From positions 232,631,758 to 232,695,757 of the forward strand of contig NC_052147.1 of the NCBI RefSeq assembly GCF_902713615.1: a stretch of DNA of 64,000 bases, in the 5' to 3' direction. How positions within the stretch are numbered: position 1 is the first letter of the stretch; every line of letters begins with the position of its first letter. The notes under the pieces were generated by a model. That model ran no database searches. It worked only from the letters and a program-made list of their open reading frames with translations, and was not told the DNA's origin. The stretch is from Scyliorhinus canicula. Its lineage: Eukaryota. A program made the position numbers and the translations under genes. This document shows positions 1 through 64,000 of this stretch, piece by piece.

Positions 1-130
1 GATTCTTAAGGGGCTTGACAGAGTAAATGCTGAGAGGATGTTTCCCCTCCTGAGAGGGACTGGCTGACTAGGACCAGGGAAGGCATAGCCTCACAATAAA
101 GGGATGCCAATTTAAGACTGAGATGAGGAG
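1..130 (+). mobile_element. CR1 LINE 3' fragment, left half (split by element A)
   Basis: ...tttaagactgagatgaggag continues as gaatttcttctct at 4952, the typical CR1 ORF2 C-terminal region. Confidence 0.85.
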
Positions 131-160
131 TGATGAGACCATCAATTCACGTGACACGCA

Positions 161-389
161 GGGCAGCATGGTGGCCTAGTGGTTAGCACAACTGCCTCAC
201 GGCAGTGAGGTCCCAGGTTCGATCCCGGCTCTGGGTCACTGTCCGTGTGGAGTTTGCACGTTCTCCCCGTGTCTGCGTGGGTTTCACCCCCACAACCCAA
301 AAATGTGCAGAGTAGGTGGATTGGCCACGCTAAATTGCCCCTTAATTGGAAAAAATAATTGGCTAATCTAAATTTATTTTAAAAAAAAC
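161..389 (+). mobile_element. tRNA-derived SINE (HE1-like) inserted in the 3' LTR of element A
   Basis: A box TGGCCTAGTGG, B box GGTTCGATCC, A-rich tail, ~15-bp TSD aattcacgtgacacg / aattcatgcgacacg. Confidence 0.9.
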
Positions 390-1001
390 AAATTCATGCG
401 ACACGTGGTTAGAAGCGAACAGTGGTTTTAATCATCTTACAACAGAGCCTGCCTGTAACGAGATGAACTCTAGATGAACTGGCAGGAAGGCTCACAACAG
501 CAACCTTTATACTTCCGGTTAGGGGGAGGAGCCATGGGTGGAGCCATGGGCGGAGCCAAGGGTGGAGACCAGTACAAGCTCCTCATCTCCCCCTATGGGT
601 AGAGCCGCGCAACTACACATGATCTAGTACAAGGTACAGGCTCAACACATGTTGCACAATACAGTGTAGATTATTAGTGTTTATAATTCACCACATTCAC
701 CCCTTGTGAAAAAATCAAGTCCGGCGGGGGTGATGGCTTACAAATTGAGTCTGTCCGGTGGTCGAGTTGTCCGTTGCAATCGGCGGAGCACCGGGGTTGC
801 AGCCTCTTCTGGTGGCTGGACGATCACGGTTGGTTGGGGTACGATGGCGGATTCAGGGGGTGATTCTGTCCGAGCTGGGACGAGTTGGGTGGGGTGTAGT
901 GTGAGGGGTACCTCGGCGGTGGTAGTGGGATTCGATCCTGCCGGCGCTAGGTCCCGGAGGAATACAGAGTCCTGACGGCCGTCAGGGTACTCTATGAAGG
1001 C

Positions 1002-4000
1002 TTATTGGGGGTTTGAGTGTAGTAGAAGCACTTTCTCTACGAGTGGGTCAGTTTTGTGTGCCCTGATGTGCTTCCGGAGGAGTACCGGGCCCGGTGTCTT
1101 CAACCATGCTGGGAGCGAAGCCCCCGTGGTAGTGCCCCTGGAGAAAAAAAAGAGCCGCTCATGAGGGGTCTGGTTGGCAGCGGTCCATAGGAGGGACCTA
1201 ATAGCGTGGAGCGCGTCGGGGAGGACCTCCTGCCAATGGGAAACCGGGAGACTCCTGGACCGGAGGATCAGGAGGACGGCCTTCCAGACCGTCGCATTCT
1301 CCCTCTCCACCTGCCCGTTCCCCCTGGGGTTATAGCTGGTAGCCCTGCTCGAGGCGATGCCCTTGTCGAGCAGGTACTGACGCAGCGCGTCGCTCATAAA
1401 GGACGAACCGCTGTCGCTGTGTACGTAGCTGGGGAAACCAAACAGGGTGAAGATACTATGCAGCACCCTAATGACTGTGTGGGAGGTCATATCGGGGCAC
1501 GGGATAGCAAAAGGGAAGCGGGAGAACTCGTCGATGACATTCAGGAAGTACACATTCCGATTATTCGAGGGAAGTGGCCCTTTGAAATCGATGACGAGGC
1601 GTTCAAAGGGCCGAGAAGCCTTGACCAGGTGGGCCCTGTCTGGTCTATAGAAGTGCGGTTTGCACTCCGCATAGATCGGGCAATCCCTGGTGATGGCTTT
1701 TACCTCCTCAGTGGAGAAAGGTAGATTTCGGGCTTTGACATAGTGGGCGAGCCAGATGACCCCCGGGTGGCAGAGGTCATTGTAGATGGCTTTCAGGCGG
1801 TCGCTCTGCATGCTGGCGCACGTGCTGTGGGACAGGGCATCTGGGGGCTCGTTGAGCTTCCCCGGTCGATACATGATATTGTATTTGTAGGTGGAGAGTT
1901 CGATCCTCCACCTCAGGATTTCCTCATTTTTAATTTTGCCCCTTTGCGAGTTGTCAAACATGAAGGCAACCGATCTTTGGTCGGTGATGAGGGTGAACTT
2001 TCTACCTGTGAGGTAGTGCCTCCAGTGACGTACAGCCTCCACAATGGCTTGTGCTTCCTTTTCGACCAAGGAGTGTCGAAGTTCTGAAGCGGAGAGGGTT
2101 CGGGAGAAAAATGCGACTGGTCTCCCTGCCTGAATCAATGTGGCTGCAAGAGTGACCTCTAGAGGCATCGCTCTCAACCTGAAAAGGGACGGATTCATCC
2201 ATCGCCCGCATGGCGGCCTTGGCGATGTCCTCCTTGATGCAGTTGAAGGCCTGGCGAGCCACAGCCAACAGGGGGAAAAGTGTGGCTTAAATAGTGGGCG
2301 GGCTTTGTCCGCATATTGAGGGACCCACTGGGCATAGTATGAAAAGAATCCCAGGCACCGTTTGAGGGCCCTGGGACAAGAAGGGAGAGGGAGTTCTAAG
2401 AGGGGGCGCATACGGTCCGGGTCGGGGCCCAGGACTCTGTTTTCCACGACATAGCCGAGGATTGCTAGCCTGGTCGTGCAGAAAACGCATTTCTCCACGT
2501 TGTAAATGAGGTTGTGTTTCTGGGCCGTCTGGAGAAATCGATGGAGGTTGGCATCATGGTCCTGCTGGTCATAGCCGCAGATGGTGACGTTATCCAAGTA
2601 CAGAAACGTGGCCCGCAGCCCGTACTGGTCCACCATTCGGTCCATTGCTCGTTGGAACACCGAGACCCCGTTTGTGACGCCAAAGGGAACCCGGAGGAAA
2701 TGGAAGAGGCGGCCATCGGCCTCGAACGCCGTGTAGTGGCAGTCCTCCGGGCGGATTGGGAGCAGGTGGTATGCAGACTTCAGATCCACCGTGGAGAAAA
2801 TACGATACTTGGCTATCTGATTCACCATGTCTTCAATCCTGGGGAGGGGGTACGTGTCGAGGAGCGTAAACCGATTAATGGTCTGACTATAGTCCACGAC
2901 CATGCGGAATTTTTCCCCAGTCTTGACGACCACCACCTGAGCTCTCCAGGGGCTGTTACTGGCATCTGTGATCCCCTCACGTAGGAGCCTCCAGACCTCG
3001 GTTCTGATAAACACCCTGTCCTGCAGGCTGTACCGCCTGCTGCGAGTGGCTATGGGTTTGCAGTCCGGAGTGAGATTGGCAAAGAGTGGAGGGGGGGAGA
3101 TTCGCAGCGTCTCTAGGCTGCAGATGGTGAGTGGGGGTAGGGGTCCGCCGAAGCGGAGGGTGAGACTTTTGACGTTACACTGGAAATCGAGTCCCAGTAA
3201 GAGTGGGGCGCAGAGTTCAGGCAGAACGTATAGTTGAAAATTAGAGTAGCTAGCGCCTTGGATCGTTAGGGTCGCGACGGTGCGCCCATGGAGGTGAACA
3301 GAGTGGGAGCCCGAAGCGAGGGAGATAGTTTGCCGTGCAGGAAAAACAGGGAGCGAACAGCGTCTTACCAGATCTGGGTGTACGAAGCTCTCGGTGCTCC
3401 CAGAGTCGAAGAGGCACGGTGTACTGTACCCGTTGAATTTAACGGTCATCATGGAGTTGTGGAGGTGTTTCGGACGCGACTGGTCCAACGTGACCGCGCT
3501 GAGTTGTGGGTAGTCGGCGGCTCGATCAGCTGAGCTGGAGTGGCCCTGTGATGAATGCCTGCTGAGGTCGCAGTCTTCGATCTGGGTTGCTGAGATTGGA
3601 GAGGATGGAGCCCAAGATGGCCGCCCCCGTGGATCGCACGTGGTGGGCGGCGAAGAAGATGGCGTCCAAGATGGCGGCCCCCATGAGTCGCACGTGGCCG
3701 GCTGCGTGGTGGAGGTTTGCCAAGATGGCGGCCCCCATGGGTCGCACGTGGTGGGTGGCGGCGGAGTCGGAGTACAGGCCGCGGCGTTACGGGGCCTGCG
3801 GGCCTGCAAATTCAGGGAATGGGTGCTCTGAGCTGCGGGAGGGTTAGAGGCTGGGGCTTTCTTCGCCAGACATACTCTGGCATAGAGTCCTTTGCGACCG
3901 CAGCTGCTGCAGGTCGCGTTGCGGGCCGGGCAGTGCTGCCGCAGGTGCTGGGGCTGGCCACAAAAGTGGCAGGCTGGAGTAGCATAGTGGCTGGGTGGCC

Positions 4001-4600
4001 GCGTGGCGCAGGCCTGGGGTAGTCGCTGGTCGGGGGCCCATGACGGGGTCGCGGAGTCCGCAGGGAACGAGGTGAGGCTGCGGAACGAGACCTCCATAGT
4101 AGTGGCGAGTTCTACAGTGTCTTCTAAGTTTTGGGCCCCTTTCTCAAGCAACCGCTGGCGCACGTAATTGGATCTGAGGCCTGCAACAAATACATCGCGG
4201 ACAGCGAGTTCCCTATGTTCTGCAGCATTTACAGCTTGGTAATTACAGTCCTGGGATAAGGTTTTTAAGTCTTTTAGGACTTCTTCTAGCGATTCTGTGG
4301 GGTGAGTAGTGTAGTACAAACGTGGTGCGCATAGACCTCATTGATGGGCCTCACGTACATTATGACGAGTAGGGCCAGGGCCTCTGTATATGAGCCGGTA
4401 CAATTAAGTTGAGTAGATATACGATGGCTCACCCATGCTTGCAGTAGGCTGAGTTTCTGCTCCTCCGTAGTTTCTGTAGTATTTGCTTCAGCTAGGTAGG
4501 CCTTAAAACATCGGAGCCAGTGTGAAAAGATTTCTTTCGCCTCTGCATCCTGTGGGTCGAGTTCCAGTCGATCAGGTTTGAGGGCTGATTCCATGGTCAT
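1002..4600 (-). pseudogene. gag-pol of element A (frameshifts near 4300 and 2150-2290; premature stop at 1002)
   Basis: Gag start MESALKPDRLELDP; tandem Zn knuckles CHFCGQPQHLRQHC and CSSCGRKG; protease LFDSGS; RT YLDNV; RNase H; integrase with D,D35E (IDFKGP, HSDSG, GQVEREN). Confidence 0.92.
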
Positions 4601-4628
4601 TCCTTACTGTTTCTTAAGACGATTAAAT

Positions 4629-4946
4629 TGATGAAACCATCAATTCACGCGACACGTGGTTAGAAGTGAACAGTGGTTTTAATCGTCTTACAACAGAGCC
4701 TGCCTGTAACGAGATGAACTCTAGATGAACTGGCAGGCAGGCTCACAACAGCAACCTTTATACTTCCGGTTAGGGGGAGGAGCCATGGGTGGACCCATGG
4801 GCGGAGCCAAAGATGGAGCCCAGTACAAGCTCCTCATCTCCCCCTATGGGTAGAGCCGCACAACTACACATGACCTAGTACAAGGTACAGGCTCAACACA
4901 TGTTGTACAATACAGTATAGATTATTAGTGTTTATAATTCACCACA
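4629..4946 (-). repeat. 5' LTR of element A
   Basis: Direct repeat of 131-695; minus-strand TATAAA at 4757-4762, Inr-like CAGTT at 4728-4732, ATTAAA at 4678-4683. Confidence 0.95.
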
Positions 4947-4951
4947 AGGAG

Positions 4952-5195
4952 GAATTTCTTCTCTGAGGGTTGTGAGTCTTTGGAATGTCTTGCAACAGAG
5001 ACCTCTGGTCGCAGGATCCTTGTATACGTTTAAGGCTGAGATAGATCGATTCTTGATAAGTGAGGGAATCGAGGGTTACGGGAAAGGGCAGGAATGTGGG
5101 CAAGAGGAATGTCAAATTAGCCATGATCCTATTGAATGGCAGAGAAGGCTGAAGGGCCCAAATGGCCTATTCCTGTTCCCATTTCTTACGGTCAA
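4952..5195 (+). mobile_element. CR1 LINE 3' fragment, right half
   Basis: Continuation of 1-130; FKAEIDRFL coding remnant and CR1-type 3' tail. Confidence 0.85.
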
Positions 5196-5356
5196 ATCAA
5201 AAATGTCAGTATTCATGTAAGAGCTTTGACAGTGTTCCAGATGATTTGTGCACCGCCACAAATTAAAATGCAAGTGGTCACGGAAATAATCACTTTTTTT
5301 TTTAGAAATGATGCTGTGCAATTCAACAATAGCAATTTACATTTATATTGCACCGT

Positions 5357-5601
5357 TGTGGCGCTAACAATTATACTCAAAGTCGAGAGACAAGTACAAT
5401 AGAGGCTTTATTGCTGTGCGATGCTATTCCTCCATCTGCAACTGTAGACTAGGATCTGAGTGACTCACACGCATATTTATACACAAGCTCCCTCTGGGCG
5501 GAGCTAGCTGGCAGGGGCTTACCGAAGGAACCTGTATTACAGGTACAGGCATACATCCCCCTACTGCAAGTGCACATCACTACAGTGATTATATCACCAC
5601 A
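5357..5601 (-). repeat. Solo LTR of element B, flanked on both sides by TSD ACCGT
   Basis: TG..CA, about 96% identical to 10356-10600; ACCGT at 5352-5356 and 5602-5606. Confidence 0.93.
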
Positions 5602-6228
5602 ACCGTTAATGTAGAAAGATGTGCCCGCATTTCACAGAGGGCCAGCTCACACAAATGGACATTAACCCAAAGTAAATTTGGTCCGAACTGTACATTTTAA
5701 AAAGAGTTTTATAGGAAGAAAGGTGGAGAGAAGAAGGGATTTAGTGAAGGAATTCCATAGTGGGAGTTAATCACTGAAGGCAGATCTGAATAGATAGAAA
5801 GTGCACCAAGTGGTGTGAGTCAGAGAGAGGAATGGCAAAGGTTGTGGGGCCCTAGGAGGATAAAGAGATGGGGAGGACTGAGGCTGAAGGAAATTAAACA
5901 CAAGGCCGAGGATTTTAAATTGGAGGCATTGACAATGTTGGGTAATGAGAACAGGAGTGATCAGTGAGCAGAATTTGGTGCAAATAGAATCATAGAATTT
6001 ATAGTGCAGAAGGAGGCCATTCGGCCCCTTGAGTCTGCACTGGCCTTTGGAAAGAGCCCCCCACTTAAACCCACGCCTCCACCCTATCCCTATAACCCAG
6101 TAACCCCACCTAACCTTTTTGGACACTAAGGGCAATTTATCATGCCCAATCCACCTATCCTGCACATCTTTGGGCTGTGATTCTATGAGAACATGGACAG
6201 GGCAACATAAAAACATGGGCAGGATACT
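5357..6228. repeat. Copy 1 of local duplication (LTR + flank + SINE fragment); copy 2 is 10356-11930
   Basis: 5602-5990 vs 10601-10990 differ at about 3 positions; 5992-6228 matches about 11694-11930. Confidence 0.92.
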
Positions 6229-9200
6229 GCAAGTACACATCACTACAGTGGTTATATCACCACATTCACCCCCTGTAAAAAAATGAGTCCGGCGGGGGTG
6301 ACATGTAACTATAATACAAAGGATGATATATTTACAAGAGGGTCCAAACAAAGAAAACCAAGAGTCCATCCGGTTAGCAGGTTACAGGTTGAGCCGAATC
6401 GGCGGTCGGCCGTTCCGCTGTCATTGGCATAGCTGTGGTAGCGACGTCAGCACAGGCGGTGATGGCAACGATGGTGCAGGTGCTGACGGTGTTGGTGCTG
6501 GCTGCTGGCGGGATGACTCCGAGGCGAGCCGAAATCTTCCGTGTCCTCCAGTGTGGGCAGGGGGACGATGGATGGACCTGGTGGGGACGAATAGGGGGAC
6601 GCCGGGGAGAAGGAGGGTGGCGCAGGGGGAAAAAGGGTCGTGGGCATGGGATTGGCACCTGAGGGAGCCAGGTCCCGGAGCGAGACTGTGTCCTGGCGGC
6701 CGTCGGGGAACTCCACGTAGGCATACTGAGGGTTGGCGTGGAGAAGGCGTACTTTGCCCACCAGGGGTTCCGCCTTGTGGTGCCGGACATGCCTACGGAG
6801 AAGGACTGGGCCCGGAGTCGTGAGCCACGTCGGGAGCGATACCCGGGATGTAGACTTCCTAGGGAAGGCAAAAACACATTCATGGGGTGTACTGTTAGTT
6901 GCGATGCACAGTGGCGACCGAATGGAATGGAGCGGGTCAGGGAGGACCTGCTGCCAGCGAGCGGCTGGGAGGTTCCTGGACCGTAGGGCCAGCTGGTCGG
7001 CCCTCCATACCGTCCCGTTCTCCCTCTCTACCTGCCCGTTTCCCTGGGGGTTGTAGCTGGTCGTCCTGCTGGAGGCGATACCCCTGCTAAGCAGGAAATG
7101 ACGCAGCTCATCACTCATGAACGAGGATCCCCTGTCACTGTGGATGTAGTCGGGGAAACCGAACAGGGCGAAAATGGAATCCAGGGCCTTGATGACAGTG
7201 GCAGACGTCATATCCAGGCATGGGATGGCGAAGGGGAACCTAGAAAATTCATCGACCACACTAAGGATGTAGGTGTTGCGGTCGGTGGAGGGGAGGGGCC
7301 CTTTGAAGTCCACGCTGAGGCGTTCAAAGGGGCGGGACGCTTTCACCAGGCGTGCGCGATCTGGCCGGTAGAAGTGCGGCTTGCACTCGGCACAGACCTG
7401 GCAGTCTCTGGTGACTGTCCGTACTTCCTCGACGGAGTAGGGCAGATTGCGGGCTTTGATTAGATGGTACAAGCGAGTGACCCCCGGAAGGCAAAGGCTC
7501 TCGTGCAAGACACGGAGCTGGTTCACTTATGCGCTGGCACATGTACCTCGGGAGAGGGCGTCTGGGGGCTCGTTGAGCTTGCCGGGGCGATACAAGATCT
7601 CGTAGTTGAAGGTGGAGAGCTCGATTCTCCACCGCAAGATTTTGTCATTCTTGATCTTGCCCCGCTGCGTGTTGTTGAACATGAAGGCTACCAACCATTC
7701 GTCAGTGAGGAGAGTGAATCTCCTGCCGGCGAGGTAATGCCTCCAGTGCCGCACTTCTTCAATGATTGCCTGGGCCTCCTTTTCAACAAAAGAATGCCGA
7801 ATTTCAGAGGCGTGGAGGGTGTGTGAAAAGAATGCCACGGGTCTGCCTGCCTGATTCAGCGTGGCGGCAATTGCGACATCTGAAGCGTCGCTCTCTACTT
7901 GGAAAGGCAGAGTCTCGTCTACTGCGTGCATCCCGGCCCTGGCTACATCAGATCGAATGCGGGCGAAGGCCTGTTGTGCCTCGGCCGAGAGGGGAAAATG
8001 TGTGGACTAGATAAGTGGGCGGGCCTTGTCCGCGTATTGTGGGACCCACTGGGCGTAATAAGAGAAAAACCCAAGGCAGCGTTTGAGGACCTTGGGGCAG
8101 TGGGGAATTGGGAGCTCCATGAGGGGGAGCATGCGGTCGGGATCGGGTCCCAGTAGTCCGTTTTGGACTACCTAGCCGAGGATGGCTAAGCGGTCTGTGC
8201 GGAACACGCACTTCTCCTTGTTGTACGTGAGATTAAGGAGAGATGCGGTGTGGAGGAATTTAGAAAGGTTGGCATCATGGTCCTGCTGGTCATGGCCGCA
8301 GATGGTGACATTGTCGAGGTACGGGAAGGTGGCCTGCAGTCCGTACCGGTCAACCATTCGGTCCATTTCTCGTTGAAATACCGAGACTCCATTCGTGACG
8401 CCGAAGGGAACCCTAAGAAATTGGTACAGACGACCGTCTGCCTTGAAGGCAGTGTAGGGACGGTCCGATTTACGGATGGGGAGCTGGTGGTAGGCGGATT
8501 TCAGGTCAATAGTAGAGAAGACCCGGTATTGTTCAATCTGATTGACCATATCAGAAATGCGGGGGAGGGGGTACACGTCGAGCTGCGTGTACCGGTTGAT
8601 GGTCTGGCTGTAGTCCACAACCATCCTGTGCTTCTCCCCGATCTTAACCACTACCACCTGGGCTCTCCAAGGGCTGTTGCTGGCCTCGATAATACCCTCC
8701 CGAAGCAGCCGCTGGACTTCGGACCTGATGAAGGTCTTGTCCTGGGTGCTGTACCGTCTGCTCCTGGTGGCGACGGGCTTGCAGTCTGCGGTCAGATTGG
8801 CAAAGAGTGAGGGAGGCTCGACCTTGAGGGTCGCGAGGCCGCAAACGGTGAGGGGAGGTAGGGGTCCGCCGAATTTGAGAGTGAGGCTCTGGAGATTGCA
8901 CTGGAAATCCAGGCCTAGTAAGAGTGACGCGCAGAGGTTGGGGAGAATGTACAGACGGAAACGGTCGAATTTCACGCCCTGTACAGTAAGTTTAACCAGG
9001 CAGAAACCCTGGATCGGGACAGAGTGGGACCCAGAGGCGAGAGAGATCTGCCGGTTGGCGGGATGGACCGCAAGGGAATAGCGCCTTACTGTGTCAGGGT
9101 GGACGAAGCTCTCGGCGCTCCCGGAGACGATGAGGCATGAGGTCATGTGGCCATTGACCAGCACCGATGTGGAAGAGGTGCCAGGTTGCAAGGACGCGAC

Positions 9201-10600
9201 TGGTCGAGCGTAATGGAGGCGAGTAGCGGGCGATCGGCGGTCGAGTCAGATGATTCCGACGAGGAGCGGCAGCGACCCGTGTCCCGGGGGAGGACAAAAT
9301 GGCGGCGTCTGGAGAACCTGTGGACAAAATGGCGGCACCCATGGAACGCACATGGTGGTGGTGGATGAAGATGGCGACGCCCATGGAGCGCACGTGACGG
9401 GACGGCGAAAGATGGCGGCACCCACTGATCGCACGTGGATTCGGGGGGAGCCGACGTCGGGGCCCATTGAGCGAGCAGTTGAGGCGAGGGGACCAGGGGC
9501 GCAATAGCGGCAACCGTCCGGGACTGACACACCGCTGCAAAGTGGCCTTTCTTGCCACAAGCTTTGCAGGTCGCGGTGCGGGCCGGGCAGCGATGGCGGG
9601 GGTGCTTCTGCTGACCACAGAAGTAACAGTGGGGACCCCCGGGGAGCGCGATGCGGCGAGCAGCGCAAGCGTAGTGCGCGGGGGCCACTGCTGGGGGGCT
9701 GTTTGCGGTTTCCAAGAAGGGTAGGACGGGTGGGCCTGGGTGTCCGTTTGCGGGGTCCACGAGGGGTAGGACGGGTGGGCCGAGTGGCTAGCGGAGTAAG
9801 ATCGCGCACTACGAGAGGCGGCCGTCATGGAAAGCGCCAGAGCCTTTGCGGCCACGAGGTCGAGGGCGGGCACTTCCAGCAGTCCTTGCCGGATGGGGTC
9901 CGATGCAATGCCTGTAACGAAGGTATCGCGCATGAGTAAGTCAGAGTGTTCCGTGGAAGTGAGGGCCCGGCAGTCGCAGTTTCGTACCAGAGGTATAAGG
10001 GCCCTCCAGAAGTCCTCATTTGACTCACCCGGCTGCTGGACGCGAGCAGAGAGTTGATGCCTCGCAAACAGGGTGTTCGTCGACTGTGCATAGTTCTCCT
10101 TGAGCAGTCCCATAGCTGCGGTGTAGTCAGTCACATCTCGAATTAGCGGAAAGACACTGGAGCTAAGTGTGGAGTACAGGAGTTGCTTTTTCTGAGCCTC
10201 CGTCGGGGGAGGGTCCGCTGAAGAGATGTAGGCCTCGAAGACTGCGAGCCAGTGAACAAAGTCTTTTCTGGCATGAGGCGACTGCGGATCCAGCTGCAGA
10301 CGGTCAGGCTTGATTCTGATGTCCATGGTGAACTGAAAATCACACAGCAATAAATTATGGCGCTAACAATTATACTCAAAGACGAGAGACAAGTATAATA
10401 GAGGCTTTATTGCTGTGCAATGCTATTCCTCCATCTGCAACTGTAGACTAGGGTCTGAGTGACTCACACGCATATTTATACACAAGCTCCCTGTGGGCGG
10501 AGCTAGCCGGCAGGGGCTTACCGAAGGAACCTGTATTACAGGTACAGGCATACATCCCCCTACTGCAAGTACACATCACTATAGTGGTTATATCACCACA
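6225..10600 (-). mobile_element. Ty3/Gypsy LTR retrotransposon B (related to A, different LTR); 3' LTR cut to 40 bp
   Basis: 5' LTR 10356-10600 followed by ACCGT; partial 3' LTR 6225-6264; PPT at about 6265-6274; gag-pol in several frames. Confidence 0.94.
6447..10326 (-). pseudogene. gag-pol of element B (multiple frameshifts/stops)
   Basis: MDIRIKPDRLQLDP; Zn knuckles CYFCGQQKHPRHRC and CKACGKKGHFAAVC; RT YLDNV; RNase H SDASD; integrase VDFKGP/HSDRG/GQVEREN. Confidence 0.92.
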
Positions 10601-10993
10601 ACCGTTAATGTAGAAAGATGTGCCCGCATTTCACAGAGGGCCAGCTCACACAAATGGACATTAACCCAAAGTAAATTTGGTCCGAACTGTACATTTTAAA
10701 AAGAGTTTTATAGGAAGAAAGGTGGAGAGAAGAAGGGATTTAGTGAAGGAATTCCATAGTGGGAGTTAATCACTGAAGGCAGATCTCAATAGATAGAAAG
10801 TGCACCAAGTGGTGTGAGTCAGAGAGAGGAATGGCAAAGGTTGTGGGGCCCTAGGAGGATAAAGAGATGGGGAGGACTGAGGCTGAAGGAAATTAAACAC
10901 AAGGCCGAGGATTTTAAATTGGAGGCATTGACAATGTTGGATAATGAGAACAGGAGTGATCAGTGAGAAGAATTTGGTGCAAATAGAATCATA

Positions 10994-11696
10994 TGGCGCG
11001 ATTCTCCGCAAATGCGGAGAGTCGTAAAGGCTGCCGTGAAACTGGCCGTTTCGGCAGCCTCCGCGCCCCTCCCGGGACCCGATTCTCCCCCCCGGTCGGG
11101 GCTAGCAGCGCGGCCCCGTGAAGCACGGCATCGCGGGCTTAGCGACAGTCGCTAAGCCCGCGCGCCAAGCGTCACGGCGGCTGACGCGCACGATGACGTC
11201 AGCCGCGCATGCGCGGGTTGGACGGCTCCAACCCGCGCATGTGCGGATGACGTCATCACGCATATGCGTAAAACCCGCGCATGCCCCTCAGCCGCCCCGC
11301 GGACTGATCCTGCGGGGCGGCGGAGGAACAAAAGGTGCGTGGGTATCGGACCCGCTGTCCGCGATCGGTGCCCACCGATCGCAGGCCCATGCCACCCTTG
11401 GCACGGCCGTGGTGCGGCCGTGCCAATCGGTGCCATGGTTGTCCGGGACGGCACTTTGCGGCCATTTTCACGAACGGTGAGAGCAGGTGTGTTTGCGTTC
11501 GTGAAAACGGCCGTAAAGGCCTGGGAACTCGGCCCATCGGCCAGGGGGGAATTGCTGTTCACCGTAAAAAACGGCGAGCAGCGATCCGTGTCGTGGGGCG
11601 GCCGTGGGGGGGGGGGGGGAGAATAGCGGGAGGTCGGGAAAAATGTCGGGAAGGCCCTCCCGCTATTCTCCGCCCTGTCTTGGGCAGCGGAGAATA
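10994..11696. mobile_element. GC-rich Harbinger-type MITE, present only in duplicate copy 2
   Basis: Ends GGCGCGATTCTCCGC / GCGGAGAAT (right end clipped); absent at the equivalent position (~5993) in copy 1. Confidence 0.75.
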
Positions 11697-11918
11697 GAAT
11701 TTATAGTGCAGAAGGAGGCCATTCTGCCCCTTGATTCTGCACCTACCTTTGGAAAGAGCACCCGACTTAAACCCACGCCTCCACCCTATCCCTATAACCC
11801 AGTAACCCCACCTAACCTTTTTGGACACTAAGGGCAATTTATCATGCCCAATCCACCTATCCTGCACATCTTTGGGCTGTGATTCTATGAGAACATGGAC
11901 AGGGCAACATAAAAACAT

Positions 11919-12526
11919 GGGCAGGATACTCCGTTGCCCGATGGCAAAATCGTGTTCGGTGATCGGGCAGAGAACGGGCTCTGACACCCAAATCGTGGCC
12001 GGCACCAGTTTGACGTCGGTCAGCCATGCTCCATCCCATCCAAAATGGCATAATTGCACTGCTGCCACGGCATTGCCGCGTCATCAGCCGGCACTCCCGC
12101 GATGCTCCAGCCCCGATGGGCTGAGCTCCCAATGGCGCGGGACACGTGTGGTCTCAGTCATGCAGGAACTCCCGTGGTGACTTCGGACTGTGCCCAGCGC
12201 TGCCACACGCGGCCGTGGGGGCTTCTGCGAGGGCTGGGAGAGGCCAGGGGGCAGCTGTGGGGTCACAGATGGTGGGTCCGGTCCATGCACGGCCGACACC
12301 ATGTTGTATGGCGCGACCGCTGCAGGTCGTCTGCCGTGCCCATGGCTTGGGCCCAGCCATTCTAGGGTCGTTTTCGGTGCTTCAGGCTGGTGTTTTACCC
12401 AGCGCCGCTGCTAGCCCCTCACCAGTCCAGAAATCGGTGAGGGTTTCATGTCGATTTTTGGTTGTAAAAGGCCACACATGATCCGCTGGCACTGGCACTT
12501 AGCCGCTGAAATGGAGAATCTAGCCC
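11919..12526. mobile_element. Harbinger-type MITE
   Basis: Imperfect TIRs GGGCAGGATACTCC / GGAGAATCTAGCCC. Confidence 0.65.
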
Positions 12527-12789
12527 AAGGTGTTGTGTCAGCTGAAATTTGCAGAGTGTAGAAAGTAGACATCTGGGTATCAGATCAATTTGGAGTTGTC
12601 GAGTTTAGAAGTTACAAGGAGGTGGATGAGAATCAAGGTTGTGAATAATCCTATTCAGCCTGAGACCAGGAGGGGAATAGATAAGGTGAGAAGGGTACGG
12701 ATTTGTGGCAGAAGATCATGGCTTCGAGCACCCAAAGTTGTGTAGTGGTCAAACAGTATAATAGTGGGAGTGGAGGCAGGGGTGGGGGG

Positions 12790-14283
12790 TCACTGCCATT
12801 CCGTTCGGCAGGGACTCACTTTAGATACCTGGGGTTGCAGGTTGCTTGAGATTGAGGGGATGCTCCGTAGGTACAACATTTCTAGTTGGTGGGGAGGGTG
12901 AAAGCTGATCTGGCAAGGTGGGATGGTCTCCCTCTGTCACTGGCAGGTTGGGTACAGGCGGAAAATGATCGTGTTGCCGCGATTTCTGTTTATTTTCCAA
13001 CGCCTGCCGATTTTCCTGCCAAAGGCATTCTTTGAAGAGATTGAAGGAATCATTACCTCGTTCATATGGGGAGGGAAGGTGGTCAGAGTTAGAAAGGTGC
13101 TGTTACAGAAGGGTAGGGTCTTCCGAACCTGATGTGCTATTACTGGGCGGCAAATGTGGAGAAGGTGCAGAGCTGGGTCAGAGGGTTGATTCACAGTGGG
13201 TCAGAATGGAGGAGAGTTTGTGTAGGGGGTCGGTTTGCAGGATTGAAGGAGCTGGAAGTGAAGTATCGGCTGCAGCAGGGGAAATGTTTAGATACATGCA
13301 GGTTCAAGATTTTGCCAGGAAGGAGATACAGAGCTTCCCGGTGGAGCCGGCCTCCACATTGCTGGAGGAGATGCTGAAGACGGGGACTGGAGAAGGGGGT
13401 AGTGTCGGCAATTTACGGGGCTATTTTGGAAGAGGAGAAGGCACCGCTGGAAGGGATCAAGGCAAAGTGGGAGGAAGAGTTGGGAGAGGGTATGGAGACG
13501 GGGTTCTGGTGTAAGGTACTCCGGAGAGTGAATGCTTCCACCTCGTGCACGAAGTTGGGGCTGATACAGCTGAAGGTGGTATATAGAGCACACCTGACGA
13601 GGGTGAGGATGAGCCGGCTCTTTGAGGTGGTGGAAGATGTGTGTGAACGTTGCGGGGGAGGTTTATATGTTTTGGTTCTGTCCAAAGCTGGAGGATTACT
13701 GGAAGGAGGTTTTTAGGGTAATCTCTAAATTGGTGCACGTGAAACTGGACCCAGGTCCTCGGGAGGTCATATTCGGGATGTCGGACCAGCCGGGGTTGGA
13801 AACGGGTGCGAAGGCAGATGTTGTAGCCTTCGCCTTGTTGATCGCCCGAAGGAGGATCCTGTGGGATGGAGATCACCCTGTGCCCCGGCGAGGCGGGGGG
13901 GGACCTGTTGAAATTCTTGACTCTTGAGAAGGTCACATTTGAACTAAGGGGAAGGAGGGAGGGGTTCTACAATTCATGGGCATTATTCATTATGCACTTT
14001 CAAGAATTGGATAACATCGAACATGGGGGGGTGGGGGGGGGGGGGGGGGGGGTTGGGGGGGATTCTATGTGTTAATGGTGACTATGGGTGATTCCTGATT
14101 CGTTTTTGTTATTTGTTTATGTTAGCATGCGGGCTGCTGTTTGGGAGTTGGTGGGAAGATGTGATTGTTGTTGTTGATATGGGAATTGACATTTTATTTG
14201 TTACTGCTTATTCTTTCTTGTTATTGGGTGTAAATTTGGGAGAAAATGTGAAAAAGGAGAATAAAAATATTTATTTAAAAAAC
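12790..14283 (+). mobile_element. 5'-truncated L1/Tx1-type LINE (ORF2 C-terminus + 3' UTR), decayed
   Basis: LPRFLFIFQRLP, YYWAAN, KLGLIQLKVVYRAHLT, CERC..FWFCPKL remnants; G-rich 3' UTR and A-rich tail. Confidence 0.85.
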
Positions 14284-14689
14284 TGTATGATAGCATCGAG
14301 GTGATGGTGGCATCATTAGAGCTGGAGGAAAGGAAGTGTCATCAGTCTACATGTAGAAGCTAACTCTGTGTCTTTAGATAACATTACAAAGAGGTAGCAG
14401 GTAGACGAGGGGGAAGGGGGCCAATGATAGATACCCAGGGACTGGAGAGGAAATGGGATAAGAAAAGACCCCAATGCTGGAAATGCTCGATCTATGATCG
14501 GATACGTAAGATTGGAAAGAATAGAAATCTTATACATTAAAGGAGAAGGATTGTAGGAGGTTGGTAAGGTTGATTGTGTGAAAGGATGCAGAGAGAATAA
14601 GGGAGGAAAGTGCAAGGTCACTGTCACAGATAATGTAATTCATGACTTTCATTCGAGCAACTTCAGTTCTGTGGCAGGGTGGAAACTTG

Positions 14690-16075
14690 ATTAGCATCGC
14701 TGAAAAAAGAGACACGCCGTCAAAGCTTTTCATCTTGCACTCAGCAGGACAGTTTGCAAGAATACCAACAGTAAAGGGAACAACAATTTATACCGCATGA
14801 GGAGATTGTGTTGATTGGTTGGCAAGTGATGTTGCTTGTTCTGGGTGAGTGTGCTTAACACTCAATTTGGCTCGGTTTCGTTCGTTAGCTTTGGAGTCGC
14901 CAGGTATCGTTAAGATACCGCCACAAGTTTCAAGTTCAAGTTCAAAGCAATAAATCCATACACCAATTAGTAAGTTCAAACAAGACACGGTTATTATATT
15001 ACAGTAATCTACTAATCATGCATATAAAACTATAAAACTAGGCTAATCCTACCACTAATAGGCCAAATACTTATCTGGATAAGGGGACTGCCGGATCAGG
15101 GAACAACATCCTCTAGCTTTGTCATGGGTCCGCAGGCTTCCAGTAGTTATGGACTAAAGGGGGTCAGGAGTGTCTACTCTCATAGCGTGCGTTGTGACAC
15201 TTACTTGCTGGCGGCTACTGTCCAGACCTCTCCTCCTCAAGGTTCTTCTGCTGCAACGGTGTTCTGCTGGGAGGGCTGGCTGGTCAAGGAGAGGCTGGTA
15301 GAGAGAGCGAGCTGGGGTCGTGGTCTCTGTCTTATACTCCTCTCAGGGTCTTGCGCCCACCTGGGCGGACCCTCTATACTCTCGCAATCGATTGGGTCTC
15401 TTCCCAATCGATCGATTTGAATTCCCCAATAACGGGGCAGTAGCTCGATCAGTGGGGCGGTTCTTGGGACTTATTGTTTTGGACTTCTTTGGCGCCGAGA
15501 AGTCTGGCCTTCCATTCAATGTATCGACTTGTGTTTAACTTGTTTCCATTGTGCCTGGGGATCACCCGGTATTGCCTCATTAGTATGTTAACTGGTTTCT
15601 TTTCATAGTGCTGTCTGGTTTCTGCAGCAGTCAGAACTGGTTTCTGCAGTAGTCTGAATATACAAGCGCTTTGCAAGCTGCTTGCTTTTACAACATGTCC
15701 AATTTCCCTGCATTCCTTGCAATCTTCCATTTTGTGTTGGGCAGTGGTCACCCCAGGTGGCTACAGTGAGCTCTAATTGGAGGGGCATTGCCATGTAGAA
15801 TGCAGCAGGGAACAGTTAAATGCCAAGCTTTGGCTCAAATTCAAACACGACATGTTGGCTTTGATTAGTCAAGGAATTGGCAAGGGGAATGAATCATTTC
15901 CTTCCAAGCTTTTCTTTAGTTGAAAAAGGTGCAATGGGTGCACATGCTCCTTCTGTCTGCAAAGGACAGGGCCCTGTTTGTAAATATATGTCGCTTCCAG
16001 TATGTGTACGTGAGCCACGCCCTGAGCCCGACTGATAATCTTGATTAGATTCATTAGAATATGCAAATATTGTAG
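14690..16075 (-). mobile_element. Penelope-like element 3' remnant (interrupted by a solo LTR)
   Basis: ORF 15869-16066 contains ILEATYI...PVLCRQKE, resembling the C-terminus of PLE GIY-YIG endonucleases; flanks rejoin across the LTR insertion. Confidence 0.55.
14830..15765 (-). mobile_element. Solo LTR (936 bp)
   Basis: TGTTGC...GCTACA termini; 4-bp TSD GTGA at 14826-14829 and 15766-15769; no coding remnant. Confidence 0.75.
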
Positions 16076-16099
16076 AAGTAATTTATGCCCTACTTTGAA

Positions 16100-17865
16100 A
16101 AGAGGGATAAAACCAAAGTAAGTTTATTGAATTGTAATTCATTTTAGTATGCTTTTGTTAACTGTGATTGCTCACATACTTCATCTTCTTGCATTGTGGA
16201 ACATAGCACCTGAGATTTGAAGCATGCTACAGAAAATTTGAGTTCAGAGTGAGGCGTTGCATTTTATTTTTGGCAATGTACACCATCCAGCTATAGTAAT
16301 ACTCACCTGTTATACTCACCGTCGAGCTCGCCCTAAGTACTGCTCACCAGATGCACACCTTCTGACACCAGTCATGCTTCATGCTATTCTGACATCACGC
16401 CAGTATGAATGGATTTTTTGGCGTAGAGTATGATGCCAGGGTATGGGCCTGATAACTATATGTTAATTTATTAAAATAAGGTTACCAACATTGAACGTTG
16501 GGAAACATGGCCCTTCACTGATGTAGGGAGGAAACAACCGCTTACTGCTTTTAGATTGGCACGAAACAAGACTTTGGCCTTCTCGTGATATTTTCCATTC
16601 TCGACGGCAAACCCGCCCGATCCGAATGGAACGGAAAATTCCGTCTTAAGTGTCATTAACCTGTGAAAATATTCATTTCCATCTGTAGAACAATGAACTA
16701 CATGAAATCAGTTTTTCATAATATTGCTCTCCTTTATTTATTTTCCAGATAATTTCAGTTACTTGGTAACGGAAATATTGCACTTAAAAGTGATGCAAAA
16801 CCTCTTACATTTGGAGTTACTTCTATTCATTTCATGTGGACTTTTCCTGTATTATGTACATAAAGTGAGAAGAAGTTTAGAAACATTTGCTGCCAACATT
16901 ATCTTAGTAATTCTAATATGTATTGTACACTGCAAAAGTAAATATTATTAAAAGTTCTCTATTTTATTAATTAATTATTTTGCAATCTACTCACACTCAT
17001 ACAAGTGTCACACTGTGTCGATGCACTTCCGGCACATTCGTTCTACAGAATATCTATATTATTATATTCAACATTTAATAAAGTAAAGGGAGTTCACTGA
17101 GTGGCGCTCTTAATATGCTGGAGAACTTTATCTGGTCTCCAGATCCGTATAGAATCTATTTGAATGTTTCCTTTTTTATTATGGCTTCAGATATTCTCAC
17201 ACCTTCAGACTAGGAAAGGAAGAACCAGCCTAGGAACAACATGTGGGAATAAAGACATTTTATCAATAAGAAGGGTTCCCTGCACCCAAATTGCCATGAA
17301 TACATGTTGCTCAAGCCCTGCCCACAGTATGAATTGAAACATTTTTGTAAAATAAAACTTGACACTGAAGGTCTGCTTTATTTTGACCCCTAAATTATAA
17401 CCCCCCACAAAATCAGGAGTGGCCAGCAATCCTGCCAAAATTAACATCATGCACTTTAGCAATACGCCAACTTCTACTAGTGGTATAGTTGGCGAAGATG
17501 ATAGAAAAATATGTTATGGTATTTCTGCTCAAGTTGTTCCAAATATTTTGGCAAAAACCTTAATTAAATCATGATAGTATATCTATATATATATTAAGAC
17601 AAACCCCACAATAAAATATCACATAAAACAATTCACACATTCACAGTTGTTAAAGATTTAGGTAAAAAATAGCTGCTTTCCTCTGTAATAATGTTGTAAC
17701 TACCCCAATATTTTATTCATTCTATTCTTACTCAAGTTGCGTAAAAGAAAATGTACTTCCATATTGTGAATCTGTGCAAACTTTATAGCAGTTTTAACAA
17801 TCTTCAAGACCTGCCAATCAAAGACAGCGTGTTACAAAGGTACAAAATCAACAGCGAGTTGATAT
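16100..17865 (-). other. SLC12A8: Probable SLC12A8 3' UTR (end uncertain)
   Basis: AT-rich, largely repeat-poor stretch after the stop, with several minus-strand AATAAA candidates (about 17712, 17377, 17175, 16962, 16733, 16468). Confidence 0.45.
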
Positions 17866-18031
17866 TCAGTTCAAATGACGACTGAGAACTTCTCCACTAA
17901 TAACTGAGGAATGATGGTAGCGGTCTCGTGAGGCAAAGTCAGTATTCTCTTCAGTTAGTTGTGTCGTTGCCATGCCAACTGTTGTAAATGTGGGTGTCAC
18001 TATAACCTGTTTTTCATATGGCGATTCTTTC
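17866..18031 (-). CDS. SLC12A8: SLC12A8 terminal coding exon with stop
   Basis: ggtttcAG| then KESPYEKQVIVTPTFTTVGMATTQLTEENTDFASRDRYHHSSVISGEVLSRHLN-TGA; TQLTxENxDFAxRDRYHHSS is the SLC12A8 C-terminus. Confidence 0.94.
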
Positions 18032-18799
18032 CTGAAACCATTAAATAAATTGCATTAAATATTTGAGCATAAATGCGAACACAATATTCCAGCATGTAAA
18101 ACAAAATCCAATTGAACTGATTTATAGAGACGAGGAACAGCAAACCTGCGCTTCATAGCATCATAGCATCCCAAAGAGGAGGGATAATCATGGCAAATGT
18201 TGTGCCCAGGCTGACTTCCTGAGCCTCTTAGCAGCTATGTCAAAGTGACATTGGCAGGGGCTTGAAAACAAGTCATCCATCTCCATGTTTGCTATTTCAA
18301 TACTCATGGAGACCAAGATAATTGGGAAGAAAATGGAAACAATGAGTGACTGATCAGTGATAATAATAGGTATATGAATAACTTTTAAGACGTTAGACAC
18401 CCGGTGACCTGTTTATGTTTTATAAATACAAGGAGTTGATTGTTGTGTCTCTTGACAGTCAAACAGCAAGTTTAAAAAATAAATCACCTTGTAAATGAGG
18501 AAAAATAGGCCAAATAGGATTTCACCATTCCAGCGATTTATTTTTTGTTTAAACCAGAAGATGCACAGTTTCATAAGATTAGGGTGTTTATGACATAGGA
18601 ATAAAAGGCACTGATTTCTAATGACTAACTTAGTAAAATGTTATATATAGTAAAGGGTATTCCAGGCGTTTATAGAGAATGAATTCTACAGCTATCTCCA
18701 TTATCTTGTGAAAGATGTAAATGTATTTACCCATTTTCCTTTTAACTTTCAGCTTTGAATGGGATTAAAACTGAGAATACACAACAAGACAGTGCAATA

Positions 18800-19710
18800 T
18801 ATAATAATTGCAGTAAGACATATGGGATGCCAAAATCTAAAGTGGCTGCACCCCATTGTGAGCATGGTCTGATATTATTTTGAAGGGGTATCTGGAACTT
18901 GACACAACTGGGGGACTTAAATATAAGGTTTGATTCACTAGTGGATTCCTGGTCAGGAAGTATGCACCATACAAATGGCTTAATTATATGGCTGCTTGCA
19001 CTGAAGTTGGTTCCAGGATCTTGGAACAAGCACGAGTGAATGAGCAAAACTTGGCAGATGGAATATAACGTAGGAAAATGTGAAGTTTTGCACTTTATGT
19101 CCTCGTACATAAATCACAGAAAGGTTAGCATGCAAGATTCGTGGGTAATATGGAAGGCAAATTGAATGTTGGGCTTTATTTCAAAGAGAGTGGAGTATAA
19201 ATGAAGGGAAGTCTTACTAAAACCATACAAGGCGCTAACTAGGACACCTGACAACTGTAAAGAGTTTTGGACCTCTTATCTAAAGAAAGGTATACTGGCA
19301 TTGGAGGCCGTCCAGATAAGGTTCACTAGTTGATCCTACATATGGAGAGATTTTCTTATGAGGGGAGTATGAATAGGTTGGGCCTGTATTCATCGGAGTT
19401 TAGAAGAATGAGAGGCAAACTTATTGAGACATATAGAATTCTCAGGGGGCTTGAAGATGAGGAGGAATTTCTTCTCTCAGGGGCTGGTGAATCTGTTGAA
19501 TTCTTTATTGCAAAAGGCCGTGGAGGGTTGGTTGTTAAGTATGTTCAAAGCTGAGGCAGACAGATATTTAATCAGTAAGGAAATCAAGAGTAGATAAGGC
19601 AGGAAGGTGGAGATGAGGATTATCATATCAGATCAGTCAGAAGTTCATTGAATGGTGGAGCAGGCTCGATGGGCCAAATAGTCTACTTTTCCTCCTAAAT
19701 CTCACGGTCC
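18800..19710 (+). mobile_element. CR1 LINE fragment (RT C-terminus to 3' end)
   Basis: SYEGSMNRLGLYSSEFRRMRGKLIETYRILRG motif and CR1 3' tail. Confidence 0.8.
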
Positions 19711-20349
19711 GGTAGTTCTTGAAATAGCTTTTCAAAATTTAGTCATTTCAGTTTTGCCAGTACAGAGAGAATCCTGTGGGGGAGGGTATAGAAATAAATG
19801 TTTAAGGAAGGGAGGTAAGGTGAGGCAGGAGAGATGGGCTGGGGTCCTAGTACTTGACAGTATTGAGGACACAGGGTTTTCCAGAAGAATGTACCAAAAA
19901 TGCCCTCGGCTCCTTTTGAGCCATTGTTCCCATCACACCTTCACCAATCAGCAGCTTCTTGTGTGTCTCCACTGTTCTCACCATTTCCAGTGGTTCTGGT
20001 TTCTAACTTGAACAATGAAAAGGTGACGTTTCTGCTTCTGCTCTAAGTGCACTCAATGGGTGGGGTTTTTCCACCAGGCGAACCACCAGGATTGACCACC
20101 ACATTCCCACAGTGGGTTACACCACAATGGAGTCGGGAAATCGTGGTCAAAGAATGGATATTGGGAAATTGTGCACCACCATCTTGATCTTATGTCTTCT
20201 AATAGTAATAGATATGCGTACATTGAACATTTCTGCACATTCTATAGAGATTTCCCATTATACGTTTACAATGTTAAGGTTTGACATAAAATTGCGAATC
20301 AAAGTTGTGACAGAGAAAATAGGAACAAGGAAGCATGCTCCAAAATTAA

Positions 20350-20469
20350 GGGCTGGATTCTCCCACCTCGCCCCTCGCTAGAATGCCACAGGCGTGCCGC
20401 GTGGAATGGAAAAATCCATTGCCCTCAGACGAGATTATCTGGTCGGCGGGTGAACGGAAAATACTGCCC
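20350..20469. mobile_element. Short Harbinger/Tourist-type MITE
   Basis: TIRs GGGCTGGATTCTCC / GGAAAATACTGCCC; TSD TAA on both sides. Confidence 0.75.
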
Positions 20470-22377
20470 TAAGACTTTTATTAAGGTTGATATTCTACAA
20501 ATACTGTGAGCAGACAAGCCAACACAAAAAAACATTAAATTCTCATCCTGTGTTAGGACAACACACTTGCTGAGGGCAGAGTGATTTATTTTTACCTGTA
20601 GGTTTAGTATACTTGATGAATTGGTGTTTGAAAATTGCAGTCATAGTCATATGTATGTTTTTGGTTAAGGAAGACTGCTTGGAGGTATTTCCACAACTAA
20701 CAGAAATATAAAAATATTTGTGGTGTTCGCGATAGTTACATTTTCTGTTGAATACTTCCCGGCAAATCATTCAGAATCTTACCAGAAAATGGCAAAGTGT
20801 TAGTTCCGGTGAAAAATACAATGCAAATCCCACCGACAGCTTTCTCATGGAAGTTTGAGCCTCTTTGCCAAAAGAAATGAGTAGGTGTGGTTTACACCAT
20901 CACTCTGGCAAGGCGGGACCTCTTAAAGAGCCAGAAACCAGCCCCAAACAGATCGGGGCGCCATCATCAAAGGGCACTCCATCCAGTGCTGTAGTCTAAC
21001 GACCCCAGCCCACATCACGGAAATCTCGGGGGCCCTCGGCAACCCAAAATGCATTACCCAAAATTCACTGGTGGCACCTTGTCCCCCGCGGAATTCATCG
21101 CGGCATCCTCCCCAACCACCATACATACACCCCTCATGGAGCTCCCACTAAGATCTGCCCAAGACACATGTTGGCACTGCCGAGCATGTCCATTTACCCC
21201 TTTATCCCCCTCCCCCCCCCAGGCTATATTTACGTCTGCACCCTCGGGAGGATCTCCTCGACCACCTCAAATCTGGCCAAACCTGTTGTAGCATCACACC
21301 AGCACCCAATTAATATTCCGTGAGGGGAGGGAAGGTCGGGAGAGAGTATTTGTTAATGACATGCTAATGTCTTAAAATGCGGATCCTGGGCTCTTGCAAC
21401 ACTATTTGCGCTACTCCACCAGAGATGGGGGTGGAGGGGGGGGGGGAATTCCAAAACCCAATCACACCGGAGAGAATCACGTTTTTTGATGCTCTCCAGA
21501 ATTCGAGCCCACACTGAGCTTCTCACAGACGCAGAATGCAGATTCAAAATCGCGGTGATGTATCAAAAAGACAGCACGATAATAAATATTCAATGATGGC
21601 ACAACTCTGCAATCGCAAATCCTGCAGGAAATCTTCACATTAAAGCTCAAATCCTAATCAATTCACCAAGTATTTTAATGAAGCTGTTATAGAATTAATT
21701 TCTTCGCTGATATCTCTACAGCACCATCTGGCACATACAAATGGCAGAATGAGAATTTGTTGGGGTGTAAAGTGATGAACTGGCATTGTGAAATGCTCAG
21801 GAACACAATTACTGCATATTATCATCGGTGCATGATTTAAAGACGATTATGATGATCTGGGATGTCCAGTTATTCACATGCACCTATTTTAATCTGCACA
21901 CCAGCTTCAAAGGCTACAGAAATCAATGGAGGCCCGTTAACTCATTTGGCTAGATGGCTAGCATGTGGTTCAGAATAAGGTTAATAGCATGGTTTGATTC
22001 CTATTTTGGCTGGGGTAGTCTCGGGACCTACCCCCTTGGCCGGCTCCTAAGGGGCCATAAGACATAGGAGCCGAATTAGGCCACTCGGCCCATCGAGTCT
22101 GCTCCGCCATTCAATTATGGCTGATATTTTTCTCATCCCTATTCTCCTGCCTTCTCCCCATAACCCCGATCCCCTGATTGATCAAAAGGGAGTAGAAGGC
22201 ACTGACAAAAGCAGCAATAAAACTGCACTGGATGACGCACCAGCTGACAGTGAGCCAAGGACCTGACTTTGAGCAGAGCCACATACGGATGAATATGTTT
22301 TAACATGATCCGAATCAGGTTCTGAATAGTTTGTTTCCATATTTTGCCCAAGTTACAAATGCAAAACTATTACAAAC

Positions 22378-22438
22378 CTCATTGCCTCACTGAAGACCGT
22401 CTGAATCCAAGAAAAAAAGTTGAAGTTATTACCGAGCC
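22378..22438 (-). CDS. SLC12A8: SLC12A8 coding exon (61 bp)
   Basis: ttttctccgcAG|...|GTttgt; encodes GLGNNFNFFSWIQTVFSEAMR (cf. mammalian GSASNFSFFRW); phase 1 to phase 2 joins both neighbours in frame. Confidence 0.9.
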
Positions 22439-23143
22439 CTGCGGAGAAAACATGCAAAAATTATAATTGTAGAGGAGAAACAGATTAAAAATCAAAGCTC
22501 AACAATTACAAAAGTTGAGATTACTCGCAGCAGTAAAATGATACTAAGATGATTTAGTTAAAAAGCCCCTGTTATCTGCGCTGCACACGCTTCTGGATTT
22601 CCCACACACTATCGTCGACCCTGTACTTCTCCCAGCACATCGGCACTTTAAAATCCAGCCCACTGTGTGCAGGCTAATGACCACAGTATGTTACAAGATC
22701 ACAACATGTCTCTTGAATATAGCACAAATCCCAAGGGCAAAACTCAAGTTTTATTGCAACCACAGGCTGTGTTACAACCTTCAAATGAAAATCAATGGGA
22801 AACTGACACATTCTGTTTTGCAAGCATCTTTTCCTCCTATTGCTGGTGGATCTCAAAGAACCTTAATAATACGCACAGCAGGATTGCACAACATTCATCA
22901 ATCCTAAACTCATCAAACTCATTACTAGAATTTGAAAATGGCTGCAGGGGGCATGGGTGAGACAGAGGTGGAGGGAGGGGGGCGGTTAGAAGCTGCTCTG
23001 CATAATGCTTCATGAACGTAACCAGTTACTATTACACCCCAATCATGTTAATTATCTTTCTTAAATTATCTTTATTTCTCAGGATGAAAGGTAATTTTCT
23101 GAACTAATTTCATACCTTACAATTTTTCCTGAGATGATATTAG

Positions 23144-23334
23144 GGGCTTGAATTTCCAGTTCCCCAGCCGAGTGTTCCTCTGTGACACGCCATTTGTTGG
23201 TGAGGGGATTCTCCACTCCTGCTGCTTTTCAATGAGATTTCCCATTGAAACCAGCCCATGCCACCTGGAAACCTGCAGACGGGTGTCCACTGCTGGCGGG
23301 AACAGTGAATCGCAACGGCCGGAGAATTCTGGCC
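23144..23334. mobile_element. Short Harbinger-type MITE
   Basis: GGGCTTGAATTTCC / GGAGAATTCTGGCC; TSD TAG on both sides. Confidence 0.7.
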
Positions 23335-23899
23335 TAGAGTTTCTCTTTACCGGCACTCCTGCAACAAGTTGTTCGAGGGGAACCCATGCAGGCTGAACAA
23401 GGTCATCTGCATGTAGACGCTGTGGCTAATATTTGGTCTGTTAATTACAATTGGCCATTCACTGACAGGCAATAACCTAGTGCAACATTTTAATTATTAA
23501 TGTGACTCAGAAGAACCAAAAACAAATGTTACATTTGCCAATTTCTTCCATCTACTTATTTCGGAACTGTTAGCAATCAAGTACAATTTTTGTTAAATGC
23601 AATTTCTAACTGTTTAAAGGCTCTAAAGGTTTATTTTGTTTAATTACATAGATTGCATTCGCCAGCAATGTGTTTAAAATACGATTGAGAGATGTAAAAC
23701 TTCAGCATCATAATATTAGTTTGTATTGTCCTTGTTTAACATTTGCACCAACTTTAATTTTGCTGATATTAATTAGAAAGCTACACCCATTCAGCATGAA
23801 ACATATTGTTAGGTTTGTATGTGTTAAGCCCAGAGAATGAAATGAGTATGTGGTTTCTTTCAAAGGCATTTGCCAGAATTGAGGCACCTGGGGAAACGT

Positions 23900-24245
23900 G
23901 GTGGTGGTATAGTGGCAATATTACTGGACTTGTGAATCCAGAGGTAGGTCCAGACTAATGTCCTGGGGTCATGGGTTCAAAGGCCACCACAGCAGCTGGT
24001 GGAATTTGAATGTAATTCATAATATCTGGAATTAAAAGCTAATCTCAGTAATAATGACCATGAAATAATTATTGATTTTCCTAAAATAGCATCTGTTTCA
24101 CTAACGTTTAAGGACAGTACAGGACCTGGTCTGGCGTCAATGCAATGGTTGTCACTTGGCCTCTGAAATGGCCTAACAAGCCATTCTGTTCAGGCAATTA
24201 GGGATGGGCAATAATACCGGCCCTGCTAATAACACCCACCATAAC
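23900..24245 (+). mobile_element. Old tRNA-derived SINE with L2-like tail (Deu/SacSINE-like)
   Basis: tRNA-like head (TGGTATAGTGG...GGTTCAAA) and tail GGCAATTAGGGATGGGCAATAA; a similar tail occurs at about 49600-49660. Confidence 0.55.
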
Positions 24246-24306
24246 TAATCCATGAAATAGTAAATTAGAAAGAAATTAGGCTGAATGGCTTTCTTCTGTA
24301 ACCAAG

Positions 24307-24485
24307 GGGCTGGTTTAGCACTGTGGGCTAAACAGCTGGCTTGTAATGCAGAACAAGGCCAGCAGCGCAGGTTCAATTCCCGTACTGGGCACCCCGAACG
24401 GGCTCCAGAATGTGGCGACTTGGGGCTTTTCACAGCAACTTCATTGAAGCGTACTTGTGACAATAAGCGATTATTATTATATTAT
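24307..24485 (+). mobile_element. Short tRNA-derived SINE, family 2
   Basis: GGGCTGGTTTAGCAC...GGTTCAATTCCC...GTGACAATAAGCG plus microsatellite tail. Other copies at about 27437-27605, 32070-32190, 39607-39787 (-), 42480-42670, 53015-53195, 63600-63705. Confidence 0.8.
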
Positions 24486-25239
24486 GAAAGCAAGGCACAT
24501 CTGAACCTTGACTGCTCTAAAATGGCCTGATTTCATATAATAGATGCCTGGTATTTTTAATTTGTCACCTCAGTTGTTCTGTGTTACCAATGGACTCCTT
24601 TCCTATGTAATGTCTTAACTATGATAAATGGACCATGGAAGGAATCAGGCCACAAGGAAAGCATGGTCAGAAAAGAACATCAAAGCATTAAAATCAAGGT
24701 TGAGAAAAGGTCATTTGACCCATATATATTTCTTGGCAGGTTGTTCCATATGTTTATCATTCAAAATTAAGTGATTTTTCCCCTTGTGTATTTTAGTGTA
24801 TTGTGTACTAATTCTAACCCTACTTTCTGGTTTACCTTATCTACACTACATGAAGATTTACTGTTTATACTGCAGCATGCTCTCCCCTAAACTTTGTTAA
24901 AATTTAAAATTCAAATTACTTTAATTAGACCTCATAGCTCAGTTCTTTTACACTACTTTGCAAGATGATCAAAATATCTCTCATGTTTAGTTTATACGTA
25001 TTCATTATCGGCCATGATTTAGCGGACTCATGTTAAAGTCCGGTTTTGGGCATGTTTGATGGGGAGTTTAGCAATGGCCCTGTTGACGAGATTACAGCCT
25101 GTATTCAATGGCACTTAGCCGCAAAAATGACCACCACGACATTTCTGGCACCGCCGTTTGATTCGCCCTATTTGTGTTCTGCAGCTTGCCGCTAACAATG
25201 GCTGCCTTTAAACACTCCATTACAACTTACTCCCAGTCA

Positions 25240-25470
25240 AGACACAAATGTGGCAGCGCACAGACCTGCTCCTCGCTTTCAGGATGCCGACTTCACAAGG
25301 TTTCCCCAGGCTGTGGATGGGAGGCTGACCTCCAAAGCGGATTGGAGGACCAGCAGCAGGGTCAGCAATGCCGCCTAGGAGGCAGTGGTTGTCAGTGGAG
25401 GCAGCATGTCAAGGAGGACACCGTCCAAAGTCGAAAGAAGACCAATGGCCTCCACTGAGCTACAAAGGTA
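25240..25470 (+). pseudogene. Harbinger Myb/SANT-like ORF remnant
   Basis: Decayed RPAPRFQDAD...RKKTNGL followed by a GT donor; resembles the Harbinger Myb/SANT accessory protein; convergent with the transposase remnant. Confidence 0.5.
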
Positions 25471-25788
25471 AATTACCACCTCTCTCCTGGCATCAGTTCC
25501 GCCTGCCACCCCTCAAATTCCCAACGCCCCCCCAATCCACTGGCTGACACCACACACACTCCCCACATCCGATCATCATGTTTGTTCCTCAAAACCCAGA
25601 CTCCCACCAGCACAACTCTTTCATATCCCAGGTGCGGTGCCCACACATGCCACCTACTATAGACCCCCCGACCCATCAAGTGTGCGGATCCCAATGTGCC
25701 CTCTCTTGTCCCCGCAGAAGATAGCCCATAATAAATGTGAAAGTGCCAAGACAGGGGGAGGAATCCCAGAGATTTGAGTCCTCACTCC

Positions 25789-26933
25789 CTATGAGGAAAG
25801 GGTACTGGAAATTGCGGGATTGCTTGAGGAGAGAACAGTCTCCGACAGTGAGGTTGGCCTGCAACAGAAAGGTAAGGGCTCATCCTTCAGCCCCTCCTGG
25901 ACCCGTCCCTTCACCTCTTCCTCCAGTTTGTCGTGCTGCCGCAGTGCCAGATTGTGGAGAGCTGAGCAGACCACCAAGAAGTGGGAGACCCTCTGGTTGG
26001 TGTATTGCAGGACACCGCCAGAGCAGCCAAGGTATTGGAACCGCATCGTGAGCAGTCCAATGCTCCGCTCAACGACAACACGGGTGACAACATGGGCCTC
26101 ATTGTAACGGGTTTCCGCCTTGGTCTCAGTCCTCCGCCTCGGCATTATTAGCCATGTCCTCAGCGGGTATCCCTTTTCCTCCACGAGCCAACCAGTCATC
26201 CGGGTATCTCTGGGTGCCCCAAGATATAGCTGTCATGCACGCTGCCAGAGAAGCGTGCACACATGCATGATTCTGAGATGGTGGTTGCAACTGATTTGAA
26301 CATTCATCACTACCTGATGCCCCTGTGTGCACAGGACGACATGCGTGCCACCAATCGTCCCCGTTCATGGGGCATCCCGGCGATGGCAGAAAGTCCTGCA
26401 GCCCGGGCATCTTGATGGGTCTGGTCCAGGTTGAAGATGATAAATTCTGATGCCTGGGCATACAGAATATCCATCACCTCCTGGATGCACCTTTAGGCTG
26501 GACATTGCGATATGCCACATGGGTCCCTGCCCGAGCCCTGGAATGACCTGGTGGCACAAAGGTTTAGGGCTGCGGTGACCTTCACAGCCACCGGAAGCCG
26601 GTGTCCTCCTCCTCCATGAGGTGCCATGTCCGCGAGGAGGTTGCACAGGTACCGCACTGTCTGTCTGCTGAGGCACAGTCTTCTGCGGCACATGATGTTC
26701 GTCAGGTCATTGAATGACCAACGGTGCCTATACACCTTGGGTTATTACTGGTCTCCCCTTCTGGGTCCGTCGTCAGCCTGATGGGCGACTGGGTCTTCAG
26801 GGTGTGTACCCCCCTGCATATCGGGGACCACCTCCAGCCTGAGTTGGTGTTGCCGCCTTCTACGGTATCTGCCTGCCTGGGCTGTCACAAGCAACGCAAG
26901 GGCAGCCTCCACGGGATCAACACCAGGAATCAT
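25789..26933 (-). pseudogene. PIF/Harbinger (HARBI1-like) DDE transposase remnant
   Basis: CRRRLCLSRQTVRYLCNLL, LPVAVKVTAALNLCATRSFQ, KGYPLRTWLIMP, RYNEAHVVTRVVVERSIGLLTMRFQYL, CSALHNLA across frames. Confidence 0.85.
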
Positions 26934-27799
26934 TATTATAGCTGGAACAAATTAGAGGAGGGACAATGACAATTAGTTCGGGCTTTCATCCTGCCACCCT
27001 CAAATCCCCAAACCTCCCCGCCACCCTTACCATGACTGTCCCACCTTCTCTCAGAATGTCATCCGGCGAACCAGTTATGATGGCAAACCTCACCCTGTAC
27101 ACTCAACCCCGGCCCCGGAACCCCTAGACCTCAGACCTCTGCCAGGAGCATTAGAGAGGCTGCGCTCATCCACGCACGTACTCTTTGGCCGGGAAAGAGA
27201 TCTCAGTAGTGAAGTCCTGCTCTTTCGTGTTTGATTGTTGGCAGCTGCCTCAATGGTGCTGATGCTCTTTAGAGTTCAGGCACACTGTTCAGGCATTATA
27301 GATTGCTGGACATGCAGTGCACTAATCATCCTCTGTGACATGGCATCTGCACCTTCAAGGAGGCACTTGAGAGTTCAGGAGAGCAATGTGCTCTCACTTT
27401 GCATCAAGGCTAATCCTTCATTTCATATAATCCTAGGAGCTGGTTTAGCACAGGGCTAAATCGCCGGCTTTGAAAGCAGGCCAGCAGCACGGTTCAATTC
27501 CCGTACCAGCCTCCCTGAACAGGCGCTGGAATGTGGCGACTCGAGGCTTTTCACAGTAACTTCATTTGAAGCCTACTTGTGACAATAAGCGATTTTCATT
27601 TCATTTGAAATAGCCTTCAACTATGAAGCTGGAGGCTGCTCACAGTCAAAGGGGGTGAAACTGACTTTCAGGAGAGAAGCTGCAGCAGGGCTCTGACCTG
27701 GAAGTGTTTGGTAGGACAGAGGCTCAAGCTCTGGTTGCCCCAAAATATCTAAAGATGGCTTGAAGGCCTCACAGACGCAAAACCCCTCAGCCTCTTGGA

Positions 27800-28210
27800 T
27801 TCAGCTCTCAAGCGGAGAGACCCTTCCACCAGCATCACCAGAAGCAAGTAAGTTCAAGGTCAACGCTCGCTACCAGATGGACGACCTTAGCTGTACTCCT
27901 GTTACCTCTTCGAACCCAACAGCCTCAGATCCGAACAACCTAGGTGAGCACCCGAGGTTAAGTATAGGTGTTAGTGATAGATATAGTTTAGCCCGTAGTG
28001 TTATTGTGCATGAGGAGATCTTACTGTGTAAATAAAGTAGTATTGACTTTGAACTAACTAACTGGTGTATTGGCTCTTTGATCGGTATTCGGGTTGAACC
28101 TTGTGGCGGTATCGAGAGATACCTGGCGACTCTGAAAGTATACTTATAATTAGAATTAAGAAAGGCGACCTTATTAACCGCCATATTTATAACAAGTAAA
28201 CAGAGCAACA
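27800..28210 (+). mobile_element. Partial LTR (R/U5 end)
   Basis: AATAAA at about 28031, ends GCAACA; shares a GGTATC-N-GATACC motif with the 14830-15765 LTR. Confidence 0.5.
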
Positions 28211-28438
28211 GGTTTACAAAAGTTCAGCATGACATCCTTGCTTTTGCACTCAATACAGGTACCTCTATTTATGAAGCATCAGATCCCATATACATCGCTC
28301 ATGACTCTCTGAAAAGGTCCTGCCACCTTCAAAGATCTACGCACATGGACCTCCAAGTCCCTCTGTTCCATAACACAGTCTTTAGAATTGTGCCATTAAT
28401 TCTATATTTCCTCTCCCTATCGCTTCTGCTTAAATGCA

Positions 28439-28555
28439 TCACCGCGCAACATGTCGGAGACCTATAGCGGGCCTGCGCGGAAGGAAGTAGGCCCCCTCCA
28501 GATCACGGGCACCCGCCAATCGGAAGCCCCCGATTGCGGGCCTGGACCCCGTGGA

Positions 28556-28588
<33 letters not shown>

Positions 28589-28912
28589 CCCCCCCCCCCC
28601 CCCCCCCCCCCCCGGAGTCAGATCCACCCCGCTCCCCCCACCAGGACGTCCACCGCGGCCGGGGGTCCGAGTTACTGCCGGGTGGTACCGGGTTGGAACC
28701 ATGCCGGTGGGACTCAGCAGGAGTTCGGCCAATTAACCGCGGAGAATCGGTGCGGGGGCCACTGGACCGGCCCTGCGGAAACCGCGTGGGTGCAATTGCC
28801 GCCGATTCTCCGATCGCCGAAGAATTGCATCCTGGCGTCAGAGCGGCGTGGCGGGAATTTCCCGCTTCCCTGGTGATTCTCCGACCTGGGGCAGGCTCGG
28901 AGAATCCCACCC
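28439..28912. mobile_element. Harbinger-type MITE half with a ~55-nt poly-C tract
   Basis: Ends GGAGAATCCCACCC; GC-rich body like the other MITEs. Confidence 0.65.
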
Positions 28913-29724
28913 CTGATGTTTTCTGTAGTCGGTAGCAAATGAGGGGTTTTGTCACTGGCCTCGATGAAAGCTGCTGACAAAGGTTTAGTGAATTCTGCAG
29001 CATGTATTTCACCTTTCCCAAATGTCACTTGGATTCCTGGCACCAGCTTTAGGGGATTTCTACCATTTGGCAATAATGATGCCACCAACAGGCTAAGCAG
29101 CCAATCACATTGAAGAATTCTGACAGAGAGTAAAACTGAGAGGTGACAAGTATATTTTATTACATACAGAGCACATCAGCTGTTGACGCGAGAGCATTTT
29201 CACACTTTTTATAGTTATTGGAGTGAAGATGTGGATGAAGATAGAAGCTGAAATAACATAAACTTTAAAAAAAGGAATTTCATTATTTTCAAAATCTATG
29301 GAATTTTTTATCATGGAAGAGAGAAATTTGACATTCCAATGCAGGGCCGCCTTTCTGCGCGGAGCAGCGCGCAGCACTCCAGCACCGTGCTGGCCCCCTG
29401 AAAGCCACTGAATTGCTGGGCCAGGAGGCTCGTTGACTCCGGCGTAGACCACTCTGGTGTTCATGCCGGCGTCAACACTTGGCTGGGATTTCAGAGAATC
29501 CCGGCCCAGATGTCAGTTCAAGATCATTTTCTCACTTGTTCCTGGGAACTAGTGGCATTTTCAGATCCTTTTCACCCAAGAATCCCAAAGCAGTGAGTGA
29601 ATTAGAAAAACTGTCTTTTACAGTCATTACCTCCTCGATCTTGGATAGGTACCTACAGGAGTCTGTCTGCCAGATTGAAAAGACTAGAAGAGCAAGGATG
29701 TTCTTGCTCTCGAGGGAGTGCGGC

Positions 29725-30505
29725 GAAGGTTTACCAGACTGATTTCAGGGATGGCGGGGCTGTCATATGAGGAGAGATTGACGAGGTTAGGATTGTTCTC
29801 GCTGGAGTTCAGAAGAATGAGGGGTGATCTCATAGAGGCTTATAAAATTCTAACAGGACTACACAGGGTAGATGCAGGGAAGATGTTCCCAATGGTGGGT
29901 GCGTCCAAAACCAGGGGTCACAGTCTGAGGATTCAGGGTAACCATTTTGGCAGAGATGAGGAAACATTTCTTCAGCCAAAGAGTGGTGAGCCTGTGGAAT
30001 TCATTACCACAGGAAGTAGTTGATGCTAAAACATTGAATATATTCAAAAGACGGCTAGATACAGCACTTGGGGCGAATGTGATCAGCTACGGGGAGAAAG
30101 CAGGATTATGCTACTGAGTTGGATGATCAGCCACGGTAGCACAAGTGGCTAGCACTGTGGCTTCACAGCACCAGGGTCTCAGGTTCGATTCCCCAATGGG
30201 TCACTGTCTGTGCGGAGTCTGCACGTTCTCCCCGTGTTGGCATGGGTTTCCTCCGGGTGCTCCGGTTTCCTTCCACAGTCCAAAGACGTGCAGGTCAGGT
30301 GGATTGGCCATGATAAATTGCCCTTAGTGTCCAAAAAGGTTAGGAGGGATTATTGGGTTGTGGGGATGGGGTGAAAGTGAGGGCTTAAGTGGGTCAGTGC
30401 AGACTCGATGGGCCGAATGGCCTCCTGCACTGTATGTACTATGTTCAATGTACTATGTTCATGCTCGAAGAGCCAAAAGGCCTCCTCCTGCTCCTATCTT
30501 CTATA
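29725..30505 (+). mobile_element. CR1 3' fragment with a SINE (about 30133-30460) nested in its tail
   Basis: GLSYEERLTRLGLFSLEFRRMRGDLIEAYKIL; SINE A/B boxes. Confidence 0.85.
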
Positions 30506-30727
30506 TATCTATGTATGTATGTAGAAATAACATTTTTCAACCATACTGGAGCAGCACTATTCTCACAAGCCCATAGGCCTCCTGTCTGCATTCCCTAACA
30601 TCAGTGACAGGGTTATAGAAAGATTTGATCGAAGTAGTTTCTTCTCAAAGTGGCCACACATATTCCCATTGCAGCCTGGCCCCACAAAGGAGTGAACAAA
30701 TTGTTAAGAGATATAGAAGATGCTGTT

Positions 30728-32465
30728 TTATTTATTTTTCTCCTCCGTTTTCACATTTTCTCCCAAATTTACACCCACCAACAATAAACAATAATCAGTA
30801 ACGAATGCAATGTCAATCCCTGGGTGGAATTCTCCGATCCCCTGCAGGGTCGGGGAATCGCCCGGGGCCGGCGTAAATCCCGCCCCCGCCCTGGCCGGAA
30901 TGCTACATCACCCGGGAATCACGCCCCGCCGATCGGCGTGCCCCCCGCACCGATCGGCGTGCCCCCCGCGGCGATTCTCCAGCCCGCGATGGACTGAAGT
31001 CCCGCCGCTGACAGGCCAATCCCGCCGACGTGGTTTAAACCACCTCTGGTGCCGGCGGGATTGGCAGCGCGAGCGGGTCCCCGGGGGGGGGGGGGGGGGG
31101 GCGTGGGGCGATCGGACCCCGAAGGGTGCCCCCACGGTGGCCTGGCCCGCGATCGGGGCCCACCAATCGGCGGGCGGGCCAGTGCCATGGGGGCACTCTT
31201 TTTCTTCTGCTGCCACCACAGCCTCCACCATGGCGGAGGCGGAAGAGACCCCCCCCTACCACGCATGCGCCGGTGGTGACGTCAGCGGCCACTGACGCAC
31301 CGGCGCATGCGCGGACCGGCGAAGGCCTTTCGACCAGCCCCGACGCCGGGCGGCGTAGCGCCAAAGGCCATTGGTGCCAGTTTTGGCGCTGGCGGGCGGA
31401 GTGGAAACCACTCCGGCACGGGCCTAGCCCCTAAAGGTGCGGAGAATTCCGCACCTTTGGGGAGGCCCGACGCTGGAGTGGTTGGCTCCACTCATCTACG
31501 CCGGGACCCCCCGCCCCACCGGGTAGGGGAGAATCCCGGCCCCTATATCAATAACAACAATCCCATCCCCCCACCATCCCCCCAAATATTGGCCCGCATG
31601 TTAACATAAACAAATAACAAAAAGGAATCAGGAACCACCCATAGTCACCATTAATACATACAGTCCCCTTCCCCCCAACTCTCCCAAAACCCCCCCCCCT
31701 AATGTTCGATGTAATCCAATTTTCGAAAGTGCATAATGAATAATGGCCATGATTTGCAGAACCCCTCCATCCTTCCCCTCAGTTCAAATTTGACCTTCTC
31801 AAGAGTCAAGAATTCCAGCAGGTCCCCCTGCCACGCCAGGGCACAGGGTGGAGAGGTTGATCTCCATCCCAACAGGATCTGCCTTCGGCGATCAACAAGG
31901 TGAAGGCTACAACATCTGCCTCCTCAAAGAGTCGGCACATCCTCACCCTTGTAAGGTGTACTCTATATACAACCTTAACTCTATCAGCCCAACCTCGCAC
32001 ATGAGGGTGGAGGCATTCACCCTCCAGCGGCTCCTCACATCAGAACCCCTCCTCCATACCCTCTCCCATTCCCGTACCAGCCTCCCCGAACAGGCGACGG
32101 AATGTGGCGACTGGGGGCTTTTCACAGTAATTACATTTGAAGCCTACTCGTGACAATAAGTGATTTTCATTTCATTTCATTAATTTCATTTCATTTTCAA
32201 CTCTTCCTCCCACTTTGCCTTGATCCCATCCTTCTCCTCTTCCAAAATAGCCCCAGAAACCATCAACATTACCCCCTGTTCCAGTCCCCCTGTCGTCAGC
32301 ACCTCCTCCAGCAATGTGGAGGCCGGCTCTACCGGGAAGCTCTGCATCTCCTTCCTGGTAAAATCTCGAACCTGCATGAATCTAAATATTTCCTCCTGCT
32401 CCAGCCCATACTTCGCTCCCAGCTCCTTCAATCCTGCAAACCAACCCCCAAGAAACAAATCTTTT
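30728..32465 (-). mobile_element. L1/Tx1-type 3' fragment with nested MITE and SINE
   Basis: Homologous to 12790-14283 in reverse (QSFPVEPASTLLEE, GIKAKWEEEL). Confidence 0.8.
30822..31541. mobile_element. Harbinger-type MITE
   Basis: GGGTGGAATTCTCC / GGAGAATCCCGGCC; 3-bp TSD CCT; same family as 62576-63194, in opposite orientation. Confidence 0.82.
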
Positions 32466-32839
32466 AGTGTGCTAATTCCTAGAAGATGATGGTTGATGCA
32501 CATAGAGGGTAATTTTATGCTTTGTGCTCCCAGCAAGGAACGTTGTATGCTGAGGAACACATGTTAAAAATTCAAGTATACGTATTATTTTTCAACCATT
32601 TAAAATTAGCACATGCCTGAAAGTCTGCTATGCGGCAGGTGAGACACTGCACCAAGAGCGCCAAGTTGGAAAATGACCCCAGACATATTGACATGTGCAA
32701 GCCCGGCGCGGGGGTCAGAGAATCGCCCCCATAATCTAGCCTTTGCTACAACTGGACTCTTCCCCACAGAGCAATGGAGGTTGGGTCATTGAACATATTC
32801 AAGGCTGAGTTAGACAGATTTGTTGACCTACAAAGTCCA

Positions 32840-33313
32840 AAGAACAAAGAACAGTACAGCACAGGAACAGGCCCTTCAGCCCTCCAAGCGTGCGCCGACC
32901 ATGCTGCCTGTGTAAACTAAAATCTTCTACATTTCCGGGGTCCGTATTCCTCTATTCCCATCACTCAGAGGTCGCGTAGCTATTTACGCCATTGCTCGGG
33001 GGTCGCTCCAATCCACCTAACCTGCACATCTTTGGACTGTGGGAGGCAGCACAGTGGCACAGTGGTTAGCATTGCTGCCTCACCACGTCGAGGTTCCATG
33101 TTCGATCCCGGCTCTGGGTCACCGTCCGTGTGAAGTCCGCACATTCTCCCAGCATCTGCGTAAATAAATCTTTGGACTGTGGGAGGAAACCGGAGCACCT
33201 GGTGGAAACCCACGCAGACACGGGGAGAATGTGCAGACTCCGCACAGACAGTGACCCAAGCCGGGAATCGAACCTGGGATACTGGAGCGGTGAAGCAACT
33301 GTGCTACCGTGCT
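32840..33313. mobile_element. Nested HE1-like SINEs (a plus-strand head inside a minus-strand copy)
   Basis: Plus head 33045-33160 sits between two copies of atctttggactgtgggagg within a minus-strand SINE. Confidence 0.7.
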
Positions 33314-34278
33314 GACCTGATGCACTATCCCCGATAATTCATCTCAACCTGTGTGGTCTTTGATATGACTGACTTCACCATCCTCTGTGAACTGCTTCCT
33401 CTTTCATCAAACTGAATGGGACCATCAACAGCAAGATTCTTGCTTATCCAGTCATAATCAGAGAAACTGCTCAATTGGGTTCTCTAACCCCCCACCCCCA
33501 GTATTTTTGAAGTCTCCAGTGTACTTATCCTTGGCCTCCTCATTTTCATCTAGACTGGAGACATTATTCAAAGACATATGTCATGTACTACATGTATGCT
33601 ACAAACACCCAGTGTCACCTCACCACCACTTCCCTCCAGTAACTCTGTTGTTAACAGAGTGCTTGTCCCACTTCCAGTTCAATTAAACACTGTGAACCAA
33701 TGCCAATTATATATATATATACATATACTTTTATATATATATTATAGCATTGTTGTGTTGGATGAGAAATAATTGTAGAACACAGTTGAAGTCAAGACTT
33801 GCTTTCCAGCTTTTTATTAGAGACACCATCAGAGCTAAACAATGGTAACAGAGGATGGTTTCTGCAAGCAAGTTTTTTTTTAAAATTGCAAACTAAAATT
33901 TCTTCAAACGAAAGACTGTATTCGAACCTGGAAGAGTGATTTGGATTAACTTGGAAAACAAATGGCTGAACCAAAGATAAAGAGTGTTGCGGTATGACTA
34001 CACCATTATTTTATGAGTGTTACCTTTATGACCAATGGAAGAATGAAGGGAGTCAAGGATTACGGGTCAGGAGAGTGAAGTCAGGCCACAATCAGATCAG
34101 CCATGATCTTGTTGAATGGTGGAGCAAGATCGATGGGCCAAATAGCTTACTGCTGCTCCCATTTCCTACTATCTTATGATCTTTTAATTGCACAAGAAAC
34201 ACATAGAATTGCAAGATAATAATGAAATCTGCAATATGTTAAAAAAAACAGTGTATACAATTTATTAAATATACTCAC

Positions 34279-34396
34279 CGGGTGGAAGTCCTGGACTCAT
34301 TTGTCCAATATAAATGTAGATGAAAAATGCCACAGCAATATTAATTAAGGCATAAATCCAATGGATCACAAACATGATTACAATGGACACTATTGC
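34279..34396 (-). CDS. SLC12A8: SLC12A8 coding exon (118 bp), C-terminal TM pair
   Basis: ttttcatAG|...|GTgagt; encodes AIVSIVIMFVIHWIYALINIAVAFFIYIYIGQMSPGLPP; phase 0 to phase 1. Confidence 0.94.
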
Positions 34397-35374
34397 CTAT
34401 GAAAAAACAATGAAATAAAATCAGTTAAGAAAATGCAGTGTTTTAACCTGACTTTGCCCAATTATGTACACAAAGAGCAATCTTGGGATGTAGTTTTTTA
34501 TAGAAGTATGTCTAGAAGCATCACTAATATTTATGCAGACATTCAAGTTATTTGCAGAAATTAAAGGCATGATTACAATTTTTGTTCCAATTAACTCTTC
34601 ACGGAAATAGTTGAGCCGATTACACAATGCTTTTTAGGGAATTGTGATAAAAAAAATTGAAGATACGTGAAATATGCATTTTTAAAAAAATAAGCCTTTT
34701 TTGTACGTACAATGCTATGCATTTTCTCTGAACAGATATACAGACAGTGTTTACAACTAAAATTATCTGATAAAGGCTTAATCTCAACAAGAAGAGTCTT
34801 CCTCGCATTATAGGGTAACGAATGGTTTGTATTTATCCAGCTAGTTTAAATTTTGTGTTGCAACAATTCTAAATACAGAAAAATCAACATGACAAGATCA
34901 CCAATATTTAATCAACACCTAGCACTGAAATTGGACATACAAGTAATTTATAGTATTTCCTATAAATAATTATACTTTCTCCCGCAAACATACAAAATAA
35001 AAGCAAAAACGCCTGATGGATGTCGTACATGACATCATTTTCTAGCATTTTCCAGTTTGACGTGCAGTTAAATGCTTCATGACCCCAGAGAATCAATCCG
35101 ACATACAGACTGCTGTTCAACTTTGACGAATTTTATTTATGATTGAGGTAGCAATCACTGTTTCTCCACAGCAGAGTGTGATACATTCCTTACTACCCAA
35201 TCTTGTTGTTCAGAAATAGAGCATACCAGCACCTTGAGACATTCTGCCTTGTCAGAAACCGAAATTCTAAAGGTATTGATCAGTGAAATCGTAGGAGGCT
35301 TCAATGAGAGAATCTAGGCTAGTAGAAAGACAAAGAAATAGCATGGCTCTTCAAAGGAACTGACAGGATGTAGT

Positions 35375-36680
35375 ATGGGGCTTCTTCTTGTTAGGTAGTC
35401 TCTTGGAGTTGAGGGTAACCTGCTTTCAGGCTAAAAATGGGTTGTCAGGTGACTGAGGAGTCCAATGTGCGAACTACAGTCTCTGTCGCAGGTGGGGCAG
35501 AGGATGGTTGGAGGAGCGGGTGGATGGGGTGCCTGGGTTGTCATACACTCTTTTCATTGTCAGCGCTTGGCTTCAGTTTGCTCTTGATGATGAAATTCAA
35601 GGTGTTCAGTTTCTTCCCGGATACTTTTCCTCCACTTCGGGTGGTCTTGGGTCAGGGATTCCCAGGTATCGGTGGGAATGTTATACTTTTTCATGGAGTC
35701 TTTGAGGGTGATCCTTGAAGGGTTACCTCTGTCCTCCTGGAGCTTGCTTGCCAGTTGAAGCTCAGAGCAGAGTGCTTGTTTGATAGTCTCATGTCACACA
35801 CGTGGACCACATGGACTGCCCGGAGGAGCTGATTGAATGTGGTCAATGCTTCAATGCTGGGGATGTTGGCTTGAGCGAGAACACTGATGTCAGTGCGCCC
35901 ATTTTGCTGATGGGTTTGCAGGATCTTAGAGGCGGTGCTGTCAACCTCTCCAGGGCTTTGAGGTGCCTGCTGTACATAGTCCATATCTCTGATACAAAAA
36001 GGAGGATAGGTATCACTGCTACGCTGTAGACCATGAGCTTGGTGCCGGGACTGAGAGCCTGGTCTTCAAACACTCTCTTCCTCAGGTGACTAAATGCTGT
36101 GCTGGCAAACGTAAGGCAGTTTTGAACTTCATTGTCAATGTCTGCCCTTGTTGACAGCAGGCTCCTAAGATAAGGAAAATGGTCCACGTTGTCCAAGATC
36201 TTGTTGTGGAGTTTGATAACTTTGGTGCACTGCTATGTGGCAGGTGCAAGGTGGTAGAGGACCTTTGTCTTCCAGATGTTTCGTGTAAGGTCCATGCTCT
36301 TATACGCCTCAGCAAAGGTTTTGATGATGGCTTAGAGCTCGGCCTCTGAGTGTGCGCAAATGCAAGCATTATCAGAGCATGGGATTACCTTGGATCTGGC
36401 CTGCAGGAGGTGGAGGTTGAATAGATTTAGATTTCTGTTTGTTCTGTAGTTTAGCTCCACTCCAGCGAGGAGCTGGCTGAGGGTGAGATGGAACATTTCA
36501 GCAAGGAAGATTGAGAAGTGCGTCAGTGCGATGACACCGCCTTGCTTGACCCCAGTCCAACGGGAATTGGGTCTGTGGTGGATCCGTTGGTCAGGATCAT
36601 GGCTTGCATGTCATCATGGATGATGGTGACAAACCTTTGGGGCAGCCAAAATAGAGTGCAGTCCATAATCCCTTGCATTA
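35375..36680 (-). mobile_element. RTE-clade LINE 3' fragment
   Basis: VDHFPYLRSLLS..DIDNEVQ..ASTAFSHLRKRVF..TKLMVY..IPILLFVSEIW; aagaag-type tail near 35385. Confidence 0.8.
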
Positions 36681-37244
36681 TAGGGTAACTATGAAATGAC
36701 AAATATCCTGAACAATTTTATGTCAATGCAAGAATTCATTGACTCTCTCCTGGAAGTGAGAATTGCTTTTCCAGAAAATAATGAGGACATTTTCAGAATA
36801 ACAGGAATGATTGATAAGGAGGTGACAGAAATACAGGGCTGAATTTAGGTGCCATGACCATTTTCAAAAACCCTGACAGAATTCAATGACAATCAGCTAG
36901 TTAACTGCTTTTGATCAGACTTCCATGCCTTTAAGAGCAGAGATTCCACCTCGAAGAGCTGCTGGCCATTCAGAGAGCGGTTAGCTTTTCAGTTCCAGCA
37001 GTGCCAACAAGAGTGATGGCCATTGCTGGTACAACCGAAGGCCCCAGATCAGCCTCGTGGAGGAGGCTCCAATGTACAGACAATTTGGTCAGGCTCATTG
37101 TGCAGGCTCAAGTGAAAGGGAGAGGATGCATCTTTGCCCAACTAAGGTTTTTCTTCAGCAGGGCCAGCCCTTCCCACCAAGGGGGGGCTCCATGGGCCGC
37201 AGGGTGTCCAATTCTCCCACTGTTCACGAGAATGGTCCCTGGAA

Positions 37245-37695
37245 AGAACAGCTTGTTGTATGAGGAATGGTTGAGGACTCTGGGTCTATACTCCTTGTAG
37301 TTTAGAAGGATGAGGGGGGATCTTATTGAAACTTACAGGATACTGCAAGGCCTGGATAGAGTGCACCTGGAGAAGATGTTTTCACCTGCAGCAAAATCTA
37401 GAAGCAGAGGACACAATCTCAGACTGAAGGGACGATCCTTTAAAACAGAGATGAGGAGGAATTTCTTCAGCCAGAGGGTGGTGAACTTGTGGAACTCTTT
37501 GCCGCAGAAGGCTGTGGAGGCCAAATCACTGAGCGTCTTTAAAACAGAGATAGATAGGTTTTTGATCAATTAGGGGGTCAGGGGTTATGGGGAGAAGGCA
37601 GGAGAATGGGGATGAGAAAAATATCAGCCATGATTGAATGGCGGAGCAGACTCAATGGGCCGAGTGGCCTAATTCTGCTTCTGTGTCTTATGGTC
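37245..37695 (+). mobile_element. CR1 3' fragment
   Basis: MRGDLIETYRIL...RGHNLRL..FKTEMRRNFFSQRVVNLWNSLP. Confidence 0.9.
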
Positions 37696-37979
37696 TCATG
37701 AGCAGCTTCCCCGCATAGTCTATGGCCCTTCTGTCCTGGTTGTATGCCAGTGATGGCACCATGAGACCCATTAACTGGAAAGAAAAGGAGCTCAATTGGA
37801 CTCCGGGTGGGAAGATTCTCCTTGCCATTTCCTGACTTTGACTTAGACAAGGGGAGTCAGGACCCAGTAAGTCATGAGGTTTGTGGATTATGCTCCAAAT
37901 ATTAGGATGTCCAAGAATCCTCACTACAAACCTGCCATTGCTTCATTATAATAGATTGCAGTAGTATTCAGTGGGAGTT

Positions 37980-39390
37980 CTGAAACAAAAGCCCTCAAAG
38001 TCCGTCCGGGGTCCAGCAAGGCTGTTTGATAGTCCCCATACTATTTACAATCTACTTGACAGTGTCTATTTACCTCATCAAAGTTCAACTGCCTTCTGGT
38101 ATCAGTATTAAATACCACCTAGATGGAAAATTCTTTGAGCTTAAGTCACTTCCGTGTCAAAACTAAGCTGGCTTCAATGGGCATACATGATCTACAATTA
38201 GCAGATGACTGCAGTGTCATTACCCACCCAGCACCAGAGGAGCAATCCATCCTCTCTTCAATTCTGCACACACAAGACACGGCCTATTCTTGAATATTGC
38301 AAAAACAAATTCATATTAACCCACACCTGGTCAGCTAAATATTCCACCTGCTATATATGTAGAAGGAGAGGCTCTGGAATATATTGTGCATTTCCCATAC
38401 CTTGGCAACCAGCTTCCTCAAAGGTCCACCATTGGTGAGGAAACCCAACACCGGATCAGCTGTGCCAGCTCAGCTTTCTACAAACTATAGCAGCGAATGT
38501 TTGAAAACAAAGACCTCCGAAAATCAACATAAGTCCTAGTGTATAGAACAGTTGTCATCACCACATTCTTGTACTGCACTGAGACTGTCATGTGAGGGTT
38601 CCTTTAAGAAAAGTGTGTTTATCAAATAGCTGCAGTGATGCCATTGTGTGGGTGGAGCTGAGCTGTGTTTCTGGCTTTTTACTTTCGGTTTGAGCTGGAA
38701 GCTGTTTTTTGACTCTGAGTTTTAGTTTCATTTTCAGTTGGGGAGCTACATTTAAATCAAGGAGGTGTTTAGGTCTCTCTTTCTCTGCCTACTAAAGAAT
38801 GTCTCCAGATTACTTGATGATTTTAAAGTAATACCTATTTCTGTAAGGAATGCAAACCTACTGTCTTTATTAAAAGGGTTTTTGACTTATGGATGTTGTT
38901 CGGTAAGTTATTAAGGGTTATCTATAAAGTATTGTATCTGTGGCGATTATCAGTGTTGGTAGTTGATAAGATGTTTACTGTGTGTTTATAAAATGTTATC
39001 TGGATTCATAGAATAAATATTGTTTTTGTTTAAACATACTTTAGATCTCTGTTGCATCACACCTGTAAAGTGGGTCCTTATGCTCTCCATAACCAAAATC
39101 TATTAAAAGTTGTGGGTCAGGTGAACTCAATGATATACTTTGGTGTTCTCTAAACCCTGACCCATAATAAGATCTAGAGTGAATATCAGTGATAGCAAAA
39201 GGAACATGCGGCAACCTGGGAACCCCATCCATCTGCTCCTTCAACCACCATCTGCCCCACCTGTGACAGAGACTGTAGGTCACCCGTTAGGACTCCCTGG
39301 TCACCTGAGACCTTATTTTTAGTAAGCATTTATTTTTCTTTATCTTTAGGAAGCAAGTCATCTTTGGTCCCAAAGGACTGTCTAAGAAGA
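37980..39390 (+). mobile_element. Old RTE-like LINE fragment split by a solo LTR
   Basis: Decayed ADD / FPYLG / RISCASSAF-type remnants; aagaaga tail near 39385. Confidence 0.55.
38586..39169 (+). mobile_element. Solo LTR
   Basis: TGTCATG...CATAATA termini; near-TSD AGAC/AGAT; AATAAA at about 39012. Confidence 0.65.
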
Positions 39391-41512
39391 TCAGCGACAC
39401 ATAATAGTGCGAGATAAATTCCATCAGCAATGCCTTCACCGCATCTTCTGGATTCAATATGAGGGCCATTGAACAAACATTAGTATCCTTCTTGAATTCA
39501 GGTTTCCAGGCTTTCAGGCAAAACTCCTACAAAATCAATTTTGATGGACTGGACATAAGTGGCTGAAAAACATCCTTCTTGCCAGGTCTTGTTTTCTCAA
39601 TTCTCAAATGAAATGAAAATCACTTATTGTCACGAGTAGGCTTCAATGAAGTTACTGTGAAAAGCCCCTAGTCGCCACATTCCGGCGCCTGTTCGGGGAG
39701 GCTGGTACGGGAATCGAACCGTGCTGCTGGCCTGCTTGGTCTGCTTTAAAAGCCAGCGATTTAGCCTTGTGAGCTAAACCAGCCCCAAATGGCCAACGTT
39801 CCAGGGTGTTGATAGGATCAATGATGGTTGGCAAAGTCAAAACTAAGTCACAAAGCCGGTCCTTGCTGAGAGAGTTTATTAACTTTTTTCAGAGTCAACA
39901 CTCCTCACATGCACCGAGGGTGGGATTTTCCCTATCTCCCACTGCTTGTTTCACATTTTCACACCGGAAAAGCTTCAGTCATTTGTTATTTGCAACCTTC
40001 CATTTGAATCAGTCATTGAAGATATTGGGCAGAACACATCCAGACTTCCAATAGGCATCCCCAGTGGAAGAGAGTCCTCAACAGGAATTCAGATTTTAAA
40101 ACATTTCCACCTCCCTGGTGAAACTTGTGTGTTTAATCCCAACAAAGCATTTTTAAAATGCAGTTTGAGCCAGAAAGATAGACCTGCACCCCTCACCAAA
40201 CTATCATTGTAATTCTGTTCTCTCTGTTCGTCACTTTTGTAAACTATATAAGAGAAGCAAAATTAGTAATTTTACATCATGACCTGCATGCCAAAGCAAG
40301 ACTAGTGAAAGGCATTATAGTTAGAATCTTCACAGGCAACAAACACAGGAAGTTTTCAATCCAATCTGGGTTGTATTCAAACAGAGGTCCCCAAGGTACT
40401 AAATGAGCCAATGAACCACCCAATCCCCGAAGGCAATTATGCATAGTTTTCAAAAATGGTTCAGAAAAATATTTTCAAAGATTTGACAGGATCTTGTAGA
40501 AGTAAAATAAAGACCAGAATTAACCATTAATCTACATCACAGATTTAAAGTTTAAAGCACAGCTTGTTCAAAATTCATGGATCAGGATGAATATTAAAAT
40601 AGTCAACTTTGGGACACAGTACGTGAAAAGAACACATTCAACAAAAATTCGGCACGACATTGAACAAGGAAGGTGGTGCTCTGTTTTTGGAAAATATTTT
40701 TAGTCAGGACATCTTCATTTTATATACGAAACACAACATTCAATCCAACATTATATAATTCTCGTTAAACGCACCTCACCTACCATACCATCCCAAATGC
40801 CCCGTTTTGCAACTGTAAAACAAAACAACCCCCCTCGTCCCGCCCTCCTGCTGAAGATTATCAACTCTGAAAGAAGGAGAGGAGTAGAACCCCTCCTCAT
40901 AAACCTAATGGCAAACTTTTTTATCTTCTCCAAATGTAAATATTTTCGCCAGGTCACTCACCCACCCTACTGCCCTTGGCGGCTCCGGAGGCTGCCACCC
41001 TAACAAAATTCTCCTCCAGGCTTTCAGAGAGGCAAAAGCCAACACGTCAGTCCATCTTCCCTCCTGCACTCCCAGATATTCTAATAACCCAAATATCGCC
41101 ACCCACGGGTTCGGGCCACCTTTACCCCTATTTTCCTGACAGTGTCCCCAAATGGACTCCCAAAATATTGCCAGTTTTTGGACAGGACCAGAACATGTGT
41201 GTGCAATTCGCTGGCCCCTTAAACACCACTCCCATCTGTCCTCCAGCTCCGTAAAGAACCCATTAACGCACGTCTTTGCCATATGTGCTCTGTGCATCAC
41301 TTTAAATTGCATTAAGCTCAATCTCGCTCTTAAGGAGGTCGAGTTTATCCTATGCAAGGCCTCACTCCAAACCCCCGCCTCAAACACCACCCAACGCCTC
41401 CTCCTCTTTATCCCCAGCGGGGCCCTCTCCCTCCAGCAGTGCCCGCTCCCTCTCCATTAACTCCCCATAAACATCGGAAATCGTGCCCTGCTCTATCGCA
41501 ACCTCAGACACT

Positions 41513-42103
41513 GGGCTGGATTCTCCAAATTGGGGCTATGTCCCCATGCCAGACATTCCTTAAAATTATTGCGATCTATTCACCTACCTGCAGGGGGCTG
41601 GCAGGGCCACGGAGTGCTTCTCGCAGCTTTCGTTGCACGAACGGGCCTTTGCACTTCCGGTTCTGTGTCTGAGCATGCACATGGCAGCGGCCTCAAGCGG
41701 CTGCGCCTAACGCGATGGCGGACACAGCCAGCAGACCTGGACAAACAAAGAAGGCCCCAAAGATCTGCCCCGCACCGCTACACCAAACCCGCCCGATCGT
41801 CGCCCCGGCCGCCCATAAGGCCCCCTCCAGTAGTTGATACCCTGCCCCCACCAGGACGGCCACGGACTGAGTCCACAGCCACCGCGCGAGTGTCCTGATG
41901 TGATTTGAATCACGGTATCGGGAATTCGGTCAGTCGGGACCAGAGCATCTCTGGGAGGGCCTCTGGCAATGGCCCCCCAGCCGCACCGTGTAAATTGCAG
42001 GCGAGCGATTCTACCGGGACTGGACCCGATTTGGTCGTAAAAGTGGATTCTCCGCCCCCGCGCCAAATGTGATTTTGTCGTGGGGCTGCGGAGAATCCAG
42101 CCC
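41513..42103. mobile_element. Harbinger-type MITE in L1 ORF2
   Basis: Perfect 14-bp TIR GGGCTGGATTCTCC / GGAGAATCCAGCCC; TSD ACT. Confidence 0.88.
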
Positions 42104-45100
42104 ACTATCTTTTCCAGCAACAAAGGGGGCGGTAACCGTGGAAACATGGCCAGCTCCTTCCTCACACAATTCCTAATCTGAAGTACCTGAACCTGTTCTC
42201 CCTCGGAGTGCGGAGAATCGGCGGACCAGCGTCGCGCGGTTCGTGCCCGTCCCTGCGATTCTCCAGCCCTGCCTGGGGTGCGAGAATCCCACCCATGATT
42301 TCCACAAATTGGGCCCACAGCGACATGCCCTCCACCTTAAAATGTTGCCAAAACTGATTCCAAACTCTTAACGCGGCAACCACCACCGGACTCGTAGAGT
42401 ATTCGGCTGGCAAGAATGGAAGCGGAGCCATAACCAGTGTCCCAGACCAAACCTTATACATGAGGTCTCCTCCAGCCAGGGGCTGGTTTAGCACACTGGG
42501 CTAAATCGCTGGCTTTGAAAGCAGACCAAGGCAGGCCAGCAGCACGGTTCAATTCCCCTACCAGCCTCCCCGGACAGGCGCCGGAATGTAGCGATAGGAG
42601 CTTTTCACAGTAACTTCATATGAAGCCTACTTGTGACAATAAGCGATTTTCATTTCATTTCATTTCATTTCATCAACACAAACCGATGCATCCTCCACGA
42701 ACCATTTCCGAAACTTCTCAACATTCGCCACCCAGTAATAGTTCAGCAAAACCACCCACAACCCCTCCGATGCCCGCCTGTCCCTCTGCAAAAAGACTCT
42801 CAATCCAAAGCACCGTACCAGTCCATACAAAGGGCAGACTTGTGCTATGTACCCTCCCAAAACAAATTTAGGCAGGAAAATAAACAAAAACTTTGGAAGG
42901 ATCATCATTTTCATGGTTTGAACGCGCCCTGCCAACGATAGCGGGAAAATATTCCACCTCTTTAAATCCTCCTTCACCCCTTCTACCAAGTTGGACTCAT
43001 TCAACTAGTGCAACAGAGACCAGCTATGCACCACCCGTATTCCCAGATACTGAAAACTCGACCTGACCACCGAAACGGCAACTTCTCAAGGCCCTTACCT
43101 TGTACCTTGGAACTCACCGGGAACACCTCACATTTCCCCACGTTTAGTTGTACCCCGAAAAAGAGCCACATTTCGTCAGCACCTCCATATTCCTACTCGC
43201 ACTCGAGATCGGGTCCGTCACATTTAACAACAAGTTGTCCGCATATAGGGAGACTCAATGTTCCATCCCTCCACTCTCTATTCCCCTCCAGCCCATCGAT
43301 GCCCTAAGCGCCATCGCCAATGGCTCAGTCGCCAGCACAAAAAAGTAACAGGGAGAGTGGACATTCCTGCCTTGTACCCTTGTGTAACCGAAAATACCCT
43401 GAACTTGTGTTATTGCAAACACTAGTCAAGTGGGCCCTGTACAACAATGTAATTCAGTTAATGAACCTCGGTCCCAACCCAAACTGCTCCAATACCTGGA
43501 TAAGATACTCCCACTCAACCCGGTCATACGCCTTCTCTGCCATGGAAATTCTTACCACCATCTCCAGACCCGTCGGGGGTATCACCAACACATTCAATAA
43601 CCTCCTTATATTTCACAAACCCCTCTGGTCCTCATCCATCACCCCAGGAACACAATCCTCCAAGCATGTTCCAACCCCTTAGCTGACAACATTGCATCCG
43701 CAATTAGCAATGATATCCATCAGTAAGAACCACACTCCTCTGGATCCTTATCCCTTTTCAAAATGAACAAAATCAAAGCTTGTGCCTATGTGGGCAGAAG
43801 CTCCCAACGGGCTAACGAGTCATTGAACACGTCCATTAGATTAGGCCCTAACTCCATCGCAAAGTTAAATTCCACTAGGAATCCATCCTGGCCCGGAGCC
43901 TTCCCAGACTGCATTGAACCAATGCATCTCATCACCTCCTCCAACCCAAGTGGGGCCTCCAGACCCCGCACTTTCCCATCCTCCAATACCGGGAAATCCA
44001 AGACATCCAAGAAATGTTTCATGTCTCAGTCCCCCCCTCCCAGGGGCTCTGACCTATACAGCCCCTGGTAAAAGGCCTCCAACACCCCATTCATCTTACC
44101 TGGGTCAGAGACCACCCTCACCCCCGGGTCCATTATTTGCCCAATCTCCCTCAAAGCTGCCTACCGCCAGCAACCCACTAGCCTTCCCCCCATGTTCATA
44201 AAATGCCTCCTGTACCCAATAACAGGCCGACAGCCTTCCCCGTCAACAACAATTCAAACTCCATCTGGAGCTTCTTCCTCCCCTTCCACAACTTCCCCGC
44301 TGGGATGGCCGAATAATGCCAACTTCCAAAACGGCCTCCAGCAACTTTTGTCTTTCCATCCTCTCCACCTCCTCCCTATGTGCCATAATCTAGATTAGTT
44401 CCCCCATAATTACTGCCTTAAACACCTCCCAAAACGTGAAGGTAGAGACCTATTTGTTCTTATTGAACTTGACTTACGTGCCTATAGCCGCCCCAATTCT
44501 CTCATATGGCACAGTGACACATCTAACCTCCATGGTGGTCACTGCGTGCCCCCTTCTCCACATACAGATCCACCAAATGCGGCGCATGATCCGATATGAC
44601 AATCGGCGAGTATGCCGATCATACCACCCCGGAAGCAGTGCCTTATCCGTAACAAAAAAGTCGATACGAGAGTACACTCGGTGTACATGCAAAAAGAAAG
44701 AAAATACCTTCACCCTCGGGTGACCAAACCTTCAGAGATCCACACCCCCTATCCACTCCATGAACCCAACCAACTAATTTACCACCCCTGACACTTCAGG
44801 AATTTAGGGCACAACTGGTCTAGCCTAGGGTCAAGCACACAGTTAAAATCCCCTCCCATAATCAATCAATTCATATCCAAATCTGGAACCCTCACCAACA
44901 CCTTCTTGATAAATTCCATATCATCCCACTGAGGAGCATACACATTCACTAACACCATAAGAACCCCCTCCAACATTCCACTCACCATCACACATCTTCC
45001 CCGGGATCCCCCACAGTGTTACTCACTGAAAAAGCCACCCTCTTATTAATAATCATCACGGCCCCCTCGTCTTCGTACCCAACCCCAAATGGAACACTTG

Positions 45101-45360
45101 TCCCCCCCCCCCAACCTTTCCTCAACCTCGGTTTGGTCTTTCACCCTCAGGTGAGTCTCCTGCAAAAACGTCTGCTGTCAAACTTTTTAAATGGACGAAC
45201 ACCAGAGACATTTTAATCGGCCCATTCAGTCCCCTCACATTCCAGGAGACCAATCTGGTCGGGGGGGCTCCAAACACCACCCCCACCCTGATTAGCCATA
45301 CCTGAATCCTAATGGACTCATACGGCCCCTACCTCGCCCTTCCATCCAATGACCCATTAA

Positions 45361-45718
45361 GGGCAGCAGGGTAGCATGGTGGTTAGCATAAATGCTTCAC
45401 AGCTCCAGGGTCCCAGGTTCAATTCCCGGCTGGGTCACTGTCTGTGTGGAGTCTGCACGTCCTCCCCCTGTGTGCGTGGGTTTCCTCCGGGTGCTCCGGT
45501 TTCCTCCCACAGTCCAAAGATGTGCGGGTTAGGTGGATTGGCCATGCTAAATTGCCCGTAGTGTCCTAATAAAAGTAGGGTTAAGGGGGGGTTGTTGGGT
45601 TATGGGTATAGGGTGGATACGTGGGTTTGAGTAGGGTGATCATGGCTCGGCACAACATTGAGGGCCGAAGGGCCTGTTCTGTGCTGTACTGTTCTATAAT
45701 TCTATTCTATAATCTATA
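45361..45718 (+). mobile_element. HE1-like tRNA SINE
   Basis: A/B boxes, conserved body, CR1-like tail with ttctat repeats. Related copies at about 46796-47017, 47785-48020 (-), 51325-51516 (-), 52220-52547, 55340-55557 (-), 63255-63480. Confidence 0.88.
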
Positions 45719-46017
45719 ATCTTCATCGTCAGCAGCCCACCCTTCCCCCCCATTCCGCCATCCCAAACAAAGAAAATCCCACCGCCCCAGGCTCGCTATC
45801 CCAACCCATATGAAAAACGCTTCACTTTGATTAACCAGAATTTCTGCTAGCAGGGTGACCAGCACTTGAGGCTAAACATAAACTTTAGTTACGAAAAGAC
45901 CCACATGCTGCCCTCCCAAAACGCTTCTTTAATCTTGTACCCCAATCTCCTACATCCCCACATCTCCTCCCCCACCTTCATACAACCCCACCCTACACTA
46001 ATGTTATAATATACCCA

Positions 46018-46579
46018 GGGCGGCATTCTCTCAGCCCGGGGCCGGAGAATTGCTGCGACCTGCGGGAATCGCGCCTCGTCGCCGGGACGCAATTCCCCGC
46101 AGTGCCAAACCGGTGCGGCCGGTGCGGCGCCGGTTGGGGGCTGTTCTACGCGCCCCCCCACCCCCGCCGATTCTTGGCCCGGGATGGGCCGAACGGCTGT
46201 AACAAAAAACCTGAGTCCCGCCGGTGCCATCCACGTGTGGTCTTACTCGGCGGGACTTTGGTGTGGATGGGTCCGGGGGCAGCCTGTGGGGGGGGATCCG
46301 ACACCTGGGGGGCCTCCACTGTGGCCTGGCCCCGATCGGGCCCATCGATCGGAGGGCCGGCCTCCCGGGATGGGGGCCCCTTTCTTCCGCACCGGCCCGG
46401 AGAAGGGAGCCACTGCGCATGCGCCCACTGGCACAGGTGTCACTGCGCATGCGCGGACCCCACAGTGCCCAGTGGGTCGCTCCAGTGCCGTGCTGGCCCC
46501 CTATGGGGGCCAGAATTGCTGATCCTGAGTCATTTACGACGGCTTCCGCACTTAGCCTCAGGGTCAGAGAATCCTGCCC
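46018..46579. mobile_element. Harbinger-type MITE
   Basis: GGGCGGCATTCTC / GAGAATCCTGCCC termini; GC-rich body. Confidence 0.7.
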
Positions 46580-48288
46580 AGAGTGTCTGTACCCCACGCA
46601 TGGGGTGGCAGATGTTACAAAACTGCAAAACTATACATTTAGAGAACAAAGTAAACAGAAAACAGCAGTGAACATAAACAAGCAAGGCCTCGTAGCCCTG
46701 AGTGCAATGCTATAGATTAAACATGCAAGTGAGTCCACGCAGAATTCTCAAATGTCCCTCAGTCCATAATCCTCTATAAAGTTACTCGCCTCCAGGGCAG
46801 TATGGCGACGCAGTGGTTAGCACTGCTGCCTCGCGGCGTCAAGGTCCTAGGTTCGATCCCAGCTCTGGGCCACTGTGGAGTTTGCTCATTCTCCCTGTGT
46901 TTATGTGGGTTTCTCCCCCACAACCTAAAGATGTGCAGGGTAGGTGGATTGGCCATGCTAAATTGCTTCATAATTGAAAAAAAATGAATTGGGTAATCTA
47001 AATTTATTTTTTTTAAAGTTACTCGCTTCCTCTGGTGTATCAAAATAGTGTTCTCTTCCCCCATGTGTGACGCACAAGCGAGCCAGGTACATCATGCCAA
47101 ATCGCTCCTTGCTCCTTAAAAGAGCAGCTTTGGCATTGTTGAATCCAGCCGTTCCCTTTGCCAGCTCCGCTCCCAAGTCCTGGTAGATTGTGACAGTATG
47201 GTGGCCTTCCCAACTACATTCACGGGTCTTCCTTACCCATTTCAGGATTTTTTTCCTTGCTGATGTATTGATGGAGCCATACTATAATCGCCCGTAGTGA
47301 TTACCCAGCTCTCAACTTCTTCCTCAACGACCGACGGACTCGGTCCACTTCAGGAGGGCAGTCAAAGAGCCTTCTCCCCCACCAACTGCTCGAACATCTT
47401 GGCCACATAATCTGTAGTTCTCGTCCCTTCAATGCCTTTGGGCAGCCCGATGATCCTTAAGTTCTGCCTCCTTGAGCAGTTCGCCAGATCACCGAACTTG
47501 GCTGTCAGCTTATTTTTCCCCTCCGACATCATCAGCATCCCTGCCTCCAATGAGGCAATCTGATCTTTGTAGTCAGCAACCGTCTCCTCCACCTTCTGGA
47601 TCGACACATTCTGCGCCACCAGTCGCTGTTCTACCCTCTCCAGGGCTGCCCAAATTGGCACTGCCACTCCTGCCAAGTCCTCCGTGACCAAGTCTTTGCT
47701 TTTTGAATATGGCTGAAAGGAACTTAACCAATATATTTATCAACCACTGTGCGGGCAATGACGCAATAGGGCCCTAGACTTCTTAGACTTTACAGTGCAG
47801 AAGGAGGCCATTCGGCCCATCAGGCCTGCACCAGCCCTTGGAAAGAGCACCCCACTTAAGCCCACACCTCCACCCGAACCCCGTAATCCAGTAACCCCAC
47901 CTAACTTTTTTTTTGGACACTAAGGGTAATTTAGCATGGCCAATCCACCCAACCTGCACATCTTTGGACTGTGGGAGGAAACCAGAGCACCTGGAAGAAA
48001 CCCACGCAGACACAGGGAGAACGGGTAAGAAGGACCAAAAAACCAGGCCTCAGGCAGGAGATACCATATGTGCGATCTCTCACTCCATGGCCACCACTGG
48101 AAGTCCCAAGGTAGTTCTCTTAAGACATGCTCTACATGTTCTTAAGATTTTGATGGGTCATAAATGCATTTATTATGAACAACTAAATGTGCCTTCCATA
48201 AAAGTGAAGCTTTTGTGTAAACCGTTCCAAAAGTATGACATAAAGGCTGCTGTTTTGTACCATAGAATAATTTCTATCAAATACTTAC

Positions 48289-48386
48289 ACCAATGAATGA
48301 CAGCCAGCGATTGCAGAGATTGGAATAAAATGATCTTGGCATCTTGTAAATCTCTGCTTCATGAGACTTTTGCCTTACAATGGAAC
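48289..48386 (-). CDS. SLC12A8: SLC12A8 coding exon (98 bp)
   Basis: ctgcAG|...|GTaagt; encodes GSIVRQKSHEAEIYKMPRSFYSNLCNRWLSFIG (cf. mammalian SFYTHMCNPWVSLLG); phase 1 to phase 0. Confidence 0.92.
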
Positions 48387-50759
48387 CTGCAGTTGGAGTG
48401 TAACAATATAAAGGTCATAACCACTGTTACATAACATCTCTCGTTGGTCTCTATCATGAATTCTACCGCATCTATAATCTTCAGTATTATAAAGCATAAT
48501 ATCTTTATTACTGAAATGTAAAATAATTTTATCTTTCACTTGCAAGAATAGACATAGGACATTCTTTTTCGATGTGAAACTGGTTTCAGGATTTTCAGTT
48601 AGTAAAAATTTGTAAACTGCATATTATTGTCAGATGAACATCATTTCTTAAATATAACAGATTTGATCATAAAACCGTACGACAGAGGGGCAGAAGGAGG
48701 CCATTCGGCCCATCGAGTCTGAGATCTTGACCGACCTGATATGATAATCCTCATCTCCACTTTCCCGCCTTATCCCCATAACCCTTGATTCACTCTCTTA
48801 AAAACCTGTCTATGGTTGGAATTAGAAAACAATAGTTTCCGCCTTGCAGCATGGCCCTTCATCACAGTCTTTGTCAGATCATTTTCCACAGATTCCCTAC
48901 ATCCAATCAGTGTCAGGCTGGAAAATAGTCAACAAGCAAAGCAGCGTGTCTTAGACCTTCAGTAACGGAGGGTAGATGATTGATTGATTGATTTGATTTA
49001 TTGTCACATGTACCGAAGTACAGTGAAAAGTATTTTTCTGCAGCCAAGGGAACGTACACAGTATGTACATAGTAGACCAAAGAATAATCGACAGATTACG
49101 TTGACAGTGGTGCATCAACAAAATGGCAAAACGCATTTTGGTTGCCATGTTGTTAATGTTGCAAATGCTGTGACAATCCAATGTATTCTCTAGCTGTGAA
49201 TAAGAGCAGCTGATACTAATTGGGGAAAGGTCAGGTAGGGCACATGCAAAAGAACCAGTTTAACCTGTGTGGGGAATCTATATGGAAATGAGGTAGCCTG
49301 CACTTATGTTATGCTGAGTTTTGTGAATAAACCCATGTTGAAGAAAGACTAGCTCCAGCTTCCTCCTTTACCTCTTGATGTAATGCTGCCAATATCACTT
49401 CTGTAGTTCAATGCCCAAATCACAAATGGTCTCAGCACCTAGGCTGATGCTAAGTGACAATGGCACATTATGGGAACAGATTCAACTAGTTCAAAACTGC
49501 TTGCAATTTCTGATACTTTCCAAATGGAGTAAATTTGGTAAAGGGTACACCCTGAAATTAAACATGAACCCTGATGCAAGACTAGCCCTTCTGAAGGGCA
49601 ACTAGGGATGGGCAATAAATCCTGGCCGATCCAGTGAGGCCCACATCCCGTAACTGAATTTTTAAAAATAACTTTGCTCTACTAATCATCATGAACCACA
49701 ACATGTATTTATTACTGTGCTTTCAATACATAAATCATTGGAACAGAGCTGAGCAGAGAGATCCGGTGGGGTGATTGAAGACTTGGGGAAAAAAATAAGA
49801 CCATCTATAAAAATACAGAGGGTAAGGTGTTTCAGACAGGAGATCCAGAACTAAGGTGGAAGAGAGAGAGGGTGGGATGCTAATCCAGATCGACAGATAT
49901 GACAAGGAAAGTAAGTATGAGGGAGGTTGTAGAGGCAGAGGAAGATGAAGACAGGGTGGAGCAGGGATCAAATATAGTCCACAAAGATTGAAATAACAGA
50001 CAGATGGGCCTTAGTAGCTGAGTGGGCAAGGACAGCTCCATTTTACACATTTTGGAGTTAATGAATTGAAGCATTGGAATAACAGATTTGAAGTAGTGAG
50101 ACATGGATAAGGGTGTCACAGCAGAGCATCTAAATTGGTGGGAAAATGAAGAGAATGGCACAGTTTCAGGGACTAGAGGTCAGTTGGGATACTGTTAATC
50201 GCTTGGACTGGATTGCATTGGATTCCAATATTGACAACTAAATATTGAAATAAAACTACAGAAAATAGTCATCCGATACACCAATGCACAGTTACTCAAT
50301 TTAATCAATCAGTCACCAACTGCATAATCAATGCAGTCAGTTTCTTAGTATAGGAATGGGAAGATGAAGGGCAGCTCTTGCTAAAGTGATTATGTATTGT
50401 ATTTATTAGTAACCAGTAGGTGTCTATAAGAAAATTTAGTATGGTATGCTAGATGGAAAGGTTTCCCTTAGCACTGGTATTAACTGAACCAATATGAAAA
50501 TCATTCACTCCAAACCTAATTACATAATTTCAAAACCAAACCAAAAAAATAACAGTTGGTGTCTGGGTTGCTTATTTTCATTTACTTCATGCGTGAATGC
50601 ATCTCAAGTAGCCTGCTGAGAGCTTAACTGCAATGTTCATAAAACATTATGATTGACAGGTGCTGACCACATCAAAAACAGTTAAGTGCTTTCTGCTGAG
50701 AAAAGAGGAAGTGAAAGCACTTTCCTCCTTGATGTTTATAAACATGCTGATTATGAGTT

Positions 50760-51065
50760 ATGGGGATCAGTTATGAGGGGCTCAATTATTGGGGTCTCAG
50801 TTAAGGGGAATTTCAGTTAAGGGGCAGGGTTTCTGACATGGGAGAGTCTGGTGGGGATCTCCGATTGGGGGGTCTCTGATTGAGGGGGGTCGAGGGGGTC
50901 TCTGATTTGCGGGGTCTCTGATTGGGGAAGGTCTCTGATTGGGGGAGGGTATCTGATTGGGGGGGTGTCGTTGATTGGGGAAGGGTCTCTGATGGGGGGG
51001 TCTCTGATCGGGGGGGTCTCTGATCGGGGGGTCTCTGATCAGGGGGGGTCTCTGATCAAGGGGGT
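50760..51065. repeat. Degenerate ~15-17 bp G-rich minisatellite (GGGGGGTCTCTGATC)
   Basis: More than a dozen visible units; runs into a Harbinger-type TIR ending near 51317; related inverted units at about 59260-59400. Confidence 0.75.
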
Positions 51066-52559
51066 CATGTTGGTGAATACTTGCACCAATCCACATCCAC
51101 ATGAATCCCGGCCCAGGGAGCCGGAGCATCACAGAAGCATGGAAAATTCCATTTCCAGCCCGTTATTAGGATGCAAATGGGAGCAAAACCCGATGCTGCC
51201 ATCAGTGAGGGATGGGTGCATGACAAACAGCACTGATCCCTTTTTTCCCCCTAACACGGGATTCTCCGCCGCATCGGGAACTCGGCTACCGGTGCTGGGC
51301 ACCGGAGAATCCAGCCCCAGCTTTTAAAAAACAATTTAGAGCACCCAATTAATTTTTTCCAATTAAGGGGCAATTTAGCGTGTTCAATCCACCTACCTTG
51401 CACATCTTTGGGTTGTGGGGGTGAAAAAACTTCACACAGTGACTCAGAGCCGGGATTGAACCTGGGACCTCAGCGCTGTGAGACTGCAGTGCTACCATTG
51501 CGCCACTGTGCTGCCCCAATCTGCCCCAGCTTTAACACAGTCTAGGAACAAGTCATTTGCCCTGTCACTTTTGTTCTATGAAATAGCCCATGGAGTGGGG
51601 TTAGCATTTAATAAAGTGGAGCAAAATGTGAATTTAAAATAGAATTTCTCATCATCCTCCAATTTTCTCTCCTGAGAGCAGAGTTCCTAATGGATAAACT
51701 TCAGAGATTGCAAGTTACCGTTTGTCATTTCATCAAATCTGGTTATACCTCTTGTGTCAACTAAGACAGCAGTGTGAGCTAACTATTTAAACTTGACGGC
51801 ATTACAGTTCACGATGTCCTGACCCAACATTCACACACCATTGGAGTTACTCTATAGTTCAGGAGTGGGAACCCAGGCCGACTTTCTCTTTAATCTTAGT
51901 CCCAAAGCATTGATGCCAATTGTGGAGCTCCGACAACCATACTGGCCGAAATCAGCTAACATAGAAAGAAAACATTTCCACAAACCTTGGATTTTCTAGA
52001 CTGTATGGCTCAGTTTGATACTAAGCAACTGAGGCCCCAAATAACTATTAAGGTGGAATTACACAATCCCATGACACTTTTCAAAGAAGGGCAGGGAGCT
52101 TTCCTGGGTGTTCCAGCCAATATTTTCCTGCAACCAGCACTACCAAAATGATCAATGATCTAATTTTTTGCTAATGGAATCTTGCTTTTTACACAAGCTG
52201 TGTTGTTTACCCACATAACACGGTAGCACAGTGGCCAGCACTGCTGCCTCACAGTGCCAGGGTCCCAGGTTCAATTCCGGTCTTGGGTGACTGTGTGGAG
52301 TCTGCACGTTCTCCCGTGTCTGCGTGGGTTTCCTCCAGGTGCTCCGGTTTCCTCCCACAGTCCAGGATGTGCAGGTTAGGTGGATTGGCCATACTAAATT
52401 GCCCTTAGTGTCCAGTGATGTGCAGGTTGGGTTACAGAGATAGGGCGGGGTGGAATGAGGAGTGGACATGGGTAGAGTACACTTTAGAAGGGTCGGTGAA
52501 GACTCAATGGGTCAAATGGCCTCCTTCTGCTCTGTAGGGATTCTATGAGTATATGACAA

Positions 52560-53404
52560 GCCACGCCGGGCCGGAGAATCGCCGCGACCTCGCCATACCT
52601 CCCCGATGCCGGCGACCGAATCTCCGAGGTGCATAGAATTGGCGCCATTTGAGCTGGCGCAGAGCTGGCCGCGGGCTGCTGGAATCGGTGGGGCCGCCAA
52701 TTCTCCGGCCTGGATAGGCCTAGCGGCCGCGCAGAAATGGCAGAGTCCCGCCACCGTCATTCACCCCTGGTCACTGGCGGCGGGAACTCTGCACGAATGG
52801 TCGGCCTGTGGGGCGGGGAAAAGCGTTCCTTCACCGGGGAGGTGGCCTCCGATGGGATGTGGCCCGCGATCGGGGCTCACCGATCGGCAGGTCGGCCTCT
52901 TCTCCCCCCCGGGCCTACTTTCTTCCGCTTCCGGTCCCAGAACCCCCATGCCATGTTGGGTCAGGGCCGGAGCATTGAAGGAGTCTGCCGCACATGCGCA
53001 GGTTGTTTAGGTAGGGGCTGTTTAGCACAGGGTTAAATCGCTGGCTTTGAAAGCAGGTCAAGCAGGCCAGCAGCACGGTTCGATTCCCATAACAGCCTCC
53101 CCGAACAGGTGCCGGAATGTGGCGACTAGGGGCTTTTCACAGTAACTTCATCTGAAGCCTACTTGTGACAATAAGCGATTTTCATTTCATTTTTCATTCA
53201 GTTTGGCGCAGCCCAACTGCGCATGTACGGGTTGGTGCAGTGCCCTTTTGGCGCCGGGAAGGGAGGCTGAAGCGGCATGAACCGCTCCAGAGCCATGCTG
53301 GCCTCCCCGAATCAGTCATCCCCGTGCCCGTTCTGCGCCGTCGTGAACTGCGACGGTGTTCACGATGTTGCGAACACTTGGTCTCCATTTTGGAAAATCG
53401 CCCC
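52560..53404. mobile_element. Harbinger-type MITE with nested SINE (53015-53195)
   Basis: Right end GGAAAATCGCCCC; GC-rich body continues on both sides of the SINE. Confidence 0.65.
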
Positions 53405-53672
53405 CATTGTGTTATATAAATGTAAGTTTTTTTCTTTACTATCCAGCAGTGTATTTGACTTCTAAAACCATACATTTACAGCAATCTTGTGCATTAATCT
53501 CTGTCTAAATTTTACTATGAGAAGCAGCTAGACGAAGAAACTCAATCATTCATTAAGCAACTTGTGGAGTAGCTTCGGTCCTTCTGAACCGTGAGAAGGC
53601 AGAGGTTATATTCTGATACCATCCTTGAGAATACATGAAGAGCTGGAAAATTAATTATTCCATAACAATTAC

Positions 53673-54360
53673 CATATCCTCTTGTTTCTGTTGAATCATC
53701 CGTGTCTGTATTGCCGTGTTCTGTAGGTTCAATTATTTTGTAGTCAACATTGTGGTGGGCTTCCACAGATTGAGGTACAAAGTCAGCTTCCGGATGCTGA
53801 TGGTCTCCTACATCCTGTTCTAACAGGTCTCCTGTAAGCTCGGTCCCCGAGACATGGCTGGTGTCCTCTTTAAATGTTGTATTTGAGTTGCCAAAATCCA
53901 ACATAAAACTATCCTGCAGAGTTTGCTTTGCAGGCTTTCTCACCTTTTTCAATCGGACAGACTGGTTCACGTTTTTTTCTTTTCTCTGATTTATTTCCAT
54001 CTCTTCTTCCCTATCCTGAGGCACTGTTTGAAATATCTGATTCATGTCCTTGTTGAACTCAAGCAAAGAACCATTTGTACTGCCTTTAATTGGGCCACCG
54101 GTCCCATTTGGGCCATCTGGGTTTGGCTTTTGTGATGATTTATATGTTCTAGCATTTTCTTTATTCCTGTTTTTTTCCTTTTGCTGAATATCATAGCTCA
54201 TACAAACTGAGAAATAAGAGTAATCAACCACACTGTAAGTCAACATAAAGTTGATGCTGACTATTGGGGCAAGAACATTCACTTGGCCAATGAAGATAAA
54301 TGCCATAGTCACAAATCCTACGAGACATATTGCAGCCACCGGGGTTTTGTTTGGCCCTTT
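53673..54360 (-). CDS. SLC12A8: SLC12A8 (cation-chloride cotransporter 9) internal large exon: TM segment plus long hydrophilic loop
   Basis: Acceptor ttttcttcttttcAG, then KGPNKTPVAAICLVGFVTMAFIFIGQVNVLAPIVSINFMLTYSVVDYSYFS, which I recognise as SLC12A8. Donor G|GTAATT at 53672; 688 bp with a phase-1 end that fits the next exon. Confidence 0.93.
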
Positions 54361-54470
54361 CTGAAAAGAAGAAAAAACGCATAATTAAAATAATTAGTTT
54401 CATACATTACAAAGAAAGCAATACCTTGTATATATCATATGTTGTTACCCAATTAATACATGCTCTAAAA

Positions 54471-55212
54471 CAAGCATTTTCAAAGTGGAGGTCGCGACCC
54501 GCGGGTGGATAGCGGGCGATTGCTGGGAGGGTCGCCGAGCCATCCATCGCGGCGTTCCCGATTGCGTGAATTCAGACGCAATGTCTGCAGCGGCCGGCTT
54601 TTAAAATTGCCGGCTCCGAGCGGCTTTAAAAATGATTGCCCCGACCGGCTAAAAAAAATGTGGGCGTACTGGACATGCGTGCCTGCACATCAGCCCAGAG
54701 GGAAACATCACCTCCTCCTGACATCAGCGCACTGAGCCAGGAGAAGATTTTTTTTTAAAATCAATTCTTTCTTCCTGCATTTATCTTAAATATGCTCAAT
54801 GGCTGAGCCTGCAGAACTCTCTTTGATAGTGAATTCTAGAGATTACAAAGATTCACAATACTTTAAGTAATTCCTCCTCATCTATATCTAAAATCGTTGC
54901 ATTGTAATTTGCAGACTATATCCCCAGGCTGCAAATCATCCATCTGAGGAAAACTTACATTCTGCATCTGCTCTGTAGAGTCCTGAGAGAATAATGCCCG
55001 TTTCGATGAGGTCATTTCAACACTACACAACAAAATATATGCCCCGGCTCACCTCCCGCATTAAAGGTAAGAGAAAATGGTGGGTCGCAAAGGTCGGCTG
55101 GCTTGGGTCACCAAGGTCAGCTGGCGTGGGTCGCAAAGGTCGGCCGACATGAGTCCTAAAGGATAGCCGGTTGGTAAAAATGGGTCCCGGGCAAAAAGAT
55201 TGAAAAGTACTG
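54471..55212. mobile_element. Non-autonomous hAT element, older copy
   Basis: 8-bp TSD CTCTAAAA / CTCCAAAA; ends homologous to 61177-61872. Confidence 0.72.
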
Positions 55213-55699
55213 CTCCAAAACATGCTCAAAGGGTATGAAATATAGACAAAGATAATCAATTAATGATGGTGCGATTGATGAAAGTGACATGTGTAAAAAG
55301 CAACTTTGGTTTGGACTGAAGAAAAGTTCAAAGTTTTTTTTTAAATAAAAATTTAGAGTACCCAATTATTTTTTTCTAATTAAAGGGCAATTTCGTGGCC
55401 AATCCACCTAACTTGCACATCTTTGGGTTGTGGGGGCGAAACCCACGCAGACACGGGGAGAATGTGCAAACTCCACACGGACAGTGACCCAGGGCCGGGA
55501 TTCTAACCCGGGTCCTCAGCGCCGCAGTCTCAGTGCTAACCACTGTGCCACATGCCGCATGAAAAGTTCAACGTTAGACTGCTGCCATGGATTATTACAC
55601 CATTGCCTTCAGGAACTGCCCTTAGAAATTTAAATTTACTGCTTAAATCTAAAAGTTGTAGATGATGTGTAGATGAATGTGCTGGATGAATCTTGCTCT

Positions 55700-56272
55700 A
55701 TATTACCTTACAAGACACTAGTTAGCCATCAGCTGGGGTACTGTGCACAGCTTTTACATCACACTTCAGGAAGGATGTGAAGTCACTAGAGCGAGTGCAG
55801 AAGAGGTTTACAAGAATGGCACCAGGGGAGAGAAATTTCAGTTATGAAGACAGATTGGAGAGGTTGGGACTGTTCTCCTTGGAGAGGAGAAAGCTAAGAG
55901 GAGATTTGATAGAGGTGTTGAAAATCATGAGGGGGCTGGACAGAGTAGAGAGGGAGAAACTGTTCCCTCTTGTAAAAGGATCGAGAATGAGACAACACAG
56001 ATTTAAAGCAATTTACAAAAGAAGGCAATGTGATGTCAGAAAAAGCTTTTTCACATGAGTTCTTTGGGTCTGGAATGCACTGCCTGGAAGTGTGAGGGAG
56101 GCAGGTTCAATCAACGCATTCAAGAGGACATTAGATAATTATTTGAATAAAAACAATGTGCAGGGTTACGGGGAAAAGGCAGAAGAATGGCACTAAATTC
56201 TAATGCTCATTTGGAAAGCTGGTTCAGATATGTTGGTCGAACGGCTTTCTTTTGCGCCGTTACAATTCTGCG
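55700..56272 (+). mobile_element. CR1 3' fragment
   Basis: LERVQKRFTRM..SYEDRLERLGLFSLERRKLRGDLIEVLKIM. Confidence 0.88.
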
Positions 56273-57089
56273 ATATTCTTACATCAACTTCATTCAAAAT
56301 AGATCAAAGCTGGAGAAGAACATTGATTTCTTGGAGGTTTGAATCTTGCACAGAAAGATGAAACTGAAGTGCTTATTTGCCAAATGGGAAAGTCCAGCAC
56401 TCACAGGGAGCACTGGTTAGGAAACTGGAGCCTCACAGTCTTGGATTTTCCATTCAATAATTTAAATGGATGAGAAATCAGGAACTCTAAGTCTCTGGTT
56501 TCCTGATGAACAAATGGGAGTACCCAACTAGGGAATTAATCCTGAAGTCCTGAACAATTGTTAAAATTAAAGGATTTTGTTTCACATTTAGACAATAAGG
56601 CAAGATGTTCCAGCTCTGGCATTGGATTTTTTTTCGTTTGGCTCCCAAAGTAAGCACAAGTATCATTAACTGAGTCCAAATACTGTTCAGTTAGTCAATT
56701 GCCACCATTAAATCAATATCAATGCTAAAGCAGTTTCAGATATGCACGAACACTACACTTGTCATGTACACAAATGATCACAGATTCCAAAACCATGGAA
56801 ACAATAACTTCCACATATTCTCCAACACCTTGGTGCTGCAACATTTTTGTTATTGCAGCAACATTGGTGTGAAGAAAAATTGTTTCACAACCTCACAACA
56901 TTTAGAGCATGGCAAGAATATTAGGAATAAAACCAGAGAATTCTGGATAAACTCAACAGGTGTGGCAGCATCTGTGGAGAGTGAAACAGAATAAACATTT
57001 TGGGTGTGATCCTCCGGCCTCGTTGCGCTGTCCCTCAAGCAAAACGAGGACGGAGAATAGCGGGAGAGGCCAAAAATAGAACAACGCCA

Positions 57090-57850
57090 GGCGCCAAACG
57101 GTTTGCGATGCAATCGGCCCATTTCCGTAGACAAATCGCCAGAATGCCACAGGTCCAGGCGGTCATAGGCACCATGAATTTTGTCCTGTGCTTGCCGGGC
57201 AATCTGAGACTGCCCTATGTTAACAGAAAGGGGTTCTACTCCCTGAACATACAGCTCGTATGCAACCACCAGATGAAGATCATGCATGTGTGTGCACGTT
57301 TCCCGGGGAGTGCGCATGACAGCTACATCCTGGGGCAGTCGGTCATCCCCAGCCTCTTCGAGGAGTACCTCAGGATGGGCAGCTGGCTCTTGGGGGATAA
57401 GGAGTACTCACTGAGGACCTGGCTACTGATGCCAGTAGGGAGGCCGGTGGTCCCGAAGCGGAGACCCGGTACAACGAGGCCCATGTGACCATCCGGGCTG
57501 TCATTGAGCGGTGCATCGGACTCCTCAAGATACAGTTCCGATGCCTTGACCACTCCGGAGGTGCACTACAGTACCACCCCCCCAGAGGGTCACCCACTTT
57601 GAGGTGGTCTGTGTGCCTCCACAACCTTGCACAGCAGCGGGGCGCTGTGCTAGAGGTTGGTGATGAGGAGCATGTGGCCACCGAGGAGGAGGAGGACGTG
57701 GACGATGAGGTGCCGCCGGACAACCAGGGACTGGAGGACGAGGCCGGGGAGGAACCCCAGAACCAGCTGGAGGCTGCAGGGAAGGGCGGGGGTCTGGCAG
57801 ACCCGGAGGGCCAGGGAGACCCTCATACCCACCCTCCTCACTTAGGACGT
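57090..57850 (+). pseudogene. PIF/Harbinger transposase remnant (catalytic half)
   Basis: YVNRKGFYSLNIQLVC..HVCARFPGSAHDSYIL..WLLGDKEYSL..; RAVIERCIGLLKIQFRCLD..CLHNLA; frameshifted. Confidence 0.9.
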
Positions 57851-59835
57851 GGCCTGGTCCGTCAACCCCCATCACTCCAGAGTGCTGGGATTGTGTGAGC
57901 ACTGTCAGCGGGTCACTGTCGAGGGCAAGGGGGTGATGATAACCCGCAGAGAACTGAGCGCCGCTACCCCTCGGGTTGGGGGGGGGGGGGGGGGGGGGAT
58001 GCCTGGAGAGATGAGCCAAGGGTTCGGAGGTCAGCCCGCATTGCGGAAGAAAGTGACAGAGTCATCACATTGGCTGTGCACAAGGGTGTTTGATGCGTAA
58101 TACAATTCCCCATTCTCCCAATGGTTCTGCCCCCCCATCCCCCTCACCCCCTACCTACCCCCCCCCCCCCCCTCATCCTCCCCCCTTCCCCCAGTGATCT
58201 TTGATGTGCTTTGCCTTCCTAGCTCTGCCACTATGTCTCGGTGTCTCCCCAGGGTGCATTTCTGAAGTGAAAGCACGCACACCACTCCCACCCTGTCCCG
58301 TGTGCTGGTTGTGAGACGCAACCTCATCAGAGGGGTGGACCCCGGGGGAGCTGGTGGCCACCATCACCACTCCATGGGACGTGTTCGGGTTCCCTCCCCC
58401 CCCCACCTCTCTGCCCATAGGGCCCCAGGGTTCACCTCAGGAGGGAATTGTGATCTGGATCGGGCCCTCGCTAGGCATGATCCAGGTAATGATATTTAAA
58501 TAAGTCACCAGCCGCATCGATAAGGCCTCAACCGGGAACCAATTAATACTGGTCTTCACGTCATGATGGCCACTCATGGATCTCGGAGGACACTGGAGCC
58601 CTCTGAGTGGTTGGGGACAGGGCAGTATGCTGGAACTCCCCCTGGCACCTGGGTAGCCTGGCACTGCCAATTGACAGGCTGGCAGTGCCTGGATGCTAAA
58701 CTGGCATTGCAAAGGGTTGGGACCTGAGGCAGGCCTGCCCATGAAAGGGAGGGTCTAAATGATGGGGGGTAAAGGGGGTGTGAAGGGGCTTCAAAGATTG
58801 GTGGGGTAAAGGAGTACCCTGAAAAGGGGATGCCTGAAAGGGTTCATAATGGGGTATCCTCGCTGGGAGGGGGGGGCAGGAGGGTGTTGTGAAGTTACCC
58901 CCATGTCCATGAAGGGTGGCATCACCCATGGTTGGGGCCTGGGGGATCCTCAAGAACACATGGGGATTGGGGGCTGCATTCTTCGACGCATCGGGAACTC
59001 CGCTACTGGCAGCTGGTAGCGGAGAATCCAGCTTTGGGCATCCTATTAATGGGTCGGGCATCATATTCTTGGGCCCTTATGATTCTCTGGTCCTCTGGGT
59101 CGGGAATCATGTGGGCGAGAATTGGTGCAGGTGGACCTCGCAATATGCCAAGGAGGTACCTCTTTAAGGGAGTTGCCCCCAAAGTCCTTCAGAGGGCCAC
59201 ACTACCCCCCACAATGTAAGACCTATCCACCCACCTCCACCATACCCATCTAACCCCCACCAGACACCCTAATTAAGGAGATCCCCCCACTAGAGACAGC
59301 CTAATTGAAGAGACCTCAAGAGTGACCCCCAAATTAAAGTGACCCCCATCAGAGACCCCTTAATTAAAGAGACCCCCCACCACAGCCCCCAGAAGAGATC
59401 CCTGTCTGGAAGCTAGAAAGCAGTCCAGAAAGAGCCATTGAAAAATAAGCACTGCTTTAAAACTCCCCTGGGCAATACACCTGCTGGCTCAGGCAGAGGA
59501 AGCAGCAGCTGTAAATTCCTGTAAAGAGATAACCAGTCAGCGTACTTTAAACCCCCTCAGAGCTGCAATCTGCAAGCCATTCATCCATTTCTGCATGATA
59601 TTGATTTTATTGGCCTGTGATTGACAGATTCCACATACACCCAGCTGTGAAACCAGCAAAAGGCTTAACTCTCTTTGATGTGGTTCATGAGATGTCAATC
59701 ATTGATCTTTATAAACATTGCCCCCGTTAATCCTGTTTCTCGCCCCAGAAGTGTGCAGCATGGTAACACAGAGGTTAGCACTGTTGCTTCTCAGCTCCAG
59801 GGTCCCAGGTTCGATTCCCGGCTTGGGTCACTGTC

Positions 59836-60158
59836 ATGAGAGCATAAGAACTAGGAGCAGGAGTAGGCCATCTGGACCCTCGAGCCTGCTCCGCCATTCA
59901 ATGAGATCCTGGCTGATCTTTTGTGGACTCAGCTCCACTTTCTGGCCCGAACACCGTAACCCTTAATCCCGTTATTCTTCAAAAAACTATCTATCTTTAT
60001 CTTAAAAACATTTAATGAAGGAGCCTCAACTGCTTCACTGGGCAGGGAATTCCATAGATTCACAACCCATTGGGTGAAGAAGTTCCTCCTCAACTCAGTC
60101 CTAAATCTACTTCCCCTTATTTTGAGGTTATTCCCCCTAGTTCTGCTTTCACCCAGCA
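59836..60158 (-). mobile_element. CR1 3' fragment inserted into a SINE (about 59752-60370)
   Basis: SRTRGNNLKIRG..FRTELRRNFFTQWVVNLWNSLP; flanked by cactgtc / cattgtc; the SINE resumes afterwards. Confidence 0.85.
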
Positions 60159-61176
60159 TTGTCTGTGCGGAATCTGCACGTTCTCCCCGTGTGTGCGTGG
60201 GTTTCCTCTGGGTGCTCCAGTTTCCTCCCATAAGACCCGAACAATGCTGTTCGGTCATTTGGACAATCTAAATTCTCCCTCAGTTTACTCAAAAGATGCC
60301 AGAATGTGGCGACTCAAGGATTTTCACAGTAACTCCATTGCAGTTTTAATGTAAGCAATAAAGATCATTATTATCATTATGCTATTGGCCTGATGCAACA
60401 ATAGTAATCTGGTGCATGCCCTCGCCTGAAGGGGTGGGGGGTTCCTGAATTGGGGTGCGACCTGAATGGGGCTGAGTAAAAGGACAGGGCCTGAAAGGGT
60501 CTCGGAATGAATGGGCAGGGTGTGAAGACTTGGGTGTGAAAGGAAGGGGCATGAAGGGGGCCATTTGGCAACCCCATAACTGGGTGTTACTCACAAGGAG
60601 TGAGGCCACTAGTACCGGTGATTGGGAGCGGGGTGTGAGGGCTGATGTCAGTGGGAAGTGGTAGGGTGTGGAGGGGTTTAATGCCAGTGAGGGGGATTGG
60701 TGGTGGGGGGGCAGTACTGAAGCCCCGACTGGCAATGTTAGGGGAGGCGGGGAGCAGAGGGGGGTGCCTTTACTGACACTTTGAGATTGCGCCACGATCT
60801 CTGTGAAGCCGGGCTTCCAGTGTGTATAGGAACCGCCCCCCCCACCCCACCTCTCAGTGCCGCCGAAAAACTCGCACCCTCCTCCAAAAAAAATTTGAAC
60901 TGTGGGTGGACTGTGACCTAGATCGTGTCCAAACACCTAGCGGCAATCACACCTTATTTCCTGCTGGAGACCACGCTTAGAAATGCTTTGGGAGCAATCT
61001 ACACAATGTATTGTTTTAAAAGTTGTTTTTCGTTATTCAAATTAAAATGACAAAAAGTAGTGCATTCCCAGGCACCACAACATTTCTCAGGCTGTATTAG
61101 TTTAAAATCTATTTGTAAAACCAGTTAATCATGCCTGATAGTATTTTAAACGTGCCTAGTAGTTTATATACTACAG

Positions 61177-61872
61177 CAGTGTTCTTCAAACTTGAGGGCG
61201 GGACCCGCGGTTGGGTCACGGGCGGGTGTCGGGAAGGCCGCGGAGCCGCCCTTCGCGGTGCTCCCGATCGCGCAAATCTCCGCGCAGCTTTTAATAACGC
61301 CGGCTGCAAGCAGCCTTTAAAATGGGCGCGAACATGTAAAAAAAAATTGCCCGCATTGCACATGCGTGCACGATCAGCGCGCCGATGATCGAGCACGCAT
61401 GCGCAGTGCAGCTGCTATTTTTTTTAAACAGTACGGCTTTTTGTTTTACAAGTTCCGGGGGGGGGTTTTATTCATTTATTTTATTTATTTAATTTTTATT
61501 TTTTTCATTTATTTTATTCATTTTATTTTTTTTTAACAAGTTCGGGGAGGGTTTTATTTAATAAAATTTTATGGAAAAAAATGCAGAACTTTGGACAGAT
61601 GGAGATTCCAAACTCCCTGACACTGGAAGGCTTCACCTTCATCCAACAGGTTCCGTTGGAGGAGTGTGTACGAAGGCCAAAGGGACCCAAAACCATTTCC
61701 TCCATTTTTATCAGCAGCAAACAAGGTAATAGAAAATGGTGGGTCTCTCAGGTCGGCCGGCGTGGGTCGCTCAGGTCGGCTGGCGTGGGTCGTAAAGGTC
61801 AGCCGGGTTGGGTCCCGAAGGTTGGCCGGTTGGTAAAAATAGGTCCCCGGAAAAAAAGTTTGAAGAACACTG
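61177..61872. mobile_element. Non-autonomous hAT (Charlie-like) element
   Basis: Perfect 16-bp TIR CAGTGTTCTTCAAACT / AGTTTGAAGAACACTG; perfect 8-bp TSD TACTACAG. Confidence 0.92.
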
Positions 61873-62147
61873 TACTACAGTACACCAGTTGTCATCTTGA
61901 AAGCGAACATTAATTTGAATTTGCTCAATGTGGCTTATCTTTATGACCATATTGTTTTGACATAATAGGGTTCTGATCCTTTTATTGCTTTCATGGTTGT
62001 TGGAAGTCTGCACCATTGAGGTTGATGAGAAACTCTGATATTTAATAATTAACCTGTCGTTGAGTGACAAATCCAAATTATTCAATATTCTGAATTTGAT
62101 ATTCATCATAGAACACTCGCTCCATAATATTAAAAATAGATCTTTTG

Positions 62148-63205
62148 GGGAAATACTCAGAGTTCGGATCTTGTTGGGGTGGAGGTCTCTCCACCCTGTG
62201 CCCTGGTGTGGCGGGGGGATCTGTTGGAGTTTTTAACACTTGAGAAGGTGAAGTTTGAGTTGTGAGGAAGGATGGATGAGTTCTACAATTCATGGGCTTT
62301 ATACATTATGCACTTTCAAGAATTGGCTGACATCGAACATTTGGGGGGGGCCGGAGGGGGTTGGCGGGGAGGGGTTGGACTGCGTATGTTGTTGATGACT
62401 ATGTATGGGGTGGATGGTTGATTCCTGAATCCTTTTCTTTGATGTTTGCATTTAAAATGTTGAGGGTTGTTTGGGGTTTGGTGGAAGGAAGGAATTCTTG
62501 GCCAGGGGATTGTTACCGTTGATTGTTTGTTGGTGAATGTAAATTTGAATTAAAATGTGAAAAAGGAAAATAAATGGGCAAAATTCTCCCCTACCCGGCG
62601 GGGCGGGAGGTCCCAGCGTAGCGGAGTGGCGCCAACCACTCCGCCGTCGGGCCTCCTCAAAGGTGCAGAATTCTCCGCACCTTTAGGGGCTAGGCCCGCG
62701 CCAGAGTGGCTCCCGGTCCGCCGACTGGCGCCAACAGCCTTTGGCGCCACGCCGCCTGGCTGGCCAAAAGGCCTTCGCCGGCCGGCGTGAGTCCGCGCAT
62801 GCGCCGGAGCGTCAGCAGCCGCTGACGTCACCACCGGCGCATGCACGGTGGAGGGGGTCTCTTCCGCCTCCGCCATGGTGGAGGCCGTAGCAGCAGCAGA
62901 AGAAAAAGAGTCCCCCCACGGCACAGGCCCACCCGACGATCGGTGGGCCCCGATCGCAGGCCAGGCCACCGTGGGGGGCACCCACCCGTGGTGCCCCCAG
63001 GACCCCGGGGCCTGCTCGCGCTGCCTGCTCCCGCCGGCACAGAGGTGGCGCAGCGGGGGGCCCGTCAACTGGCAGGGCGTGAATCCCACCCCCGCCGATT
63101 CCCGGGTGGCGGAGAATTCCGGCCACGGGGGGGCGGGATTTACGCCGGGCCCGGGCGATTCCCCGACCCTGCGGGGGGTCGGAGAATTCCGGCCAATATT
63201 TTTTT
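62148..63205 (+). mobile_element. Short 5'-truncated L1/Tx1 3' end with nested MITE
   Basis: Homologous to 13850-14280; flanked by TSD aaaatagatcttttg at a TT/AAAA-like site. Confidence 0.8.
62576..63194. mobile_element. Harbinger-type MITE
   Basis: GGGCAAAATTCTCC / GGAGAATTCCGGCC; TSD AAT. Confidence 0.85.
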
Positions 63206-64000
63206 TAAAAATAGATCTTTTGATGTCAATTATACGTTAAAAAATTCTGTTCTCGGGCAGCACGGTGGCAAACTGGTTAGCACAGCTGCCTCACAGCACT
63301 GAGGTCCCAGGTTCGATCCCGACTCTGGGTCACTGTCCGTGTGGAGTTTGCACAATCTCCCCATATCTGCGTGGGTTTCGCACCCACAACCCAAAAATGT
63401 GCAGAGGAGGTGGATTGGCCACACTAAATTGCCCCTTAATTGGAAAAAATAATTGGGTAATCCAAATTTAGAAAAATAATTCTGTTCTATTTAGCACAAC
63501 TCTTTCTGAGACAAAGAAAATTTAAAAATGATGGCTTAGTATTTTTAAAATAAACCTTCATTAAATACTAGTCAATCACTGATGGCGTGCCACAATGGCT
63601 CCCGGACCAGCCTCCCCGAACAGGCGCCGGAATGTGGCAACTAGGGGCTTTTCACAGTAACTTCATTTGAAGCCTACTTGTGACAATAAGCGATTTTCAT
63701 TTAATTTATTAAGTTAAGACTAAATATAGCTTTAAGGGGTTTGTTTAATAGGATATCATTCGACCAGTACTGTATAAAAAGATGTGGACATATGCATTAT
63801 TTTCCCTTCCCCTCACTCCCCTAACTCAACTTATTTTTTAAATGCAGCTTGGTACAAGGTATTTTCTAGCATATCTCTAGGTTGACTATAACCTGAAACA
63901 TCAAGTTAGCCTTCTGTGGCAGTCTTAGTAATCCAATACTCAGGCCAGGCAGGTTGCATTGCACCTAGGAACTATTGACCAGCTAGTCTTGCCCATTGGC

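What the first reader, a model, noticed from the sequence alone, without database searches (positions are those of the whole stretch)
4615..4690. Element A has no tRNA PBS; its 'PBS' is complementary to its own LTR poly(A)-signal segment (candidate self-priming)
Seen: on the sense (minus) strand the 5' LTR ends ..CATCA and is followed by A-TTTAATCGTCTTA, not TGG. These 13 nt are the exact reverse complement of TAAGACGATTAAA inside the LTR (4678-4690), which ends in the ATTAAA poly(A) signal 49 nt from the LTR end. A further 5 bp (CTGTT/AACAG) can pair beyond an internal loop. The 3' end of the upstream arm would sit 1 nt from U5, the geometry needed to prime minus-strand DNA. Known: S. pombe Tf1 and related Tf1/sushi chromoviruses self-prime using the first ~11 nt of the mRNA. 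Inference: this element shows no chromodomain and has a twin-knuckle Mag-like Gag. Its TATAAA (4757-4762) and Inr (~4731) put the TSS ~40 nt upstream of the pairing arm. The primer would therefore be an internal R-region segment, or the 3' R copy of the RNA, which differs from Tf1.
Basis: partly seen in the sequence, partly recalled or inferred. Interest (0 to 1): 0.88.

Follow-up and report, generated by a model that had tools for sequence, protein, structure and literature searches.

The report
Self-priming Gypsy retrotransposon clade
This shark retrotransposon has no tRNA primer site; the site is complementary to its own repeat at the poly(A) signal, and the same layout in 27 related elements from rays to sea anemones points to a whole animal clade that primes its own reverse transcription.

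Summary
On the minus strand, element A (131-4946, target duplication CTCCT) ends its 5' LTR at 4629. One A follows, then 13 nt (4627-4615) that are the exact reverse complement of 4690-4678, which ends in ATTAAA.

Neighbouring element B has the same geometry with different letters, 16 bp ending in AATAAA. So do all 27 non-redundant relatives I fetched, including an electric ray, a sea anemone and many metagenome contigs. In each, an 11-19 nt arm ends in the poly(A) hexamer. A loop of 21-69 nt follows, then the LTR end CA, usually one A, then the complement. Gag starts 0-30 nt later. No TGG is present and there is no room for a tRNA site.

The best reading is self-primed reverse transcription. 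In the four shark and ray elements, TATA plus an Inr motif place the start site 28-43 nt upstream of the arm. The primer would then be internal to R, unlike Tf1. That point rests on motifs only, because the RNA-seq gave no start site.

The elements have no chromodomain and are no closer to Tf2 than to Drosophila gypsy. The 5-bp extension is at chance level. The "Mag-like" label is untested.

First readers noted the same geometry 22 times elsewhere in this genome; those notes are unchecked. I found no published description.

The parts
131..4946 (-). Element A, a degenerate Ty3/gypsy LTR retrotransposon flanked by the 5-bp target duplication CTCCT (4951-4947 and 130-126)
   Evidence: LTR pair at 96% identity. 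Target duplication and LTR ends. Domain order PR-RT-RH-IN without chromodomain.
4629..4946 (-). 5' LTR of A, 318 nt, TG..CA
4757..4762 (-). TATAAA box, preceded by CCGGAAGT
4727..4733 (-). Inr consensus CCAGTTC. Its A at 4731 lies 31 nt after the first T of the TATA box and is the predicted start of R.
   Evidence: It is the only YYANWYY match between the TATA box and the arm. The same spacing is seen in B and L001.
4678..4690 (-). Upstream arm (candidate self-primer) TAAGACGATTAAA. Its last six bases are the poly(A) signal ATTAAA (4683-4678).
4657..4658 (-). Possible cleavage and poly(A) site (CA, 20-21 nt after the hexamer, followed by a GT-rich stretch). It would mark the R/U5 border.
   Evidence: Weak: 5 oligo-dT reads of one run begin at 4658 (table 6).
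4629..4642 (-). U5-terminal hairpin UGAUG-GUUU-CAUCA, stacked next to the PBS stem in the predicted fold
   Evidence: Seen in A only; conservation not examined.
4628..4628 (-). Single spacer A between the LTR end (CA) and the PBS. It would be the first templated base.
   Evidence: CA+A precedes the PBS in 25 of 27 relatives.
4615..4627 (-). Primer-binding position TTTAATCGTCTTA, exact complement of the arm
4598..4600 (-). gag start codon, 14 nt after the PBS. There is no room for a separate tRNA site.
   Evidence: The N-terminus matches the clade consensus.
427..439 (-). The same arm in the 3' LTR of A, with one CpG-to-TpG change (TAAGATGATTAAA)
151..390 (-). SINE inserted into the U5 part of A's 3' LTR. 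This explains the apparent truncation.
10406..10421 (-). Element B: upstream arm ATTGCACAGCAATAAA ending in AATAAA. The 3' LTR copy at 5422-5407 reads ATCGCAC...
10339..10354 (-). Element B: primer-binding position TTTATTGCTGTGTGAT. It pairs over 16 bp (two G-U, explained by CpG decay). It begins 1 nt after the LTR end at 10356, and gag ATG is at 10326.
10445..10480 (-). Element B: TATAAA (10480-10475) and Inr CTAGTCT (A at 10449, 31 nt downstream)

Best explanation
Elements A and B belong to a widespread animal clade of Ty3/gypsy retrotransposons without a chromodomain. The clade primes minus-strand DNA with its own RNA instead of a tRNA.

Proposed mechanism:
1. An 11-19 nt segment of R, whose 3' end is the last A of the poly(A) hexamer, folds back. 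It pairs with the complementary site that starts one base after the LTR's terminal CA.
2. An endonucleolytic cut right after the hexamer gives the 3'-OH. By analogy with Tf1, the element's RNase H would make this cut.
3. RT then copies the spacer A, U5 and the roughly 20 nt of R downstream of the hexamer. In A this is 49-50 nt.
4. This short strong-stop DNA jumps to the 3' R.

Because the plus strand copies the primer, each cycle would rewrite the PBS as the exact complement of the arm.

In the shark and ray elements the start site lies 28-43 nt upstream, so the primer is internal to R and not the first bases of the mRNA as in Tf1. As a by-product, the 5' copy of the poly(A) signal is locked in a duplex, while the 3' copy, which has no downstream partner, is free.

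Shown: the anatomy, its conservation and the covariation. Inferred: the cut, the priming, the start site and the poly(A) masking.
For: - **Exact complement at the right place.** A has 13 nt and B has 12 exact (16 with G-U). In both, the duplex starts 1 nt after the LTR end and the arm ends in the hexamer about 49 nt from the LTR end.
- **Different letters in A and B inside one genome**.
- **Clade-wide layout.** 27 non-redundant elements all show it, including Narcine bancroftii L001, Actinostola L002 and contigs down to about 43% protein identity. Across about 630 kb of fetched loci plus the A and B regions, every pattern hit lies at an LTR/leader junction. The apparent exceptions turned out to be 9-14 nt versions or truncated contigs.
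- **Covariation.** Positions 7-13 of the stem are paired in 179 of 182 cells with 3-4 pair types per position. Permuted partners give a mean of 106 and a maximum of 131 in 5000 trials. G-U pairs are almost absent, as expected if the PBS is copied from the primer.
- **Constant spacing.** CA+A precedes the site in 25 of 27 elements, and gag ATG follows after 0-30 nt. No other PBS can fit and none starts with TGG.
- **Folding.** The long-range stem is the predicted minimum-energy structure, with z from -3.2 to -5.9 in 6 of the 7 short constructs. The 144-nt L001 construct gave z = -0.4 although the stem is still predicted.
- **Start site.** TATA plus Inr at +31/+32 in A, B and L001, and a 6-of-7 match at +30 in L003, put the arm 28-43 nt inside R.
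- **Target duplications.** 5-bp duplications fix the LTR ends in A, L001 and L004.
Against: - There is no experimental evidence for cleavage or for primed cDNA.
- The start site is motif-based only. Both RNA-seq lay-downs were dominated by multi-copy and read-through signal and showed no 5' end.
- An internal primer would carry a 28-43 nt 5' tail. Plus-strand strong-stop DNA could copy that tail, which would hinder the second jump. Tf1 avoids this by using the very first bases of the mRNA. A second cut or an early RNase H release has to be assumed.
- Invertebrate members have only about 90 nt of LTR upstream of the arm and no consistent TATA box. Their start site could lie at the arm.
- The poly(A) site rests on 5 reads.
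Confidence: 0.6

Rival explanations
1. This is ordinary Tf1-type self-priming. [quoted passage not shown] The TATA and Inr motifs further upstream are not the working promoter.
For: It removes the 5'-tail problem in plus-strand transfer. The stems have sharp 5' ends of variable length (11-19 nt), with no conserved pairing beyond them. Invertebrate LTRs are short, with about 90 nt upstream of the arm and no fixed TATA box, and in L037 a TATA-like box sits about 30 nt before the arm. In Tf1, Tf2 and Tj1 the self-primer is at the mRNA 5' end (PMC4600332, PMC10085805).
Against: In A, B and L001, TATA(A/T)A or TTAAAG lies 59-72 nt before the arm, with a full Inr consensus exactly 31-32 nt downstream of it (L003: 73 nt, 6-of-7 match at +30). 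In A and L001 that Inr is the only full match in the interval. There is no Inr-like motif at the arm starts.
Confidence: 0.25
2. The duplex is only a regulatory or structural hairpin, and minus-strand synthesis is primed some other way. Possible roles are masking the 5' poly(A) signal, packaging, dimerisation or translation control.
For: The arm always contains the poly(A) hexamer, and only the 5' copy has a partner. This is what a 5'-specific poly(A) block would need. Own knowledge: HIV-1 masks its R poly(A) signal in a hairpin.
Against: A mere mask would not have to begin exactly one base after the LTR's CA in 25 of 27 elements. No alternative PBS exists in leaders of 0-30 nt. Near-perfect Watson-Crick pairing with almost no G-U fits copying from a primer better than selection on a helix.
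Confidence: 0.1
3. A host tRNA, tRNA half or tRNA fragment binds this site.
For: tRNA halves and internal tRNA fragments prime some copia-type elements (PMC6317226). Only the three tRNA-like sequences in the window could be compared.
Against: The sites begin TTTAWT, not TGG. Their variable parts differ between A and B in the same genome and among all 27 elements, and each matches its own LTR. The window's tRNA-like sequences share at most 6 nt.
Confidence: 0.02

Closest known systems
Tf1, Tf2 (S. pombe) and Tj1 (S. japonicus): the Tf1/sushi group of chromoviruses
   Same: No tRNA PBS. The site directly after the 5' LTR is complementary to a segment of the element's own LTR-derived RNA. In Tf1 the RNase H of RT cuts the RNA duplex to make the primer (PMC4600332, PMC5341516, PMC10085805).
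   Different: [quoted passage not shown] Here the arm is predicted to lie 28-43 nt inside R and always ends in the poly(A) hexamer. The fold is one long stem with local hairpins. No chromodomain is present, and RT-RH identity to Tf2 (29%) is no higher than to Drosophila gypsy, 297 or 17.6 (31-33%).
Predicted self-priming in the plant Tcn1 (gypsy) and TAR (copia) lineages
   Same: They meet the same operational criterion: at least 10 nt starting 0-5 nt after the 5' LTR are complementary to the 5' LTR (PMC6317226). They also show that self-priming occurs in separate lineages.
   Different: They have other hosts and belong to other clades. No link to the poly(A) signal is reported in the passages I read.
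Mag-lineage elements, including Steamer of bivalves
   Same: Compact metazoan gypsy elements with short LTRs. Some have a single gag-pol ORF and two zinc knuckles, and none has a chromodomain.
   Different: Published members carry tRNA-Ser, tRNA-Leu or tRNA-Arg sites (PMC3286476), and Steamer has TGGTGTCAGAAG for tRNA-Leu (PMC8905726). The Steamer-like element MchSLE1 is described with a YxDD box (PMC11046912). This clade has a self-complementary site and mostly Y-x-D-N.
HIV-1 poly(A) hairpin in R (own knowledge, not tested here)
   Same: A poly(A) hexamer that lies in R, and so is present at both RNA ends, is sequestered in a helix.
   Different: In HIV the hairpin is local and forms at both ends. 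Here the partner strand is the PBS, which exists only at the 5' end.

Membership tests
Ty3/gypsy (Metaviridae) LTR retrotransposons | pol domain order PR-RT-RNase H-IN | tested here: met
   Pfam hits in that order on the 1105-aa ORF.
Ty3/gypsy (Metaviridae) LTR retrotransposons | LTRs with TG..CA ends and a short target duplication | tested here: met
   TGTGG..CATCA with the 5-bp CTCCT duplication. L001 has ATCTC and L004 has CGTTT.
Self-priming LTR retrotransposons (functional class) | No tRNA-type PBS (TGG 0-5 nt after the 5' LTR) | tested here: met
   A has CA-A-TTTAAT and B has TA-A-TTTATT. All 27 relatives begin TTTAWT-like.
Self-priming LTR retrotransposons (functional class) | At least 10 nt starting 0-5 nt after the 5' LTR are complementary to the 5' LTR (criterion of PMC6317226) | tested here: met
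   13 nt in A, 12 exact or 16 with G-U in B, and 11-19 nt in the relatives.
Self-priming LTR retrotransposons (functional class) | RNA is cut to give the primer, and cDNA is joined to the element's own RNA | not testable with these tools
   Needs biochemistry or cDNA-end sequencing.
Tf1/sushi group | Chromodomain at the integrase C-terminus | tested here: not met
   No Chromo hit in A. None of the 120 homologues lists PF00385.
Tf1/sushi group | [quoted passage not shown] | tested here: inconclusive
   TATA plus Inr predict a start 28-43 nt upstream of the arm. No 5'-end data were obtained.
Tf1/sushi group | Three-duplex "pretzel" structure around the primer/PBS duplex (PMC10085805) | tested here: not met
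   The folds show one long-range stem plus local hairpins. Flanking helices are at chance level.
Tf1/sushi group | Phylogenetic placement with Tf1 and sushi | tested here: inconclusive
   Only structure-based identities are available: Tf2 29%, Ty3 29-30%, gypsy, 412, 297 and 17.6 30-33%. No tree with reference sequences could be built.
Mag clade | Gag with two CCHC knuckles | tested here: met
   CHFCGQPQHLRQHC (3971-3930) and CSSCGRKGLYARVC (3911-3870).
Mag clade | Groups with Mag, SURL or Jule in an RT/RH/IN tree | not tested
Mag clade | tRNA-Ser or tRNA-Leu PBS, as reported for Mag-lineage elements | tested here: not met
   The site is self-complementary, against PMC3286476 and PMC8905726.

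The most novel reading that the evidence does not exclude
An animal-wide gypsy clade, from cnidarians to sharks, makes its reverse-transcription primer by cutting its own RNA inside R, exactly at the 3' edge of the poly(A) hexamer. One short helix would then serve three roles: primer, primer-binding site, and a mask of the poly(A) signal specific to the 5' copy. This would be a second, independently evolved form of self-priming. It needs a solution to the primer's 5' tail that Tf1 does not need. It occurs in a clade whose RT mostly carries Y-x-D-N instead of YxDD.
Probability: 0.5. Interest if true: 0.78.

Novelty: new variant of a known kind. Interest (0 to 1): 0.66.

Why it matters
In the papers I could read, self-priming is described for Tf1/sushi chromoviruses, with predictions for two plant lineages. 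Here it appears as the rule in a large, old clade of animal elements without a chromodomain, and in a different layout.

- **Mechanism.** It raises a concrete question: how does an internal R primer that overlaps the poly(A) signal work? That question can be tested with a mini-RNA of about 150 nt.
- **Host defence.** Such elements offer no tRNA-complementary site, so they would not be targets of the 3'-tRNA-fragment silencing that acts on tRNA primer sites (reviewed in PMC7472051). This is an inference.
- **Annotation.** LTR annotation pipelines that look for tRNA sites will report these abundant elements as lacking a PBS.
- **Sequence evolution.** Copying the PBS from the arm at each cycle would explain the perfect covariation without compensatory mutation. 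That makes arm and site mismatches a possible marker of dead copies.

Tried and rejected
- **RNA-seq for the start site and poly(A) site.** I laid four runs on 4450-5000 and four runs on 10290-10560. Reads come from many diverged copies and from read-through, on both strands. No 5' pile-up appeared. The only signal was 5 reads beginning at 4658. I do not treat the depth steps as start sites.
- **Poly(A)-tailed contigs** among the 84 loci fetched at that point: none.
- **Extension of the stem.** CTGTT/AACAG in A, and similar helices elsewhere, are no better than permuted controls. Rejected as a feature.
- **tRNA match.** The three tRNA-like sequences in the window share at most 6 nt with the site. 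The full host tRNA set was not available.
- **Rfam.** No family matches 4550-4960.
- **An invalid control.** Scanning the opposite strand is meaningless for inverted repeats. I replaced it with shuffles.
- **Uninformative loci.** The Trichuris suis and psyllid loci (L085, L086) are chimeric or truncated copies and show no site. DNA for Hypanus and one ENA contig could not be fetched.
- **Classification.** The structure search against Swiss-Prot gave roughly equal identities to all gypsy references. It places the clade outside Tf1/sushi only weakly.
- **Literature.** Lin and Levin 1997, Levin 1995, Lin and Levin 1998, Atwood-Moore 2006, the Jule paper and Tubio 2005 are not held. An older description of this geometry therefore cannot be excluded. 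Searches combining self-priming with Mag, SURL, Jule or poly(A) signal found none.
- **Priming by the 3' R copy.** Considered and rejected. It would leave cDNA joined to the whole genome RNA, and nothing supports it.

Full report
**Observation.** Element A reads on the minus strand. Its 5' LTR ends ..TTTCATCA at 4629. One A follows at 4628, then TTTAATCGTCTTA at 4627-4615. This is the exact reverse complement of TAAGACGATTAAA at 4690-4678, whose last six bases are ATTAAA. The gag ATG is at 4600, only 14 nt further on.

The LTR end needed checking, because the 3' LTR seemed to stop 13 nt early. A tRNA-derived SINE sits in it, at about 151-390. The LTR resumes at 150-131 with ..GATGGTCTCATCA and is followed by CTCCT, the same 5 bp that precede the 5' LTR at 4951-4947.

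The match is far beyond chance:
- Only 2 of 20,000 shuffles of the post-LTR bases reach 13 nt.
- An 18-mer search finds only the site and its partner, against 0.06 expected.
- A pattern scan of the 64-kb window finds A, B and one A-rich hit, against 0.25 per shuffled window.

**What the element is.** The 1105-aa ORF at 4319-1002 has PR, RT, RNase H and integrase in gypsy order and no chromodomain. Two CCHC knuckles lie upstream. The gag N-terminus (4600-4286) is cut off from the long ORF by a frame change. The LTRs are 96% alike, so this is an old, dead copy.

**A second element gives covariation.** Element B lies next door on the same strand. Its LTR ends are at 10356 and 5357, and its interior is 67-77% identical to A. 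It shows the same layout with other letters:
- the LTR end ..GCGCCA(T/C)A;
- one A;
- TTTATTGCTGTGTGAT at 10354-10339;
- the partner ATTGCACAGCAATAAA at 10421-10406, ending in AATAAA.

The pairing is 12 bp exact and 16 bp with two G-U pairs. The 3' LTR copy reads ATCGCAC.., so both wobbles look like CpG decay of a once perfect 16-bp match. The distance from arm to LTR end is 49-50 nt in both elements.

**The layout is a property of a whole clade.** Protein searches found relatives in other cartilaginous fishes: Scyliorhinus canicula at 74%, then Hypanus, Narcine and Mobula. At about 56% identity they found a sea anemone (Actinostola) and many unnamed assemblies. None of the 120 listed has a chromodomain. 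I fetched DNA for some of these and 80 further loci from metagenome contigs.

Twenty-seven non-redundant elements have enough upstream sequence, counting A and B. In every one of them:
- an arm of 11-19 nt ends in AATAAA, ATTAAA or a near variant;
- a loop of 21-69 nt follows (median 47);
- the LTR ends in CA, followed by one A in 25 of 27;
- the exact complement of the arm follows;
- the gag ATG comes 0-30 nt later.

Examples are the ray Narcine bancroftii (15 nt, target duplication ATCTC), Actinostola (13 nt) and contig L004 (15 nt, target duplication CGTTT). The loci that first seemed to lack the layout carry 9-14 nt versions with one mismatch or indel, or are truncated. Across about 630 kb of fetched loci plus the A and B regions, every pattern hit sits at an LTR/leader junction.

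Stem positions 1-6 are the fixed complement of the hexamer. Positions 7-13 carry 3-4 different pair types each and are paired in 179 of 182 cells. Partners permuted among elements give a mean of 106 and at most 131 in 5000 trials. G-U pairs are almost absent. The long-range stem is the predicted minimum-energy fold, with z from -3.2 to -5.9 in six of seven short constructs. The 144-nt L001 construct gave z = -0.4 although the stem is still predicted. In many invertebrate members a small RCCU..AGGY hairpin stacks directly on the arm's 3' end.

**What it is not.**
- It is not a tRNA site. All sites start TTTAWT, not TGG. Their variable parts differ even between A and B in one genome, and each follows its own LTR. 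The window's three tRNA-like sequences share at most 6 nt.
- No Rfam family matches.
Flanking helices are no better than permuted controls.

**Start site and poly(A) site.** In A, TATAAA (4762-4757) is followed 31 nt later by the A of CCAGTTC. That is the only full YYANWYY match between the TATA box and the arm. B has TATAAA with CTAGTCT at +31 (and a second match at +24). The ray element has TTAAAG with an Inr at +32. L003 has a 6-of-7 match at +30. This predicts R starting at 4731 in A and 10449 in B, which puts the arm 28-43 nt inside R.

The invertebrate LTRs are shorter, with about 90 nt upstream of the arm, and have no fixed TATA box. Their start site is open.

RNA-seq did not settle the matter. 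Reads come from many diverged copies and from read-through, on both strands. The one hint is that 5 oligo-dT reads begin at 4658. That is a CA 20-21 nt after the hexamer, followed by a GT-rich stretch, which is a textbook poly(A) site. If it is right, R is 4731-4657 and U5 is 4656-4629.

**Most likely mechanism.**
1. The arm folds back on the site.
2. A cut after the hexamer gives a 3'-OH paired one base from U5.
3. RT copies the spacer A, U5 and the short rest of R, about 50 nt in A.
4. The product jumps to the 3' R.

Later the plus strand copies the primer, so the PBS is rewritten as the complement of the arm at each cycle. This would explain the near-perfect Watson-Crick covariation, and the independent CpG decay of arm and site in dead copies. 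The constant one-base spacing from the LTR's CA, and the lack of room for any other site, argue that this is the primer site and not only a regulatory hairpin.

Masking of the 5' poly(A) signal is a plausible second role, because only the 5' copy has a partner. That role is an inference.

The weak point is the primer's 5' tail. If the plus strand copied the tail, it would hinder the second jump. A second cut, or RNase H release after about 13-18 copied bases, must be assumed. Alternatively the start site is at the arm after all, which is the Tf1-type rival.

[quoted passage not shown] It pairs with the site after the LTR inside a three-duplex "pretzel", and the elements are chromoviruses (PMC4600332, PMC5341516, PMC10085805). 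Self-priming is also predicted for the plant Tcn1 and TAR lineages (PMC6317226).

This clade meets the operational criterion for self-priming but fails the Tf1/sushi membership tests:
- It has no chromodomain.
- It forms no pretzel.
- Its RT-RH identity to Tf2 is 29%, against 30-33% to Drosophila gypsy, 412, 297 and 17.6.

Published Mag-lineage elements and Steamer use tRNA-Ser or tRNA-Leu sites (PMC3286476, PMC8905726). "Mag-like" therefore remains an untested label.

**Novelty.** Searches of the held library found no paper that links self-priming with Mag, SURL, Jule or the poly(A) signal. Several older key papers are not held, so an earlier description cannot be excluded. First readers of this scan noted the same geometry 22 times elsewhere in this genome, all unchecked. 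I rate it a new variant of a known kind.

**Side observation.** RT motif C in this clade is mostly Y-x-D-N: 94 of 120 homologues, including A at 2600-2589 and B near 8321. No paper with YLDN and reverse transcriptase is in the library.

Noticed in passing
window 2589-2600 (A), about 8321 (B); proteins P0001-P0120: RT motif C reads Y-L-D-N (FLYLDNVTICG) instead of YxDD. 94 of 120 homologues have YxDN and 23 have YxDD. No paper with YLDN and reverse transcriptase is in the library. An Asn in place of the second catalytic Asp in an evidently successful RT clade deserves a look.
   Followed up: partly
window 151-390; also 63255-63470: A tRNA-derived SINE is inserted in the U5 part of A's 3' LTR, with a target duplication of about 14 bp (..GTGTC(G/A)C(A/G)TGAATT). 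A 92% copy lies at the far end of the window.
   Followed up: partly
window 5357-11930: B shares its 5' LTR with a partial upstream element: 5992-6228 repeats at 11694-11930, and the sequence above 10654 repeats that above 5655. This is a tandem element-LTR-element-LTR array. B also has about 1 kb between integrase and the 3' LTR, with a 200-aa ORF (5767-6369) that has no Pfam hit.
   Followed up: partly
window 427-439 vs 4678-4690; 5407-5422 vs 10406-10421; 10339-10354: The few mismatches between arms and sites are CpG-to-TpG changes, so they are decay after insertion. A's 3' LTR arm has TAAGATG. B's 5' arm has ATTG against ATCG in the 3' copy. B's site TGTGTGAT probably derives from TGTGCGAT.
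   Followed up: yes
window 4734-4742 and 4698-4706: A perfect 9-bp GC-rich inverted repeat, GCCTGCCTG and CAGGCAGGC, straddles the predicted start site at 4731. It could form only in RNA read through from U3, that is at the 3' end. Its function is unknown.
   Followed up: no
L004:2939-2960, L012:5948-5960, L063:5940-5952 and others: In many invertebrate members a small hairpin RCCU-loop-AGGY begins at the base right after the arm and stacks on the long stem. RCC follows the hexamer in nearly all 27 elements. It may mark the cut site.
   Followed up: partly
L002, L004, L048, 12-30 nt upstream of the arm: The shared motif GCCGCCATGTTTTG resembles a YY1-type initiator (own knowledge). If it is one, the start site in these elements also lies upstream of the arm.
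   Followed up: no
window 4594-4630 and 10331-10360 (loose ends of reads): RNA contigs and reads of the same species show further subfamilies whose post-LTR sites differ again: CA-A-TTTAATCGGCTACGA..TTTAATCAGCTACGA and CA-A-TTTATTCCTGTACGA. Their LTR arms were not seen.
   Followed up: no
L001:4842-5381: The Narcine bancroftii element has about nine tandem 45-nt repeats inside gag.
   Followed up: no
window 4763-4770: The ETS-like motif CCGGAAGT lies directly upstream of A's TATA box.
   Followed up: no

Follow-up and report, generated by a model that had tools for sequence, protein, structure and literature searches.

Organization of the elements

The window, i.e., the whole 64-kb stretch of Scyliorhinus canicula DNA analyzed here, contains two elements, A and B, on the minus strand. 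Both belong to the Ty3/Gypsy group, with PR, RT, RH and IN domains between LTRs of the TG..CA type, a polypurine tract and 5-bp target duplications. The LTR ends are backed by the target-site duplications AGGAG in A and ACCGT in B, as well as by those of two other copies. The features of element B, including a putative primer-binding site (PBS), are as follows.

10356..10600, minus strand: 5′ LTR, 245 bp; the terminal CA is TA in this copy; target duplication ACCGT
10475..10480, minus strand: TATA box (TATAAA), assigned from sequence; the TATA-to-Inr spacing is common to four families of the genome and the relative L092
10445..10451, minus strand: Inr-like motif; predicted transcription start 10449, lying 44 nt ahead of the arm end
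10406..10449, minus strand: putative self-primer (RNA 5′ fragment with AATAAA as its last bases), deduced from over-copied insertions, with the presumed cut at 10406/10405
10406..10421, minus strand: LTR arm, 16 nt; 12 perfect pairs, 2 G-U pairs and 2 further pairs in this copy
10406-10411, minus strand: hexamer AATAAA within the arm
10356..10405, minus strand: loop of 50 nt (3′ part of R and U5), presumed template of strong-stop DNA
10353..10371, minus strand: short hairpin at the U5 end (U5-IR-like), covarying between family B and families A, C and D
10355, minus strand: 1-nt spacer (A); equal spacing precedes the TGG site of a tRNA-primed Gypsy family of the same genome
10339..10354, minus strand: putative PBS, complementary to the arm; the first bases are not TGG
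10324..10326, minus strand: start codon of gag; gag-PR-RT-RH-IN lies downstream and is frameshifted in this copy
6226..6280, minus strand: polypurine tract and the first 39 nt left of the 3′ LTR

The corresponding features of sister element A are listed below.

4629..4946, minus strand: 5′ LTR; target duplication AGGAG
4757-4762, minus strand: TATA box; predicted start at 4731, 54 nt before the arm end
4678..4690, minus strand: arm of 13 nt, ending in ATTAAA, obtained by folding
4615..4627, minus strand: putative PBS, 1 nt past the LTR end

The 5′ LTR of B is followed by one A, after which positions 10354-10343 of the minus strand are the exact reverse complement of positions 10417-10406; the arm ends in AATAAA, 50 nt short of the LTR end. 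The 12-nt complement, the 1-nt spacer and the position of the hexamer thus agree with the preliminary description of this DNA. The pairing, which had been claimed to extend to about 16 bp with G-U pairs, was reproduced by folding of 10339-10421, giving a 16-bp stem including two G-U pairs (z = -5.1), with none of 200 shuffles as stable. The stem of A comprises 13 bp (z = -3.35; 0 of 200 shuffles equally stable). In a folding context of 136 nt, z weakens to -1.85 and -1.68 for B and A, respectively. The remaining perfect inverted repeats of at least 12 bp with a short loop in the 64-kb window are mostly GC-rich insertions. A search of Rfam with positions 4500-10700 of the window gave no matches.

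Classification and families of the clade

A single ORF of 1328 aa is present in one unbroken copy; an RNase H domain is encoded, and the best solved structural relative is the RT of Ty3. No match to a chromodomain at the C-terminus of integrase was found at E ≤ 0.1 in three of three full ORFs. The RT tree, which covers the clade and further Gypsy families of this genome, separates the two; RT identity between them is about 31-35%. The nearest named proteins belong to catsharks and rays, followed by those of a nematode, a sea anemone and an isopod. A scan of viral contigs showed no relatives. Gypsy elements of the clade are also contained in seven contigs of prokaryote genome bins (L129-L135), which is probably eukaryotic contamination.

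Searches of the 4.2-Gb Scyliorhinus canicula genome with Gag revealed four families: A, B, C and D. Families B, C and D have 16-bp stems with differing middles. Elements A and B, which had been regarded as independent cases of the fold-back, are members of sister families with internal DNA about 67-77% identical, and their LTRs share the start, the TATA-Inr spacing and the hairpin at the end of U5; their stem sequences differ. The hexamer, described as kept at the arm end in both, is the canonical AATAAA in B but ATTAAA in A, and it is not always present in the wider clade.

Covariation of the stem within the genome

For analysis within the genome, 120 full-length copies were fetched, of which 110 were used after removal of 3 with an unreadable junction and 7 in the wrong register. 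Cells were counted in copies with a second LTR, at positions where both LTRs agree. Stem pairing was Watson–Crick in 1000 of these 1023 cells, with 12 G-U pairs and 11 mismatches. Matched substitutions were found at positions 8, 12 and 13 in family B, position 7 in family C and positions 8-9 in family A, and matched deletions in the stem of family D. Covariation between family B and the other three families extends to the short hairpin at the end of the LTR. The far edge of the stem is sharp, at 13-16 nt, inside each family.

Since arm and PBS are mismatched in some copies with agreeing LTRs (the 12 G-U pairs and 11 mismatches among 1023 cells), the PBS is not simply rewritten in each cycle. 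The hypothesis that each cycle rewrites the whole PBS from the arm was rejected, because the G-U pair at position 13 persists at 14:1 in normal copies.

Relatives in other collections

Alignment of 70 proteins yielded 72 loci from metagenome and genome-bin collections, of which 37 had a detectable gag start and 35 sufficient upstream DNA. In an unconstrained scan, perfect runs of at least 10 bp were found in 27 of the 35 relatives (28 at a threshold of at least 9 bp), against 3 of 1050 shuffles, none of which exceeded 10 bp. The partner begins 1 nt past a CA in 23 of the 28 runs. Among the seven misses, L091 has an 11-bp stem, and L110, with the near-identical L111 and L117, an 11-bp stem including one G-U pair; no fold-back was found on the scan in L080, L094 and L095. 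The loci with a fold-back are scattered over the RT tree.

A set of 25 representatives was used for analysis of the pairs, with swapped arms and shuffles as covariation controls and the 1-nt spacer fixed by definition. Positions 1-12 are Watson–Crick in 295 of 300 cells. At positions 5-12, the PBS matches its own arm in 98% of cases and a swapped arm in 45%, and positions 5 and 7-9 each contain all four types of Watson–Crick pair. The stem stays perfect despite sequence change across relatives about 50-57% identical in protein. Loop length among the representatives is 23-69 nt; the arm end is a near-invariant ..AAA (24 of 25), usually followed by RCC. Covariation, which the preliminary description had claimed from A and B and proposed to check on relatives, is thus upheld across the clade (stems of at least 10 bp in 27 of 35; 98% versus 45% match). 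Covariation alone is no proof of a selected RNA fold, however, because copying of a primer can also yield matched changes.

Arm positions 9-13 favour T-N-A-G-Y, with A at position 11 in 18 and G at position 10 in 20 of the 25 representatives; this may be the trace of an Inr or of a recognition motif, or simply mean that a constrained stem evolves slowly. A small RCCT...AGGY hairpin with G-U tolerated at its base lies just 3′ of the arm, at the presumed cut, in L064, L065, L067, L069, L070, L074, L079, L082, L129 and L132, and is a candidate cleavage determinant. Upstream of gag in L091, the LTR end and PBS are present in tandem, twice.

tRNA primer site

The TGG site is absent from all 25 representatives. 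A distant, tRNA-primed Gypsy family of the same genome, used as a control, has the 1-nt spacer and the TGG site; no fold-back was found in six of its copies, where the best run was 5-6 bp (4 of 10 control loci had no usable LTR pair). The post-LTR 16-mer of B occupies the slot of a tRNA PBS, yet pairs with its own R region. The presence of all four pair types at positions 5 and 7-9 is unexpected for a site complementary to a conserved tRNA. A conserved tRNA or half-tRNA primer was accordingly rejected, judging from the site itself in the 25 representatives, which lacks TGG and varies freely.

Predicted start and end of the RNA

A TATAAA-type box and an Inr-like A about 31 nt later were found in families A-D and the relative L092. 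The distance from the predicted start to the arm end is 44 nt in B, 45 nt in C and D, and 53-54 nt in A. As the predicted start is upstream of the arm, the arm is internal to the predicted RNA; in Tf1 it forms the tip. The majority of the other relatives, of invertebrate type, have no TATA box, and several of them contain an Inr-like motif inside the arm at -11; in these, a primer of Tf1 length could be formed, judging by the motif. Four RNA read runs of the same species (109-358 reads each, of mixed subfamilies) showed no peaks of starts, ends or joints. An 11-bp inverted repeat spans the predicted start site of A (window positions 4730-4790), and only one of its arms would be in the RNA.

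A canonical hexamer is present at the arm end in 14 of the 25 representatives, is implied by the partner in two more and is absent from nine, of which two have a canonical hexamer in the loop instead. The geometry leads one to expect a poly(A) signal at the arm end or close to it, since the short loop is where the RNA has to stop. Masking of the hexamer of the 5′ LTR, the anti-termination role suggested in the preliminary description, may be a side benefit of the stem; proximity to the cap might in any case keep the 5′ poly(A) signal inactive.

Over-copied insertions

If the 5′ fragment is the primer, plus-strand synthesis would be expected to run beyond the PBS as far as the cap in some cases, and part of the products to integrate. 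Exact patterns consisting of the LTR end, the PBS and further complement were searched for throughout the genome of Scyliorhinus canicula, to which this test was confined. A total of 122 matches were found, 60 for family B, 43 for C, 13 for A and 6 for D, and none with reversed-pattern control searches. The normal junction of family B occurs at 895 places, so over-copied junctions amount to about 6% in this family (60 vs. 895). Of the 89 matches examined (35 of 60 in B, 35 of 43 in C, 13 of 13 in A, 6 of 6 in D), 87 were real over-copies, while two C matches were point variants and were dropped.

The extension runs through most or all of U3 in 24 of the 87 (8 in B, 5 in C, 6 in A and 5 in D, including L350 and L422). 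The other over-copies are short. Family B copies stop at 21-39 nt (14 copies), 42-48 nt (9) and 52-84 nt (4), with ends piling up at 42-44 nt, near the predicted start 10449; family C copies stop at 21-39 nt (10), 42-48 nt (16), 51 nt and 75 nt. Family A copies stop at 19, 30, 49, 50, 52, 53 and 82 nt, i.e., four of seven at 49-53 nt, a shift that goes with a TATA box about 9 nt more distant. The only short stop in family D is at 36 nt, the other five copies entering U3, and gives no support for a stop at the start site.

For the interval 42-48 nt, set around the start site predicted beforehand, the stop rate per nt in families B and C together is 0.091, compared with 0.022 at 21-41 nt and 0.0035 at 49-170 nt, six repeats of two junctions being collapsed. 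The excess has a binomial p of 5e-14 against 49-170 nt and 1e-5 against 21-41 nt, both approximate, as events may share descent. Earlier stops (21-41 nt) were found in 24 over-copies of B and C, and stops between 49 and 170 nt in 6. A sense template running from the arm end to the start site corresponds to the 5′ end of the RNA and to nothing else.

Over-copies L360, L365 and L400 retain the two LTRs and are bounded by perfect 5-bp duplications, and in L409 four of five positions agree; target duplications were also found in the palindromic over-copies L346, L350 and L419. The LTRs and 5-bp duplications indicate that these copies arose in reverse transcription. The over-copied LTRs are mostly 5′ LTRs, since a polypurine tract was flagged before only 3 of 89, with many LTR starts unreadable. 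Many extensions run on into gag or pol, several with microhomology of 3-10 nt.

At stem position 13, over-copies follow the arm (G-C in 4, G-U in 1), whereas normal copies have G-U (G-C in 1, G-U in 14; Fisher p 0.005). This contrast fits removal of the far end of the primer copy in the normal pathway.

Two classes of unusual insertions were also observed. L346, L350, L419 and L422 are short palindromic insertions made of the LTR, 1 nt and inverted R-U3; each has a U3 end on either side and a 5-bp target duplication (4 of 5 in L422). In L362, L369, L375, L423 and L425, ATGG microhomology links the over-copied primer to the start of gag, and the resulting leader is complementary to the whole 5′ end of the RNA; these copies are either recurrent or a sub-lineage. 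Such joining is a possible route for the change of stem length between families.

Proposed priming mechanism

The fold-back is real and clade-wide, and its sequence organization indicates that it works like the self-priming of Tf1. The earlier suggestion that it supplies the primer for reverse transcription gained support beyond covariation, namely from the partner in the slot of a tRNA PBS and, more strongly than from covariation, from over-copied insertions ending at the predicted RNA start. There is thus good reason to believe that the post-LTR 16-mer is a PBS for the element's own R region and that element B primes itself from a 5′ RNA fragment of about 44 nt cut after the hexamer. In the families studied, the primer is most likely a 5′ RNA fragment of 44-54 nt, whose last 13-16 nt would be paired.

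The RNA would start at the TATA/Inr site and pair back co-transcriptionally, the PBS with the R arm. A cut just after ..AAA or the hexamer, likely by the RNase H of the element as in Tf1, would release the 5′ fragment of about 44 nt, which would prime minus-strand DNA. The strong-stop DNA would be only 24-70 nt long, and its transfer would use the sequence lying between the cut and the poly(A) site. Plus-strand DNA would then copy the primer toward the cap, the unpaired tail normally being lost. A retained tail could jump by microhomology into gag or pol, giving deleted elements, or snap back along U3, giving palindromic insertions.

A short primer as in Tf1, with the arm freed by two cuts or by a second start site at its 5′ end and the over-copies formed when plus-strand DNA switches via the arm to uncut RNA and proceeds to the cap, is unlikely. 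It predicts identical junctions and would suit the sharp far edge of the stem at 13-16 nt in each family and the Inr-like motif at -11 of several relatives, but it requires an extra template switch for about 6% of the family B junctions, and the TATA box and Inr lie with canonical spacing well upstream of the arm in four families and L092.

It is very improbable that the stem mainly hides the poly(A) signal of the 5′ LTR while another RNA primes. A retrovirus whose R contains the signal has to suppress it, and such a role has been proposed for a stem-loop of HIV-1 (PMC12789967, available passages); the hexamer at the arm end (14 of 25 representatives, implied in two more) and a partner present solely after the 5′ LTR are what masking would lead one to expect. 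However, the element has no other PBS, nine of 25 representatives retain the stem without the hexamer, and over-copies ending at the start site are left unexplained. Nor does masking need a partner exactly 1 nt past the LTR end, as found in 23 of 28 runs.

A second copy of the arm lies in the 3′ R region and, if the RNA were trimmed behind the hexamer, would offer the same sequence near the RNA 3′ end for end-to-end priming. Such a primer would be continuous with U3 and should give no stop at the U3/R border, where a stop is seen; products traversing U3, where readable, stop at the LTR start and do not run on into internal sequence, so this primer can hardly be the one used. A functionless inverted duplication, inherited from one ancestor or produced by DNA snap-back, would account for the palindromic class (24 of 87 over-copies) but is scarcely credible, since the stem stays perfect while its sequence changes among relatives about 50-57% identical in protein, snap-back gives no cause for the start-site stop, and the element has no alternative primer site.

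Under the preferred reading, self-priming from a long 5′ fragment, an unpaired primer tail of about 28-41 nt poses the problem of stopping plus-strand copying. Retroviruses stop this copying with a modified base of the tRNA. The over-copied junctions of family B, about 6%, would be the cost of the unpaired tail. We put forward tentatively, as less than an even chance, the broader proposal that tRNA-free priming arose in a widespread animal Gypsy clade separately from that of Tf1/sushi, with a long capped fragment, cut precisely behind the poly(A) hexamer, as primer and a single PBS duplex both silencing the 5′ poly(A) signal while the RNA is transcribed and priming in the particle, and that its failed products record the length and start of the primer.

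Comparison with known systems

Self-priming has been shown experimentally in Tf1 of fission yeast and is elsewhere mostly inferred from complementarity; a Gypsy clade without a chromodomain adds independent genomic evidence for it. A search for the LTR end, the PBS and the predicted extension could serve to test self-priming and to map start sites in any high-copy family of any assembly, RNA data not being needed.

According to the available passages of the papers cited, Tf1 primes with the initial 11 nt of its RNA, which RNase H cuts off (PMC7175516), and in about half of Tf1 cDNA a 3′ end still carries the primer as a DNA copy (PMC11042837). The Tf1/sushi group comprises chromoviruses with a structure of three duplexes (PMC10085805), the primer of Tf2 is located in R (PMC5341516), and self-priming was proposed for Tj1 (PMC4600332). 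The clade resembles Tf1, Tf2 and Tj1, as they are described there, in a PBS directly after the 5′ LTR that is complementary to R and in the Ty3/Gypsy domain order; Tf1 in a primer released by a cut and copied into DNA, represented in the clade by over-copied integrated products and a presumed cut; and Tf1/sushi elements in a stem at the U5 end beside the PBS.

Unlike in Tf1, the paired 13-16 nt of the clade would lie 28-41 nt inside the RNA, leaving a long unpaired 5′ tail, and the primer would end in ..AAA, usually a poly(A) hexamer; a chromodomain is absent. With respect to primer length, promoter spacing and the ends of over-copies indirectly place the RNA start of families A-C 44-54 nt ahead of where the primer ends. 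Of the duplexes of the Tf1 'pretzel', the stem at the U5 end is present in the four families and a hairpin just 3′ of the arm in many relatives, whereas the second flanking (U5-leader) duplex was not consistently found. On the features tested, i.e., absence of a chromodomain and a primer other than the first 11 nt, the clade is not a member of Tf1/sushi.

The plant lineages Tcn1 (gypsy) and TAR (copia) have no tRNA PBS, and self-priming was predicted for them from complementarity (PMC6317226). The clade shares both features with them but belongs to another lineage and other hosts; the evidence for Tcn1 and TAR is sequence prediction, and over-copied insertions are unmentioned in the available passages of that paper.

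The literature covered, among it PMC3601003, PMC6934838 and PMC5443660 but outside which most subscription journals and Repbase lie, contained no paper on self-priming, an internal primer or over-copied insertions in this clade. Repbase reportedly holds notes on self-primed Gypsy families, and the clade may already have been described.

In HIV-1, which is tRNA-primed, the polyA stem lies within R and forms at both ends of the RNA. In the clade, by contrast, the partner is the PBS, present at the 5′ end only, and suppression is a candidate role. The likeness to the HIV-1 polyA hairpin (PMC12789967, in part) consists in an AAUAAA in R at both RNA ends, base-paired in a stem; the same review covers how retroviruses suppress 5′ polyadenylation.

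Among animal elements, the clade may be compared with the Gypsy elements of the Cigr-1 clade, described from a tunicate and molluscs in a paper whose available main text makes no mention of a PBS (PMC6238403). Element B resembles Cigr-1 in its short LTRs and single ORF, which is a lead to possible membership. The LTRs of Cigr-1 are about 245 bp long, and its single ORF is about 1200 aa.

Other features of the window

The 3′ LTR of A (window positions 131-695) is split by a SINE-like repeat at about 161-390, and its end is located, with the AGGAG duplication, at 126-160. The 3′ LTR of B is broken off after 39 nt (6226-6264) and is followed by a duplicate of the upstream flank of B, about 97% identical. 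The duplicate (5357-6228, compared with 10356-11930) ends in a complete LTR at 5357-5601 with ACCGT on both sides. The arrangement resembles the outcome of unequal recombination with a solo-LTR allele or of a merging of haplotypes. One of the flank copies has an extra GC-rich insertion of about 700 bp with inverted repeats, at about 10990-11690. Three tRNA genes were called by ARAGORN in the window, at 27437-27515, 39696-39785 and 40869-40968, and are probably the heads of tRNA-derived SINEs.
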